Source of the DNA: an uncultured Acidobacteriaceae bacterium | Lineage (GTDB): Bacteria; Acidobacteriota; Terriglobia; Terriglobales; Acidobacteriaceae | Assembly (NCBI GenBank): GCA_963817305.1 | Contig: CAWFOD010000017.1 | Coordinates: 357,821 to 421,820, forward strand | DNA length: 64,000 nt | Direction: 5' to 3' | In this document: positions 1 to 64,000 of the stretch, piece by piece | Numbering within the stretch: position 1 is the stretch's first letter | Layout: the number at the start of each line of letters is the position of its first letter | Made by a program: the position numbers and the translations under genes | The notes under the pieces: generated by a model | Told to the model about the DNA's origin: nothing | The model's input: the letters and a program-made list of their open reading frames with translations, nothing else | The model's database searches: none

Positions 1-374
1 CGCTGGTTGGCCTCGATCGCGATCACATTTGCGCCCGCCCGCTCCATCATGTAAGTGTGGCCGCCTTCCAGCGGACCAAGTTCAAGTACGCATTGCCCCG
101 AATATGAACCGAGCTGCGTTTCTAGCCATTTGATGCGAGCGTCGTCGAAAAGCGGGGCGTTGCCGCTTTCAAATCCGGGCACAGCTGAACTCCATGCATC
201 CTTGAAGATGTTGAACGGAGTGGAAGGCGACGGGGCGTCGCGAGTGTAGACATCGCGAAATTGCGGAGACTGGCCCCATAATTTTCCGCCCAACTGAGCT
301 ATACGACGAGCCCCCGGCAAGGTCGCCGCTGCCTTCATCGCCGCCGCCCGGTACTTGTTCCAGCTTCCCGGCAT
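1..374 (-). CDS. class I SAM-dependent methyltransferase-like protein, N-terminal part (gene runs off left edge)
   Basis: Not in the ORF track (no stop in window). Minus-strand ATG at 374 opens a frame to position 1: MPGSWNKYRAAAMKAA...GQCVLELGPLEGGHTYMMERAGANVIAIEANQ. The LELGPxEG..ERAGA stretch resembles SAM-binding motif I. Confidence 0.45.
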   Translation of the reverse strand, partial: MPGSWNKYRAAAMKAAATLPGARRIAQLGGKLWGQSPQFRDVYTRDAPSPSTPFNIFKDAWSSAVPGFESGNAPLFDDARIKWLETQLGSYSGQCVLELGPLEGGHTYMMERAGANVIAIEANQ

Positions 375-606
375 TGTGAAGTGATTACCCTTTCTCAAGT
401 GTTCAAACGTGGAAGTTTGGAAATCCAACCAAGGAGAATAACATCACACGCGTTTTTATTGACCCCAGGTTGGTATAACGGGATAATCGGTTGCTGCTGG
501 CATTGGCCACCGAAGTTTCCCGGGTCGCCATGCCGCCGGCTTACCCAGGTGCTCTCTCGCGATTTCGGATCACTGCCAAATAGAACCCTTCGCGCACGAG
601 GCCTTT

Positions 607-2656
607 ATGATCAGTCGACAGGCCCTTGATACCACCGATTTTGCAATGTTGCGAAGCCGGGAAGAACGCCGGCCGAGACAACTAGGCCTATTAAAAGTTG
701 CTGGAATCACTATTGCGTTTTTTGCTGCGGCCGTTTCTGCTGCCTCCGCTCAGACATTCACAACGCTGTATAGCTTTGCGTATGCCAGCGGAGGCCAGTT
801 CGTTTCGGTGCAAGGTACCGATGGGAACTTTTACGGAACAATTTTTGGACAGATAGAAACCAATTATGATTGCGGCGGCACATCATATCCGTGTGGCACC
901 ATCTTCAAGATTGATGCCGGGGGTAATCTGACCGCGCTGCATAACTTCAACTTCACCGACGGCGGTCTTCCAACCGCGTTAATCCAAGGCACAAGTGCCA
1001 ACTTTTACGGAACCACTAAGATTGGAGGAACCGGTACTCCATGTTCGTTTAACCCTACCCCAGGGACGATCTTTACTCTCACTGCGGACGGCACTTTGGC
1101 AACTCTCCACGACTTCGACTGTACCGACGGCGCATCCCCAACCGGAATACTGCAGGGAGCCGGCGGGAATCTCTATGGAACGACTGCGAGTGGCGGAGAT
1201 GGCTGCGTCCCTGCGGGCTGTGGCACTGTCTTCAAAATAACGCCCTCAGGCACACTGACGACACTCCATTTCTTTGACGGCACAGATGGAAGCGCGCCCG
1301 TCGGCCTACTCCACGCCTCAGGTACATTCACGGCCCTTAAAAGCTCTTGTGCCTGCGGGGTGCGCTTGTCGAAGGCAGCGATGGGAACTTCTACGGTGTG
1401 ACTTACTCTGGCGGGGCGAATAGCGGCGGCGCCGGGAGTGGCACAGTGTTCAAAATTACCACCACGGGAACCTTGACCACTCTTTACAGCTTTTGCTCCC
1501 AAACCAACTGCACTGACGGCTGGGGTCCGGTGGGCGGGCTAATTCAAGGAAGCGATGGCAACTTCTACGGGACTACTGCGTACGGCGGAACGGGCGTCTG
1601 CGGCGAAAGCGGGTGCGGCACAATTTTCAAGATTACCCCGTCCGGCAATTTAACCACGCTTTACAACTTTTGCTCTCAGGCTAACTGCGCTGACGGCAAT
1701 ACCCCGGAGGCAGCCTTACTGCAAGCTGCTAACAGAGTTTTCTACGGTACAACGACGCAAGGCGGCGCAAATAACGGCGGTACATTCTTCAGTTTGTCGG
1801 CGGGACTTAACGGAGCTACTGCCTCCTCTACCAGCGTGAACCTTTCCCTCTCGAACATTGTTGCGGGATCGAGCGGACCAGTCGTAATGACGGCTACGGT
1901 CTCACCCGTATCCCGCAGCGGCACTCCGAGTGGGACGATTGCGTTCTTAAATGGATCGACCTATGTAGGAACATCTGCCATCACCGCTGGCGCGGCCACT
2001 TACGACTACGACCCAAGCAGCTTGTCGGCAAATACTTATCAGATCACTGCTGCGTATAGCGGAGACAGCACGTTTGCCGGTTCCAATTCGCTTGCGCAGA
2101 CTCTCACGGTTGCATCCGCACCGAATCCGGATTATCAGTTGTCAGTCAATCCCTCCGCTCTAAATATTATGGCGGGACAAAGCGGTAAAGCTGTGTTTAC
2201 CGTCACGCCAGAAAACGGATTCGACACCGAGGTGAGTTTTGCCTGCAGCGGTTTACCGGCTGTAGCACCTGTACCTTCGATCCGGCGAACCTTACTCCGA
2301 GCAACAGCAATCCGGTCACCTGCATGCTCACAATTACTACAACTGCCGCCAGCGCAATCTTGCGCGGGCCGAAGCCATTTGCTCTATGGCCGATTTATGC
2401 ATTCCTGGCGCCGACCACAGGAATGATCTTAGGGATGGGAACTCGGCGGCGCCGTTTGATCCGGGGTTCGCGATTTCTTAGCGCAGCTGCTCTCTTGCTG
2501 ATGTTGGCATCGCTCACCTCATGCGGTAGCAGCAACAAGGCCACAAGCCTTATCACTTCGCCCCAAGCCAGCATTGTCACAGTCACCGCGTCGACCAGTG
2601 GCACGGGCGCGATCAACCATACAGCAACATTGAGGATCACCATCACGCCACAATAA
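607..2656 (+). pseudogene. GloVer tandem-repeat (choice-of-anchor type) / Ig-like repeat surface protein, broken into three frames
   Basis: ORFs 607-1401, 1347-2426 and 2324-2656 read as one protein. It has a signal/TM segment and repeated units (GTDGNFYGTT..GG..GCGTIFKITPSGTLTTLHSF). These are followed by Ig-like repeats (ITAAYSGDSTFAGS) and a C-terminal hydrophobic segment. Frame changes lie at about 1341-1401 and about 2258; each needs one added base to restore the frame. Confidence 0.7.
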
Positions 2657-2686
2657 CGAGAGGCGCTCGACGAACAACAAGAACCA

Positions 2687-2704
2687 GGCCGCGCAAGCGC
2701 GGCC
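2687..2704. terminator. GC hairpin between convergent genes
   Basis: ggccgcgcaagcgcggcc lies between the stop at 2656 (+) and the stop at 2723 (-). There is no clear U-tract. Confidence 0.3.
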
Positions 2705-2722
2705 CAGTTCGAGTGGTCTTGC

Positions 2723-3436
2723 TTAAAACACATCTCGTACAGTTTTATTAATCAGGCCCACCGAGCCATTGCTCGCTTCGCCGGCAGCATAGGTGAAGTT
2801 AACGGTCTGATCAGCCATATTGATCTGCTCCGTCGCGAGCGCGGTCGTGCTGCCGGAGGCGGTAACCTGCACCATATACGTCCCGTCTGGCACGTTGATC
2901 CCCTGCTGCTTGCCGGGGCTCACGGTCACAGTGAAGGTCTTCGGGTCCTTCACTCCTAACTGTGTCAGCGTGGCTTGCAGTGCGCCGGCGTCAGCCGATT
3001 GCACGAATACAAATCGCGCGTAGCCCGCGGTTACCGGTGTCAGGTTATCGGCGAACTGCAGCAGCGTGGGTTCCCCGCTGCTGACTGCGGCCACGGCTGT
3101 CACGCTCGTGCCAGCCGGCAGAGCCACTTTCGCCGTGATGATCGACGGATTCGTGCACGGCGCCAGCGTGTTGGCCTCGCTGATCTCCACATCATACGTT
3201 CCCGGAGAAAAACTAAGCGGTCCGCTGGTGGTGCCGAACGCTAGTCCTCGCTCCAGACAGGACTCGCCATTCACTAAGACGTCGATGGGAAAGCTGGGGC
3301 TAAGACCCTCGGCGATATCGCGCCCGGGAATTCCGTGCACGATGTAAAGGTAAGCGTCATCGGCCGCGAATCCGTACGCGGCCAGAACAAAACACAGAGA
3401 TGCGAGTTGCATAACGACACGTGTGCGACGTTTCAT
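2723..3436 (-). CDS. DUF4397 domain-containing secreted protein
   Basis: ORF 2723-3496. The internal start MKRRTRVVMQLASLCFVLAAYGFA (signal peptide) at 3436 is preceded by AGGAG. Two DUF4397-like halves are visible (YLYIVHGIPG..VDVLVNG; ARFVFVQSADAGAL). Confidence 0.7.
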   Translation of the reverse strand: MKRRTRVVMQLASLCFVLAAYGFAADDAYLYIVHGIPGRDIAEGLSPSFPIDVLVNGESCLERGLAFGTTSGPLSFSPGTYDVEISEANTLAPCTNPSIITAKVALPAGTSVTAVAAVSSGEPTLLQFADNLTPVTAGYARFVFVQSADAGALQATLTQLGVKDPKTFTVTVSPGKQQGINVPDGTYMVQVTASGSTTALATEQINMADQTVNFTYAAGEASNGSVGLINKTVRDVF

Positions 3437-3901
3437 AAGTCTCCTTTTCAGTTGTGAAGGTTCGGCGCTGATATGGAATGCACCGCTCTCACGCAAAAGA
3501 GCTACGCGTCAGGGCAGTTCACGTTTCACTGCTGAGATCTCAACCGGGAAGCTGATGAGCTTCGTTTGAACCAAACCCTCGACGCAAAGAGAAGTTGTCA
3601 AGATTTGAAAAAATTTTGTGAAGTTCTGCAGGAGCTTCGTGGCGTAAGCGAAGCTCCTGACAATCTGATATTGCGGGAAAGGCGGGCGAGGACAGGAGAA
3701 CTTCCATGCTTAGTAATGTTTACGTCTCTATTCTTTCAGTTATACGGAGATTTATTGTCAACAGGCGAATGCCAACGCCGTGTCGACGAAAACTGAATAA
3801 GGGTAAATTGAAGTAGTCAGTCCAGAAGCGAGGCCCGAACATGACTCCAGAAACAGGAGGGAATGCCGCAATCAAACCGCAGACCAATCGTTAGAGAAAT
3901 C

Positions 3902-3977
3902 TGGTGAGCGCGGAAGGATTCGAACCTTCGACCCATGCCTTAAAAGGGCATTGCTCTACCAACTGAGCTACGCGCCC
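3902..3977 (-). tRNA. tRNA-Lys (anticodon TTT), CCA encoded
   Basis: Reverse complement is GGGCGCGTAGCTCAGTTGGTAGAGCAATGCCCTTTTAAGGCATGGGTCGAAGGTTCGAATCCTTCCGCGCTCACCA. It folds as a cloverleaf: 7-bp acceptor stem (one G-U), GCTC/GAGC D stem, ATGCC/GGCAT anticodon stem with loop CTTTTAA, and GAAGG/CCTTC T stem with TTCGAAT loop. Confidence 0.92.
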
Positions 3978-4115
3978 TCACCATTCTCCAAATAGTTTAC
4001 CATTGGCTGAACGTGGGACTTTTCTTCGGGGCGTGAGGACGACGAAAAGAACAGCTTCAAACTGAATGAGAGCCCAACTCTTGGGGTATAAAGCTTTGGC
4101 CAGGATGCCAATCGC

Positions 4116-5090
4116 ATGACACAAGTCTCGGGGACTCCGCACCTCATCGGTGTGGATGTGGGAGGCACCAAAGTAGCCGCCGGCCTGGTGAATGCTGCCG
4201 GCGAAATCACTTTTCAGACGCGAACTCCCATGGCAGCCAATGACGCTGCAGCCGGGTTGGCGGCGGTAATATCAGCGATCGATGCAGTTCGTGCTTCCTC
4301 TTCTTCCGCGACAGACAGCCCGATTTCGGGCATTGGCATCTGCGCTCCCGGGCCGCTCGATCCGCGCAATGGCGTCGTCATCAATCCGCCAAATCTTCCG
4401 GGTTGGCGAAATTTTCCGCTCGCTGCAGAAGTTTCCAAGGTCTACAAAGTTCCGGTTCGACTCGATAACGACGGAAACGCGGCTGCGTTAGCCGAGGCTC
4501 TATGGGGAGCTGGCCGCGGCTTTCGCAATGTTTTTTGCGCCACCATCGGTACTGGCATTGGAACCGGGATTGTTTTCGATGGCCGCATCTACCATGGCCG
4601 CACCGGCGCCGCCGCCGAAGGCGGTCACAACACAATTGACTATCGCGGTCCGCGTTGCGGATGCGGCAAGCTGGGTTGCATCGAGGCGCTGGCGTCCGGT
4701 CCGGCGATCGCGCGCAGAGCGGCGGAAAAGCTCGCCAAGCCAGGCCAGTCTTCGAAAATATTTGATCTGGCCGGCGGCCATCTCGATCGCATTAGCAGCG
4801 AGATGGTTGGCAAGGCTTATTCCGCGGGCGATAACTTGGCCAAAGAGGTTTTAGAAGAAACCGCGGGCCTCCTCGCCATTTGGCTGGGAAACATTGTGGA
4901 CTTACTTGAGCCGGACGTAATGATCATTGGAGGAGGCGCCGGCGCCATGCTGCGGCCCTTCTTCGATTTGATTCGCAATCGGCTGCCCGAGTGGTGCGTA
5001 AATTCCCATTGCCAGGAAGTTCCCCTGGTGGCTGCCCACTACGGTGCCGATGCCGGCATCGCCGGAGGCGCGGCACTCTGCCGAAATTAA
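4116..5090 (+). CDS. ROK family protein (glucokinase-like)
   Basis: 324 aa. N-terminal IGVDVGGTKVAAGLV ATP-binding motif, GTGIGTGIV, and the ROK Cys motif GHNTIDYRGPRCGCGKLGCIE. Confidence 0.85.
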   Translation: MTQVSGTPHLIGVDVGGTKVAAGLVNAAGEITFQTRTPMAANDAAAGLAAVISAIDAVRASSSSATDSPISGIGICAPGPLDPRNGVVINPPNLPGWRNFPLAAEVSKVYKVPVRLDNDGNAAALAEALWGAGRGFRNVFCATIGTGIGTGIVFDGRIYHGRTGAAAEGGHNTIDYRGPRCGCGKLGCIEALASGPAIARRAAEKLAKPGQSSKIFDLAGGHLDRISSEMVGKAYSAGDNLAKEVLEETAGLLAIWLGNIVDLLEPDVMIIGGGAGAMLRPFFDLIRNRLPEWCVNSHCQEVPLVAAHYGADAGIAGGAALCRN

Positions 5091-5305
5091 CTCTCGCTTT
5101 CCAGACCAGAGATTCCCGCCTGAACTTGAACTGATTAGGATCACGCTCGCACACGTCAGAGATCCCAACCAGCACGCCTTGTGACGTTCGCCGAACGATT
5201 GACACTCTCTCGCTTGGGGCGGTGAAGAGCTTAGGATTTTCAGCAACTTCTAAGCAAACCACCCTAGCTAGAACAGCGATTAATGCTTGACTCCGGTTTC
5301 GGCGC

Positions 5306-6253
5306 TTAAGCGTGAGTTGTGCGATGCAGCTTCGCGGCGCCGCTCTTTGCCGTCCGCGCTGCGAGCTCTTCGAAAGAAGGGACAGACTCGGGAACAATCA
5401 GTTTCCGCTCGGCTGGCTGGACTCCGGTGCGAATCGCTTCGGTGAGCATCTCCAACGCCAGGTCAGTGATAGGACGTATATAAATTGTTGCCGCCAGCAC
5501 TCCGCTTCGCACCCAGGCCTGCCCGGTCTTCGGCAAGCCATCACATCCCGTGAATGGAATCCTCAGCCAGCGCTCGCGATCACTTCCCGAGATCTCTTCA
5601 AATGCTTTTCTCGCGCCCGCTGCCATGCTGTCGTCTTGTGCTCCCACCAGATCGATTTGCGTTTCTTGCGACGTTCGCAATCGCAGCCACGAAGTCACTG
5701 CCCGGTGCGCGCTTTGCTCCGTCCAGTTCGCTCGCATCGTCTTCACTTGAATATTCGCTGGCTTGGTCCGGTTCATACCGGCAGTTCGCTCGTTGGCCGC
5801 GGAACTGTTCGCTGGACCCTCGATATATAAAATCGAACCGCCCTGCGGCAGCAACGCGGCAAACTGTTTGCCCTGAATCTCTCCGACTTCGCCATGATCG
5901 GAACTGATGGAGAATACCGGCACCTGGCAAGTCTGCCGGAGCTGGTGAACATAATCCGCTTCGTGATTCAGAATCACCCAGCCAATATCCGCGGCCGTAG
6001 CCGCACGCGCCACTTGCGGGAACCCGGTTCCACCCGCCGGCTCGAACACAATCGCATCGGGACGCGTTGCCGCCGCTCCCTGAATGTAATGCAGCAACTG
6101 CTGGCTCTGCGTTACCGCATCATTATTGGCGTGGATGATCTTCAGGTCCACACCCAACCGCCGCGCAGCTTTCTCTGCCGCGGCCGCCTGCTCTTGCTGG
6201 TAGTCGTTGTCGTCGTTGGTGAGAGAGACCAGGAAGTTGAGTTTTTTCATCAC
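5306..6253 (-). CDS. sugar-binding protein, periplasmic-binding-protein type I (LacI/ribose-binding fold)
   Basis: 315 aa. MKKLNFLVSLTNDDNDYQQEQ...IIHANNDAVTQSQQL...DAIVFEPAGG is typical of ribose/galactose-binding-like domains. No obvious signal peptide. Confidence 0.6.
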   Translation of the reverse strand: MMKKLNFLVSLTNDDNDYQQEQAAAAEKAARRLGVDLKIIHANNDAVTQSQQLLHYIQGAAATRPDAIVFEPAGGTGFPQVARAATAADIGWVILNHEADYVHQLRQTCQVPVFSISSDHGEVGEIQGKQFAALLPQGGSILYIEGPANSSAANERTAGMNRTKPANIQVKTMRANWTEQSAHRAVTSWLRLRTSQETQIDLVGAQDDSMAAGARKAFEEISGSDRERWLRIPFTGCDGLPKTGQAWVRSGVLAATIYIRPITDLALEMLTEAIRTGVQPAERKLIVPESVPSFEELAARTAKSGAAKLHRTTHA

Positions 6254-6552
6254 TACCCCAGGCCTTCATCATAGCCAACTTTTCTGCTCTCCGATGGTTA
6301 CCGGAGTCACTACGGATTTGTTCTTCGATAATTTCCGGATTGCGATTTACCAACAATCGGACGACCAGGAAAATGTCATCTTCCGTTTTTATTTTCTCCC
6401 CAATCTCGCCGATGCCGTAACTCCTTGTCGCGGCTATATTTCTGAACCATCACGGGTGATAACCAACCGAATACCTCCGCCCAACGGCGCAATTGCTTTA
6501 TAGGCGCAGTTCTGCGGTAATCCAAAGCGGAGATTGTTTCCCAAAATTTTCT

Positions 6553-6912
6553 ATGGACACTGTCTTGCTGCGAACCACGGAACCTGTTGAAGACTCTTCC
6601 AGCCCTCACTTGGCTCAGCTTTTCGTGCGCTCGCAATCCGTAGTATCACGCCGCGTCGCCGGAGAGACTTTGATCGTTCCCGTGCGCGGCAAGGTTGGAG
6701 ATCTCGCGTCGATCTACAGCTTCAACCCAACCGGCTCTTTAATCTGGCAATCGCTCGAATCGCCGAAGAGTCTTGACGAATTGGTCAGCGTTGTCGAAAA
6801 CGAATACGCGGTCGAGCGCGATCAGGCGGAGCAAGACGTCAAACAGTTTTTGCACGACATGCTCGCGGCAGACTTGGTGCAGATTCGCGAGCCGCTACTG
6901 AGGGTGGGATAA
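6553..6912 (+). CDS. PqqD family peptide chaperone (RiPP recognition element)
   Basis: ORF 6493-6912. VVSRRVAGETLIVPVRGKVGDLASIYSFNPTGSLIWQSLESPKSLDELVSVVENEYAVERDQAEQDVKQFLHDMLAADLV matches the PqqD pattern. The start at 6553 (MDTV..) is a guess. Confidence 0.75.
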   Translation: MDTVLLRTTEPVEDSSSPHLAQLFVRSQSVVSRRVAGETLIVPVRGKVGDLASIYSFNPTGSLIWQSLESPKSLDELVSVVENEYAVERDQAEQDVKQFLHDMLAADLVQIREPLLRVG

Positions 6913-6924
6913 ATCAGGGGGACC

Positions 6925-8188
6925 ATGGAACAACTGAGTTACGGAGCATTCAGCGCGGACGTGCATCAGCGACAGTCCGGTCAGCGCGTGCCCATGCAGG
7001 TTTCCATCGAAGTCACCCGCCGCTGTCCGCTCGAGTGCCAGCACTGCTACAACAATCTTCCCATGGGCGATCAAGCCGCCCGCAGCCGTGAAATGACTAC
7101 CGAAGAGCATTTCAAAATGCTCGACGAACTGGTCGAAATGGATTGCTTCTGGCTTATCTACACTGGCGGCGAGATTTTCGCCCGCAAGGACTTTCTTGAG
7201 ATCTACACTCACGCCAAGCAAAAGGGCTTCCTGATTACGCTTTTCACCAACGGCACTCTTATCACCGAAAAGATTGCAGACTACCTGGTGGAATGGCCGC
7301 CCTTTGCCATCGAGATCACGCTCTACGGTCGCACCCGGGAAACCTATGAAGCCCTTACCCAAATCCCCGGCTCTTACGACCGCTGCCTGCGCGGAATCCG
7401 GCTCTTGCGCGAACGCGGATTGCCGGTCAAATTAAAGACCGTAGCTACTACGCATCAACAAACATGAAGTCTCCGCCATGCGGCAGTTTGCGGAAGAGGA
7501 GTTGGGCGTCGAGTTCAAGATGGATGGCCAGATCAATCCTCGGATTGACTGCTCTCAAAGCCCGCTGGCAGTGCGGCTTTCGCCGGAAGACGTGGTAGCT
7601 CTCGATATGCATGCTCCCAAGGGCGTGAGCGAATATCGCAGGTTGGCCAAAGATGAAATGGATCATCCTCCCAGCCTCTCGAAGAACGACACTGTGTATT
7701 TCTGCGGCGGAGGCCTCAATTCATTTGCCATTAATGCCTATGGAGAAATGGGAATTTGCGTAATTTCGCAGCAAGAGACGTTTGACATTCGCCGGGAAGG
7801 CCTGCAGCCCACCTGGGAGCATTCTCTGAAGGAGCTGCGCACCCGCAAACGCTCCCGCGTCACAAAGTGCATGCAGTGTCGCATTCAATCGCTCTGCGGA
7901 ATGTGTCCCGCCAATGGCGAAATGGAAAACGGCGACCGGGAGAGTCCAGTCGATTTTCTTTGCAACGTGGCACATCTGCGCGCAGCCGTGATCGGAGTTG
8001 AAATCCCGCAGCACGGAGAGTGCGAGTTCTGCGCTGGCGGTAGTCAGCACCAGGAGTTACTGGAGTCCGCGCGCCGTATCCAGACGAAAGAGATCGATGT
8101 AGACAGTTGGACCGGCAGGCAGCAAATTTTTCCGATTCTGAATAACGTCAGCGTGGCCGCCGGATGCGGTGGCTGTGGTAGTCACTGA
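6925..8188 (+). CDS. radical SAM/SPASM domain peptide-modifying enzyme; interrupted by a 1-nt insertion near 7447-7450 as sequenced
   Basis: ORF 6925-7467 has EVTRRCPLECQHCYNN (CxxxCxxC) and GGEIFARKD. ORF 7478-8188 continues the fold with SPASM-like Cys clusters (CGGGLNSFAINAYGEMGICV; CMQCRIQSLCGMC). Skipping one base gives ..KTVATRINKHEVSAMRQFAEEELGV.. Confidence 0.8.
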
Positions 8189-8212
8189 AAATAAAGCCAG
8201 AATCAAGGCCCT

Positions 8213-8380
8213 ATGAATCAGAAAACAAATCAAACCGAGGGCAAGAAAATCTACGAGTCGCCGAAACTGACGACTATCAGTCTCCGCCCGGAGGAAGCAG
8301 TTTTAGGCCATTGCAAAGTTGCCGGGACGGGGGGACCGGGCGGTATCTGTGGATTCACCTGTATGAACGCCGGATCCTAG
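8213..8380 (+). CDS. putative RiPP precursor peptide (55 aa, 3 Cys, C-terminal Ser)
   Basis: Below the ORF-track size cutoff. ATG 8213 to TAG 8378-8380 encodes MNQKTNQTEGKKIYESPKLTTISLRPEEAVLGHCKVAGTGGPGGICGFTCMNAGS. It lies 24 nt after the rSAM stop and 32 nt before the kinase-like gene, on the same strand. It contains a YxxPxL leader-like motif. Confidence 0.6.
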   Translation: MNQKTNQTEGKKIYESPKLTTISLRPEEAVLGHCKVAGTGGPGGICGFTCMNAGS

Positions 8381-8412
8381 CTGGTACTAATTCCCGGAGC
8401 CTGCGGTCGGAA

Positions 8413-9429
8413 ATGACGAGCCACCCTGTGCCGCGACTGACGAAACTCGACGATTCTCGTGCCGCACTTTACGGTGGCTTCTCCGTCGGCGGCGTATCTG
8501 TCCACCTTGCTGGTCAACGCCGCGCTGATGTTGCACTGGTCCCGCCTCTTCAGCCTTTTCACATTGACACAGGTGTTTCCGACATTCACGTTCGAGTTGA
8601 GTGGGTCGCGGGAATCGATTCATGCTGCGTTCCTCCACTGTTTGAATCCGGAGCTGTGTGGCGTGTGTACGAAGCGGAAGATAGCCTTCAGTTCGATTTC
8701 AACGTTCCCTTTCTCGGGTCGCAGCCCTACAAAAGGCTGATCGTAGACTCCCGCTTTCGCCAGGCGACGCTGCAGATGAATCAGCAATCGTTTGCGGCCG
8801 TACCCGGCGTTCCCGAGCCCTTAGAATATCCCCTCGACGAACTCCTCATCATGCACCGCCTCACCCAGGAGCCCGCGATCGAGCTGCACGGGGTCGGCAT
8901 CGTCGGCCCCAACGGGGCAAACAACTTATTCGTCGGCCATTCCGGAGCAGGGAAGAGCACCACCGCTCGCCTCTGGACCTCACTTCACGATGTTGACATC
9001 CTCAGCGACGACCGCATCATCGTTCGTGAACTTCCGGTCCGCGAACACCCGGTTCGCGAACACTCGGCTGAGGAAGATAAAATCCGTAGCAAAGCGTCTT
9101 ACGAAAGTAACCGCTTAGCAGACCCGAACCAGATCTACGTGTACGGCACCCCGTGGCATGGCGAAGCGCATTTCGCCCTCCCGCAGCGCGCTCCGCTGCA
9201 AAGAATTTTCGTTCTCGAACACGGCCACGGCAACATCCTCACCCGCCTCACGCGCAGCCAGGTGGTCGCCGAACTTTTCGCGCGTGCCTTCGTCCCCTTC
9301 CACCGTCACGAATACGTGGACCACGCCCTGAGCTTCCTGGAGCGCGTTGCCGATTCCGTCCCCTGCTATCGCTACTCCTTCGAGCCCGACGAGCGCGCCG
9401 TAGAAAAAATTCTTCAATTCAATGATTGA
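8413..9429 (+). CDS. HPr kinase-related (HprK C-terminal domain-like) P-loop protein
   Basis: ORF 8311-9429; the likely start MTSHPV is at 8413. LHGVGIVGPNGANNLFVGHSGAGKSTTARLW...LSDDRIIV is the HprK-like P-loop module. There is an internal 15-bp tandem duplication (PVREHPVREH, 9034-9063). The stop overlaps the next start (ATGATTGA). Confidence 0.75.
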   Translation: MTSHPVPRLTKLDDSRAALYGGFSVGGVSVHLAGQRRADVALVPPLQPFHIDTGVSDIHVRVEWVAGIDSCCVPPLFESGAVWRVYEAEDSLQFDFNVPFLGSQPYKRLIVDSRFRQATLQMNQQSFAAVPGVPEPLEYPLDELLIMHRLTQEPAIELHGVGIVGPNGANNLFVGHSGAGKSTTARLWTSLHDVDILSDDRIIVRELPVREHPVREHSAEEDKIRSKASYESNRLADPNQIYVYGTPWHGEAHFALPQRAPLQRIFVLEHGHGNILTRLTRSQVVAELFARAFVPFHRHEYVDHALSFLERVADSVPCYRYSFEPDERAVEKILQFND

Positions 9430-12400
9430 AAGTGAGTCCGATTCAGAGCGCTTCGAGGCCCTCAGCCGCGAGCTTCTGAGTAACGGATTTACCGTGCGCT
9501 TCGAGGCGCGCGGCGCCAGTATGTCCCCTTGCATCCGCAACGGCGAGATTGTGCATGTTACCGCCGTAATCGTGAGCAAATTACGGAAGGGCGATATTGT
9601 ACTTACGAAAGGTCATAGCGGATTCCGGGCTCACCGCCTCGTGCTTCTCGATCATGATAAGAATTTTTTCATTACTCGAGGCGATTGCGGACAGCAAGAC
9701 GATCCTCCGGTGCGCGCCGACCAAATCCTGGGCATTGTTCTCGCCAAAGAAGTGAGGCTTGGAACGAAAATCGTGACCGCGAACTTAAACGGTTTCACCG
9801 GCAAATTGTTGCAGGGGGCTGCTCGTGCGCAATATCTCGCGGGCAAGTTGCTTCGTGCTGCAACTTCGCGCACCTCGAATATCGCGCTGGCTTCACTTTT
9901 ATTGTTGTCGCTCGTCTCCTACTCGCGCGCCCAGGTTGTGATTGACGCTACTACGTCGACCTCGAGCTCTCTGAATGCCCGTGGGGCGCAGGCCATCACA
10001 TTTACGCATACGACCGCCGCCACCACGACTGGACTTTTGATCGTCGGCGTGGCCATGGACACCGTCAATGCGACCACAACGACGGTGAGTTCGGTCACCT
10101 ACAACGCCACCGGACTGAGTTTTCTGGGGGCGAAAAACGATGCCGCCAACAGCCGCCGGGTGGAAATGTGGTACCTGCTCAGCCCAACCGCCGGAACCAA
10201 TCTCAATGTTGTCGTAACGGTGAACATACCCGGAGCTGTAAATGAACGCGTAGGAGTCGTCGCAGGCGCAGTTACTTTCACCGGAGTAAATCAGGCTGTT
10301 CCCGTGGGCCCATTCGTATCCGCAAGTGGCGCAGCCGGTACAGCTTCTTCTGACACCGTACCCAGCGTTCTCAACGGTATGGTCATGGATACTCTGGCAG
10401 TCGCAGAAAATGTGACCGTTACGGTCCCCGGGACTCACACATCCCTCTGGAACGCAAGATCAGGCGCTGTTGTGGCCGGCGACGTGAGGAGCACCGGAAG
10501 CACTGCCCCCGGTTCTCCCAGCGTTTCCATGACCGAAACTTTCAGTGCCGCTTCCAATTGGGCGCAAGGAGCAGTATCCATCAACCCCGCAGCCCAGGTG
10601 ATCGTTGACGCCGCTACGTCAAAGGTGCAGGCAATCAACGGTTCTGGAATACAGACGGTAACCTTCGCTCATACCACGGCCACAACCACCACCGGGCTCT
10701 TGATCGTCGGCGTCGCCATGAACATCGTGAACGCGCCCACAACCACCGTAAGCTCGGTCACGTACAACGGCACGGCACTCCATTTTCTGGGAGCGCACAA
10801 CGATGCAGGCAACACTCGACGCGTCGAGATGTGGTACCTGCTCAGTCCAGCGGCGGGAACCTTTAACATCGTGGTCTCAGTCGACATACCCGGAGGCACC
10901 GCCGAACAAGTTGGCGTGGTAGCTGGTGCCGTGACATTTACCGGAGTCGACCAAACCGTTCCACTGAGTCCCTTTGTCTCTGCGGACGGCGCAAACGGCG
11001 CAAACTCGCAGCTCGATGTTCCCAGCGTGATTAATGGAATGATTCTGGATACGCTTTCGGTCACCGGAAATCAAACCGTCACCGTTCCTGGTCCACAGGT
11101 CTCGGAGTGGAATACAAATACCGGTGGCGGCGCGACGGATGTTCGCAGTTCCGGCAGCGCCCGCACTGGAGCGCCCAGCGTTCCTATATCCGAAACTTTC
11201 AGCGGCACCTCGAACTGGTCGCTTGGTGCCGTGTCCATCAATCCGTCTACCGCCGATATTGCCGTCACCACCAGTGTGGGCAGTGCGGTTTTTCTCGGAC
11301 AAAATACAACCTATAACATCACCGTCTCCAACAATGGCTACTCGGCCGCGAACTCGGTTACCCTCACTGACAGTCTGGCTTCTGGAATGACGCTTGTCTC
11401 TGTCACTCCCAGCGCGGGAACCACCTGCACCGGATCCGGTCCCATTACTTGTACTCTTCCCACTCCGTTTGCCAGCGGGGCCACCGCTACCATTGCGGTG
11501 GTGGAAACTGCCAGCGCCACCGGTTCATTTGCCAATACCGTCACCATCACGGATTCCGGAAGCCCCCCCGATCCCAACACTGGAAACAATTCCTACACAG
11601 CCGTCGCCACGGTGCAGTCAATTTCATGCGCTAGTGTTTCGCAGGCTACAACCGGAACGAACCTCTCCGGAATCTTGAACACTTACTATCCCGGAACCGC
11701 CAGTGTCACCGCCGGAGCCACCTCGATCCCCGTAGGTGCGGCAACCGGCGCTGGGACCGCCATCGCAGCTGGCAATCTTCTGCTGATTATCCAGATGCAG
11801 GATGCCAGCATTGACGACGCCAATACCATCGCTTACGGCAACGGCAGCACCGGCCAGGGATTCACGAATCTGAACAGCGCGGGCGATTATGAGTTCGTTA
11901 CCGCGCAAAACGCGGTTCCCGCAACCGGAGGATCCGTAACCATCACGGGAGCCGGTAGCGGCGGTGGAACGGTTTTCGCTTATCATTCCGCCGCAGTCTC
12001 GGCAAACGCGGGCCAAAGCAAGTATCAGGTGATTGTGGTGCCGCAATATTCCACGGCGTCATTCAACGCAACCACTCCGCCTACTGCACTCGCGTGGAAT
12101 GGTTCAACGGGCGGCGTGCTCGCGCTCGACACTTCCGGCACCCTGACGCTGAATGGAGCCACCATCGCCGTGGATGGTCTGGGCTTCCGCGGCGGTGCGG
12201 GAATGCAATTAACCGGCGGAGCCGGTGCCGCTACAGATTATGAAGCGCCCGCTCCCGCCACCTACACCGGGGCCGCTGGCGGCGAGGCCGGTTACGATGC
12301 CAACAAAGGCGAAGGTATTGCCGGCACACCTGCGTGGGTAGAATCGGGCACAACTTTTCTGCAGACGAATACCGGCTATCCCAGCGGCACTGCGGGCACC

Positions 12401-15400
12401 GATGGCAGCATGGCTCGCGGGGCACCCGGCAACGCAGGCGCCGGAGGCACCGACTCCGATCCCGTCAACAATGATCAGAACGCCGGCGGCGGCGGCGGTG
12501 CCAACGGTGGTGCCGGAGGTTTTGGTGGCGACTCCTGGAACACAAATCTCAGCGTAGGTGGCGAGGGCGGTACGGTTTTTCCCGCCACCATCAACCGCGT
12601 TGCCATGGGCGGCGGTGGTGGCGCGGGAACGCGTAACAATTCCGATGGCGACAATCAAGCCAGCGCTGGCGCGGCTGGCGGCGGCATCATCATTATTCGC
12701 ACCTACGGCCTCAGCGGGACCGGAACTCTCACGGCCAACGGCACTTCCGCTTATAACCTCACCGCCAATGATGCTGGCGGCGGCGGCGGAGCTGGCGGCA
12801 CGATCGTTGTTCTTTCCGCCAACGGCGGCGAGGGCGGTCTCACGCTGCAAGCCAACGGTGGGAATGGTGGTAACGCCTGGCAGGCAGAGCCCTACACTCT
12901 CGCCAATCGTCACGGCCCCGGCGGCGGGGGTGGCGGCGGCGTGGTTCTTATTTCTGGCGCACCGGCAAGTATTAGCCTGAGTGGCGGAGCCAGCGGCCTC
13001 ACTGAAAATCCCGGCGTCCCCTACGGTGCCACCGCTGGAGCGGCCGGCACAAGCGTCACCAACGCTTCCATCACCCAGACTTCCGGCACACAGTCCGGCG
13101 CGCAATGCACCCCCGATATGACGCTCGGCAAGAGCCATGTCGGCAACTTCACTCGCGGATCAACCGCCAGCTACACCATCCCGGTTGAGAACCTGAGCCC
13201 GTACGGCCCGACCAACGGCACCGTAACCGTGAACGATACGATGCCCGTCGGCCTCACTCCTACCAGCGCCACCGGTACCGGATGGTCTTGCTCTATCGCT
13301 TCCCAGACTGTGAGTTGCGTCACCTCCGCAGTTCTTCCGGCAAACAGTTTTTATCCTTCGCTTACCATTAACGCTAATGTTTTGCAGACCGCTCCTTCCG
13401 TCGAAACCAACACGGCGTTAGTAAGCGGCGGCGGTGAAGTGAATCTGGCGAATGACAGCGCTACCGATGTAGCTAACGTAATCTCAACCGCCGACCTCAG
13501 CATCGCCAATGCAGCCTCGCCAAATCCCGTGGCCGCGGGCAGCAACATCACTTATACGCAGGTAGTCACCAATAATGGTCCCAGCGCCGCCGACAACGCC
13601 TCGCTGGTGGAAGCGGTTCCCAACAACACTACGTTTGTTTCCATGGCAATACCTGCTGGCTGGAGTTGCACCACCCCAGCCGTTGGCAGCACCGGCAACG
13701 TGGTCTGTACGGATCTGAATATGGCGGGCAGCACAGCCGCCACTTTCTCGCTGGTCACCAAAGTAAATACCGGCACTGCCAACGGCACCGTAATTACCGA
13801 TACTGCGAATGTAAGTTCTTCAGTGAGCGATCCAAATTCGGCCAACAACACCGCTTCGGCTTCCACCATCGTAGGCACCGCTGCCGGAGCTCAGCTGGTT
13901 GTCACCAATGCCGCATCGCCAAACGGAGTTGCTCCCGGCGGCAACATTACTTATACGCAGGTAATTACGAATGTCGGCTCCCTCACAGCCACCGCGGCAA
14001 CTTTTACTGAGTCGACCGTGCCGGCGGCTGATGTGACGTATGTTTCCATCTCAACCGCCGCTGCCCCGGGTTGGACTTGCACTGCTCCCCCGGTAAGCTG
14101 CACCAATCCCAGCGTGGCCCCGGGTGCAACCGGCACCATCACGGCCGTTTACAAAGTGAATGCCACAACGCCGGTTGGGACGACCATCACCAATACTGCA
14201 ACGGTGAATGCCGGAAACCAGACAGGCGGCGCAAACTCTGCGATCGCAACCGACACAGTGACCGCAACCACTTCGCAAGCTGATCTTGCTCTCTCCACTG
14301 CCGCAACCCCGCTCTCGGTTTTTGCCGGCAATGATATTACTTACGTCCAGACCATTACGAACAGCGGCCCGGCGGCTGCCACAAGCGTGAGCTTCCTCGA
14401 GGCGGTGCCCACCAACACTACTTTCGCTTCCGTCTCGGCTCCCGCTGGTTGGAACTGCACTACGCCCGCCGTGGGCGCAACCGGAAATATAACCTGCACC
14501 GATACCAGCATGGCGGCCACGACATCCGCGTCCATCGTCGTCGTCGTCAACGTTCCCTCGAGTGTTACTGCTGCTGCGATCGCAGCGACCTCTTCGGTTT
14601 CCGCGACCAACGCACTCACCATCACCACCAACACCAGCACCCCTGTCACGGTCGCCTGCGACCTGGCGGTCAGCAACAGCGGCACACCCAGTCCCGTCGC
14701 CGCTGGAGCCACCATCACCTACACCCAGGTTGTGACGAACACTGGCCCGAGTAATTGCGCCAACGTGACTTTCAATGAAGCGATCCCCGCAAACACCACC
14801 TTCACGTCTTATGGCGGAGCTCCCGCTGGATGGACTTGCACCTCCTTCGCCACGGGTTGTACCAACCCCAGCTTCGCGCCCGGATCAATCAGCACCTTTA
14901 CCGTGGTCGTGACTGTGAACGCGGGCACTCCTGCAGGAACCATCATTACCGACACTGACACAGTTACCACCACATCCCGCGACACCAACACCAGCAATAA
15001 TTCCGCCACCGTTAACATCCCGGTAGCCAGCGCCACGCAGGCCGATCTCAGTGTTTCGAATTCCGCCAGTCCGAATCCCGTCTCGGCTGGAAACAACATC
15101 ACCTATACGCAGACCGTCGTGAATACCGGACCTGCGAGCGCCAGCACCATCACGCTCTCTGAAAGTCTGCCCGCGAACACTACGGCAGTGTCGCTGACCG
15201 GACCGGGTGGCTGGACTTGCACGGTGGGAACACTGACCTGCACGATCTCAACTTTAGGTGTCACCACTGCAAACTTCACATTCGTCGTGAAGGTGAACAA
15301 CAACGCAACCTCCGGCTCTACGATCACGCAAACCGATACAGTCACTTCCGCCAGCGATCCGAATCCCGGCAACAATAGCGCCTCGGCCAGCGTGCTCGTG

Positions 15401-18400
15401 GCCGGTTCGGCTGATCTCTCCGTTACGAATACCGCGAGCCCGGTGCCCGTGGTAGCGGGCAACAACATCACTTACACGCAAGTTGTGACCAACGCTGGAC
15501 CAAGCATCGCGGCCGGCGCCAGCTTTACCCAGACTACGCCGGCGAATACGACATTCTTTTCCATCGGCACTCTGCCTGCCGGATGGTCCTGCAGCACTCC
15601 CGCAGTCGGGAGCGCAGGGACCATCAACTGCACCAATCCCAGTTTTGCTCCGGGCTCAGCCAGCTTTACGGTCGCGCTTGCAGTAACCGCCGGAACCGCC
15701 GCCGGAACGGCCATCAAGGATATCGCTTCCGCAAGCTCATCAACGTCCGATCCCAATCCCGCGAACAATACTGCAATCGCCACCGACGTCGTCGCTCTCG
15801 CCACTCAAGCCGACTTAATCGTAACCAATACCGCGACGCCAACCTCAGTCGCCGCGGGAAACAACATCACCTACACGCAGAGCGTCACCAATAATGGTCC
15901 GGCTGCGGCAACCACCGTAAGCTTTACGCAAAGCACGCCACCGAATACCACCTTCCAATCCATCACCGCTCCCGGCTGGACATGCACCACTCCCGCCATC
16001 GGAGCCACGGGCACGATTACTTGTACTGTTGCCACGCTGGCACTCAATGCAAGCGCCAGCTTCACGTTAGTTCTGCAGGTAAATGCTGGAACCGCATCCG
16101 GCACAAACATTGCCGATACCGCGACGGCCACTTCTTCGAACATTGTTCCCAGCATCACCAGCAACACCGCGGTGGCAGCGGTTGTCGTGGCCAATGCAAA
16201 CAGCGCCAGTATCTCGATCGTGAAGACAGCCATGCCCACCCCCACCGTCCCCGAGGGCGATACGCTCACTTACACGATCGCCATAACCAATAATGGTCCG
16301 TCGTCCGCAACCAATGTAACCGTGACTGACCCGCTGCCAACGGATGTAACTTATCTCTCTTCCACCACCAGTGCCGGCACCTGCTCGGAAGCTGGTGGAA
16401 CCGTAACCTGTTTGCTGGGGACCATGGCCAATGGCGGCACCGCCACAATAACCATCCTCACCCTGGCCGGCGCGCCAGGAATCGCTACCAACACGGCGAG
16501 CGTGGTCGCAGATCAAATGACCACTCCGAATACATCTACGCAGATCGAGACCATCACCGCCGCCACTAGCATCAAGCTGGAATCATTCATTGCGCAGACT
16601 GGCCAGGATAAAACCGGCGCACACCGCGTCGTGCTCCTTTGGAAAACGGGCACGGAAGTGCACAACCTCGGCTTCAACATTTACCGCGAACAAGGCGGCG
16701 AGCGCGTTCGCCTGAATTCTTCCCTCATCGCCGGCTCGGCGCTGCTCATGAAAGGAGCCCTCCCCAAACATTCCGGCCGCACTTACACCTGGATCGATTC
16801 TTCTCCCGCCGCTGGCAGCGCTCCCTATTGGCTCGAAGACGTGGACGTGAACGGGACGCGTGTTCTTCACGGCCCGGTTTCCGCCACCGCATCCGGACTC
16901 TCCCAGATCGCCAGCAATGCCAAGGCAACTCCGAGTGTGATGTTGAATCATCTCAACCAGAGCCAGCCCGCAGCCTCCGTCGATGGATCCAGCCATCGCG
17001 TCGAAAACACTTCGCAGAATTCTTCTCCCGCTACTTCGCCTACTGCCGCGCAACAGCAGAAGCAGTTCGCTCTTGCGGCACACTCCGCGATCAAGATTTA
17101 TGTAAAGCACGAAGGCTGGTATTGCTTGGCGCAACCGCAACTTGTGGCTGCCGGCCTCAGCCCCAATGTCGATCCCGCTTATCTCCATCTTTATGCCGAA
17201 GCCATCGAGCAACCTGTGCAGATCACGGGAACCACCGCCGGTCTCCGAGGCTTTGGCCCGCAAGCTGCGATCTGTTTCTATGGCACGGGCATCGACACGC
17301 AATATTCCGGAACCAGAGTTTACTTCCTCGTCACGGAAGATTCGAAAGGGGCGCGCATTCACGACCTGCCCGTTTCAACGGGCTCGAATCAAGCTCCCGC
17401 AAGCTTTCCCCTTTACCGTGGAACTCGCGCCTCGTACAACTTATTACTCGGCCCTGACTAGCGCGAATGGTTACAATTTCTTCGGGCCACTCGTCTCCTC
17501 CACAGCCGTCGATGAGACCATTCAGGTTCCCCATCTTGATTCCACATCCACGGAATCCGCAAAGTTAGATGTGATTCTGCAAGGCGTGATTCTTGGCGTT
17601 CCTCACGACGTCACCGTCACGCTGAACGGCGCCTCGCTCGGCGACGTCACCTTTACCGGCGAAGCAAAAGGCACGCTCGATTTGACTTTGCCGCCGGGTG
17701 TTTTACAAGAAGGCGCCAACACGATCACACTCACGTCGCAAAACGGTGAATACGATTACAGCTTGCTGCAGTCGATCCGGATCACCTATCCGCATACCTA
17801 TGCCGCCGATTCGAACGAATTAACTTTCACCGGCCGCGCCGGGGATGAACTCAAACTCATCGGCTTCACGCAATCATCGGTCGTCGTGGTCGACATAACC
17901 GATCCCAACCAACCCGTACAACTTACGCCTCAGGTAACAACGGATCCGAAATCCGAAACCTATACAGCTGCGATACAGGTGCCATGGTCCACCACAAATC
18001 CATCCGCCCCGGCCCAGCACACGCTGATGGCTGTCGTTGGTGCCACCATCGCTTCGCCGGCAGGAATCCGTCAGAATCATCCATCACGCTGGTATAGCGC
18101 TCAATCCGGCAGCGAAATTGTAATGGTGACGTCTGACGACTTCGCCGGTGCTCTCGGTCCACTAAAACGCGCGCATGAAGCCTTGGGCAAGTCATCCGCG
18201 CTCGTGTCGGTCGACGATCTTTACGACGAATTCACTTTTGGTCAGCACAGTCCGGCTGCCATTCGCGCCTTCCTGCAAAATGCCGTTACAGCATGGCATA
18301 CTGCGCCCCATTATCTATTGCTGAATGGCCGCGCCTCGTTTGATCCGCGGAATTATCTCGGCTTTGGACATCTCGACTTCGTTCCCACTCAAATCATCGC

Positions 18401-19163
18401 CACGGCCGGCATGATGACCGCCTCTGACGATTGGTTCTCCGATTTCAACAACACCGGCATTCCGACCATCGCCACCGGGCGCCTGCCCGTGAGCACCTCC
18501 GCGGAAGCCCAGTTGGTAGCCGGAAAGATCGCCACCTACGAAGGCCAATCCACAAATGGTCCCTGGACCGCGCAGGCCCTCATGGTCGCCGATACGAACG
18601 ACACCGAAAACTTCACTACAGATAGCCAGCTCGCGCAGGCGCAGCTGCCTGCTTCAATGCAAGTAACGGATGTTTTCCTCACCACCACCTCCGTCCCCGA
18701 TGCCCAGCAGACAATTCTCACCTCCATCAACTCTGGTCAGTTGTTGGTGAATTACTCGGGCCACGGTTCTGAGGATGAATGGTCAGGAGAAAATCTTTTC
18801 AACAGCACCGAGGCGAGCACTTTGACCAACGGCTCTTCCTTGCCCGTCTTCCTCATCATGAATTGCCTGAATGGATTCTTTCAGGATGTTTACGAAGACC
18901 CGCTGGCAGTTTCTCTCATGCTCGCGCCCGACGGCGGTGCCGTTGCGGTTCTTGCTTCCAGCGGACTCAACCAGGCTCCGCCGCAAACCACTCTCGACAA
19001 ATTAGTGGTGCAGGCCGCCATGGGCCCATCGCGCCTGCCATTAGGCGATGCGATCATTAAAGCGAAGTCTGGCATCACCGACCTCGCCGTGCGCAAAACC
19101 TACAACCTGCTCGGAGACCCGGTGATGCAAATCAAGCCCCCGGTCTCGACTCACAAGCACTGA
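9422..19163 (+). CDS. giant surface protein: N-terminal S24/S26-type Ser peptidase domain, TM segment, two ~215-aa repeats, Gly-rich region, ~10 DUF11 repeats, C-terminal C25 (gingipain-like) peptidase domain; 1-nt insertion near 17408-17411 as sequenced
   Basis: ORF 9422-17461 (2679 aa) plus ORF 17142-19163. N-terminal motifs: GASMSPCIRNGEIVHV, FRAHRLV, ITRGDCGQQDDP. Hydrophobic IALASLLLLSLVSY follows. DUF11 units repeat ADLS..SPNPV.AGNNITYTQ.V.N.GPS...GW.CT. The C25 domain shows VNYSGHGSEDEWSG and FLIMNCLNGFF. Skipping one base of the cccc run joins ..SNQAPASFP to FTVELAPRTTYYSAL.. Confidence 0.75.
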
Positions 19164-19189
19164 CGAACAAGCGCTAACCAGTTCAGAAC

Positions 19190-20218
19190 TTAAGCCCGCG
19201 CCATATCCGCAACCACGGCCGCTCGCCGCAGAGGTTCGGCGATCGCCTTCATTACTTTCTCAAATCCCGCGAAGTCGAGCGATTGCGCTCCATCGGAGAG
19301 CGCCCGCTCCGGGCAGGGATGCACTTCGATAATCAATCCGTCGGCTCCCACCGCAACCGCTGCCCGTGACACCGCTGCGATTAGACTCTGCTTCCCGGTT
19401 CCATGCGAAGGATCGGCGATCACCGGCAAGTGCGAAAGATCCCGAGCCAGCGCCACTGCCGCCAGATCGAATGTGTTCCGCATCTCCGTTTCGAATGTCT
19501 TAATCCCGCGCTCGCAAAGCACGACTTCACTATTTCCTCCGGAAAGCAAATATTCCGCCGCCAGCAGCCACTCTTTTACCGTGGCCGACGGACCGCGCTT
19601 CAAGAGGATCGGCTTCTTGATTGTCGCCAGTCTCCGCAATAGCGCAAAGTTCTGCATATTCCGCGCTCCCACCTGCAGCATGTCCACGTACTCGCAGATG
19701 ATGTCCACATCCTCCGTGCTCATCACTTCGGTGACCACCGGAAGCCCAGACTCCTCGCGCGCTTCGCGGAGAATCTTCAGCGCCTCCACTCCCAATCCTT
19801 GAAAGTCGTAAGGTGACGTTCGCGGCTTGTAGGCCCCGCCCCGCAGCATTGTCGCTCCCGCCCGTTTTACGGCATGCGCCGTATCCAGCAACTGCTCGCG
19901 AGACTCCACCGAGCACGGCCCCGCAATAATCACCACTCCCGGCCCGCCGATGCTCACGCCGCCCACGTTCACCACCGTGCCCTCTGGCTTTACCTGCCGG
20001 CTCACCAGCTTGAAGGGCTGTGCAATGGCGACTACATTCTCCACTCCGCCCGCTACCGCAAGGGCTTCGATTTCGTGGCGTCGTCCATTCCCCACCGCGG
20101 CCACGATCGTCCGCTCCACGCCGCGTGTGACGTGCGGTTGATAGCCCGCCTCGCGAATGCGCTCAATTACGTGAGCAATCTGCTGCTCGGTGGCTTTCTC
20201 TGACATGTTCACAATCAT
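19190..20218 (-). CDS. aroF: 3-deoxy-7-phosphoheptulonate (DAHP) synthase, type I-beta with N-terminal regulatory domain
   Basis: ORF 19190-20251. The start [26 protein letters not shown] at 20218 is preceded by GAGGAGG. Also [20 protein letters not shown] and DPSHGTG motifs. Confidence 0.85.
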
Positions 20219-20242
20219 CGGTCTGCCCTCCTCAGGATTTGC

Positions 20243-20282
20243 CAAAAGCAAAGGCCGCGATCCTTGGATCGCGGCCTTTGGC
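20243..20282 (-). terminator. rho-independent terminator (minus strand)
   Basis: Minus strand reads AAAGGCCGCGATCC-AAG-GATCGCGGCCTTT followed by GCTTTTGG. It lies downstream of the flp gene and directly upstream of aroF. Confidence 0.55.
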
Positions 20283-20457
20283 TGAACTCGCTTGAATCTA
20301 GTCGATTATCGATGACTCGATCTTCTCGCAAGCCCCGCCGCAGCCGCTACCCTGGTAAACCAGTAGTAGCGAAACTGCCCGGTAAACGAGATAAATCGTG
20401 TCATGAAGAAAACCTGTTTGTGCTTAAGACGGTACCTGCGACGCTAAATTCGCCGCC

Positions 20458-20622
20458 CTATTGAATCGAGCTGGCAGTATTGGAGAATACGTTGTTGGCA
20501 TTAGATCCGATCAGACGAATCGTGCCCACCACCAGGACCAGAATCACCGCCAGCATCACTGCATACTCGGCGATGTCCTGCCCCGCATCTTCTACCCATA
20601 ATCTGCTGATCATTTCGGACAT
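20458..20622 (-). CDS. flp: Flp family type IVb pilin
   Basis: Below the ORF-track cutoff. Encodes MSEMISRLWVEDAGQDIAEYAVMLAVILVLVVGTIRLIGSNANNVFSNTASSIQ, with the Flp signature G/QxxxEY followed by a hydrophobic helix. GGAGGG RBS upstream. Confidence 0.8.
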   Translation of the reverse strand: MSEMISRLWVEDAGQDIAEYAVMLAVILVLVVGTIRLIGSNANNVFSNTASSIQ

Positions 20623-20747
20623 ACTTGCCCTCCAACTCGAAACGTCTCTTGCCGCCGGATGAGAAAAACAGTGGACCCATAATGCCGTAGCCCGCCGCGC
20701 TTGTCAAACCAAACTATTCGAGATTTCCACAAGTAATGCACCTGCAG

Positions 20748-22283
20748 CTAAAGAGGTTCCCGCACCACAGAAACTGGAGTCGGCGAGGTTTGCGCCGGCG
20801 CCGGCAAACTCTGCTGGACCAGTTGTTGCGCCGAACTCTGCGCAAACTTCAAAACATCGCTGGGAAATATTCCCAGGTAGAGCGTCGCCGCCACACATGC
20901 CGCCAGAGCCAGGCTCAATGGGATCGGAATCCGGCTCACCGGAACCTCTTTGCGCGCCTCCCGCATGTACATCACAACGATGATGCGCAGGTAGTAATAA
21001 GCGCCGATTCCACTGTTCAGCACGCCAATCACCGTCAGCCAGATCAGGTTCGCTTTCACTGCAGCGCTGAACACGTAGAATTTCGCAAAAAATCCGCCCG
21101 TCATCGGAATGCCGATCAGCGATAACAGAAAGATGGTGAGCGTGGCCGCCAGCAGCGGAGAACTGCGTCCCAGCCCTTCATAGTCCTCCAGCGTCACATA
21201 ACGTTCGCCCGCGTTGGCGAAGTGGCTCACCACGGCAAACGCTCCCACATTCATCGCGGCATAACTCGCCGTATAAAACATTGCCGCCGAAATACCCAGC
21301 GTCGGCGCAGTGGCGAAAGCTACCAGCAGATATCCCGCGTGTGCGATCGAAGAATAGGCCAGCAGCCGCTTCACATTGGTCTGCACCAGTGCGCCCACGT
21401 TGCCTAAAGTCATCGAAAGCGCCGCCGTCACCCAAATCACCCAGAAGATGGCATGGACGTTAATCACAAACACAATGCGCAACAAAACCGCAAACGCCGC
21501 GGCCTTGGGCGCGGTCGACATCAATCCCACAATCGGCGCCGGCGCTCCTTCATACACGTCCGGTGTCCACACGTGGAATGGCGCTGCCGCCACCTTGAAT
21601 CCCAAACCCACAAACATGAACGCCACGGCCACGAACGCCAGCAAGGGAATCGGCCCCGCCAGCAGCGCTCTGCTGATCTGGTCGATGTTGGTTGATCCCG
21701 TGGCCCCAAACATCAACGCCACGCCATACAGAAAAAATGCCGTGGCAAACGACCCCAACAGAAAATACTTCAGCGATCCTTCCGCGCTGCTCGCCTCATG
21801 CAGCCGGAATCCCGTCAGCACATACGAAGAGATGGAAGAAATCTCGAGCGCGATAAAAATCAGAACCAGTTCCACCGCCGAGGACATCAGCGCCATGCCG
21901 ACTGCGCCGAAAAGAACCAGCGCGTAATACTCTCCGGCGCGAATCCGCTGTACCGCCATGTATTCGTACGAGCTGAGAATCACGACGGCAACAATCGCGA
22001 TCACCAGAACATTGAAAAAAACGCTGAACTTATCCACTTGCACCGTGTTCCAGAAGGCCGGTCCAGGCGACTGCGCCATGATCCAGGTCGCCCCGAGCCC
22101 CACCAGCGATCCCACGAACGCCACGATCCCCAGAACTTTTTGCCCGGTCCGCTCATCCAGCAGCGGTTCCATCAACATCACAATGACGCCAAACACGGAG
22201 AGAACAATCTCAGGCAGCACGCGCACGTAATCGGCGCTCTGTGGCAGCGTTTGCGAATAAGCTGGGAAAAGAGTCGCGATCAC
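20748..22283 (-). CDS. nuoN: NADH-quinone oxidoreductase subunit N
   Basis: 511-aa polytopic antiporter-like subunit. It is last in the nuo order and its start overlaps the nuoM stop. Confidence 0.9.
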   Translation of the reverse strand: MIATLFPAYSQTLPQSADYVRVLPEIVLSVFGVIVMLMEPLLDERTGQKVLGIVAFVGSLVGLGATWIMAQSPGPAFWNTVQVDKFSVFFNVLVIAIVAVVILSSYEYMAVQRIRAGEYYALVLFGAVGMALMSSAVELVLIFIALEISSISSYVLTGFRLHEASSAEGSLKYFLLGSFATAFFLYGVALMFGATGSTNIDQISRALLAGPIPLLAFVAVAFMFVGLGFKVAAAPFHVWTPDVYEGAPAPIVGLMSTAPKAAAFAVLLRIVFVINVHAIFWVIWVTAALSMTLGNVGALVQTNVKRLLAYSSIAHAGYLLVAFATAPTLGISAAMFYTASYAAMNVGAFAVVSHFANAGERYVTLEDYEGLGRSSPLLAATLTIFLLSLIGIPMTGGFFAKFYVFSAAVKANLIWLTVIGVLNSGIGAYYYLRIIVVMYMREARKEVPVSRIPIPLSLALAACVAATLYLGIFPSDVLKFAQSSAQQLVQQSLPAPAQTSPTPVSVVREPL

Positions 22284-23797
22284 TGTCCCACCATCCTGCT
22301 CGCCACCCGCACGAACGGCGTGAGCGCCGCCTGTACCGCTGGATCAATCGCTCCCAGCCACAAAATCGGAGCCACTCCCATCACCAGCGCCGCCACAGCG
22401 CACGGCCACACCGCCCATTTTTCGAATCCCGAGAGATCACTCAAAGAATTATTCACCGCGTGCGTAACCTTGCCGTAAAAAACCCGCTGGTACATCCAAA
22501 GCAAATAAACTGCACTCCAGATAATTCCGGTGGCTGCAAGAATTCCGTAAATCGGCTTATCCTGAAAAGATCCGCTCAGCACCAGAAATTCGCCGATGAA
22601 CCCGTTAAACAAAGGCAGTCCCACCGACGCCAGCACAATTACAAGAAACGAAGCAGAGTAAATCGGCATGGGCGAAGCCAATCCGCCAAATTCGCTGATT
22701 TCATAGGTATGCCGCCGCTCGTGCAGAATCCCCGCCAGCATGAACAATCCGCCTGTGGAAACTCCATGCGCCAGCATGACGAACATCGCGCCATTCAACC
22801 CCGCCTGCGTGAAGCTGAAAATCCCCAGCACCACGAATCCCAGATGGCTCACCGACGAATACGCGATCAGTTTCTTCATGTTCGGCTGCACCATCGCCAC
22901 CAGCGCGCCGTAAATAATCCCGATCAGCGCCAGAATCATGATCCACCAGGCGTTGTGCCGCGATTGCTCGGGAAACAATCCAAGGTTGAATCGCAACAGC
23001 CCATACGTTCCCATCTTCAAGAGCACGCCTGCCAGCAACACGGAGCCCGCCGTCGGCGCCTCCACGTGCGCATCCGGCAACCACGTGTGGAACGGAAACA
23101 GCGGAACCTTCACCGCAAACGCCAGAAAGAATCCCAAAAACAGCCACTGCGCCGCAGCTGGAAACCCCGGCACAGCACCGCTCGCGATCTGTTCGCGAAT
23201 TGTTACGAAGTCAAACGATCCGGTATGCGCATAGAGCCATAGAATCGCCGCCAGCATGAACACCGATCCAATCATCGTGTACATGAAGAATTTCACCGCG
23301 GCATACACTTTGCGCTCGTGACCGAAAATGCCGATCACCAGCGCCATGGGAATCAGCGTCGCTTCCCAGAAGAAATAAAAGAGAAAGAGGTCCAGCGAAG
23401 TGAACACGCCAATCAGCGCGGTCTCCAGAATCAGCAGCAGGATGAAAAATTCCTTTACCCGCTCGTGAATCGAGTTCCAGGAAATCAGCACGCACAACGG
23501 CGTGAGAAATGTCGTCAGCACCACCAGCCACAAAGAAATTCCGTCGATTCCCATGTGGTAGTGGATGTTGGGAGTCGAAACCCACTGCCGGTCAACCTGA
23601 AACTGAAATTCACTTTGCCCGCGATGGAAATAAACCGGCAGATGCAGAGACAGAACAAACGTCAGCAGCGAAATTACCAGCGCAAAAATCCGGATGTCGC
23701 GGTCGCGTCGGGGAAACATGACCAGCAGCAATCCGCCCGCCAGAGGGAGGAACGTCACCAGCGTAAGAATGATGGAGCTGAGATTGTCCGTACTCAT
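22280..23797 (-). CDS. nuoM: NADH-quinone oxidoreductase subunit M
   Basis: ORF 22280-23860. The start [12 protein letters not shown] at 23797 overlaps the nuoL stop (ATGA). Typical NuoM motifs are present (WLPDAHVEAPTAGSVLLAG). Confidence 0.9.
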   Translation of the reverse strand: MSTDNLSSIILTLVTFLPLAGGLLLVMFPRRDRDIRIFALVISLLTFVLSLHLPVYFHRGQSEFQFQVDRQWVSTPNIHYHMGIDGISLWLVVLTTFLTPLCVLISWNSIHERVKEFFILLLILETALIGVFTSLDLFLFYFFWEATLIPMALVIGIFGHERKVYAAVKFFMYTMIGSVFMLAAILWLYAHTGSFDFVTIREQIASGAVPGFPAAAQWLFLGFFLAFAVKVPLFPFHTWLPDAHVEAPTAGSVLLAGVLLKMGTYGLLRFNLGLFPEQSRHNAWWIMILALIGIIYGALVAMVQPNMKKLIAYSSVSHLGFVVLGIFSFTQAGLNGAMFVMLAHGVSTGGLFMLAGILHERRHTYEISEFGGLASPMPIYSASFLVIVLASVGLPLFNGFIGEFLVLSGSFQDKPIYGILAATGIIWSAVYLLWMYQRVFYGKVTHAVNNSLSDLSGFEKWAVWPCAVAALVMGVAPILWLGAIDPAVQAALTPFVRVASRMVGQ

Positions 23798-25827
23798 CGC
23801 GCTCCCGTCCACATCCAGATCATGAAGGCGATCACCACTGCCGAACCCGCCGCAATCCATCCCGCGTACGAGCGAATGTTGCCCGACTGCATGTGGCGAA
23901 CTTCATCGGAAACATGCCTGGCGCCGTATCCCGCGTCGTTCACGGTGGCATCGATAATCTTCTGGTCCACGCCGTGCCACAGAACTCGCGTCGAAAAATT
24001 GATGAGCGGCTTCACAAAGACCGCGCCGTAGAGTTCATCCACATAATATTTGTGCACCAGTGTCTGGTATGCTCCCGCCATCGAGGTCGCAATCTTGTCC
24101 GGTAAGTCCGTCCGCCGGTAATAAAGTTGCCATGCAAGTCCAAACCCCAACAGCGCCGCCAGCACCGAAATCCCCGTAAACATCAACTCGGTCGAAACTC
24201 CAGTCTTCGGCTCCGGACCCTCGGTCTCCTTCTCTGGCACTCCTTTTTCATCTACGGCCGAGGGCTGCGCATTGCCTGGAGCGCTGCCGTGAAATACCGG
24301 TCCGAGAAATTTGTCGAACCGATTGTTTCCGCCCAGCGATCCCGGCACTCCCACATATCCGCCCACCACCGAAAGCACCGCCAGAATTACCAGAGGGATC
24401 ACCATCACCCTGGGGCTCTCGTGAATCCCGCCGTGTCCGTGCCCTCCGTGCGCACCATCCGCCGAGTGGCTTCCATGGCCGTGTTCCGCCTCGCCTCGAT
24501 ACTCACCGAAGAAAGTCATAAACCACAGCCGGAACATATAGAACGATGTGAGCAACGCAGTCACCACTCCTACCAGCCAATAAGCCCAACTCGCCTGGTA
24601 AGAGCGCCACAGTATTTCGTCTTTGCTGAAGAAGCCGGAAAACCCAGGAATTCCGGAGATCGCCAACGTGGCTGCAGTCATGCACCAGAACGTCCACGGA
24701 ATTTTCTTCCGCAACCCGCCCATCTTGCGCATGTCCTGCTCGCCGCCTACCGCATGGATCACCGAGCCCGCCGCCAGAAACAACAGCCCTTTGAAAAATG
24801 CGTGCGTCATCAGATGAAAAATTCCGGCGGAGAACGCGCCCACTCCGCATGCCATGAACATGTAGCCCAGTTGCGAAACCGTCGAGTAAGCCAGAACTTT
24901 CTTGATGTCAGTCTGCGCAATGCCAATTGTCGCCGCAAAAAATGCCGTGAGCGTTCCAATAATCGCAACCACCGTCAGCGCAATCGGCGCTCGTTCAAAA
25001 ATCACGTGCGATCGCGAAACCATGTACACGCCCGCCGTCACCATGGTCGCGGCATGAATCAAAGCCGAAACCGGCGTCGGACCTTCCATCGCATCCGGAA
25101 GCCAAATGTACAACGGAATCTGCGCCGACTTCCCGCACGCACCTACCATCAGCAGAATGCCAATCGCCGTCAGCAGTCCGGCGCCGTCCTTCTCGGCTCC
25201 CATGGGCAGAACGCTCTGAAACACCTGATCAAAATTCAGCGAACCAAAATGCTTGATGAGCAAAAACAACGCAATCAGAAATCCAAAGTCTCCAATGCGA
25301 TTTACGATGAACGCTTTCTTGCCCGCCGCCGCTGCCGAATTCTTGGTGAACCAGAAACCAATCAGCAGATACGACGCCAGCCCCACGCCCTCCCACCCGA
25401 TAAACATCATCAGATAGTTGGCCGACAGTACCAGCGTCAGCATGAAAAACATGAATAGATTCAGATAGCTGAAAAAGCGATAGTAGCTGGGATCCTCCCA
25501 CATGTAGCCGACGGAATAGACATGGATCAGAAATCCAACTCCCGTCACCACCAGCAGCATCACTAGCGACAGTTGATCGAGATAAAACGCGAAGTCAACG
25601 CTGAAACTTCCTGACCGTATCCAATGCGCAAAATATTCATGATAGGGAAGCGTGAGCGAAGAAAACTGCATCGCGACCCACACTGCCATTGCAAACGCAG
25701 CCCCGCTGAACACCAAAGCAATCGTGGTAACGGCCTTGCGCGACGACTTTTTCCCGAAGAAGCCGTTAATCGCGGCGCCCGCGAGCGGCAGAATCGGGAT
25801 CAGCCAGAGATTGAGCATGGGATTCAT
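23794..25827 (-). CDS. nuoL: NADH-quinone oxidoreductase subunit L
   Basis: ORF 23794-25971. The start [17 protein letters not shown] at 25827 overlaps the nuoK stop. [22 protein letters not shown] motif. Confidence 0.9.
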
Positions 25828-26138
25828 AGCTTGAGCAGGTTCACCTGATCCACATTCAATGTCTCCCGCGTGCGATAAACCGCGATAATGATCGCCAGTC
25901 CGACCGCCGCTTCCGCCGCCGCCACCACCATCACAAAGAAAACAAATACCTGCCCCGCCAGCGCGTGCCAATGCGCCGCGAACGCCACAAACGATAGATT
26001 CACCCCGTTCAGCATCAGTTCAATCGACATAAAGATGGTGATGATGTTGCGCTTGATCAGAAACCCAACCACGCCGCAGCCAAACAAGAATCCGCTGAGC
26101 AGCAAATAATAAGAGAGTGGCACATACGACGGAACCAT
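25824..26138 (-). CDS. nuoK: NADH-quinone oxidoreductase subunit K
   Basis: 104 aa with 3 TM segments, positioned between nuoJ and nuoL. Confidence 0.9.
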
Positions 26139-26656
26139 CAGTCCACCTTCCTCGCCGTCGCTTCCGGCTTGCTCGCCAGCACCACGGCTCCCATGATGGC
26201 AATCAGGATTAATACAGAAGTAACTTCAAACGGCAGCAGAAAATCGTGAAAAAGAAGCTGCGCAATCTCTGTGGGATGTCCCGGCAATGCCCCGATCGGC
26301 ACCGACTCCGTTACCGAATGCCGCACCACCACCCACGCCATCAGTACGCTGCTGGTCAGTACACCAGGCACGCCAAACAATAAGGCGATGCGGCTCCCCT
26401 TGGTCTCTTCCTCCACGCCTGCATTGAGCAGCATGATTACGAAAACAAACAACACCATGATCGCCCCGGCATAAACAATCACTTGCACAGCGGCGACGAA
26501 TTCTGCCCCCAGCAATAAATATTCCCCGGCCAGCGCCGCCATCACCGCAATCAGCGACAGCGCGCTATTGATCGGATGCCGCTGCGCCAGCAGGTTCACC
26601 GCCCCGCCCACGCAAACCGCGCCAAACGCGAGAAATAGAATTAGATGGAAACTCAT
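26138..26656 (-). CDS. nuoJ: NADH-quinone oxidoreductase subunit J
   Basis: 172 aa. [35 protein letters not shown] is typical of NuoJ. Confidence 0.9.
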
Positions 26657-26671
26657 GAATCAGTACTGTCT

Positions 26672-27704
26672 TTACCAGGCCACGGCAATCGCAGTCGCTA
26701 CCAGATTCGCAATCGCCAGCGGCAGCAGAAACTTCCAGCCAAAAGACATCAGTTGGTCGTAGCGGAAGCGCGGCAACGTCCCACGCACCCAGATGTACAG
26801 AAAGAGAAAACAGAAAACCTTGGCAAGAAACCAGAATACTGGCAGCACTGCTTGCAGCAACGGAGGCCCAAACAGCGGCCCGCGCCATCCGCCAAAAAAT
26901 AACAGCGTGGCCACGCAAGCCACCGTAATCATGTTGGCGTATTCCGCCATGAAAAACATGGCGAACTTCATCGAACTGTATTCCGTGTGATATCCCGCAA
27001 CCAGTTCAGTCTCGGCTTCCGGCAGATCAAACGGAATGCGGTTCGTCTCCGCATAAGCAGCCATCAGATAAATGAAGAATCCGACAAACTGCCCGTGAAA
27101 AATATTCCACCGCGGAATGAACTCCCAAAACCGCCCCGCCTGCATGTCCACAATCGTCCGCAAACTAAAGCTGCCCGATTGAATCAGCACTCCCACCAGC
27201 GAAAGGCCTAGCGCGATTTCATAACTCACCATCTGTGCGCTGGCTCGCAGTCCGCCCAGCAGCGAATACTTATTGTTCGACGACCATCCTGCCAGCGCCA
27301 CGCCGTACACGCCCATCGAGGTGACGCCCAGAATCAGCAGCAGGCCGATGTTCACATCCGTAATCTGCAGCGGAATGTTGTAGCCGAAAATTCGGAATCG
27401 AGTTCCCGAACGGAATCACCGAAATCGAAGTCAGCGCAAAAATCACCGCCATCATCGGAGCCGCCAGAAACAACGGCTTGTAAACGTGCGGTGGTGTCAG
27501 ATCTTCCTTGAACAAAAATTTCAATCCGTCAGCCGCAGGCTGTAGCAATCCGAATGGTCCCACCCGCGTGGGCCCCCACCGGTTCTGCATGTGTCCAACA
27601 ACTTTGCGCTCCAACCAAACCGTGTATGCGACCGCCGTAAGCAGGACGACCAGCACGATCAACGACTTGATGATCGACACGAGTATGAACACGCCCACCG
27701 ACAA
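26672..27704 (-). CDS. nuoH: NADH-quinone oxidoreductase subunit H; 1-nt insertion in the A/T run at 27387-27390 as sequenced
   Basis: ORFs 27270-27704 (..AYTVWLERKVVGHMQNRWGPTRVGPFGLLQP..) and 26672-27355 (..NIGLLLILGVTSMGVYG..) are the two halves of NuoH. Removing one T gives ..IPNFGYNIPLQITDVNIG.. Confidence 0.85.
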
Positions 27705-27746
27705 GATCTTTCCGTCCTCTCACAACCGCCGATATAAATAGGTGAA

Positions 27747-30114
27747 TCAGTCCGCCGCGACTTCGGCAGGCTTCACTTCGTGGCTTTCCACCACCGATTT
27801 CAGAGCGCGCGAATATCGTCCCAGAGTTCCGGAACTAAAAAGATCATCATTCGCGGGTTGGATCGATTCCGCTTGGTGCGCAACTCCAGGTCCGGCTTCA
27901 ACCAACGAAGTATGCTCGCTGTTGCCCGCCATCACGTTCATGCGGGAAACGTCATAGCCCGGAACCAGCCGCTGAATCTCATCCAGAATCGCCGTCGGAT
28001 CGAACGGGCTCATCTTCGGCTCCAGCCCGTGAGCCTCCAGCCACACGGCGTGACGGTCGGCCTCGCCGGATTGTGCTCCGCGCGATTGCCCCATATCCGC
28101 GTGCGTGCCAGCGCGCACGCCTTCACCGAACGGCACCAGTTTGCGCACATCAAAGCCCATCGCGTCAGCAATGCGAACGATCATCTCGAAATCCGATTTC
28201 GTCCCCGTGACCTCGCCCGCCTTTTTCAGCAACTGCAAATCACCGCAAGTATTTGTAAACGTTCCCGACTTCTCATAAGCATTCGCCGCCGGTAAAACCA
28301 CATCGGCCATCACCGCCGTCTCAGTCAGGAACATATCCTGCACGACAACGAAACTCTTCGAAAACGCGAACGGATCAATCTTCAGCCGTCCCACCGGGTT
28401 CGATCCCACGACATAAAGCGCTTTCAACGTGCCCGGCCTTCGCCGCCTCCACCATGCCCGTCAAATCAAGTCCCGCAGCGTGCGGAATCCCGCCCCACTC
28501 GCGATGAAACTCGCTGTTGCCCGCGATCGGGTGATATCCGGGCAGCAAATCCGGATACAGCCCCATATCGGCCGCCCCGCGCGAATTAGCATAATCCGCG
28601 AGACAAACAAACTTCGTTCCCGGAACACCCGCGCCAAACTTAACAAGACTCGCCACGTCAGCGCCCCGGATCTCCGACCCAGACACAATCACCAGATTCT
28701 GCTCGCCGCGTAATTGGTCACGAAGTCCAATCCACTGCTCGCGCGACGAATGTCCGGCAATCGCCTCTAGAGCCGAATCATCTCCGGCCAGAAAAGCCGC
28801 AACTTTTCCCTCTGCTCCCTCCGGAATTTGCGTGAAATTGGCTGCCTGCCGCCGCAGCTTGATCGGCCGCGAATTGATCACATACAACCGCGCCCGATGC
28901 AGCCGTACATTGTTTCGAATTTGCCACGCCAGCAGCGGATGCTGCTCCGTGGGATCGTTCCCAATCAGCAGCGTAGCCGGCGCGGTAAAAACATCCGTCA
29001 TGCTCGCAGTCGAATTCGCTTTTCCACGCAGCGCCGCCGCCAGGGCAGGGAAGTCCGCGGTGCGATGATGGTCGACGTTGTTCGTCTTCAATACGATTCG
29101 CGCGAATTTGGAGAGCAGATAATCTTCTTCGTTCGTAGTCCGCGTCGAACCGACCACGCCAATCGCCTTGCCACCCTCCACGTCACGAATGGATGCAAAT
29201 CGTTTCCCGATCAATTCAAACGCCTCTTCCCACGTCGAAGGCGTTAACTTTCCATCCTTACGAATCAGCGGACGCGTCAGCCGTTCTTCGTGATTCGCAA
29301 AGTCAAATGCGTACCGCCCCTTGATGCAGAGGAAGTCTCCATTCGTCCCGCTCTTGTCGCGGTTATCTCCGCGAACGATTTCCATGCCTTTATCGGCGCG
29401 CCGCACGCCCAGCGTGGTTTTGCATCCGTCGCCGCAGTGAGTGCAAATCGTGCCCACATGCTTCATCTCCCACGGCCGCGTCTTATAGCGATAGGCACCC
29501 GAAGTGAGCGCGCCCACGGGACAAATGTCGATGCACATCCCGCACTCTTCGCACTCCAGATGATCTTCTTTATTGGGCGCGATGATCGAACTCACGCCGC
29601 GGTTCTGCACTCCCAGCGCCCAAACGTCCATCCCCTCGCCGCACACCCGCACGCAGCGGTAACAAAGAATGCATCGCGGACGATCGAAAAAAACTACCGG
29701 CGACCACTGCTGCTCATCCTTATGATTTTTGGCCTCCATGAATTTTGACTCGGCCGCGCCATAAGAAAATGTCATGTCCTGCAATTCGCACTCGCCGCCC
29801 GCATCGCACACCGGACAATCCAGCGGATGATTCCCCAGCAGCATCTCTACCATCGACTTGCGCGCCTGCTTGATCTCCTCACTATCCGAAGTGACGATCA
29901 TGCCTTCACTGATCACCGTGGTACACGCGGTCTGCAGCTTCGGCATCTTCTCAATCTTCACCAGGCACATGCGGCAAGCGCCCTGCAACGAAAGATTCGG
30001 GTAATAGCAAAACGAAGGCACCTCAATGCCCACACGTTTGCAAGCCTCGATCAACAGCGTCCCCGCCGGAGCGGTGACTTTCTTCCCGTCAACTGTAAGA
30101 GTTACGTCAGCCAT
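27747..30114 (-). CDS. nuoG: NADH-quinone oxidoreductase subunit G; 1-nt insertion near 28432-28434 as sequenced
   Basis: ORF 28375-30114 carries the 2Fe-2S/4Fe-4S Cys motifs and the molybdopterin-like domain. ORF 27747-28427 continues it. Removing one G gives ..MVEAAKAGTLKALYVVGSNPV.. Confidence 0.85.
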
Positions 30115-30120
30115 GAGAAT

Positions 30121-31444
30121 TTAGTGAGTTAATACCGGCAGTTCTTCCACCGAGCCCTCTTTTTCAAACGGACACGGCCTGCCTTCCAAATGATCTTCAA
30201 ATTCTTTGCGCCACTTCTTCACAAACGCAATCGTTGGCATTGCCGCCGCATCGCCCAGCGGACAAAACGTCCGCCCCAGCATGTTCTCCGACAGATAGCG
30301 CATGTTGTCGATGTCTTTCATCACGCCACCGCCGCGATGGAAACGAGTCAGCGTCTTCTCCAGCCAGTCGGTTCCCTCGCGGCAGGGAATGCACCATCCG
30401 CAGCTTTCGTGCTTGTAAAATTTCATCGTGCGGAGTGCGAACTTCACAATGCACTGCGTGTCATCGACCACCACCACACCGCCCGAACCCAGCATCGACC
30501 CAGCCTTGGCCACGGAGTCGAAATCCATCGCGACATCGATTTCATCAGCGGTAAGAGCCGGACAGGACGACCCTCCCGGAACCACCGCCTTCAACTTGCG
30601 CCCGTTCGGAATTCCCGCCGCCCACTTCGTAGATCATCTTCTTCAGGTTGTAACCCATGGGCAGTTCGTAGACGCCGGGCTTCGCAATGTTTCCGCTCAG
30701 GCAAAACAGCCGTGTGCCGCCATTTTTCGGCGTGCCCAGCTTGGCATACCACTCCGCGCCGCCAAGAATAATGTGCGGCACGTTGGCCAGGGTTTCCGCA
30801 TTATTAATGACGGTTGGTCCGCCCCACAGGCCCACCACAGCGGGGAACGGAGGCCGAATCCGCGGAATCCCGCGCTTGCCCTCGAGCGATTCCATCAGCG
30901 CCGATTCCTCGCCCACTTCATACGCCCCCGCACCGCCATGCCAGAAAATATCGAAGTCTCGCCCGCTGCCAAAAATGTTCTTCCCAAGAAATCCTTTAGC
31001 GTACGCATCGCGAATCGCTTTCTGCATGATGATCGATAGATATCGATATTCGCCGCGAATGTAGATGTACCCGCTCTTCGCGCCCACCGCGAACCCGCCG
31101 ATCATCACTCCTTCAATCACCGCGTGCGGATCGTGCTCAAAGATCAGCCGGTCCTTACAAGTCCCCGGCTCACTTTCATCGCCGTTGCACAGCACATACT
31201 TCGGCTTCGCCGATTGCTTCGGCACGAACGACCACTTCATCCCCGTGGAAAATCCCGCGCCCCCGCGACCGCGCAACCCGGAATTCTTCACCTCATTAAT
31301 AATGGCGTCCGGCTCCATGGCCAGCGCCTTCTGCACCGCCTTGTAGCCGTCGAGCTCAAGATAGCGGTCAATATCAGTCGCGCCCTGGCCAAATCGCCGG
31401 GAGACAACCTTGACCTCATCGGGATGTGAAACTAAAGAAGCCAT
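30121..31444 (-). CDS. nuoF: NADH-quinone oxidoreductase subunit F; 1-nt insertion near 30610-30613 as sequenced
   Basis: ORF 30545-31492 (likely start MASLVSHPDE at 31444; GLRGRGGAGFSTG FMN/NADH motif) plus ORF 30121-30594 (..ESCGWCIPCREG..). Removing one A gives ..EVGGGIPNGRKLKAVVPGGSS.. Confidence 0.85.
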
Positions 31445-31529
31445 AACAAAAAAATGTCGACTTTCGATTGCCGACTGCCAATTGAAAAGCAATCCAATCG
31501 GAAATCGGAAATTGGCAATTGGAAATCGG

Positions 31530-32018
31530 TTACTGCGTTGCCTTCATCTTGTACTCGTCCAGCACTCTATCAATCTTCTCCGCCGTCAGGTTCTCATGAA
31601 AGTCGTAATTCACCTGCGCCGCCGGAGCCCAGCTGCATGCGCCAATGCATTCCACTTCCTCGAGCGTAAACAATCCGTCCGGAGTGGTTCCGTGGTTTCC
31701 CACGCCAAGCTTTTTCGCGCAGTGCCGCAAAATCTCTTCGCCGCCCCGCACCAGACAGCTGATATTCGTGCAAACCTGCACATTAAACTTGCCCCGCGGC
31801 TTGGTTGTCAGCATCGAGTAATAGCTGATCACGTTGCGCACTTCGAGTTCCGTTAAATCCAGCCGTCCGGCCAGTTCCGCGATGACTTCATCGGAAAGAA
31901 ATCCAACTTCATCCTGCGCATAAAGCAGCGTAGGCACCAGCGCCGACCGCTTTGTCGGATAATGCGGCAACATCTCCGCAAACCGCGCCTCGAATTCTTC
32001 CGAAAACCTCATGACCAA
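31530..32018 (-). CDS. nuoE: NADH-quinone oxidoreductase subunit E
   Basis: 162 aa, thioredoxin-like 2Fe-2S subunit (VCTNISCLVRG...VECIGACSWAP). Confidence 0.9.
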   Translation of the reverse strand: MVMRFSEEFEARFAEMLPHYPTKRSALVPTLLYAQDEVGFLSDEVIAELAGRLDLTELEVRNVISYYSMLTTKPRGKFNVQVCTNISCLVRGGEEILRHCAKKLGVGNHGTTPDGLFTLEEVECIGACSWAPAAQVNYDFHENLTAEKIDRVLDEYKMKATQ

Positions 32019-32087
32019 ATCCTCTGAGAAGCCTCTGCGTCCTCGGTGGTAAGGGTTAGCTTGGAATCGCTGAAAAACTGCAAGGCC

Positions 32088-33293
32088 TCACCGATCAATC
32101 TCTCCTAAAACAATATCAATGCTTCCGATCGCCGCCACCACATCCGCAATCAGCCCGCCCTCACACATCTTCGGCAGCGTCTGCAGGTTCGCCAAACAAG
32201 CCGCGCGCATGTGCACCCGATAAGGTTTCGCCGTCCCATCGCTCACGACGTAATATCCCATTTCGCCGCGCGGAGATTCCACCGCCTGATACACCTCGCC
32301 CGCCGGAACCGCAAAGCCTTCGGTAATAATCTTGAAGTGATAGATGAGCGCCTCCATCTGCGTCTTCATCTTTTCGCGGTCCGGCAAAACCACCCCCGGA
32401 GCATTCGCCTTGATCGGCCCCTCCGGCATTCCTTCCAGCGCCTGTTTCACAATTGCATTCGACTCGCGCAATTCGCGCACCCGGCACATGTACCGCGCAA
32501 AAACATCGCCTTCCTGCGCCACTGGCACCTTGAACTTGAAATTCTCATACCCCGAATAAGGCATATCGCGCCGCAAATCGAAATCCACTCCGCTCCCGCG
32601 CAGCGTCGGCCCGCTCGCTCCCAGCGCAATCGCATCCTCCGCGGTCATCCGCGCCACGCCCTTGGTCCGCATGCCCCAGATCGGATTTCCCGTCAGCAGA
32701 TTTTCGTATTCATCCACCTTCTCTGGAAAATATCCTGCAAACTTTTTCACCCGATCGAAAAATCCCAGCGGCGGCTCCAGCGCCAGCCCGCCAATGCGAA
32801 AGTAAGAAGTCATCATGCGCTGTCCGCTGATCGCCTCAAACAGTTTCAACACTTCTTCGCGCTCGCGGAAGCAATAAAGAAATACCGTCATCGCCCCGAT
32901 ATCGAGCGCATGCGTTCCCAGCCACACCAGATGCGAATTGATGCGGGTCAACTCATTCATCAAAACCCGCATCCACTGCGCCTTTGGCGGGATTTCCAGC
33001 CCCAGCAGTTTCTCCACCGCCAGCACATAACAAAGATTGTTGGTCATGGGGCACAGATAATCGATGCGGTCGGTGAGCGGCACCACCTGCTGGTAAAACT
33101 TCGCCTCGCACGTCTTCTCGATTCCCGTGTGCAGAAATCCAATATCGGGCATGATCCGCACCACGGTCTCGCCATCGATCTCGAGCAGTACCCGCAGCAC
33201 GCCGTGCGTGGACGGATGCTGCGGCCCCATGTTCAGGATCATCGTCCGATCCTGACCGGGCTCGAGAACCGGCGTCGCTGTCAGGTGCGCCAT
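32088..33293 (-). CDS. nuoD: NADH-quinone oxidoreductase subunit D
   Basis: ORF 32088-33344. The start MAHLTATPVLEPGQDRTMILNMGPQHPSTHGVLR at 33293 overlaps the nuoC stop (TGATG). Confidence 0.9.
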   Translation of the reverse strand: MAHLTATPVLEPGQDRTMILNMGPQHPSTHGVLRVLLEIDGETVVRIMPDIGFLHTGIEKTCEAKFYQQVVPLTDRIDYLCPMTNNLCYVLAVEKLLGLEIPPKAQWMRVLMNELTRINSHLVWLGTHALDIGAMTVFLYCFREREEVLKLFEAISGQRMMTSYFRIGGLALEPPLGFFDRVKKFAGYFPEKVDEYENLLTGNPIWGMRTKGVARMTAEDAIALGASGPTLRGSGVDFDLRRDMPYSGYENFKFKVPVAQEGDVFARYMCRVRELRESNAIVKQALEGMPEGPIKANAPGVVLPDREKMKTQMEALIYHFKIITEGFAVPAGEVYQAVESPRGEMGYYVVSDGTAKPYRVHMRAACLANLQTLPKMCEGGLIADVVAAIGSIDIVLGEIDR

Positions 33294-33736
33294 CAGCGGT
33301 AACCCTCCACCGGATAATCCTTTCGCAACGGATAGCCTTCCCAATCCTCCGGCATCAAAAGCCTTCGCAAGTAAGGATGCCCCGTAAAGCGAATTCCAAA
33401 CAAATCAAAAACCTCGCGCTCAAAATAATTCGCCCCCGGCCACACCGAACAAATCGACTCCACTGCCGGACTCGCACTGTCCAACCGAACCTTAAGCCGC
33501 ACACGTTCTTTCTTGGAAATCGACAGCAGGTGGTAAATCACTTCAAACCGCGGTTCTGCCGGATACCAATCCACGCAAGTCACATCGGAAAGAAAGTTGA
33601 AGGCGCAGTCCGCATCGTCCCGCAGCAGCGCGCAAGCTTCGCGAATGCACGACCGATCCACAGTGATCGTCATCTCGTCGCGGTCGAACTTACCTCCCGT
33701 AACCGCTGCCGGATTCCACGTCAGCAGCCGCGCCAC
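33293..33736 (-). CDS. nuoC: NADH-quinone oxidoreductase subunit C (start uncertain; possibly 33791 with a 1-nt insertion at 33777-33779)
   Basis: 147 aa from a GTG start (..FEVIYHLLSISKKERVRLKV..ANYFEREVFDLFGIRFTGHP..). An ATG overlapping the nuoA stop (TAATG, 33791) is one base out of frame. Removing one C from the CCC run gives MALAPAITDLEQLKSHPAVARLL.. Confidence 0.8.
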   Translation of the reverse strand: MARLLTWNPAAVTGGKFDRDEMTITVDRSCIREACALLRDDADCAFNFLSDVTCVDWYPAEPRFEVIYHLLSISKKERVRLKVRLDSASPAVESICSVWPGANYFEREVFDLFGIRFTGHPYLRRLLMPEDWEGYPLRKDYPVEGYR

Positions 33737-33790
33737 CGCGGGATGACTCTTCAGTTGTTCAAGATCGGTGATCGCAGGGCGCCAATGCCA

Positions 33791-34186
33791 TTACCGTGCT
33801 CCTCGCCGCATGGCCTCTGGACCCCAATCCAGCACGCCTTTCTTCCACACGTAAAAAAATCCCACCAGAACAATGCCGATGTAGACGAACATTTCCCACA
33901 AACCAAAATGCTTGAGATCGTGAAGAATAACCGCCCACGGATAAAGGAACACCGCTTCCACATCGAACAAAATAAACAGCATCGCTACCAGATAAAACTG
34001 CACGGAAAATCGCCCGCGCGAGTCGCCCACCGGATGCATGCCGCATTCATAGGCTTCCATCTTCGCCCGAGTCGGCTTACGCTGCCCAATCAGCCAGGAA
34101 AGCGTAATAATGGCGGTCGCAATCGCCCCAGCCAGCAGAATATGGATGAGAAAAGGCAGGTAGCTTGCGAAGTAATTGTCTGGCAT
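33791..34186 (-). CDS. nuoA: NADH-quinone oxidoreductase subunit A
   Basis: 131 aa (..YECGMHPVGDSRGRFSVQFYLVAMLFILFDVEAVFLYPW..). Confidence 0.9.
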   Translation of the reverse strand: MPDNYFASYLPFLIHILLAGAIATAIITLSWLIGQRKPTRAKMEAYECGMHPVGDSRGRFSVQFYLVAMLFILFDVEAVFLYPWAVILHDLKHFGLWEMFVYIGIVLVGFFYVWKKGVLDWGPEAMRRGAR

Positions 34187-34408
34187 AGGAGAGCGTATAT
34201 ATAATTCGCGCCAAGCGTTAACTAAACATTCTAGATTAGGTGCTGGTGCGCGCGAGTGTCAAGGGAACGAAGAGGAATTTGGCAATTATGCAATTGAGCA
34301 ATCGGAAATTGAAATTCAAGGCCCCAACAGCGCCGCGAACGTTGTAAGCTCGGGGGTGCTCTAGCTGTTCAATTGCGAAAGTACCAAATTACAAATTACT
34401 CAATTCTT

Positions 34409-34993
34409 ATGATTTTCGGCTTCAATACCGACGTCAAACACGGCGACACCATCTACCACGTGCAAAGCGAAGCGCGCGAGAGTGAGAAATTGCTGCAGAC
34501 GCAAGTCTTCATGCGCGGAAGGTGTATCGGCAAGAAAGCTATCTCGTACGCGGCTTCCGCCCAGCAACCCGATTTTAGCGATACTCAAAAAGAGCAACAG
34601 TTGCGCGATCAGCATCGCCTCGTCCTCGAAGCCATCCGCGAAGGCAAGTTGGATGACGTCCTCGATCATGCCGAAACCGAATCCCTGGCCGGCATCAAAC
34701 AACTCGATGTGCAATGGGAGAACGCCGCCTCTGTCCATGCGGATCGCAAACTTACCATGCAACTTCGTGTGACCGAGGCTGGATCGGCCGTTCCTGCCGC
34801 CCGCCTCATCTTTCGCTTTGCTCGTCCTGACGCGGCGCCTTTCTATACCCAGGCCGTCACCGATTCCGCCGGCAACGCCGCCATTTCCATCGAGGTCGAT
34901 GAATCGTCCTTGCCCGATTCCTCCGTCATGGTCCAGGCCAACCACGAAGGCCGCACCGTCACCCGCAAATTCGCCCTGCGCAAATCCGAGTAG
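34409..34993 (+). CDS. hypothetical protein
   Basis: ORF 34373-34993; likely start MIFGFNTDVKHGDTIYHVQSE at 34409. Protein-like composition, but no domain I can name. Confidence 0.5.
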   Translation: MIFGFNTDVKHGDTIYHVQSEARESEKLLQTQVFMRGRCIGKKAISYAASAQQPDFSDTQKEQQLRDQHRLVLEAIREGKLDDVLDHAETESLAGIKQLDVQWENAASVHADRKLTMQLRVTEAGSAVPAARLIFRFARPDAAPFYTQAVTDSAGNAAISIEVDESSLPDSSVMVQANHEGRTVTRKFALRKSE

Positions 34994-35028
34994 GGAACTG
35001 ACGTCCCGGCGTGAGAAAATCCATCAGG

Positions 35029-35277
35029 ATGAAATTGCATATCAACGGAGAAGAGCGCGTTTTCCCAGACCCCGCACCGTCGGCCGAATTCACTCTGTCG
35101 TTTCTGATCGAATCCCTGAACATGAAATCTGACCGCGTCGCCGTCGAGCTCAACCGCGAAATCGCCCCGCGTGATTCTTGGCCCCAGACAATTCTGAAAG
35201 ATGGCGACCGCCTCGAGATCGTGCACTTCGTCGGGGGCGGATGCTCCGTGGAAGAGCGGCGCTTCAGCGCCGCGTAA
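35029..35277 (+). CDS. thiS: sulfur carrier protein ThiS with an 11-aa extension past the GG terminus
   Basis: MKLHINGEERVF...KDGDRLEIVHFVGGG is a ThiS/MoaD beta-grasp ending in Gly-Gly. The frame continues CSVEERRFSAA* into a REP-like element. Confidence 0.7.
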   Translation: MKLHINGEERVFPDPAPSAEFTLSFLIESLNMKSDRVAVELNREIAPRDSWPQTILKDGDRLEIVHFVGGGCSVEERRFSAA

Positions 35278-35320
35278 AGGCCTTGCAAGCAATCTGGGGT
35301 TTAGCCCTAGGGGCCGCAAG
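35246..35320. repeat. bipartite REP-like element, copy 1 (inverted orientation)
   Basis: CCGTGGAAGAGCGGCGCTTCAGCGCCGCGTAA followed by a ggggtttagccc hairpin. Confidence 0.85.
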
Positions 35321-35480
35321 TTGACTCCGGAACCACCTCCTGGATTTTACGTGGCGCAACTTCAGCACTGCGATTCTGCTCAGCTTTTCGACTGCGGCTT
35401 TAGCCGCTGCGGGCCCAAGCATCGTTCTAGTTAACCCCTCCCACCGATTGTCCATTGACTCCCCCTCACTTCTCTCTAAA

Positions 35481-35518
35481 ATGTTTGAAACATTCAGCAT
35501 TCAAATTGTTTCAAACAT
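35481..35518 (+). promoter_or_regulatory. two 13-nt palindromes (putative operator) upstream of the MerR-family gene
   Basis: ATGTTTGAAACAT (35481-35493) and TTGTTTCAAACAT (35506-35518). They lie just downstream of a TTGACT..TAAAAT promoter-like pair and end 12 nt before the ATG at 35531. Confidence 0.4.
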
Positions 35519-35530
35519 AATCGGGGACCA

Positions 35531-36004
35531 ATGCATCACCGCTTTCCATCTCACGACGTGATTGCCCTCACCGGAATCACCGCCCGCCAGCTCCAGTACT
35601 GGGACGAACGCGGCGTCGTCAAGCCCGAACGGGAAGGTCATCGCCGCCTCTACTCCATGCAAAACCTCACGGAAGTGGCCGTCATCTGCGAGCTTCGCCG
35701 CAAAGGCTTCTCGCTGCAGGGAGTACGAAAGGTCATGCGCTTCCTGGACCGCGAGGTCGGCAAGCCCCTCGCTGAAATCGTCAGCCGCACCTCCGACGTT
35801 CACCTGCTCACCGATGGCACCCACCTCTATCTCGAAACATCGGCGCGGCAAATCGTCGATATCCTGAAAAATTCCAGTCAGCCGATTCTCGGCGTCTGCC
35901 TCAGTGACGCGGTCCGTCAGGTGCGCGCCGACGTGATCGCCAGAAAAGTGAGTACTTCCGTAATAGCGCCGCCCGAGCGTCGGCGTGCTAGAAAGGTCTC
36001 TTAG
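35531..36004 (+). CDS. MerR family transcriptional regulator
   Basis: 157 aa. The N-terminal HTH (IALTGITARQLQYWDERGVVKPEREGHRRLYSMQNLTEVAVICELRRKGFSLQGVRKVM) is typical of MerR. Confidence 0.8.
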   Translation: MHHRFPSHDVIALTGITARQLQYWDERGVVKPEREGHRRLYSMQNLTEVAVICELRRKGFSLQGVRKVMRFLDREVGKPLAEIVSRTSDVHLLTDGTHLYLETSARQIVDILKNSSQPILGVCLSDAVRQVRADVIARKVSTSVIAPPERRRARKVS

Positions 36005-36051
36005 ACAAAGGGTTTAGTGGCTAACAAAGTCTGGGTTCACAAGGGGGAAAG

Positions 36052-36315
36052 ATGGTCGGCGAACTGGACATGATCAATGAATGGATCCCGGAACACATGC
36101 AGCCCGGAACCGTCTTTGTGCTGGAAAACGCCGGCGAAGTCGGCGAAAAGGAAGATCCCTACTGGGCCGTGCTGGCCTGCCCGTCCTGCGGCATGCTCGG
36201 ATTAATCACCCGCCGGCAGATCAGCGGCCTCGTCCCCGTCATCTGCGGCTCAGAAAAATGCTCCGCCCAGTTTTTCATCCGTGACAGCGAAGTCATCGTC
36301 CGCAAGCCGTTCTGA
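36052..36315 (+). CDS. hypothetical protein with a Cys4 (zinc-ribbon-like) motif
   Basis: 87 aa with CPSC...CGSEKC. Follows the MerR gene on the same strand. Confidence 0.4.
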   Translation: MVGELDMINEWIPEHMQPGTVFVLENAGEVGEKEDPYWAVLACPSCGMLGLITRRQISGLVPVICGSEKCSAQFFIRDSEVIVRKPF

Positions 36316-36344
36316 TAGCGATTCAAACATCGCCGCGCGCGCAA

Positions 36345-36408
36345 CCGTGGAAGAGCGGCGCTTCAGCGCCGCGTAAAGCCTCAAGAACAAAAGTGGGCTT
36401 CAGCCCCT
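36345..36408. repeat. bipartite REP-like element, copy 2 (inverted orientation)
   Basis: CCGTGGAAGAGCGGCGCTTCAGCGCCGCGTAA followed by a gggcttcagcccc hairpin. Confidence 0.85.
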
Positions 36409-36454
36409 GTCGTCGAATTACGCGACGCCCAAATCAGCCCGCAGTAATAATTAC

Positions 36455-37621
36455 TTAGGATCTCGCCTTCGCCTCGCTCAACGCCACCGGAACCTGATCC
36501 ACAATCTCAATCCCAAACCCCTCCAGCGCCGCCACTTTCTTCGGACGATTCGTCAGCAACCGGATCCTGCTCAGCTTCAAATCCGAAAGAATCTGCGCCC
36601 CGATCCCGATCTCGCGCTGTGTTTGCCGCTCGTTATCCAGCAGCGACGGCAACTTCCGTCCCTTATGAAAAGTCAGCGCCGTTCGCTCTCCAACTTTTTC
36701 CTTCGAAAATCCCTGCGAAGTCTGATGCAGATAAATCAACGCTCCGCGACCCTCCTGAGCAATCCGCCGCAACGATCCTTCCAGCGTGGCATGGCACTCA
36801 CAGCCCGTTGATCCAAACACGTCACCCATTAAACAATGCGCGTGCATGCGCACCAGCACCGGCGCATCGCTCCCCTCCACATCGCCTTTAATCAACGCCA
36901 CGTGCGATTCTCCGCCATCCACTTCGCTCTCGTAAGCAATCAGACGAAACTCGCCAAACCGCGTCTCCACCAGCGCCTCGCCCACGCGATGCACATAGCG
37001 CTCATGCGCCATGCGGTAGCGAATCAATTCCGCCACCGTCAACATCTTCAGCCCGTGCTCGCGGCAGAATTCAATCAAGTCCGGAACCCGCGCCATGGTT
37101 CCGTCATCCTTCATGATCTCGCAAATAATTCCCGCCGGAATCAGTCCCGCCAGCCGCGCCAAATCCACCGAAGCCTCGGTCTGTCCCGCCCTCACCAGCA
37201 CTCCGCCTTTTCGCGCGCGCAGCGGAAACACATGTCCCGGCCGCGCCAAATCCGAAGCCTTGGTCGCCGGATCAATCGCCACCTGAATCGTGCGCGCCCG
37301 GTCATACGCCGATATTCCCGTCGTCACTCCCACTCGCGCATCGATCGCTTCGCAAAACGCCGTCCCGTATTGCGAGGTATTTTCCGCCGACATCGGCCCC
37401 AGCCGCAGATGATCCAGCCGCTCCTCCGTCATCGCCAGGCACACCAGTCCGCGTCCATACTTCGCCATAAAGTTAATGGCTTCCGGCGTCACTTTCTCCG
37501 CCGCCAGCGTAAGATCGCCTTCGTTCTCGCGATCCTCATCGTCCACCACCACAATCATGCGCCCCGCGCGAATCTCCTCGATCGCCGCAGGTACATCGAT
37601 GAATGAAGTTTGCGAGCTCAT
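36455..37621 (-). CDS. ribBA: bifunctional 3,4-dihydroxy-2-butanone-4-phosphate synthase / GTP cyclohydrolase II
   Basis: ORF 36455-37639; start MSSQTSF at 37621. VVVDDEDRENEGDL (RibB) and a C-terminal RibA half (CECHATLEGSL..). Confidence 0.9.
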   Translation of the reverse strand: MSSQTSFIDVPAAIEEIRAGRMIVVVDDEDRENEGDLTLAAEKVTPEAINFMAKYGRGLVCLAMTEERLDHLRLGPMSAENTSQYGTAFCEAIDARVGVTTGISAYDRARTIQVAIDPATKASDLARPGHVFPLRARKGGVLVRAGQTEASVDLARLAGLIPAGIICEIMKDDGTMARVPDLIEFCREHGLKMLTVAELIRYRMAHERYVHRVGEALVETRFGEFRLIAYESEVDGGESHVALIKGDVEGSDAPVLVRMHAHCLMGDVFGSTGCECHATLEGSLRRIAQEGRGALIYLHQTSQGFSKEKVGERTALTFHKGRKLPSLLDNERQTQREIGIGAQILSDLKLSRIRLLTNRPKKVAALEGFGIEIVDQVPVALSEAKARS

Positions 37622-37812
37622 ACCGACAGATTGTAGCAAAGCGTCCTAAGGTTTAAGCCTGAAGCGAGGGAGGTAAGAATTCCAGAAGAAGAACAAACCT
37701 GATACGCTGCGCGCCGGCCGTGTGAATATCGGGAATCACGTCAGGACACAGAGACGCTGCGCTGCCGTGGAATATTCGCACCCCTCACGAAAAGGCGCTG
37801 TCTTTAAACCCT

Positions 37813-38127
37813 TTACGCCGCCGGAGGGCTTGTAGCACGCTTCAGTTTCATTTTAAGCGTGTAGCACTCTTCATGAATCGTTCGTCCGTATTCATCAGCC
37901 TTGGCAGATTCAAGACTCGCGGGTTTCCCGCAAATACTACAACGCACGTTCTTCGAAGGATTTTGGAATGACGGTCCCACAGATGATGGAGATCGAGGAA
38001 TAGGCCTGTCCATACTGAGCCTCCTCTCTAATATCAGACTACTCATGTGGGGTTCTGACGTCTGCCTGCTAGCGCACACACGCAAAGAGCCCACGAACGC
38101 TTCGTCGAATCCTCCTCCGCCTGTCAT
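37813..38127 (-). CDS. hypothetical protein
   Basis: 104 aa. Its ATG overlaps the stop of the upstream 52-codon ORF (ATGA), which suggests translational coupling. C-terminal CSICGKP...HEEC motif. Confidence 0.4.
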   Translation of the reverse strand: MTGGGGFDEAFVGSLRVCASRQTSEPHMSSLILERRLSMDRPIPRSPSSVGPSFQNPSKNVRCSICGKPASLESAKADEYGRTIHEECYTLKMKLKRATSPPAA

Positions 38128-38282
38128 GCAGCCCCGGCAGGCTTTTCTCCCTTGAGGCGTAGTTCTTTTTCTTCCAGCAGTCGATTAATTTCTTTCGTTA
38201 GTTCAAGCAGCTTCTCTGGATCTTGCTCGTTGGCCGCCTGCTCGCACAACTTCCACCAGACTTCCTTCTTCTCGTCTTGCAC
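38124..38282 (-). CDS. small conserved-looking helical protein (52 aa)
   Basis: Below the ORF-track cutoff, GTG start: VQDEKKEVWWKLCEQAANEQDPEKLLELTKEINRLLEEKELRLKGEKPAGAA. Similar in pattern to the ORF at 57022-57213. Confidence 0.45.
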   Translation of the reverse strand: MQDEKKEVWWKLCEQAANEQDPEKLLELTKEINRLLEEKELRLKGEKPAGAA

Positions 38283-38382
38283 TTACATCCTCCAGCCAGA
38301 GGGATGCAGCGAAGCCTAATACGATTTGATCGCGACTTTCAAGGCAGCATTCGCCAACGGCGCGAAGATGTTCCCCTTCGAA

Positions 38383-40056
38383 TTACTGAGGATTCGGCGT
38401 TCCTTGTCCTTGCCCTCCAGTTGGTCCCGTCTGATTTCCGATCACGTCGCCCGATACGATCATCTCAACTCGCCGGTTCAACTGCCGTCCTGCTGCCGTG
38501 CTGTTATCGGCCACCGGATCGGCCTTTCCCATCCCCTGCGCGGTCACGCTATTCATCGATACTCCCTGGCTCACCAGATAATCGCGCACCGCCTCCGCCC
38601 GTTTGTCGGAGAGTGTCTGATTGTATTCATCGCTGCCAATCGAATCCGTGTAGCCCTCAATCTGCAATTTCAAATCGGGATAAGCCAGCACGATCCCCGA
38701 AATCTTCGCCAGTCGCTCCCGCGCCTCGGGTTTAAGGTCGTATTTGTTGAAGGCAAACAACACGTCCGGCATGCTGACAATCAACCCCCGCGCCGTATCT
38801 CGCGTCTGCAATACCTGATTCAACTGCGCCAGCAAGCGCGCCCGCATCGCTTCTTTTTGCTGAATCGCTTCTTGCCGCTGCTGATCAGCCAGGCTCGCTG
38901 CCTGTTGTGCCGCCGCTGCCGCCGCCTGCGCTTGTTGCTGCTGCGCCAAGGCCGCCGCCTGCGCTGCCTGGGCTTCCTTTTGTGCAGCCTCCGCTTCAGC
39001 TCTCCGCCGTGCATCCTCCTCAGCCTGTGCCTGCGCCTGCGCCGCCTGTTGCTGCGCCGCTGCCGCATCCGCCTCGGCTTTGGCCTGCGCTTCCTCGCGC
39101 GCCCGTCGTTCCGCGTCCAGCTTTGCCTGCTCCTTGCGTCGCAGCGTCAGCACCCGCGCATCTTCCGCCATCTGCGTCGCTCCCCGCGCCGCTGTCCCAA
39201 TCGGAGTCCTTCCTTGCTTCCGCTGGTAATAATCCTCCGCCCGCTCCAGCATGTCTTCCGCTTTCGCCAGGCTATCCGGAGCGTACTGCTGTGCCCCCGC
39301 CGCCTTCGCAATCACCACAGCATTCCGCGCCTCCAGCAAATCCAGCGGGACCTTATCGCTCGCCCGGCTCGACGGCAACTGATCCACCGGGACATCGATC
39401 GTGTACTGCTGTCCTTCCAGCACATCGAACTTCGCCTCAATCGGCTCCTCAAATCCCTTGGTCCCTGGTTTGATAATGTTTTCCGCAATCACCTTATTGC
39501 TGGGGTGCGTCACGGCATAATAAGGTTCCGCCGTCAAAATCATCCCAAACGCCTGCAGATCAGTAGTTACATCAATCTTGTCCTTCCCATTTCCACCCGG
39601 CACCACTTCTCCGAGATTCACCGCGCGGCCATCGGGAGTAATCGCCCACAACACATAAGTAAGGTATTGCCCGCCGAACATCTTCACCGGCTGCAAGTGA
39701 GCAAACTCCGCGTCAATCGTCAGCCGTCCGCCCTTGCCTTCCACCTTGGCGTGCCCGGTCACCTCGGGCATCAGATCCGTGCCGCGAAAATCCACCTCGG
39801 TTGACCCACCGCGGTTCCGGTAATTCACCGCCTTCGTCGTGCGCTCGGTCACGGTCACACGGAACACCGGCATATCGTTCTGGCCCGTATTCTGATTCAT
39901 CTCCTGCGGGGCCTGGTCCTGGCTCGGATTCGGAGTCTGCTCCGGGTGCGGGTTCGCCGGGTAAAGCGGAGCTGCACCACTCTGCGCGAAAATCGCACCT
40001 GCCATCGCTACCTGCGTCACCAGCACCAGCAAGCTGTTCGTCACAGTCGTCTTCAT
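38383..40056 (-). CDS. OmpA family protein with an Ala/Gln-rich coiled-coil linker
   Basis: ORF 38383-40140; start MKTTVTNSLLVLVTQVAMAGAIFA (signal peptide) at 40056. The C-terminal OmpA_C domain shows FAFNKYDLKPEARERL..IEGYTDSIGSDEYNQTLSDKRAEAVRDYL..NRRVEMIV. Confidence 0.8.
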   Translation of the reverse strand: MKTTVTNSLLVLVTQVAMAGAIFAQSGAAPLYPANPHPEQTPNPSQDQAPQEMNQNTGQNDMPVFRVTVTERTTKAVNYRNRGGSTEVDFRGTDLMPEVTGHAKVEGKGGRLTIDAEFAHLQPVKMFGGQYLTYVLWAITPDGRAVNLGEVVPGGNGKDKIDVTTDLQAFGMILTAEPYYAVTHPSNKVIAENIIKPGTKGFEEPIEAKFDVLEGQQYTIDVPVDQLPSSRASDKVPLDLLEARNAVVIAKAAGAQQYAPDSLAKAEDMLERAEDYYQRKQGRTPIGTAARGATQMAEDARVLTLRRKEQAKLDAERRAREEAQAKAEADAAAAQQQAAQAQAQAEEDARRRAEAEAAQKEAQAAQAAALAQQQQAQAAAAAAQQAASLADQQRQEAIQQKEAMRARLLAQLNQVLQTRDTARGLIVSMPDVLFAFNKYDLKPEARERLAKISGIVLAYPDLKLQIEGYTDSIGSDEYNQTLSDKRAEAVRDYLVSQGVSMNSVTAQGMGKADPVADNSTAAGRQLNRRVEMIVSGDVIGNQTGPTGGQGQGTPNPQ

Positions 40057-40796
40057 AAGGCCATCTCCAGACTCGTATGGATTCAGCACACTTGCGTCAC
40101 GTAAGTCCTCACCGTACCAGCGCCTTTCCGCTCGCTTCAATACAGCGCATCACTTATAAGTCCTGCTCACTGTACGCATCGCCGTCCTCGCTCCAGCGGC
40201 GAACCCCAGTTTCCCATCCCTCCATTTTGGGCTTGTGTCCGCCGTCAGAGGCCTCATTCGGTGAAGAACCTCATTGACAACGGGTGCTCGCCGGAGTATT
40301 TTTCTTGCTACTTGGGGTGTGTGTCGTGAAGGGACTTCGTTGGCTACTTGTTCTCTTTCTTCTGGGTGCGTCAGTCTGCGTATCTGTTGTGCCCCGAGTC
40401 GACCTTCCCGAAACCAAGTTCAATGAAGCGGATGCGCCTGTAAATCTGGCGCCTCCCGTTCGGCTTCGCATCCAGATCATCATTCCCGTAGTCGACCCCA
40501 ACATGGTTATGCCGGTGTTGCCGGTTTATTGTGCAGCTGGGTGTGTCGTCAGCACCCATACACCTGACCACGCAACTGCACCCGGCCAACGCCATCAACG
40601 CTCTCTACAGCAGCTTCTCTGTACGCTCCTGATCTGAGTCAGCTCTCGCACTCAAACTGAATCTCCGCGCCCCCGACAGTTCCTTTGTTGCGTGCGCGCA
40701 GCATTCCCCCCCGATTTCACTGAGTGGACACAATCTTCGCTGCATTGCTCTCAGATTGCCGTCTTCAGTAACCGATGACCCCTTAGGAGCGACGAC

Positions 40797-41363
40797 ATGA
40801 AGTTCAATAAGTCTGACCAATCCTGGCGTTCCACCCTCTGGAAGCCCGCCCTTCTCTTCGTTTTCGTATCGGCTGTTCTGATCGCCGCCGATCAGCTCTC
40901 TCGACACTTTGGGCTTGAGGAATCGCGCCGAATCGTCGACGACCTGCTCGGAGGTTTGATTGCCGGATCCATCTTTCATCTGTACGAGCGCCAGAAGGCG
41001 CGCAGGTTAAGCGAACACCTTCACCTGATCGATCTCACAAATCACCACATCCGCAATGCTCTGCAGCCTTTGATGTTCGTCGCCCACGGGTCTGAAGGTA
41101 AAGCTCAGATGAAAGTAGTCGAGGAATGTGTGCGTCGAATCGATTGGGCTCTGCGCGAGGTCCTTCCCGGCAAATCGCAGGAAGCATTCGTAGGGCATGC
41201 TCGTGGATCCACTCTCCGGAATGGCCTGACCCTTAAAACGGAGGAGCCGGTCTGGTCGTCGGGAACCGAACTTTCCCAGACAGCGTCCGCAAGAACTCAA
41301 CCCAAACCGTTTTTCAGTCAGTGGCTCGAAAACTGGAGGAATCGCAATGAAAAAGCCAGTTAA
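40797..41363 (+). CDS. hypothetical membrane protein (HisKA-like helix, no kinase domain)
   Basis: 188 aa. Two N-terminal hydrophobic segments, then LIDLTNHHIRNALQPL, which resembles a histidine-kinase phospho-acceptor helix. Confidence 0.4.
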   Translation: MKFNKSDQSWRSTLWKPALLFVFVSAVLIAADQLSRHFGLEESRRIVDDLLGGLIAGSIFHLYERQKARRLSEHLHLIDLTNHHIRNALQPLMFVAHGSEGKAQMKVVEECVRRIDWALREVLPGKSQEAFVGHARGSTLRNGLTLKTEEPVWSSGTELSQTASARTQPKPFFSQWLENWRNRNEKAS

Positions 41364-41434
41364 TCAATGGTCAAAGCATTTGACCCGGGAACTCGGCGGC
41401 GCTCCGCCGTTCGGCTCCAGCCAGAGAGGCAACG

Positions 41435-41722
41435 ATGGATAAATTAAGCGTGCGGTTTCCTCACTGGTCCGCCGAACCACTGCACCCCGACCCCGTATTC
41501 GGCAAGGCTTACTCCGATGCGCGCTTGTATCTGAAGGATCAGAGAATCTCTCAGTTGATAGTGCTGCTGCAACAAGTCCAGGTATCCGCCGGAAGATTGG
41601 GAGCCTTACCGAAACCTCAACTCAATGAGATCGTCTCCAGCGCGGTTCACCTGTGTGGCTTCGTTAATCCAATCCTGGCTGAAGACGTGATTGCCACAGT
41701 TCTGGAAGCGTTCGAAGTGTGA
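41435..41722 (+). CDS. hypothetical protein
   Basis: 95-aa ORF on the same strand as the preceding gene. No recognisable domain. Confidence 0.35.
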   Translation: MDKLSVRFPHWSAEPLHPDPVFGKAYSDARLYLKDQRISQLIVLLQQVQVSAGRLGALPKPQLNEIVSSAVHLCGFVNPILAEDVIATVLEAFEV

Positions 41723-41966
41723 GATTCGATGCCGGTGAGCCCGTGATTTGTTGCGCAACTTGAAAATCAGGCTTGCACTGCTACACCTGTTGAACTCAGG
41801 CGCAGTGCGCGGCTGGATGTCCGACTGCTGTTGAGGGAACGGCCGGGGGACCGTTACTCAACGCAGTCGGACGCCACCTGCCACACGAGTGATGTGCATA
41901 GTACCGGACGCCTTGCTCATATCCCTGCGAATTTGCCGTGCAGCGCGCGCTTCGGTCCGATCGCCG

Positions 41967-42647
41967 TCAGTTTGCGGGTCCGGCAAACAGCAGCAGGTTC
42001 CCATCCGGATCCCTGACCACGAAATTCCTGGCGCCCCAGGGTTGCTTTTTCAACGTCTGATGAAAGGCAACCCCAGCGGAGCGAAACTCAAGAAACAGCA
42101 GTTTGATCTCCTCCGCGGTAGCGACCGTCATCGATGCCGACAACAGCTCCTCCCGATCACGGACCGTTGCCTCGATCACCGGTCGCTCGACGCATCGTAG
42201 ATTTAGATGCGCCGCGTCCCGTCTCACCTGGGCATAGAAGGGAGGCTTGCCATAACTGAATACCAGCGAAAAGCCTAATTTCCCACGGAAGAATTCGCAT
42301 GATCTCTCGATATCGGTGACCAGCAGTTGCGGCTCCGCACCAACAATCGTCGCTCTCGATGGCGATGACTTCTCCTTGAGCGTCGAAGTCGAAACTCCGC
42401 TCTTCAAGGCTTGCCAACTATCGAAGCCTTCCTGTCTTGCGACCACTTCCTGCGCATCACTGAGCTTAAAGCTCGCCGCAAGAATCTCGGAGTCAGCCAT
42501 ATTCTGGAAACGAGGCAAATACTTCCGGATTTGTGCGCCGACAGGATAGTGGCCTTCGCGGTGCCACCGCAATATGAGCTTGGCTTGCTTTTTGAGGTTT
42601 TCCAGATTGGGCATGTAGGCCTCCACGATGAGATCGTAGGTGGGCAT
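41967..42647 (-). CDS. VOC (glyoxalase/bleomycin-resistance) family protein
   Basis: 226 aa. The C-terminal half (PQLLVTDIERSCEFFRGKLGF...WGARNFVVRDPDGNLLLF) is a VOC fold. Confidence 0.7.
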   Translation of the reverse strand: MPTYDLIVEAYMPNLENLKKQAKLILRWHREGHYPVGAQIRKYLPRFQNMADSEILAASFKLSDAQEVVARQEGFDSWQALKSGVSTSTLKEKSSPSRATIVGAEPQLLVTDIERSCEFFRGKLGFSLVFSYGKPPFYAQVRRDAAHLNLRCVERPVIEATVRDREELLSASMTVATAEEIKLLFLEFRSAGVAFHQTLKKQPWGARNFVVRDPDGNLLLFAGPAN

Positions 42648-42766
42648 TGCCCTTCGGCGCTGTGCCGTTGCATCCTACATGCGCAGGTTGCAGTATCTGC
42701 GACGGTCTCAGGGGTTGTCAATTGAGAACGTCGCCCGGGAAGTATCATAGGTCGAGGAGTAAAGCC

Positions 42767-43327
42767 GTGACCAAGCGTCCACTCCGGGTTCAACCTCAAC
42801 TCGCCCAATCCGCAGTGCGGATCTTTGCCGCCAACGACCGCATGAATCAGATGCTCATTGATCATCTTGATCCTGCCGCCTGGCGGGCCAAACCGCCCGG
42901 TAACGTCCGCACCATTGCGGCGATCTTCACCCACATGCACAATGTTCGCACCAAGTGGATCAGGCTGACTGCACCGCACCTGAAGGTGCCCCCGCAGCTC
43001 AACCGCTCCCGCTGCACGCCGCCGCAGGCCCGCGCTGGATTAGCCGAAAGCGCCGCTCGCTGCTCGGAAATGATCGCCGAAGCCCTCAGTGGAGGCGGAG
43101 GTCGCGTTAAGGAGTTTTGCAGAGACGGCTGGGCCCAACCGTGGCCGGTTGGCCCGGAAATGCTCTGCTATATGCTCGCTCACGAGGCCCACCATCGCGG
43201 GCAGGTGAGCATGCTGGCCCATCAGTTCGGTTGTCCATTGCCGATGAAAGTGATGTCTGGACTCTGGAATTGGGAAAAGCTGTGGAAAGAATGCGGATTG
43301 TCCGGCGCCCCCGCCGGCCACTCTTAA
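42767..43327 (+). CDS. DinB family protein
   Basis: ORF 42647-43327. The GTG at 42767 follows a GAGGAG RBS. NDRMNQMLIDHL...IAAIFTHMHNVR...LAHEAHHRGQV is typical of the DinB four-helix bundle. Confidence 0.75.
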   Translation: MTKRPLRVQPQLAQSAVRIFAANDRMNQMLIDHLDPAAWRAKPPGNVRTIAAIFTHMHNVRTKWIRLTAPHLKVPPQLNRSRCTPPQARAGLAESAARCSEMIAEALSGGGGRVKEFCRDGWAQPWPVGPEMLCYMLAHEAHHRGQVSMLAHQFGCPLPMKVMSGLWNWEKLWKECGLSGAPAGHS

Positions 43328-43375
43328 GAAAGCCCAAACCGGGCGATGATGCGAAGATAGGTTCCCAACCTCAAC

Positions 43376-43822
43376 TCAATGCAGCACCGGCGTCGCCGAG
43401 GCCGACACGCAAACCCAGCTACCGTTTTTCTTCATCCAGGTGTCAACGAATCGGTCCTGCCGCACGTACGCCTTCCCGCCTTTTATCCCCTTCGACCGAA
43501 ACACGCCAGTTGCGATTGCCACATCTCCTTGTACATGCACATTGATCGATTCTGGCGTGACCTGCTCTTCTTCGGAGGCCTTGGCAGAATGAATCAGATT
43601 CAGGAAATCCGTCTTGGTCTGCAGGCTCCCGTCGTCGTTGATGAGGACGATATCGTCAGCCAGTATGCCATCGACAGCCTTTGCGTCCCGAAGCTTGAAC
43701 GCCTGGTTCCAGGCCTTTTCCATGGCGACAATTTTCGACGTCACCATCACAGAATCATCCTGAGCCCAAGCACTCACGCCCACGCTTATCAGTATGACGA
43801 TACCCAAACACCAAGCTTTCAT
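43376..43822 (-). CDS. DUF4440 / SnoaL-like (NTF2 fold) secreted protein
   Basis: 148 aa with a signal peptide (MKAWCLGIVILISVGVSAWA). AMEKAWNQAFKLRDAKAVDGILADDIVLIN...DTWMKKNGSWVCV. Confidence 0.7.
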   Translation of the reverse strand: MKAWCLGIVILISVGVSAWAQDDSVMVTSKIVAMEKAWNQAFKLRDAKAVDGILADDIVLINDDGSLQTKTDFLNLIHSAKASEEEQVTPESINVHVQGDVAIATGVFRSKGIKGGKAYVRQDRFVDTWMKKNGSWVCVSASATPVLH

Positions 43823-44110
43823 CTTGGACTCCGTTTGTGCCCAATCCGAGTATGGCGGTAAATGCTGATTTTGGGAACGATCCAGCAGTCGTTAAGCACT
43901 CGAAAGTAACGGCCCATCCGTGCAGATCTCTTCTAAGAGGGGTGGCCCACCCTTGCGCCTTTTGCAAGGGTGGGGATTCCCGAACCTGTCCAGTTTTTGA
44001 TTTCCCTTGCTGGTCCGGTCATCGGAGGCTTGAGGTCTGACCCGTGATCGCTCAGCAGAGCGGAATGCCATCCTTTCGCAAAAACCGCGAAAGGATGGGC
44101 CACCCGCCCT

Positions 44111-45000
44111 TGTCATCCTGAGGCAGGAGTCCTCGGCTACGCCGAGGACTCCCAACGAAGGACCTATGCAATTCGCCGACAGCACACAAGCTGGCGGGCA
44201 GCCTCACACGCGCTTCCATTTCCACGACCGAGGCTGCCCCACTCGTCGCGCTTTTCGACGAGTGGGAACCACGGACCTCAAAGTTCCGTTTCCGTCGCCA
44301 CCACAAGCGCCTGGGGCGGCCAATGAATATTCATGCGACTTCAGCCGACGCCCATTCTTCCGCATCTTGATTAACCACAATTGTCATCCTGAGGCAGCGG
44401 AGTCCTCGGCTACGCCGAGGACTCCCAACGAAGGACCTATGCAACTCGCCGACAGCACACAAGCTGGCGGCCCGCCTCACACGCGCTTCCATTTCCACGC
44501 CCGAGGCTGCCCCACTCGTCGCGTTTTTCGACGAGTGGGAACCACGGACCTCAAAGTTCCGTTTCCGTCGCCACCACAAGCGCCTGGGGCGGCCAATGAA
44601 TATTCATGCGACTTCAGCCGACGCCCATTCTTCCGCATCTTGATTAACCACAATTGTCATCCTGAGGCAGCGGAGTCCTCGGCTACGCCGAGGACTCCCA
44701 ATGAAGGACCTATGCAACTCGCCGACAGCACACAAGCTGGCGGGCAGCCTCACGCGCGCTTCCATTTCCACGCCCGAGGCTGCCCCACTCGTCGCGTTTT
44801 TCGACGAGTGGGAACCACGGACCTCAAAGTTCCGTTTCCGTCGCCACCACAAGCGCCTGGGGCGGCCAATGAATATTCATGTGGCTTCAACCGACGCATT
44901 CTTTCGCGTGTCGACCAACGCCGATTGTCATCCTGAGGCAGCGGAGTCCTCGGCTACGCCGAGGACTCCCAACGAAGGACCTATGCAATTCGCCGAGGCA
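44111..45000. repeat. tandem array of three ~271-273-bp units, each with two long hairpins
   Basis: The module tgtcatcctgaggcag..ggagtcctcggctacgccgaggactcccaacgaaggacctatgcaa recurs at 44111, 44382, 44655 and 44926. Each unit also carries cccactcgtcgcg(c)ttttcgacgagtggg. Related single hairpins lie at 43940-44105. Confidence 0.9.
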
Positions 45001-45214
45001 CTCCTGAGGCCTCGGAGAATATCTCCCGCATTAGTGGAATGTCTGGCTGAATGACTGGATCATGCTTCAAGCGGTAGAGGAGAAAGTTTTCATTAGCATC
45101 CAGCTCTATGACAATGGGCTGGGGCTGAGCACTGTAGGCGGCGAGAATGCCATCCAATTCTCTGAGACGCTTCTCGGCCCACTGTAATTTCAGGAAAACT
45201 GGATTGTCCGGCAC
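44981..45214 (-). CDS. hypothetical protein, possibly a gene remnant running into the repeat array
   Basis: 77-aa ORF. Its last ~10 codons are encoded by repeat-array sequence. Confidence 0.25.
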   Translation of the reverse strand: MPDNPVFLKLQWAEKRLRELDGILAAYSAQPQPIVIELDANENFLLYRLKHDPVIQPDIPLMREIFSEASGVPRRIA

Positions 45215-45295
45215 AACCTCAGGCTATGACGGCGCGGCCACGTCCGTAAAGTAAATAGCTATCCCAAAAAGAATATAGGGATAGACGGGAATTTT

Positions 45296-45332
45296 CCAAA
45301 AAGCCAAAGCCCCGAGTATCGCTCGGGGCTTC
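45296..45332 (-). terminator. rho-independent terminator (minus strand)
   Basis: Minus strand reads AGCCCCGAG-CGATA-CTCGGGGCT followed by TTGGCTTTTTGG. It lies outside the left inverted repeat of the IS1-like element. Confidence 0.5.
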
Positions 45333-45437
45333 GAGATACCAGACGACGTTCGCCAAACACCTTTTATGATAAACAGAGCAATTGAAATGTCAAACGACGG
45401 AGAAATTCGGTAGTGGGCTGTTTTGAATTTATTGGTT

Positions 45438-45833
45438 TTAGCTTGGCTTCGGGAACAGGTAATTGACCACGATGTATCCTAGACCCAAAACGTCGGCAGT
45501 GGTAGTTCCTATGAAAGCGATTAGAACCGAATTATCGAGATGAAAACCCAAAACATGAAAACCTAAAACATGAAAACCTTCCAACATCAGAACGGCCACT
45601 ACTGAGATGAGCCATCCAGCGCAGAGAGGGAAAAGCTTTTTTGCCCAGCGGTCGCGATGTCCAGTGTTTACACTGAGCGCATTATTCTCTAGGCGTAGCC
45701 TATCCAATTCTATCTTTTGGGTTTCAATCTGGTAGAACTCCCCGGCCGCTGGCGCAGCCGGGGCCACAACGATGCTATCGACCGTGAGGGCGGCGGGTTG
45801 ATTACCCTCTAACGGCGACTGGTTGTCTGTCAT
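45438..45833 (-). CDS. small membrane protein, candidate toxin partner of the Panacea-domain protein
   Basis: 131 aa. Its start overlaps the upstream gene by 32 nt. Two C-terminal hydrophobic helices. Internal 15-bp x3 repeat (GFHVLGFHVLGFHL). Confidence 0.5.
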   Translation of the reverse strand: MTDNQSPLEGNQPAALTVDSIVVAPAAPAAGEFYQIETQKIELDRLRLENNALSVNTGHRDRWAKKLFPLCAGWLISVVAVLMLEGFHVLGFHVLGFHLDNSVLIAFIGTTTADVLGLGYIVVNYLFPKPS

Positions 45834-46335
45834 GCTGGGATGCGGCGAGTCGCTCGAAATATTCCTTTATCACGTTGTCCGGAATATCCGTATTGCGAAC
45901 GTCCCTGTCGTAAACCTGACTCCACGGCGAATTTTCCGCGTGAGTCATGCTCGATAATTGACTGGCTGAATAACGACCATACAACTGCCAGACCCTAGCG
46001 ATGATTTGACGGGCGAGCATGTCTCGCGCAGGATCACCGCTATTAAGGCGATAGGCTCTAGTGACTACCTGTCCGTTCTCGAAATAAGCTTCGCCTGCTG
46101 GCGATGTGATTGGTCCACTCCCGTAACGCCTGAACTCGCTATACAGAGAAGGGATCACAGGCCCCCATTGCCACGCTTCGACACGTTCATCAAGAAGCCG
46201 TTCTCCAGTAATTGCCATGTACCAGCCGTAGGCAAAATAAACCAGCTTTTGCAACTGCATTGGAGTGAGCTGTTTGCCTTCGTTCTTGGCGAGCTCTAGG
46301 AACTCATTAGCTACTTGTTTTGAGGTGTACGGCAT
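45802..46335 (-). CDS. Panacea (DUF4065, SocA/GepA-like) domain antitoxin-type protein
   Basis: 177 aa. MPYTSKQVANEFLELAKNEGKQLTPMQLQKLVYFAYGWYMAITGERLLDERVEAWQWGPVIPSLYSEFRRYG matches the DUF4065 pattern closely. Confidence 0.8.
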   Translation of the reverse strand: MPYTSKQVANEFLELAKNEGKQLTPMQLQKLVYFAYGWYMAITGERLLDERVEAWQWGPVIPSLYSEFRRYGSGPITSPAGEAYFENGQVVTRAYRLNSGDPARDMLARQIIARVWQLYGRYSASQLSSMTHAENSPWSQVYDRDVRNTDIPDNVIKEYFERLAASQHDRQPVAVRG

Positions 46336-46458
46336 AACACGGTCTCCATCAGGTTAGATGGTGGAAGGGGAGCGAGAGATGCTACGCATGGCCAATGGCG
46401 GAAGCACCCGCTGAAGGGAGCCTACCACTAAATACTAAAACTGTCATCAATTTTTTAT

Positions 46459-47312
46459 TCATGCGGCTTTTAGCGTTGCAGTCGAACGTAGATGTACCAA
46501 TTCCCCCAAACTCCAAACGTGGTCCGCGAGGCCCGCTTCCATCGCAGGAGTGCCCCGCAATGTTTGATGAATGCGGCAAAAATTGTAGTACACATGATAG
46601 ATGGCAACCATATGGCAGTGGTTTTCAAACTTCTTCGAAAATGCCTTCGTCAAGCGTGTAAACCGTCGGACACCCATCCGCAAATTGAGATTTTGCCTCC
46701 CCACATAACTCGTGGAAATGTACTGGCGATCAGGGTCACCGCTCAAGATACCAGTGCAAATACCAATGCACTGCGCAGGGCTGTAGCGGCTATCAGGATT
46801 ATCGGCGGGAGAGCCGTACAACTTTATCAGCATCGCGTAATCCACTTCATTCCGAAAGCACCTTCGACAGCTTCCGCGTAAGCGCGGTGACCGTCAGTCG
46901 TGATCTGAATGCGCGTGGTCACACGCGACGCCAAATCCTCCATGAATTTGCAGGCCCACGACGCATCGCGCCCGCCACACAGGTACGAGAGAATCAGCTT
47001 GGAATCTGCGTCAATCGCGGTCCAAGTCCATACGCTCCCTGCTCCCGCTCCTTGCTTTGATTCAGGAACGTTCTTCTCTTTCGCGTAGCAGAAACTCCAC
47101 ACTTCATCACATTGCACGCGCTGGACGCGGACGCCACGCACTGCAGAATCGTGAAACGCCGCGCACGCCGCGCCCATGTCACGAATGAGTTTGAGAACCG
47201 CGTCCTTACAGACGCCAGTCATACGCACCGTGGAACGGATGCTGTTTCCCTCTATCAAGGCTCCGATTACCTGTGGGCGACGTTCATTTGTTAGGCGGTT
47301 CATGACAATCAT
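46459..47312 (-). pseudogene. IS1-family-like DDE transposase, split by a frameshift near 46845-46855
   Basis: ORF 46827-47312 has an HTH, then ..VQCDEVWSFCYAKEKNV..WTWTAIDADSKL..ITTDGHRAYAEAVEGAFG. ORF 46459-46845 has ..DYAMLIKLYG..RQNLNLRMGVRRFTRLTKAFSKKFENH... One base is missing relative to an intact frame. Confidence 0.75.
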
Positions 47313-47366
47313 TATGCTTGAGCGTTAAAGCAATGTCAAGCACAATCGCAGTTTGTTATAGGTTTA

Positions 47367-47396
47367 TTGACAATGTACCCCTTAAAGTGATATGAT
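47367..47396 (+). promoter_or_regulatory. sigma70-like promoter
   Basis: TTGACA (47367-47372), 18-nt spacer, TATGAT (47391-47396). It faces the 47631 gene. Confidence 0.35.
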
Positions 47397-47630
47397 TTAG
47401 AAATACTAAGGGCCATCGACCCTGGATAGGCTTGCCGGCATGCCCAGAGCGAATGGCCCGAAAGGTGGTTCAGATGATAAGAAGTTTCGCCCCTAAAAAG
47501 GGCTAAGGGCAAAGGAAACTCCCTACACGATCTGCCAGAGCGGGGGCGTTCCAGACGTGGTGCGTCCCCCAATTTGGCTTTATCAAATATACCACGAAAC
47601 GGGCCGATTTTCAATAACGAGGTTAAGGTC

Positions 47631-48167
47631 ATGAGCAACGAACAGAATCCATTTGAAGCTGCAATTGCCGCGCTAGAAGCACGTCGTGCGCAGGTTAATG
47701 CGGAGATCGATGCGGACGTTGCCAAGCTGCGCGAGATCGGAGAACGCATGTCTGGTATGGCCCTAACATCTGGTGCAACGCCGAGCACGCCAGCCAAGAT
47801 CGAAAAGGACACGTTTTTCAATATGACGTTGCCAGATGCTGCCAAGAAGTTTCTCGCAATGTCTAACAGGAAGACGCAAACTACGAATGCGATTATTGAC
47901 GCCCTTGAAAAGGGTGGCCTGAAAAAGACTACCTATGCATCGATGTACGCTAGCCTGAGCCGTCGCGAAAATAATGTAGGCGACATCGTGAACGTAAATG
48001 GCGACTGGGGGCTTCCTGAGTGGTACGGGGCTAAACCAAAACCCAAAAAACGCAGTGCTGTGTCACTTAACCCTAAAGACTTCGAGGACGACGACGCGGC
48101 GATTGCAGAACAACACGACCAGCAGCTACGAGACGAGGAAGAATTGAAGGTCAACACTGAAACCTAG
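47631..48167 (+). CDS. hypothetical protein (cargo of the IS1-like element)
   Basis: ORF 47574-48167. ATG at 47631 after a GAGG RBS (MSNEQNPFEAAIAALEARRAQ..). Acidic C-terminus. Confidence 0.5.
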   Translation: MSNEQNPFEAAIAALEARRAQVNAEIDADVAKLREIGERMSGMALTSGATPSTPAKIEKDTFFNMTLPDAAKKFLAMSNRKTQTTNAIIDALEKGGLKKTTYASMYASLSRRENNVGDIVNVNGDWGLPEWYGAKPKPKKRSAVSLNPKDFEDDDAAIAEQHDQQLRDEEELKVNTET

Positions 48168-48403
48168 CTCGGCTCGGCCTTTTCCGCCTTCCACCTTACC
48201 CTAGCAGCTTGGCTTGCAATCTCCCTTTTGCGCTCGGGACTCAGTTTTTCCGCTCGGCGTTTTCCGCCGACCTTTCCGCCTAGCTTCCCGAGGGCTACAG
48301 CCGCCGGATTCTTTTTCTTAGCCTTCAATGGTGCGCCTGTCGCGATCTCCACAACCCTCAGCGCATTCTGTGCGAAATCTCTCTTGCTTGACCGTTTAAC
48401 CAT
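48164..48403 (-). CDS. small basic protein (79 aa), phage/plasmid-type KGG..RW tail
   Basis: NPAAVALGKLGGKVGGKRRAEKLSPERKREIASQAARVRW is a motif I recall from mobile-element proteins; this is from memory only. Confidence 0.45.
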   Translation of the reverse strand: MVKRSSKRDFAQNALRVVEIATGAPLKAKKKNPAAVALGKLGGKVGGKRRAEKLSPERKREIASQAARVRWKAEKAEPS

Positions 48404-48511
48404 GATTCAGTTTCCCAGACTTACATTGCTACGCGCAACACTAATCTGGCTAAAATTCAAAACAGCCCACTACCAGAAATTCGGAAACGCGTTTCGTCGC
48501 ATAATCGTGTC

Positions 48512-48544
48512 CGTGAAATAAAACGGGCCGCCCGAAGGCGGCCC
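48512..48544 (-). terminator. rho-independent terminator downstream of the 727-aa radical SAM gene
   Basis: GGGCCGCC-CGAA-GGCGGCCC (48525-48544). On the minus strand it is followed by GTTTTATTT. Confidence 0.6.
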
Positions 48545-48571
48545 GATAGCTTTTAAGTTAGAATCTGCCTC

Positions 48572-50755
48572 TCAATCCCCCGCCACCGGCTCACCCACTT
48601 CCGGTTTCGGAGCTGCAGCGATTCCACCGTTCGGCTTGCCCAACGCGCCCAGCGGAATAAATCCATTTTCCGCCACCGCAGGTTTTTCTTTCAGCACAAC
48701 TTCACGATACAGCGAAGCCATGCGCGCGTTGTAAGCCTCATCATTTTTCTGCGGTCCGCGATGTCCCGGAATCGGAGTCTCGGAGTGATCGACCGCCAAA
48801 GCCGCCTTCGCATCCCGTGCCCGCTTCTTCTCCTCGCGCGCATTCTTCGCGATGCCCAGCTTGTCGAGATCGTGCTGCAGTTCGTTGGTGACGATGTCCT
48901 CACGCAACAGCAGCGAGTGCGCCTCGTCCTCCATCTTCACTTTCTTTCCGCCGGCAAAAATCTCGTGCCGTCCATGCTCTTCGTACCACTTGGTAAGCGT
49001 GGCCGTCATGTGCATCTTCTCGATAATGTTTCTCCAGCCCACGCCCGTGTTGTAAGCGCAGAATGAAATCTCGCCCTCCTGCGTCGCATAAGGAATAATG
49101 CACTGCTCGGTTCTGCGGAAGTCATAGTTGAACAAATCCTGGAACCACATTCCCGCGATGAACAGGAAATTCCAGCGATCGGTTGTACGCCGCTTCATCA
49201 CATCCTCGACCGTCCGGTCCGGCCCAACTTTGCCGTAGTTCTTTCCCGTGATGTGATAGTTCTTGTCGAACTTCTTCAGCAGATCCATCAGCTTGAAATG
49301 TGTCGGCGATTGGAACGGATCGTAATTCTTCATCAGGCACAGCGCCATGCCAAACCCGGTCAAGAATTTTCCGCGCGACGCATCGTTCACCTTGGCGATG
49401 TCTTTCGCCAGTTGATCCCCCGCCAAAAACGCGGTCACCGGCACGGCCTCTTTGGTTTCCTTATCAATCATCACCGCCATCCCCGTCCCGCAATTCGGGT
49501 GACAACCGCAGGATAGTTGGCCCCAGTCGTTTTTTGCGTCGTTGGCGTGCATTAGATCTGCCCAGTCGCTGAATGTTCCCATGAAGGAAATGGGGAACCA
49601 GTCGCGGCTGGGTTCGCCTAATCCGGTTTGATTTTTTACGTCGTGCGCCAGGTGAGAGAGCGTGTAGCGCTGGGCCTGGCGGCGATCGTCGGTGACGGCT
49701 TCGTCGCGTCCGGTGAAGCTTACTGGTTGGAAACTCAGGAAGCTGATCGTCTTCGGATTGTCGAGCGCGAACTTGATGATGCGTCCGACTTGTTCGTTGT
49801 TGATGCCGTTAACTATGGTTACGACCGGAACGATTTCTACTCCGGCTTTGTGCAAGTTCTCGATCGCTTTTAATTTCACATCGAACAAATTTCCGACCAT
49901 GCGGTGCGCGTTGGCAGCGTTTCCGATGCCATCGAATTGCAAGTACGCGTAACGCATTCCTGCTTCGACTGCCTGCTGGCAGAATTCAAAACTTTTTGCG
50001 AATTCAATTCCATTCGTTGCTGCTTGCACGGAGTTGTATCCGACTTTGCGCGCGTAGCGCACGGCGTCCAGGAAATATGGAGACAACGTAGGCTCGCCGC
50101 CGGAAAACTGAACGCTCATCTGACGTCGCGGCTTGATGGTAATCGCGTTGTCGAGCATCGTCTTGATTTCTTCCCACTGCAGTTCGTGTACGAAGCCGAC
50201 CTGGTTTGCGTCCATGAAGCAGGGATCGCACATCATGTTGCAGCGGTTGGTGAGATCGATGGTCAGCACGGAGCCGCGTCCATACTTCACGGTGGAGGAA
50301 CCGTGATGGTGAAGCTTCTCGTCGTTATGCGCGACGATGTCGCGTCCGGGGAAAACATCTTCGAGATGCTTCGAGAAATCGGTGTCGATCGACATCACGT
50401 CTTCGAAGTGGCCGTGCTTCGGACAATCTTTCACCATCAGAATTTTTCCGTCGCGCTCGACGATGGTGGCCTTGATCTCGCCGATTTTTTCGTTCATCAA
50501 GACTTCGTGCGGAAGTTTGCCATCGAGAATCTGCTGACGGATTTCGGGCACACACTTCGGGCAAAGAGAATCGGTGGAGCGCGGCCAGCCGAGCGGCGGC
50601 TTGGATTTTTCGTAGGACTTGAGCAGAGGCTTGTCGGACCATTTCGGGGTTGGGGACGCACCTGGGTTGATGCGGTTCAAACGATCGAACACTACCCAAG
50701 CGCCTTTGGCGGCGACTGTGACTGCTTTCTCTACGTACTTAATCGGCTTGCGCAT
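48572..50755 (-). CDS. radical SAM protein, tetraether-lipid-synthase (Tes / GDGT-MAS, COG1964)-like
   Basis: 727 aa. N-terminal Zn-ribbon-like TDSLCPKC...VKDCPKHGHFED, then IDLTNRCNMMCDPCF (CxxxCxxC) and VQFSGGEPTLSP..ATNGIEFAK. The radical SAM call is firm; the Tes-like call rests on my recollection of the family pattern. Confidence 0.75.
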   Translation of the reverse strand: MRKPIKYVEKAVTVAAKGAWVVFDRLNRINPGASPTPKWSDKPLLKSYEKSKPPLGWPRSTDSLCPKCVPEIRQQILDGKLPHEVLMNEKIGEIKATIVERDGKILMVKDCPKHGHFEDVMSIDTDFSKHLEDVFPGRDIVAHNDEKLHHHGSSTVKYGRGSVLTIDLTNRCNMMCDPCFMDANQVGFVHELQWEEIKTMLDNAITIKPRRQMSVQFSGGEPTLSPYFLDAVRYARKVGYNSVQAATNGIEFAKSFEFCQQAVEAGMRYAYLQFDGIGNAANAHRMVGNLFDVKLKAIENLHKAGVEIVPVVTIVNGINNEQVGRIIKFALDNPKTISFLSFQPVSFTGRDEAVTDDRRQAQRYTLSHLAHDVKNQTGLGEPSRDWFPISFMGTFSDWADLMHANDAKNDWGQLSCGCHPNCGTGMAVMIDKETKEAVPVTAFLAGDQLAKDIAKVNDASRGKFLTGFGMALCLMKNYDPFQSPTHFKLMDLLKKFDKNYHITGKNYGKVGPDRTVEDVMKRRTTDRWNFLFIAGMWFQDLFNYDFRRTEQCIIPYATQEGEISFCAYNTGVGWRNIIEKMHMTATLTKWYEEHGRHEIFAGGKKVKMEDEAHSLLLREDIVTNELQHDLDKLGIAKNAREEKKRARDAKAALAVDHSETPIPGHRGPQKNDEAYNARMASLYREVVLKEKPAVAENGFIPLGALGKPNGGIAAAPKPEVGEPVAGD

Positions 50756-51098
50756 ATTAGCTTCTGGCTCCTGGCTTCTAGCTCTTCGCTTGAATCTCCG
50801 GTTTCCGGGGCTGGCTTCAGCTTAATGAACGCGTTCGCCTGGCGCGGAACCTGAGATTCCAACGAATAGCTCGAGTTCTCCCAAGGAGTTGAACCTGGTT
50901 GATAAGACCCTGGTTTGTACACGTTTCCCTGGGAGTTGTCTGTGGCTATCCTATGGGAGGAGAAGAGGATAAGCACCTTTATCCCAACGAATGGGCGAAA
51001 AACGGGGTTTAGTGGTTGGATGGGGGATTGGATGGCGGTAAGTGATTGAAAGGAAAAGGCCCGATAAATGTGACACCCGGATGTGAGTGCCCGCCGGC

Positions 51099-51746
51099 CT
51101 ATGGAACCCGGATGTGGATAATCCGATCCACGACGCCGTTGGACTGACCGTGAATACAGCGCACGTTTAGCTTACTCATCTCTTCTGGGTCGCGGTATGT
51201 GCCATTCTGATCGAGCCGCTGCGCGCTGTAGTACTCGGGGTAGCAGGAAGCGATCACAAATTCGACAAACTGGCGGGGCCCAGGCACGCCTGAGACTGCA
51301 AACCTCGTCCTAGGAAACCCGCTGATGTGCATGTGGGACTCGTGGTGCAGTACCCCGGCTGCGTACTGTTGGGTGTAATCAAACCTTAGCCAGGGGATGA
51401 ACACGTCGGCGAAGTCGGGTAGAGGTCCGGGAGACAGAAGATCTTCCTCTTCCATGGGCAATTGAGCCTTGTAGAACGCGAGGCGCACCATCCGGATATT
51501 GTCGTTACCGTCAAATTCATATAAGAGCTGAAAGACGGAGCCGTCATCTGCGCACTGGAAGCTGTACTGTTTCTCTTCGACAACGGATCGGACCTTTTCA
51601 TAATTCACTGGCTCTCTAATAATGCCTCCCGAGTAGCGGTTCCAAGCTATTCGGGATCCGCTCCGGCAGAATCGGGGATTGACGAGCAGCGATTTCCAGT
51701 CCCAGAAACAATCTCGAACTTGGGATTCGACGTCGGCCGGACTCAC
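51099..51746 (-). CDS. hypothetical protein coupled to the SF1 helicase (possibly DUF2290-like)
   Basis: 215 aa. Its GTG start overlaps the helicase stop (GTGA). His-rich motif GVLHHESHMHISGFP. No domain I can verify by eye. Confidence 0.55.
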   Translation of the reverse strand: MSPADVESQVRDCFWDWKSLLVNPRFCRSGSRIAWNRYSGGIIREPVNYEKVRSVVEEKQYSFQCADDGSVFQLLYEFDGNDNIRMVRLAFYKAQLPMEEEDLLSPGPLPDFADVFIPWLRFDYTQQYAAGVLHHESHMHISGFPRTRFAVSGVPGPRQFVEFVIASCYPEYYSAQRLDQNGTYRDPEEMSKLNVRCIHGQSNGVVDRIIHIRVP

Positions 51747-53899
51747 TTTGCAGCCTTCTGAAGCAGCTTGAGCAGGGTCTTTCGGTCACCTTCGCTCAGA
51801 TCCGCTAGGGCTCCGGGAGCCAGAGCCTTGAGGCTTTCGACCGCCGCTTTAGCCGTCTTGACGGCTCGCCGCCGCCGCGTCGTCTCAGACGCGTCGAGCT
51901 TTCGGATTTTATCCATGTCGGGAAAAACGAACTTGAACCGAGGAATCTCATCAAGAATCTGTTTAAGCTCTTTTATTGCTTCGACCATTTTTCGGCCGGT
52001 GCCGGTTATTCTTACCCATCCCTTCGATCTGGATATGGACGTGAAGGCTCGATTGCGAGTCTCGATCTCCTCGGCGAAATCGTACAGCGATTGGAAACTC
52101 AATATATAAACGACTGGTGCCTCGTTTCCTTTCGCTCTGAACACCGTCGAAAGAGTGACCATGCCGGCCTCGGCGAAATCCGAGGCGTCGTCCACGAGTC
52201 CCGGGATAGTGGAAGCAATGCTCAGCTGCATCAGCATGCTTTGCAGCTGCATCATATAATCCTTCGCGCGCCTTGAATCCAGCGAGATGACCACAATCTG
52301 TTCGGGCGCAACCGCCTCATCTTTTATGTCCGAAGAGATGGAATTGGCAACCCACTGTAGCTCTGCTGCCAAGGTATTGAAGCTCTTTCCGGAGACCAGT
52401 TTCTGTTTGCCCGTGTACATCTGAGCAATTCGGCTTGGACTGTTTTCCGGTGGACGAAAAAGAACAACCTGGCTGCCCTGGTCAAGGTGCCCTGATTCAA
52501 TTTCGTATCCGACCGCCTTCCACGAGGTTTCGTCCCCCAGCATCTGAACTGGGCCCCGGGGGTTGTGGATTCCCAGCCCGACCGCGTGCGCGAGCATAAG
52601 TACCGTCTGAGGGCACCGATAGGATTTTAGGAGAACCAGGTCTCGGTCCATACCCTCGTCCTCGTCGACGTCCAGCGAAACGAGGGGCTTACCTTGCTCG
52701 TCGACGCCAAAAAGTTCTGCCGGATCGGGGATTTCGAGGGAGGCTAGGCTTTGCAGTTCATCATAGGCCCAATAAATGGCGTGGGGAGGCCTAGACAGCT
52801 TGTACAGAATGGGGAAGAACTCTTTGGGGAAGTCTTGGGCCTCGTCTACTAGGATGTAGTCGTACTCAGGATCGATTCTTTGTTGAAGAGCCGCTAAGCA
52901 GCAAGCCCGGAATGGTGTAAGGGAGTCCTGAGCCTTGGCCGACCGAAAATCCAGCGCCCTCGAGCCCTGTCTTTGAGTCAGATCATAGTACACTCCGGGT
53001 CGTGATCGGCCACCCCAGGCGTGGCGTATGTGGAGGATGTCCCAATCCGGATCGACGTCGCTGTAAAAGCGGAAAAAGCGAGTCACGAGATTGCGGGCTT
53101 GGTTGTAGAGGCTTTGTGTATTGAACGTTAGGAGGAGCTTTTTGTCGGGGAAGTGATGGTGAATATTAGCTGCCTTCATTGCCAGGAGGACGGTCTTTCC
53201 AGTGCCCGCGAGGCCGCGGATGCGTTGCGGCCCGGGCGGTATTTGGATGGCGACTTTGTTCTGCTGTTCGTCGAGCAATGCTATATCCGTATCTAGCATT
53301 TTTATCGCGCTGCCGAGGGTGTCCGCCGTTCTCGCCGTCCCGCCCGGGTTTCTTGTCAGAGGGATGGCGGTTTGAAGGACCGATCTTGCGAGTCGCCACT
53401 GTTGGCTGTCGAGCGGCTGATTAAGTCTTAGGAGGTGTTCGTTGGCACCCTCGCCTCCGGACCAAATGACATTCGCAAGTGGTCCGAATTTCTTGCAGAA
53501 TTCCGATTTTGTGCATAAAGGGAGGCCCACGACCGGTTTCGGGTCGAGGCGCCGGCGGAGGTCGCGCACTTTATCGAATCTTGTCCGGAGCTCTGTGGCC
53601 AGGTCGTCAATAACGACGCCCGGAGAGTCAATTTCTATTTCGTGCTTTCCTTCCTGAATCCACCATGTGTCGTCTTCGATAGCAACGATGCGCTCAAGCG
53701 TGATATCGAAACACTTCACCACGATGGGCTGGTAGAGCTGAAGTAGGAAGACTAGGTCCGGCGTCCCAGAAACACCCACGATGGGATATTTGTAGTAACA
53801 GATGCCTTCGGCTTTGCCAGCAGCTTCCTCTATCCACTGGAAGGTCGTCTTAACAGGAAGATCGCCAGCGAATCCCGAGAGGGACGCTAGAAATTCCAT
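51743..53899 (-). CDS. superfamily 1 (UvrD/Rep-like) helicase with an N-terminal nuclease-like (NERD/PD-(D/E)xK-like) region
   Basis: 718 aa. Walker A GLAGTGKT, motif II ILVDEAQDF, YRCPQTV, STVFRAKGNEAPVVYIL, RNRAFTSISRSKGWVRI. The N-terminal ..TPDLVFLL..IVVKCFD.. resembles a D..(E/x)xK nuclease core; that part is inference. Confidence 0.8.
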   Translation of the reverse strand: MEFLASLSGFAGDLPVKTTFQWIEEAAGKAEGICYYKYPIVGVSGTPDLVFLLQLYQPIVVKCFDITLERIVAIEDDTWWIQEGKHEIEIDSPGVVIDDLATELRTRFDKVRDLRRRLDPKPVVGLPLCTKSEFCKKFGPLANVIWSGGEGANEHLLRLNQPLDSQQWRLARSVLQTAIPLTRNPGGTARTADTLGSAIKMLDTDIALLDEQQNKVAIQIPPGPQRIRGLAGTGKTVLLAMKAANIHHHFPDKKLLLTFNTQSLYNQARNLVTRFFRFYSDVDPDWDILHIRHAWGGRSRPGVYYDLTQRQGSRALDFRSAKAQDSLTPFRACCLAALQQRIDPEYDYILVDEAQDFPKEFFPILYKLSRPPHAIYWAYDELQSLASLEIPDPAELFGVDEQGKPLVSLDVDEDEGMDRDLVLLKSYRCPQTVLMLAHAVGLGIHNPRGPVQMLGDETSWKAVGYEIESGHLDQGSQVVLFRPPENSPSRIAQMYTGKQKLVSGKSFNTLAAELQWVANSISSDIKDEAVAPEQIVVISLDSRRAKDYMMQLQSMLMQLSIASTIPGLVDDASDFAEAGMVTLSTVFRAKGNEAPVVYILSFQSLYDFAEEIETRNRAFTSISRSKGWVRITGTGRKMVEAIKELKQILDEIPRFKFVFPDMDKIRKLDASETTRRRRAVKTAKAAVESLKALAPGALADLSEGDRKTLLKLLQKAAK

Positions 53900-54083
53900 T
53901 CGCTTTTCCTTTCGTATCAGCGCTAATGTCTGAACAGAAATTGTTACGCCCTTGCGCCGGGTGTGTCCAGCAAGACCTGCGCCCCCGCCGCATGTTGCAG
54001 AGGATAGATCAACGGCTCAGCGAAGTAGAAGGGAACTTGCGCCGGTTCGGAGTGACAGGGGTTGAAGAAAGTGAGTGAGGCCG

Positions 54084-54114
54084 TACGCGGCGCTGAAGCG
54101 CCGCTCTTCCACGG
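54084..54114. repeat. REP-like element core, copy 3
   Basis: TACGCGGCGCTGAAGCGCCGCTCTTCCACGG, followed by ttgtgctggctgtcgtggcgtct, which is shared with copy 4. Confidence 0.85.
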
Positions 54115-54359
54115 TTGTGCTGGCTGTCGTGGCGTCTTTCATCGCTTCGGGTCGTGTGTTGAAAGGCAGAATCAAGGTCAAGGGCGGCGGACGGGAGTGT
54201 CTGTCCCACACGAGAGTTTCGAGCTGCGCTCGAATGGACAGCCGGTTGCGGCTGTCCCTACATGTGCGTGTCTTGGCCTAAAGCCCGGTTTTTTTGATCT
54301 TGATCGGCAATTCAGTCGGCCCTGTTCGGAATGACATCGGTTATATGAGTGGGTGGGGT

Positions 54360-54390
54360 TACGCGGCGCTGAAGCGCCGCTCTTCCACGG
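54360..54390. repeat. REP-like element core, copy 4
   Basis: TACGCGGCGCTGAAGCGCCGCTCTTCCACGG, followed by ttgtgctggcagtcgtggcgtct. Confidence 0.85.
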
Positions 54391-54519
54391 TTGTGCTGGC
54401 AGTCGTGGCGTCTCACGCGGTTTTCCATTTTCTTTCCTACATCTCCGCCAGTGAACTGGCGGGCTATTTTCGGGCGGTCCCTACGGGACCTTTGGGTCGC
54501 TGGCTTCGGCGCGGGCTTC

Positions 54520-55074
54520 TTATGGATGGCGTTCTTGCTCCGGATAATCTTCCTCCGGATAATCTTCCTCTGGATAATCTTCCTCTGGATAATCCTCGTC
54601 TGGATAGTCTTCGTCGATGCTGGCGTGGAGGGTTAGGGGAGGGTCGAGTTGGTGCCAGGCTTCGCGGTATTTTTCGAGGCGCATGATGCGGGCGTTGCGA
54701 TGGGGATAGAAGCGGAGCATGGGTTGGGGAGTGCAGACTTCGACGGGGATGATGTACCAGATGTCGAGCGGGACGACGTGGGCGGCGATGAAATCGATGT
54801 CGCGCTTGGTGTAGACGGCGCGGCGTTTGCCGACGGTGTAGGTGGCGCGGGTTTCATAGGCATCGGCGCGGAGGGAGTCGGTGCACTTGATCTGTATCCG
54901 GAAGAGGTGAACTGCTGGTTGGGGGCGGTTGTCGAGGATGAAATCGTAACGTTCGGAGTCTCCCCAGGGCTTGGAGATGGCGAAGCAGCGCTGGCTGGCC
55001 TGGTAGAGGAATGCGGCTTCGGAGCGCTCGCCGGTGCGTTTGGTGTTGGGGCGGAGGGGATCGCGCTTCGGCAT
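54520..55074 (-). CDS. PD-(D/E)XK endonuclease (group I intron-associated type, PDDEXK_5-like) with a C-terminal (D/E)EDYP x5 repeat
   Basis: 184 aa. TGERSEAAFLYQASQRCFAISKPWGDSERYDFILDN...FRIQIKCT matches the family pattern. The tail is DEDYPDEDYPEEDYPEEDYPEEDYPEQERHP. Confidence 0.65.
   Translation of the reverse strand: MPKRDPLRPNTKRTGERSEAAFLYQASQRCFAISKPWGDSERYDFILDNRPQPAVHLFRIQIKCTDSLRADAYETRATYTVGKRRAVYTKRDIDFIAAHVVPLDIWYIIPVEVCTPQPMLRFYPHRNARIMRLEKYREAWHQLDPPLTLHASIDEDYPDEDYPEEDYPEEDYPEEDYPEQERHP
54541..54615. repeat. 15-bp tandem repeat x5 (coding, acidic pentapeptide)
   Basis: (c/t)ggataatcttcctc repeated five times; the last two copies are diverged. Confidence 0.9.
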
Positions 55075-55204
55075 GAATGCTCCTGGAAGATTTAGTTTTA
55101 CTGCGGTTTATTTCTAATAGTTATTATAGCAAGGGGAGTCAAGTGGGCTTAGGATCAAAAACTTTTAACACGGGGGAGCACAGGGGGCACAGGGTAGGGC
55201 GGGG

Positions 55205-55955
55205 TTAGTTCTGGGCCAGGTTTTGAGTTGGTTTCGGTTTGGCGTGGGCTGAGGTGGGTTTTGGGGTGGAGGGTTTTTTCGCGGGAGTGGCGGCGGATTT
55301 GGCGGCGAGTTTCTTTTTGTTGAAGTCACGGACGATGCGGGCGACGTAGGCTTTGGTTTCGTAGTAGGGAGGGACTCCGTTGTATTGCTCGACGCGTTGC
55401 GGTCCGGCGTTGTAGGCGGCAAGAGCTTTGATGAGGTCGAAGTTGTAACGCTCGAGCAGGGTGCGGAGATAGCGGGTTCCGGCTTCGACGTTGGCTTGCG
55501 GGTCGAAGGCGTTGTGCACGCCGAGTTGGCTGGCGGTTTGCGGCATGAGCTGCATTAATCCTTGCGCGCCTTTGGGCGAGATGGCGTGGACGTTGAAATC
55601 GCTTTCGGCGCGGATGACGCTGGTGACGAGATCGGGATCGAGCCGGTAGGTGCCGCTGGCATCTTTCACAGTCTGATTCAGATCGAAGGGATGCGAAGCG
55701 ATGACGGCTGGCTGCGCGAGTGGAGCGGGGGTTGGAGGGTCGGGCACGGATTCGAAGTGATCGATATCGGCGGTGGGAATGTCGACGAAGTTGGATTGAC
55801 CGCTATCGATGTAGAGGCGAGTGATGGAGCCGATGGTTTGGCGATGGTTGTGGGCGATGGAGAATCCGTTGCGCAGGATGGCGGAGTCGGAGGCGAAGGC
55901 GTTCGCGAGCGAGTATCGCGATGTAATGAGTCCGAGTTGGACGCGATTGTTTCAT
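55205..55955 (-). CDS. lytic transglycosylase (SLT domain); N-terminus probably displaced by a 1-nt insertion at 55950-55952
   Basis: ORF 55205-55747 carries VIRAESDFNVHAISPKGAQGLMQLMP...AYNAGP. The frame stays open upstream to 55951. An ATG at 55955 is one base out of frame; removing one A of the AAA run gives MNNRVQLGLITSRYSLANAFASDS.. Confidence 0.75.
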
Positions 55956-55990
55956 CTTGCGGCGTGCTTCAGAAAAGAATCAATCCCTCA

Positions 55991-56052
55991 GGGGCTAAAG
56001 CCCGGAAAATTTCCGGGCACTCAACGCGGCGCTGAAGCGCCGCTCTTCCACG
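55991..56052. repeat. bipartite REP-like element, copy 5
   Basis: GGGGCTAAAGCCC hairpin, ~20-nt linker, then ACGCGGCGCTGAAGCGCCGCTCTTCCACGG. Confidence 0.85.
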
Positions 56053-56097
56053 GTACTATACGCGCCGCACTCGTCGGCCAAGGCCGCGGCTAAGAAC

Positions 56098-56982
56098 TCA
56101 GTTTCCGAATACGTCGGCCAGGGCGGCGGCTACGCCGCAATTGTCGTTACCTAGTGTGATGCTCCAGCCACGGGAGCGGAGTTCTTCGCAGGCATTTCCC
56201 ATGATAACCGGATGGCCGGCAAACTCAAGCATTTCGATGTCGTTGTGGTTGTCACCGATGGCCATGACCTGATCGCGATGGAAGCCGCGATGGTCGGCCC
56301 AGCGGGCGAGAGCGTGGCCTTTGGAGCATCCGGCATTGAGGACGTCGATCATGGAAAGATCGCGCTCGGGATATTCGGTGCGCAGGACTGTGATGCGGTT
56401 ATCGAGGCCAGAGGATTCGAGGGCGCGGAGAGCCTGGGCCATGCGCGCCATGGAGCCGCAGAACATGGCTTGCACGGGATCGGTCGTGAGGGAGTTTTCG
56501 ATAGGGATGACGAAGTCGATGTAAGCCATGTTCTTTTCGAGCCAGCGGCGGATGCTGGCGTTAAGCGCGTCGAGGTGTTCGAGGACGATGGCTCCTTTGG
56601 TTTCTTTATCAAAGGTAAGAACGGTGTGGCCGCGGAATTCTTGCATCGCGGCGCAGATATCGTGGCAGGTTTGGCGGGGCATGAGGTCGCGGTGGAAAGT
56701 TTCGCCGGAAAGCGAGCGGGTGACGGCGCCATTGGAGCTGATGAGCCAGAGATCGAAGCCGAGTTGCTGGGCGATGGGCAGGGCGAAGGTGTGGCGGCGT
56801 CCGGTGACGAGCACGATCTCGATGCCGGCGGAGTGGGCGCGGCGCAGCGCGGCGAGATCGTCGGGAGAAATTTGGAATTGAGGATTGAGAAGGGTGCCGT
56901 CGATATCGGAGGCGAGAAGGCGAATGGAGCCAAGAGTGGAACCTGGAGAGCGTCCTGGCGAAAGGCTGACGGTTTCAGTCAC
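56098..56982 (-). CDS. Cof-type HAD-IIB family hydrolase
   Basis: 294 aa. LLASDIDGTLL (motif I), VLVTGR, and AIGDNHNDIEML (motif III/IV). Confidence 0.85.
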   Translation of the reverse strand: MTETVSLSPGRSPGSTLGSIRLLASDIDGTLLNPQFQISPDDLAALRRAHSAGIEIVLVTGRRHTFALPIAQQLGFDLWLISSNGAVTRSLSGETFHRDLMPRQTCHDICAAMQEFRGHTVLTFDKETKGAIVLEHLDALNASIRRWLEKNMAYIDFVIPIENSLTTDPVQAMFCGSMARMAQALRALESSGLDNRITVLRTEYPERDLSMIDVLNAGCSKGHALARWADHRGFHRDQVMAIGDNHNDIEMLEFAGHPVIMGNACEELRSRGWSITLGNDNCGVAAALADVFGN

Positions 56983-57021
56983 ACTGATATTGTGACACAG
57001 GCTGCGTGAAGCCTAGCCGAG

Positions 57022-57213
57022 TCAGGCTTTCTTGCGTTTGTCCATTGCGACGGGAAAATTGATCAGGTTGTAGGTGGAAACGTTGTGAGCATTCTCGATG
57101 AGCGCGCTGATGGCGCTGCGAAGTTCGAGGAGCGCTTTCTCGAGTTCCTCTCCCTGGGCCGTGTCGATCAACGAACATAGCTGACGCACACGCTCTTCGG
57201 GGGAGGTTGCCAT
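57022..57213 (-). CDS. small helical hypothetical protein (63 aa)
   Basis: MATSPEERVRQLCSLIDTAQGEELEKALLELRSAISALIENAH.. has the same pattern class as the ORF at 38124-38282. Confidence 0.4.
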   Translation of the reverse strand: MATSPEERVRQLCSLIDTAQGEELEKALLELRSAISALIENAHNVSTYNLINFPVAMDKRKKA

Positions 57214-57333
57214 CCAGTAACAATTGCAGAAAAGATGAATAAATGCTGTACGGGCTTTAACCTAGAGAGCCTTAAGGCATCTGCTGTAGCTGGAGGACGC
57301 GGTTTCGCTGCAGCGTGTTATATTTCGCAGTCC

Positions 57334-58071
57334 ATGGGATTTCTAGGCTTTTTCTTTCACTGGTGGTCATTTCTGTTGATGGCGGTGGCGATTGTGCATT
57401 TCATTCGCCGGCGTCCGGATTTTTATTGGATTTTTATCATTCTTTTTCTGGGATGGATTGGGGCGGCGATTTATATCGTGGTCGAAGTGATTCCAGATGC
57501 AGGGCTGCTGCGCAGTTCGTTCCAGGTATTTCCGCGCAGGCGAAGGATTCATGAATTGGAACGGGCGATTCTGGATAATCCTTCGGCGGGAAACTACGAG
57601 GAGTTGGGATTGTTGTATCTGGATGATGGAGATTTTGCCAAGGCTCGGGGATGTTATGACCGGTCAATTTCACAGCGGGCGGATTCGGTAGATCCGTTTT
57701 ACCGGCGGGGAGTAGCAGAGATTGAGTTGGGAGATTTTGCCGCGGCGGTGCCGGATTTGGAGCGGGCGGTGGAAGAGGATCCGACGTATGACTTTCATCG
57801 TGGGATCGGGCTGCTGGCGCACGCTTACGCGCAGACGGGGAAGACGGAAAAAGCCGAAAAGCTTTTTAAGGAAGCGACGAAGATTTCTACCAGTTCGGAA
57901 ACTTATTACAACTATGCTTTGTTTTTGCAATCGCAGGGGCGAGTGGAGGAAGCGCGGCAGTGGGTGCAGAAGATTTTGGATAAGCGGGCGACGATGCCCG
58001 GGTATCAGAAGCGGCGGGAGCGTGGGTGGTTTCGGAAGGCGTATGGGATGATGGCGCGGTTGCGGTTGTAG
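57334..58071 (+). CDS. membrane-anchored tetratricopeptide (TPR) repeat protein
   Basis: ORF 57235-58071; likely start MGFLGFFFHWWSFLL at 57334. Two TM helices (PLD-N-like short membrane domain), then TPR-like repeats (GNYEELGLLYLDDGDFAKARGCYDRSI..). Confidence 0.65.
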   Translation: MGFLGFFFHWWSFLLMAVAIVHFIRRRPDFYWIFIILFLGWIGAAIYIVVEVIPDAGLLRSSFQVFPRRRRIHELERAILDNPSAGNYEELGLLYLDDGDFAKARGCYDRSISQRADSVDPFYRRGVAEIELGDFAAAVPDLERAVEEDPTYDFHRGIGLLAHAYAQTGKTEKAEKLFKEATKISTSSETYYNYALFLQSQGRVEEARQWVQKILDKRATMPGYQKRRERGWFRKAYGMMARLRL

Positions 58072-58134
58072 GGGCTAAAGCCCGGTTAATTTTTGGGGAG
58101 CTTTACGCGGCGCTGAAGCGCCGCTCTTCCACGG
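58071..58134. repeat. bipartite REP-like element, copy 6
   Basis: GGGGCTAAAGCCC starts immediately after the TAG stop at 58069-58071, then TACGCGGCGCTGAAGCGCCGCTCTTCCACGG. Confidence 0.85.
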
Positions 58135-58248
58135 TACTGCAAGCGTTTCGATCCACCTTCGCATCCCAAGAACCTACTCGTCAAGCACGGCGTACTCGCC
58201 GACGCGGCTAAAGCCACGGGCTTTCATCCGAGCTTATCCCTTCTGAGC

Positions 58249-60693
58249 TTAGTAACGGTCGTTGGTGTCGATGTTGAAGCCGAGGATGGCGTTGACTTCG
58301 ACGGGTTGAGAGCCGCGTGTGGCGGGGCGGAATTTCCAGCTCGGCAGGGCGGCGATGATTTTTGCGGTCATGGCGGCGGGGCCGGGTTCGAGCACTTGAA
58401 GATTTTTTATATTTCCCGAGGCGTCGAGTTTGCATTTGATGACGACGCGGGCGCGGGGAAGATTTGCGGGAAGGTCAGTGCGTAAGCCCTGGGGTCCGGT
58501 GAGTGGTCCGGCATTGGGATGGGAGCCGGGGTCGGCTTCGGCGAATTGCATGACGACGGTGCCGATGACGGTGTCGAGATACACGGTGTAGTTTTCGCCG
58601 GGAAGTTTGCCATAAAAATCGAATGCGCCGCCGGAGCGGGAAGTGGCGACGATGGTAATGGCGGGACCCTGGTCGGCTTTGACGGAAGAGCGGCCAGGGA
58701 CGGTGGGAGCGCTGCTGTTGCTGGCGTCGAAGCTGGGAAGGTTGACGATGGCGCTGCCGCCGCGGATTTCGACGCCGGGGGCGGGGGATGATCCGGTGGG
58801 CGCCGAGCCGGCTCCGCCGGGGCCAGGGGTGGGAGAGATTCCGCCGCGCGCGTTGGGATCGGAGCCATGACCAACGCCAGACTTTCCTGCGCCGGAGTTT
58901 TCTGCTGTCGTTTTATTCGATAAGCCGCTGCCGGGGCCAGAACCGTTGCCGATGCCGGAGCCACCTCCGGAGCCACCGAGGCCGGGTTGATCGCCTCCCG
59001 AGGGAGACATTGCGAGTGAGCCCTTGCCGCCAGTGCCGGGCAGGGCGCGTTCGGAACCGGGATTGGTGGAGAGAACTACTCCGGAGTTGTCTTTGTTTCC
59101 GCCGGCCGCTCGGGGCGGAGCGAGGGGTGAGCCGATATCTCCGGGCGCGCCACGACCGAGGCCGTTAGCGCCGGAGCCTGAAGGTCCGGTTCCGGCCGAG
59201 GGCGGAGGCGGGATTATGTTGCTGGCAAAAGACCCGTCATTTCCAGAGCCATTGGAATTTCGGGTTCCGTTCGGAGAGCCGCCTACGGAAGGTGGTGGGG
59301 GGACGATGGTAGAAACATTCGGCGAAGATCCGGAATATTTTCTAAATGATCCTGAGGAGTTTGAACCTGAGTTGGCGGCCGATGGTGGCGGTGGAATCAC
59401 GGAGGGTGAAGACTGAGAGCGTCCGGATGAGGAGCCGAAGTTTGAGCGCGAATTCCCGGCGGAGGGGGGAGGCGGGATGACGTTTGTGGCGAGGGTGGCG
59501 CTACCGGTATTGCGTGGTGCGGCAGCATCTACGGGAGTGACCGCTGGCGGGGGCGGGACGACATCCTGCGTGCCGAAGAGTTTTCCGATGATGCTGCTAA
59601 CGAATGATCCGTTGGCCGGTTGCGTGGGAGGTGGAGGAACAACGGCGGGTGCGGGCAGATTGAGTTGTGCCGTGCGCTGAGTTTCGCGCGCAGGCGCGGA
59701 GACGGGCGGGGGAACGACGGTGCTATTCATCTGCACGCGAGAGGGAGAAACTTCGCGCGCGATTGACGAAGGTGCGGGAGCGATGATTGACCCATTGAAA
59801 GAAGGAGCGGGACGGGACTGGTCGCGGCTGACGCGCGTGGAAGCGGGAGCGATCACGCTGGAGTTGAGGGAAGGTGCGGCTTGGGTGCGGTCGCGGGAAA
59901 TTCTTGGGGCCGGGGCGATGATGGTGGAATCCAGTTTGGGCGCGTAGAGAGTGTGCTCGGAATGAATGGTGGGCGCGGGTGCAACTACACCTGCGTTTAG
60001 AGCTGGGATGGAGCGTGAGTTTGGAGAAGAAATATCCGGAGCTGGTTGGATTATGGAATTGTTGAGCGTGAGAGCGGCGCGGGATTGATCTCGCGCGATC
60101 TGCGAAGGCGCCGGGGCGATCACATTCGACGTGAGACTAGGAGAAGTTAGGGAAGAGTGTAAGCCTTCTAGGGGAGGTGGTCCCGGGATGGATTTGACGG
60201 CGAGGAAATTGGCGACCGGGTTGGAGGAAGAAGGAAGTTTGACGCTGGGAGCGTCGACGACTTTCGGGACGAGTGAGGTTCCGCGAGCTACGTGGATGGT
60301 TTGGGTGCGGTGGTGAGCTTCCTGACCACCGGCGTGGCCGGAGGCTCCGGATTGAGCTCCGCCTAAGTCTTCGGTGCGGGGGAGTTCATTGGCAGAGTAG
60401 TAGATGACCTCCTCGCGCTGGATGCGCGGGGCGGCATAGGGACGGAGATTGGCGACTTCGCGCGGAAGAACGATGACGACGAAAATCAGGAATGCTTCCA
60501 GCAGCAGAGACGAAATCAGGCCGCGGTAGGGAAGGATACCAAAGGGAGCTTCTCCGGCGAGACGCGGAGCGGAGCGGGAGAAGGCGGGACGGATGGAGGT
60601 GGTGAACTCCTGCCAGCGCGGCGACCATTCCACCAGAAGCTTGGGAGCGTCGTGGAGGGTGGTGAGTTCTTCGGGTTGGAGAGTTTCAATCAC
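58249..60693 (-). CDS. TonB-family protein with a very long Pro/Ser/Gly-rich repetitive linker
   Basis: 814 aa. N-terminal TM (LISSLLLEAFLIFVVIVL). Repeated (V/I)IAPAP..ISRD.S..AP.LN and (I/V)PPPPS motifs. The C-terminal TonB_C-like domain shows ..VVIKCKLDASGNIKNLQVLEPGPAAMTAKIIAALPSWKFRPATRGSQPVEV.. Confidence 0.7.
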   Translation of the reverse strand: MIETLQPEELTTLHDAPKLLVEWSPRWQEFTTSIRPAFSRSAPRLAGEAPFGILPYRGLISSLLLEAFLIFVVIVLPREVANLRPYAAPRIQREEVIYYSANELPRTEDLGGAQSGASGHAGGQEAHHRTQTIHVARGTSLVPKVVDAPSVKLPSSSNPVANFLAVKSIPGPPPLEGLHSSLTSPSLTSNVIAPAPSQIARDQSRAALTLNNSIIQPAPDISSPNSRSIPALNAGVVAPAPTIHSEHTLYAPKLDSTIIAPAPRISRDRTQAAPSLNSSVIAPASTRVSRDQSRPAPSFNGSIIAPAPSSIAREVSPSRVQMNSTVVPPPVSAPARETQRTAQLNLPAPAVVPPPPTQPANGSFVSSIIGKLFGTQDVVPPPPAVTPVDAAAPRNTGSATLATNVIPPPPSAGNSRSNFGSSSGRSQSSPSVIPPPPSAANSGSNSSGSFRKYSGSSPNVSTIVPPPPSVGGSPNGTRNSNGSGNDGSFASNIIPPPPSAGTGPSGSGANGLGRGAPGDIGSPLAPPRAAGGNKDNSGVVLSTNPGSERALPGTGGKGSLAMSPSGGDQPGLGGSGGGSGIGNGSGPGSGLSNKTTAENSGAGKSGVGHGSDPNARGGISPTPGPGGAGSAPTGSSPAPGVEIRGGSAIVNLPSFDASNSSAPTVPGRSSVKADQGPAITIVATSRSGGAFDFYGKLPGENYTVYLDTVIGTVVMQFAEADPGSHPNAGPLTGPQGLRTDLPANLPRARVVIKCKLDASGNIKNLQVLEPGPAAMTAKIIAALPSWKFRPATRGSQPVEVNAILGFNIDTNDRY

Positions 60694-60710
60694 GGTTTAG
60701 TTGAACACAA

Positions 60711-60770
60711 GGGCTAAAGCCCATCTCATTTCGCGCAATTACGCGGCGCTAAAGCGCCGCTCTTCCACGG
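60711..60770. repeat. bipartite REP-like element, copy 7
   Basis: GGGCTAAAGCCC, linker, then TACGCGGCGCTAAAGCGCCGCTCTTCCACGG. A partial core (GAGCGCCGCTCTTCCACGG) lies at 60857-60875. Confidence 0.85.
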
Positions 60771-60923
60771 TACTCTTTGGGTCCGAGACGGTTCGCCAGA
60801 CCTTCGGACCGCGGCTCTTTCTGCGGTATTTTATAAGCCCTGGTTCGCAGACCTTCGAGCGCCGCTCTTCCACGGTAGTCCAATGGGCTCGGGATTGTCC
60901 GAAGGCTTTGAAGCGACATTCGC

Positions 60924-61328
60924 CTAACCCTTATCGAGCAAGTGGATTCTGATGTCCTCCTGGAGTTGGATTTCTATTTTATCGCCAAGCGCGGTTTCTG
61001 TTTGGGCGATGGTGTGGGTCGGCAGTTCCAGCACTGACGCGGCTCGCAGGTGGACGGGGGCGAAGCGCCAGGGTTGGAGATTGGCGATGACATGTACGAC
61101 AGTGTTGGCGCGATCGAGGTAAAGCACGTCGATGGGATAGCGCATGGCTAGAGTATGCACGCCACGGCAGGGGCGAATCCAGAGGCCGCAGCCATTACGG
61201 AAGTCATCCGACGAGGCTCCGAGGAGGCCGCGCAAACGGGACCAGTGAGTTTGGGCCACGGCGAGATGAGTGGCGAGAAAGCGTTGGCGAGTTTGGTTGA
61301 AGGCGTGGCCGCGTGGAGTGAATCCCAT
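60924..61328 (-). CDS. DUF192 domain-containing protein
   Basis: 134 aa (..GLWIRPCRGVHTLAMRYPIDVLYLD..VLELP..). Confidence 0.7.
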   Translation of the reverse strand: MGFTPRGHAFNQTRQRFLATHLAVAQTHWSRLRGLLGASSDDFRNGCGLWIRPCRGVHTLAMRYPIDVLYLDRANTVVHVIANLQPWRFAPVHLRAASVLELPTHTIAQTETALGDKIEIQLQEDIRIHLLDKG

Positions 61329-61354
61329 AGGCTGGAAAATGTGCGCGAGTTTCA

Positions 61355-61440
61355 GGCGTCCCTCCGGGACGCGTTCTGATCGACGGCTCTACCCGGCGCT
61401 GAACCGCCGGGCTATTGTCGGATGCCCCTCCGGGGCATTT
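61355..61440. repeat. second REP-like family (three consecutive GC hairpins)
   Basis: gcgtccctccgggacgc, cccggcgctgaaccgccggg and gatgcccctccggggcat. Translates to ..PALNRRAIVGCPSGAF.., which I recognise as a recurrent intergenic element type. Confidence 0.55.
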
Positions 61441-61552
61441 TCACGTCTGCGACGTTAAGGTTCAGCGTCTTCCCAATTCTTCTATTCGCTCATCGCCAGT
61501 CATTCCTGGCTTGTCATTCCCAGTCTGTTCTTCCGAGCCAGTCATCCCTTAA

Positions 61553-62452
61553 TTATTTGCTGACGAGGGAGTGGTAGGCCTGGATCAGTGCGGGGCCGAT
61601 GGTGACGAAGAGGAACGGAACCAGAATAAATATGACGAGTGGGGGGACCATTTTGATGGTGGTCTTGGCGGCCTGCTCTTCGGCGCGCTGGCGGCGGGCG
61701 GTGCGCAGGGAATCGGAATGAACACGGAGAGCTTGCGCGATGCTGGTGCCGAAGCGGTCGGTCTGGATGAGAGTGCCGACGAGGGAGCGGATGTCATCGA
61801 CACCGGTGCGGTCGACAAGATTGCGCAGGGCTTCGGCGCGGGGTTTGCCGGCGCGCATTTCAAGGTTGACGAGATGGAATTCGTCGCTGAGATCGGGATG
61901 AGCGTGGTGAAGATCCTTGCCGACGCGCATGAGAGCCTGATCGAGGGCGAGTCCGGCTTCGACGCAGATGACGGTGAGATCGAGAGCGTCGGGTAAAGCG
62001 ATGCGGATGCGATGCTGACGGTCTTTGATCATGCGCTTCAGGATGAAGCGCGGCAGAAAGAAACCGAAAGCCGGGACACAGACCAGGAGCGGGAAGCTGT
62101 CGAAGCCGGAGAAAAGAACGACGCCTGCGAATCCGACGAGAGCCAGCATGATACGGGCGCCGAAATAAAAGCTGACGTGACGGGATTCGCGAAGTCCGGC
62201 CTGGATGAGCCAGGCGCGGGTGCGGGAAACGTCGGAGGGAGAAAGCGGAATCGCTTTGCTGAGGGGATCGAGGGCTTGCTCGATGCGCTCCCGTACTTTG
62301 ACGGCGGGCTTTTCCTGCGCGACGGTGGCGTGGCCGCCGAGAGCGCGGAGACGGGCTCCCAGCACGGAGCTGGGGGTGACGGCGGCCGCGCCGAAGGCGA
62401 AGACCACCAGGACCACGGTAATGAAGACGATGATGGGGAGAATCATTGACAT
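61553..62452 (-). CDS. tadC: type II secretion system F family protein (TadC-like)
   Basis: 299 aa. N-terminal TM, a central T2SSF domain (LPDALDLTVICVEAGLALDQAL) and C-terminal TMs. Confidence 0.8.
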   Translation of the reverse strand: MSMILPIIVFITVVLVVFAFGAAAVTPSSVLGARLRALGGHATVAQEKPAVKVRERIEQALDPLSKAIPLSPSDVSRTRAWLIQAGLRESRHVSFYFGARIMLALVGFAGVVLFSGFDSFPLLVCVPAFGFFLPRFILKRMIKDRQHRIRIALPDALDLTVICVEAGLALDQALMRVGKDLHHAHPDLSDEFHLVNLEMRAGKPRAEALRNLVDRTGVDDIRSLVGTLIQTDRFGTSIAQALRVHSDSLRTARRQRAEEQAAKTTIKMVPPLVIFILVPFLFVTIGPALIQAYHSLVSK

Positions 62453-62634
62453 GGTTCGATTTGTGTTTAACCTTAGCGGCTAAGCCGCTCTCTAGTATGG
62501 GCGCTTTTATCGCAGCCCTTAAAGCGCTGCGCCACCCAAAATTTGCTGCTGCCCGGGTTCTGCTGCTCGGGTTCTGCTGCACCAACCAAAACCTAATGTG
62601 CTGCCACTCCGAAACGATTCGTGTGCTATTAACT

Positions 62635-63603
62635 TCATACCTGAATCTTGATAATCCTGCGGATCACGAAGTAGCCGACGGTTTGCAAAACAATGCTACC
62701 CACCAGCAGGATGTGGCCGATGGGATCGTAAAAGAGCGGATGAACGAATTCCGGGCTGAAGATATAGAGAATTGTTAACACGGTTGGGGGCATACCCATG
62801 AGCAGAGCCATGGTGAGGCGTCCCTGAGCGGTGTGAACGCGAACCTGGCGCTGAATCTTAAAACGCTCGCGGATGACGTAGGAGAGGTTGTCGAGAATTT
62901 CGGCGAGATTGCCTCCGGTTTCGCGCTGCAGCATGACGGCGGTGACGAAGAATTTCACGTCGACGAGAGGGATGCGCTCGGTGAGATTCATGAGGGCATC
63001 GCGGACGGGCATGCCGAACTTTTGTTCTTCGTAGAGTTTGCGGAATTCGGATGCGAGGGGTTCGGTGGTTTCGTTGGAGATCATTTCCAGAGCGGTGGTG
63101 AAGGCGTGTCCGGCGCGGACGGCACGAGCGAGGGTGTCGATGGCATCGGGGAAGAGCTCTTCGAATTTTTCGAAGCGTTTCTGGCGGCGATAGGAGACGA
63201 CGGAGTAGGGAAGAAATGCGCCAATGACGAGGGCGGCCCAGGCAATGGCGGCATTCCGGGTATAGAGGACGGTGACGAGTCCGGCGGCAACGCCGCAGAG
63301 AATGCAGAGCAGAAGGAAATTTCCGGCGCGGAACTTCATGCCCGCCTGCAGAAGGGCGTCTTGCATGGCGGAGACGCGGGCGGAGCGGCGGAGCAAAGTG
63401 TCGAAGGCGGGGATCTTGCTGAGTTGTTCATCGCGGAGCAGGGCGAGTTCTTCGTCGGGCTCGCGCTCCGGAGCTTTCTGGACGGTGGCCAGGCGGTCTT
63501 TGATGAGGCGGGCGCGGGCGCTGCGCTCGTCGAGCAGGGAGAAGGCGGCGAAGGCCACGAGGGCCACGACGATGAAGACGAGAACTGCGATCAGGAGTGG
63601 CAT
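62635..63603 (-). CDS. tadB: type II secretion system F family protein (TadB-like)
   Basis: ORF 62635-63696; likely start MPLLIAVLVFIVVALVAF at 63603. FPDAIDTLARAVRAGHAFTTAL T2SSF motif. Confidence 0.8.
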   Translation of the reverse strand: MPLLIAVLVFIVVALVAFAAFSLLDERSARARLIKDRLATVQKAPEREPDEELALLRDEQLSKIPAFDTLLRRSARVSAMQDALLQAGMKFRAGNFLLLCILCGVAAGLVTVLYTRNAAIAWAALVIGAFLPYSVVSYRRQKRFEKFEELFPDAIDTLARAVRAGHAFTTALEMISNETTEPLASEFRKLYEEQKFGMPVRDALMNLTERIPLVDVKFFVTAVMLQRETGGNLAEILDNLSYVIRERFKIQRQVRVHTAQGRLTMALLMGMPPTVLTILYIFSPEFVHPLFYDPIGHILLVGSIVLQTVGYFVIRRIIKIQV

Positions 63604-63787
63604 GATGCTGTAGGCCTTTGTGGAGTTCCGCAGGGCGAAGGCGATAAGGATGCGAGCCGAACGCGCGAGTATTGTGTCGCAAAAAACGCGACACATCGCG
63701 CGGCTCGCCTAGATCCTTCGCTGCGCAAAAGACGCTTGCTCAGGATGACAAGTCTATTTTTGTTCGCGATCTGCAGATTTGTCTCCC

Positions 63788-64000
63788 TCAGACTTCGGTT
63801 TTTGATTCGAATAGTGCGGGACGCAGGCGGCCGCCGCCGGTGGCAAGGCGATCGGCAAACTGGGGGCGCACTCCGGTGGCTTTGAAGCATCCGCGAATTT
63901 TTCCATTTTCATCCACGGAACGGCGTTCGAAGGTGAAAATTTCCTGCATGGCGATGAGATCGTTCTCCGTGCCGGTGACTTCGGAGATGGAGATGACTTT
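63788..64000 (-). CDS. cpaF: CpaF/TadA family pilus assembly ATPase, C-terminal fragment (gene runs off right edge)
   Basis: Not in the ORF track. The minus frame reads ..KVISISEVTGTENDLIAMQEIFTFERRSVDENGKIRGCFKATGVRPQFADRL..*, with TGA at 63788-63790. This is a typical CpaF C-terminus. Confidence 0.8.
   Translation of the reverse strand, partial: KVISISEVTGTENDLIAMQEIFTFERRSVDENGKIRGCFKATGVRPQFADRLATGGGRLRPALFESKTEV

Follow-up and report, generated by a model that had tools for sequence, protein, structure and literature searches.

The window analysed here is a stretch of 64,000 nucleotides from an uncultured Acidobacteriaceae bacterium, and it carries on its minus strand two overlapping genes that had been described from the DNA letters (the original prediction) as an SF1 helicase and a smaller partner protein. 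The features of the locus are listed below, with amino acid positions referring to the helicase.

51743-53899, minus strand: helicase gene of the putative Helicase+DUF2290 system, an open reading frame for a 718-aa SF1 protein with ATG start
51099-51746, minus strand: DUF2290 gene, 215 aa, GTG start; its product is the presumed effector
51743-51746, minus strand: GTGA stop/start overlap read from the sequence, suggesting translational coupling
53450-53899, minus strand: predicted NERD-derived domain, residues 1-150 (hhalign, pairwise alignment, residue counts)
51920-53302, minus strand: predicted SF1 ATPase/translocase core, residues ~200-660 (motifs, Pfam, AF2 model, Foldseek), with Walker A at 229-236, Walker B at 351-357, YRCP at 427-430, RAKGNE at 588-593 and SRSKGW at 623-628
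51746-51919, minus strand: basic helical C-terminal tail, residues 661-718 (DSSP helices 674-691, 695-699 and 703-717)
53940-53969, minus strand: candidate sigma-70-like promoter TGGACA-18-AACAAT, ~40 nt 5' of the helicase ATG (consensus scan)
51060-53978, minus strand: accessory cassette of promoter region, helicase, DUF2290 and ~40 nt of 3' flank (blastn against relatives)
54084-54413, no strand assigned: upstream intergenic DNA with two 54-nt REP-like units (direct repeat family D2), a flank outside the system

Both open reading frames are real genes and lie exactly as originally described: the TGA of the helicase and the GTG of its partner share four nucleotides as GTGA, and each start is preceded at a distance of 7 nt by an SD-like motif (AAGGA for the helicase, AAGG for the partner). 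Every motif that had been read by eye (GLAGTGKT, VDEAQDF, YRCP, FRAKGNEAP and SRSKGW in the helicase, HHESHMH in the partner) is present in the translations and falls on invariant columns in an alignment of 57 homologues. Searches retrieved more than 1000 helicase homologues and, with a profile, 902 DUF2290 clusters. Comparison with the orthologous cassette of the related locus L099 gave a dN/dS of ~0.03-0.05, a figure which is approximate because dS is near saturation, and the pair is under strong purifying selection.

A PD-(D/E)XK endonuclease gene (PDDEXK_5, 61.7 bits) and a Tes-like gene (radical SAM, 316 bits, under the NCBIfam equivalog cutoff of 450) are indeed found nearby, while the supposed IS1-like element yields just weak Pfam matches below cutoff. 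This nearest IS is 4 kb away, past the conserved Tes-like gene. The PDDEXK_5 gene was considered as a third component and rejected, being absent from L099, from L003 and L179-L181 and from the plasmid systems, and occurring without the pair in 13 relatives; like the IS, it is a neighbour that does not belong to the system. The flank had also been called REP-dense, of which the two copies of the 54-nt unit (54084-54137 and 54360-54413) stand. The palindrome GCGGCGCTGAAGCGCCGC of this unit has 7 sites in the window versus 0.04 expected, and the repeats, which are genome-wide and also present in L006, a relative lacking the pair, were discarded as element ends and do not mark a module boundary. 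The visibly lower GC content claimed for the segment is a weak effect, with 54.7% for the pair versus a window mean of 56.7 +/- 2.1% (14th percentile) and 54.8% for the conserved Tes-like gene, and it is too weak to be taken as a sign of foreign origin. An Rfam scan of 44-58 kb found nothing, and searches for DnaA boxes and the E. coli dif site at the skew switch were uninformative.

Assignment to the Helicase+DUF2290 system

The original prediction had likened the architecture to the helicase + DUF2290 anti-phage system of P2/P4 hotspots and had left membership of the partner in DUF2290 undecided. The proposed comparison of the 215-aa protein with Pfam PF10053 (DUF2290) gives 34.1 bits over residues 52-181, above the cutoff of 25, and the PADLOC DUF2290 models PDLC02999 and PDLC02998 are matched at ~43 bits. 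The helicase, in turn, matches the system-specific PADLOC Helicase model PDLC03002 at 437 bits (E 3e-131) with its residues 167-714, covering profile positions 148-705 of 707. Hence, the N-terminal 147 positions of the profile remain unmatched and the N-terminal 166 residues of the helicase lie outside the match. The helicase gene directly precedes that of DUF2290 on their common strand. NCBIfam NF053713 (STM2767-family DEAD/DEAH helicase) scores 117.7 bits versus a cutoff of 550. Judged from the scan of the PADLOC HMM library and from Pfam, as distinct from system-level rules, the pair is assigned to the known Helicase+DUF2290 anti-phage system (DefenseFinder name Rst_HelicaseDUF2290) as a divergent Acidobacteriota copy, residing in an environmental host of the Ca. 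Sulfotelmatobacter / Acidobacteriaceae type. The linkage itself is widespread: of 53 distinct helicases with a degenerate NERD domain (see below), 48 are followed by a DUF2290 gene at a spacing of -3 to +7 nt from their stop codon, and the arrangement recurs in distant phyla.

The system of K. pneumoniae SB5961, encoded in a P4-satellite hotspot (Rousset et al. 2022), blocks phage T7 (PMC9122126). A lactococcal homologue conferred no protection against the phages tried (PMC11381338). For P. aeruginosa MPAO1, deletion of the Helicase+DUF2290 system leads to phage-specific effects. With the archetype (PMC9122126) the Acidobacteriota pair has in common the two families, their order and strand, genes that overlap or abut, the sizes of the products (an SF1 helicase of ~720 aa and a partner of ~215-235 aa) and the variable, mobile settings. 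Divergence is nevertheless considerable. An archetype-like pair from an E. coli IncI/K plasmid, which scores 988 bits (helicase) and 277 bits (DUF2290) on the same PADLOC models, shares just 34% and 26% identity with the respective proteins described here, and H140 of the Acidobacteriota DUF2290 is not retained in the E. coli protein. While the archetype profile finds no match in the first 166 residues of the helicase, this clade carries there a well-preserved though predictedly dead NERD domain, the enterobacterial N-terminus being shorter and far more eroded. Furthermore, the setting is an Acidobacteriota chromosome instead of a P4/P2 hotspot, and the anti-phage role of this clade is predicted from sequence. 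The find is largely ordinary in that it adds another accessory defence cassette of a type already known; its value is that a system whose anti-phage activity has been demonstrated by experiment, but whose mechanism is obscure, is now recorded for Acidobacteriota, a phylum that is dominant in soil and has been little studied.

The helicase and its N-terminal domain

The SF1 ATPase motor is intact in its motifs. Pfam UvrD_C_2 and UvrD-helicase exceed their cutoffs, the latter (PF00580) with 26 bits in total and no single stretch above cutoff, and residues G232-T236, D352/E353/Q355/D356, Y427-C429, R588-E593 and R624/K626 are invariant in 57 homologues. The AF2 model has a pLDDT of 85 and a pTM of 0.79. 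The homologue on the E. coli plasmid retains the C-terminal tail as well, the alignment reaching residue 713. Although the motif set announced as UvrD/Rep-type is thus present and invariant, the subtype is not established by these data: the sole match in a sequence search of the PDB is PcrA (E 3e-6), and Foldseek ranks SLFN11/14, Dna2, Upf1 and RecD together with PcrA/UvrD at similar E-values.

The best full-length Foldseek matches are the human antiviral and replication-stress factors SLFN11 and SLFN14 (E 2e-15 to 1e-12, ~670-690 aligned columns), in which a nuclease-type domain at the N-terminus likewise precedes an SF1 helicase. TM-scores of just 0.32-0.40 and identities of 11-13% set them apart, and it is probably the SF1 core that accounts for the match; the N-terminal nuclease of Schlafen proteins belongs to another fold family than NERD. 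The UvrD-like defence helicases Gabija GajB and Nhi are also SF1 motors in anti-phage defence and appear as weak partial PADLOC matches. Because these matches amount to only 14-24 bits over short stretches, the helicase is not considered a member of either family.

A NERD/PD-(D/E)xK nuclease core had been proposed for the N-terminus, and here homology and active site have to be distinguished. Direct Pfam matches to NERD or PDDEXK models were not obtained at E <= 10 for any of 24 N-termini of the family, and a PDB sequence search with the domain returned nothing meaningful. Homology emerged only via NERD-helicase intermediates: hhalign against the N-termini of NERD-helicases gives 99.8% probability (E 7.6e-29, 152 columns), and these templates themselves reach 27.5 and 39.7 bits with PF08378 (NERD). 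A pairwise alignment with a Haloarcula NERD-helicase locates the degenerate site, in which D48 is retained while K62 takes the position of the NERD Glu and F64 that of the NERD Lys, turning ExK into K-C-F. Across 114 members the D48 column contains D in 86, E in 27 and H in one; the Glu column, with K in 54, R in 51 and other residues in 9, is never acidic, and the Lys column never holds Lys, so the clade as a whole shows (K/R)-C-x in place of ExK. The N-terminal domain is hence NERD-derived and has lost the catalytic ExK; the proposed homology holds, whereas the nuclease site does not.

The closest point of comparison is provided by solo NERD-helicases (PGAP 'nuclease-related domain-containing DEAD/DEAH box helicase'; PADLOC candidate C3a187 'NERD+UvrD'). 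They show the same domain order and are homologous to the Acidobacteriota helicase end to end (residues 9-661, 33% identity, E 8e-105), including the N-terminal domains. In contrast to it, they keep D...ExK, pass Pfam NERD at 27-40 bits and have no DUF2290 neighbour, while the Acidobacteriota helicase combines K-C-F with DUF2290. The same pattern is found more widely, as none of 59 distinct helicases combines an intact ExK with a DUF2290 neighbour. Here, the combination of both is seen in 0 cases, ExK without DUF2290 in 6, DUF2290 without ExK in 48 and neither in 5 (Fisher p = 1e-5), a value that ignores kinship, and the six helicases that retain ExK may belong to a single clade. Both the inactivated NERD domain and its mutual exclusivity, when intact, with DUF2290 are leads for the whole family.

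The DUF2290 partner and a possible mechanism

The 902 DUF2290 clusters are almost all stand-alone proteins of ~200-260 aa. A set of residues, D68, Y76, R121, D123, H134, H138, H140 and R148, is nearly invariant in 140 representatives with at most 50% mutual identity. The AF2 model has a pLDDT of 85 and a pTM of 0.84, the His-rich loop being the least confident part of the core (pLDDT 70-78). In Foldseek searches with this model, the best E was 0.17 against the PDB, where TM was <= 0.28, and 0.05 against BFVD, neither database giving a fold match; a PDB sequence search returned nothing meaningful, and none of the PHROGs families was matched. Hence, neither a fold nor a sequence relative of known chemistry was found in the PDB and BFVD, and DUF2290 as modelled represents an orphan fold, that is, a confident model without solved or viral structural relative. 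Together with the sharply conserved His/Asp/Arg/Tyr site, this makes the protein a lead in its own right.

We consider it likely that the pair is a divergent Helicase+DUF2290 member, carried as a cassette in a chromosomal slot. The most likely mechanism that we infer would couple a helicase with motor and sensor functions to DUF2290 as its effector. Translational coupling would supply helicase and DUF2290 in a fixed proportion, and the two proteins would form a complex in which the dead NERD domain could serve the helicase as DNA-binding or docking module. ATP-driven translocation would survey DNA and might recognize a phage-specific structure, e.g. free ends or replication intermediates, upon which the helicase would activate or deliver DUF2290. 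The latter would most plausibly be a metal-dependent hydrolase or nuclease acting through its His/Asp site and replacing the lost NERD nuclease. The analogy is taken from Hachiman HamAB (PMC12278908), likewise a two-gene combination of helicase and effector, where the helicase senses the state of DNA and controls a separate effector protein, as may be the case here. Hachiman differs in that its PD-(D/E)xK nuclease HamA (DUF1837) is unrelated to DUF2290 and that HamB belongs to another helicase family, and no PADLOC Hachiman match was obtained for the present pair.

That none of the 59 helicases shows both an intact ExK and a neighbouring DUF2290 gene suggests a swap of effectors. More specifically, and only tentatively, the fold of DUF2290 may be catalytic and hitherto unrecognized, with Asp68/Tyr76/Arg121/Asp123/His134/His138/His140/Arg148 as the site of a metal-dependent nuclease or hydrolase that was recruited in trans to take the place of the nuclease in an ancestral NERD-helicase, the dead NERD domain being kept for DNA binding or docking. 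If true, Helicase+DUF2290 would be 'effector-swapped', having arisen from an immunity that a NERD-helicase provided as a single protein. Sister lineages, L112 among them, have other overlapping partners. The roles might also be reversed, with the helicase motor as the effector that displaces phage replication proteins, unwinds intermediates or burns ATP, and DUF2290 as a non-catalytic sensor, regulator or inhibitor gating it. This is rather unlikely, even though helicases share ~50% identity across phyla versus 32-45% for DUF2290, and a fast-evolving sensor contacting phage factors would fit because DUF2290 is far less conserved. The failure to detect an enzyme fold in the PDB or BFVD and the low confidence of the His-rich loop point the same way. 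Yet the near-invariance of the eight residues resembles a catalytic or metal site, not a variable recognition surface, and DUF2290 accompanies precisely those helicases that have lost the cis nuclease.

The cassette and its chromosomal slot

The pair is an accessory, self-contained cassette of ~2.9 kb with a candidate promoter, located in a hypervariable chromosomal slot. In blastn comparisons, homology to the relatives L006, L007, L009 and L011, which lack the pair, restarts at window position 51058/51059, a breakpoint that is both sharp and recurrent. L099 shares positions 53978-51100 at 80% nucleotide identity and L002 shares 53971-51211 at 71%. The promoter candidate lies within the stretch conserved with both; it is weak evidence, as the consensus scan found 3 sites in the region versus 1.7 expected. 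Elsewhere, the pair is found beside a Tn7-like element, beside HNH/DUF559/NB-ARC genes, on plasmids and on 4 IMG/VR contigs.

Such locations might indicate a function for mobile elements, i.e. plasmid or transposon maintenance, exclusion of rival elements or addiction, in place of phage defence proper. Relatives do occur on plasmids next to replication, partition, stability and TA genes, with one beside a Tn7-like transposon, homologues are present in 54 plasmid records and in no complete phage record, and the inactive lactococcal homologue mentioned above would fit as well. We regard this reading as improbable: the cassette itself contains no integrase, transposase or replication gene, the nearest IS is separate from it, the archetype does protect against T7, and plasmid location does not discriminate because defence systems are routinely plasmid-borne.

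Even less credible, and largely refuted, is a vertically inherited core-genome helicase that, together with an accessory subunit, would serve housekeeping DNA repair or recombination, for although the motor motifs are of SF1/UvrD kind and L002 and L099 carry the pair in the corresponding position and have diverged there about as far as in the flanks, the pair is present beside the shared Tes-like gene in 0 of 80 species-level relatives (a count covering the Tes-like locus of those genomes), including L006 with flanks 87-92% identical, homologues above 75% identity number just a handful versus at least 80 for the Tes-like gene, and L003 and L179-L181 carry the pair in entirely other surroundings. 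The conserved core-genome synteny that would have contradicted the original prediction is hence not what the relatives display.

The hypervariable slot adjoins the Tes-like gene in genomes of the Ca. Sulfotelmatobacter type. In relatives it is filled by PIN, GIY-YIG, GNAT, DUF3800 or DUF7689 genes, and mining the slot beside the Tes-like gene could yield further cargo.

Gene pair and the described defence system

Two overlapping genes on the minus strand constitute the cassette:

53899..51743, minus: helicase ORF, 718 aa, ATG start
51746..51099, minus: partner ORF, 215 aa, GTG start

The stop codon of the helicase (TGA) overlaps the start codon of the partner (GTG) in the tetranucleotide GTGA, and SD-like sequences (AAGGA and AAGG) are located 7 nt upstream of the starts. 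All motifs quoted in the original prediction are present, on invariant columns of a 57-homologue alignment. With the orthologous cassette of metagenomic locus L099 as reference, the helicase has a dN/dS of 0.034 and the partner one of 0.047, both approximate values with dS near saturation. Helicase and partner are genuine genes under purifying selection; distribution and dN/dS rule out a pseudogene reading and exclude a housekeeping one.

The partner, previously only guessed to be a DUF2290 protein, passes Pfam PF10053 (34.1 bits, cutoff 25) and matches both PADLOC DUF2290 models with ~43 bits. The helicase matches the system-specific PADLOC 'Helicase' model (437 bits, E 3e-131) with coverage only from residue 167 onward, and does not reach NCBIfam STM2767-family membership (118 bits vs a cutoff of 550). 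An E. coli IncI/K plasmid pair of like overlapping arrangement reaches 988 and 277 bits with these PADLOC models and shares 34% (helicase) and 26% (DUF2290) identity with the window proteins. The pair is a divergent member of a defence system already described, which had been correctly recognized and well interpreted from the sequence. Of this system, the K. pneumoniae SB5961 representative blocks phage T7 (PMC9122126), a lactococcal homologue failed to protect against the phages it was tested with (PMC11381338), and deletion of the P. aeruginosa MPAO1 copy had phage-specific effects. In a literature search, DUF2290 occurred in no title or abstract and a mechanism of the system was nowhere described. 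New beyond the known system are the mutual exclusion of an intact NERD site and DUF2290, an orphan fold that offers a defined target for mutagenesis, and a hypervariable genomic slot.

NERD domain, DUF2290 linkage and proposed mechanism

The AF2 model of the helicase is confident (pLDDT 85, pTM 0.79) and is divided as follows:

Residues 1-150: N-terminal alpha/beta domain, pLDDT about 90
Residues 180-187: poorly ordered linker
Between linker and C-terminal tail: SF1 core
C-terminal tail: helical, basic

The top Foldseek matches are human SLFN11 and SLFN14 (E about 1e-15 to 1e-12, 670-690 columns, TM only 0.32-0.40), followed by Dna2, PcrA, Upf1, RecD and UvrD. Hence, the SF1 assignment is secure but the proposed UvrD/Rep type is not. 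The motor is intact.

A Pfam scan of the N-terminal domain in 24 family members gave no match of any kind at E<=10. Plasmid-borne relatives (~30-33% identity), annotated by NCBI as nuclease-related-domain (NERD) helicases, align to the helicase from residue 9, and two of them pass Pfam NERD (27.5 and 39.7 bits). Profile-profile comparison of the helicase N-terminal family with NERD-helicase N-termini yielded 99.8% probability (E 7.6e-29, 152 columns); the domain is thus NERD-derived. The predicted NERD homology is thereby retained, but not the predicted nuclease: the active-site strand reads PD...VKCF in the window helicase vs PD...IE(C/V)K in NERD-helicases. Of 114 full-length clade members, 54 have K, 51 have R and 9 have another non-acidic residue in place of the catalytic Glu; none has Lys at the position of the catalytic Lys, and 113 retain D or E at the first Asp of the motif. 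Judged by these residues, the active site is gone and the domain dead.

Linkage was surveyed across plasmid, IMG/VR and metagenome loci by locating the D...ExK-aligned residues in each helicase and detecting DUF2290 by family HMM.

NERD ExK state and DUF2290 presence, counted as distinct helicases (59)
ExK intact: DUF2290 downstream, 0; no DUF2290, 6
ExK degenerate: DUF2290 downstream, 48; no DUF2290, 5

Fisher's exact p for this table is 1e-5, uncorrected for phylogeny, and the junction nearly always measures -3..+7 nt. DUF2290 linkage of the dead-NERD helicase is obligate and overlapping. At least one of the five degenerate helicases without DUF2290, that of locus L112, is joined by a different ORF:

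L112:1180-4237: helicase with degenerate NERD strand (IIIIDVF) and 278-aa ORF

The unrelated ORF overlaps the helicase stop by 17 nt, has no Pfam family and gives 0.1% in hhalign vs DUF2290. This hints at partner swapping, and the ORF may be an alternative partner in a sister two-gene system. Loci L113 and L114 carry similar helicases. Solo NERD-helicases with intact D...ExK (L086:3962-6124, L087:3995-6181, L089:3956-6076, L090:2896-5049, L091:2971-5166 and L176) reside on plasmids of haloarchaea, Deinococcus and cyanobacteria, often adjoined by IS elements or replication/partition genes. As they score 265-389 bits on the PADLOC Helicase model of Helicase+DUF2290, HMM-only annotation could mislabel them.

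The AF2 model of the DUF2290 protein is likewise confident (pLDDT 85, pTM 0.84). It has no Foldseek match in PDB (best E 0.17, TM <= 0.28) or BFVD, and no sequence relatives were found among solved structures or PHROGs. When 1.84 billion representatives were searched with a profile, 902 clusters reached E <= 1e-3, nearly all of them stand-alone proteins of about 200-260 aa. Conservation was measured on 140 representatives of at most 50% pairwise identity:

Y76, R121, H138: 100%
H134, R148: 99%
D68: 98%
D123: 96%, otherwise E
H140: 92%

The HHESHMH motif noticed originally represents the conserved H134-x3-H138-x-H140, with H135 variable. From their conservation, these residues look like a catalytic or metal site.

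By analogy to Hachiman HamAB and solo NERD-helicases, we infer that helicase and DUF2290 would form a complex, the helicase serving as DNA-sensing motor and DUF2290 as effector standing in for the lost NERD nuclease. The main rival, which is less likely, is the reverse assignment, with the motor as effector and DUF2290 as sensor or regulator; the faster divergence of DUF2290 speaks for it and the invariant polar site of DUF2290 against it.

The slot beside the Tes-like gene

Two neighbours enclose the cassette:

48572-50755, minus: Tes-like radical-SAM protein, Radical_SAM and HMPTM zinc ribbon
54520-55074, minus: PDDEXK_5 endonuclease-like protein (61.7 bits; PADLOC 'homing endonuclease' 34.8 bits; phrog_5018)

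The Tes-like protein scores 316 bits against NCBIfam tetraether lipid synthase Tes, under the cutoff of 450. Its gene is kept, with 75-98% identity, by 80 species-level genomes (Ca. Sulfotelmatobacter, Acidobacteriaceae, Terriglobales), none of which has helicase or DUF2290 beside it within the flank examined (upstream at least 3.5 kb in 72). Homology with four pair-less relatives restarts at window 51058/51059, 40 nt past the DUF2290 stop, and the cassette (53978-51100) occupies the same slot in L099 and in the related locus L002. In L006, the closest relative, with flanks of 87-92% identity, the slot is occupied by three unrelated ORFs, including one DUF7689; other relatives hold genes for PIN, GIY-YIG, GNAT, DUF3800 or large secreted proteins. 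The L006 ORFs (L006:7534-9175; 227, 154 and 161 aa) form a compact cluster on one strand, two of them overlapping, in which no ORF but the last matches a family (DUF7689, 106 bits); they possibly represent an uncharacterised module.

L099 carries the cassette without the PDDEXK_5 gene. Since 13 relatives have PDDEXK_5 without the pair, it was rejected as a system component and is a neighbour. The C-terminus of its protein is (EDYPE)n, encoded by five tandem 15-nt repeats.

At other loci, the pair adjoins a Tn7-like transposon or HNH/DUF559/NB-ARC genes, or lies near a PIN TA pair. It also occurs on conjugative and mobilizable plasmids and four IMG/VR contigs, and on none of the complete phage records. 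Its distribution is accessory and mobile.

Composition, repeats and replication skew

The cassette had been described as a lower-GC, repeat-flanked segment. Its GC content is indeed below the window mean, but only by about 1 SD, and the REP-like units upstream of it belong to a genome-wide family. The interspersed REP-like palindrome GCGGCGCTGAAGCGCCGC has 7 sites in the window vs 0.04 expected by chance (35256, 36355, 54087, 54363, 56026, 58107, 60743); at 54084, 54360 and 56023 it is part of a larger unit, about 54 nt long.

Strand composition switches sharply at about 45-54.5 kb. Regardless of gene strand, plus-strand GC3 skew ranges from -0.09 to -0.54 (mostly -0.2 to -0.5) in all genes to the left of about 45 kb and from +0.54 to +0.66 in all genes to the right of 54.5 kb. 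Values stay close to zero (0 to 0.22) in the block at 45.8-53.9 kb (SocA, IS, Tes-like, DUF2290, helicase), whereas the PDDEXK_5 gene (+0.64) has the local chromosome value, unlike the adjoining cassette. The sign change at the Tes-like locus recurs in L002, L006, L009-L012 and L020, though not in L008, L033 and L058; thus, the hypervariable slot coincides with a conserved replication-skew inflection. The cumulative-skew minimum at about 49-50 kb is origin-like by convention; a search at the switch for a DnaA-box cluster and an E. coli-type dif site found neither. One perfect DnaA-box 9-mer, TTATCCACA (51113-51121, minus), within the 3' end of the DUF2290 gene is probably due to chance; matches at <=1 mismatch number 14 in the window vs 7.6 expected and are unclustered.

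The lowest GC content of the window (51.1%) is found at 45000-48500, with the following features:

45802-46335: SocA/Panacea antitoxin-like gene (69 bits; phrog_1281 150 bits)
46459-47312: two-ORF IS-like element, IS1 and IS240 DDE matches under cutoff
47574-48167 and 48164-48403: two small ORFs, no family
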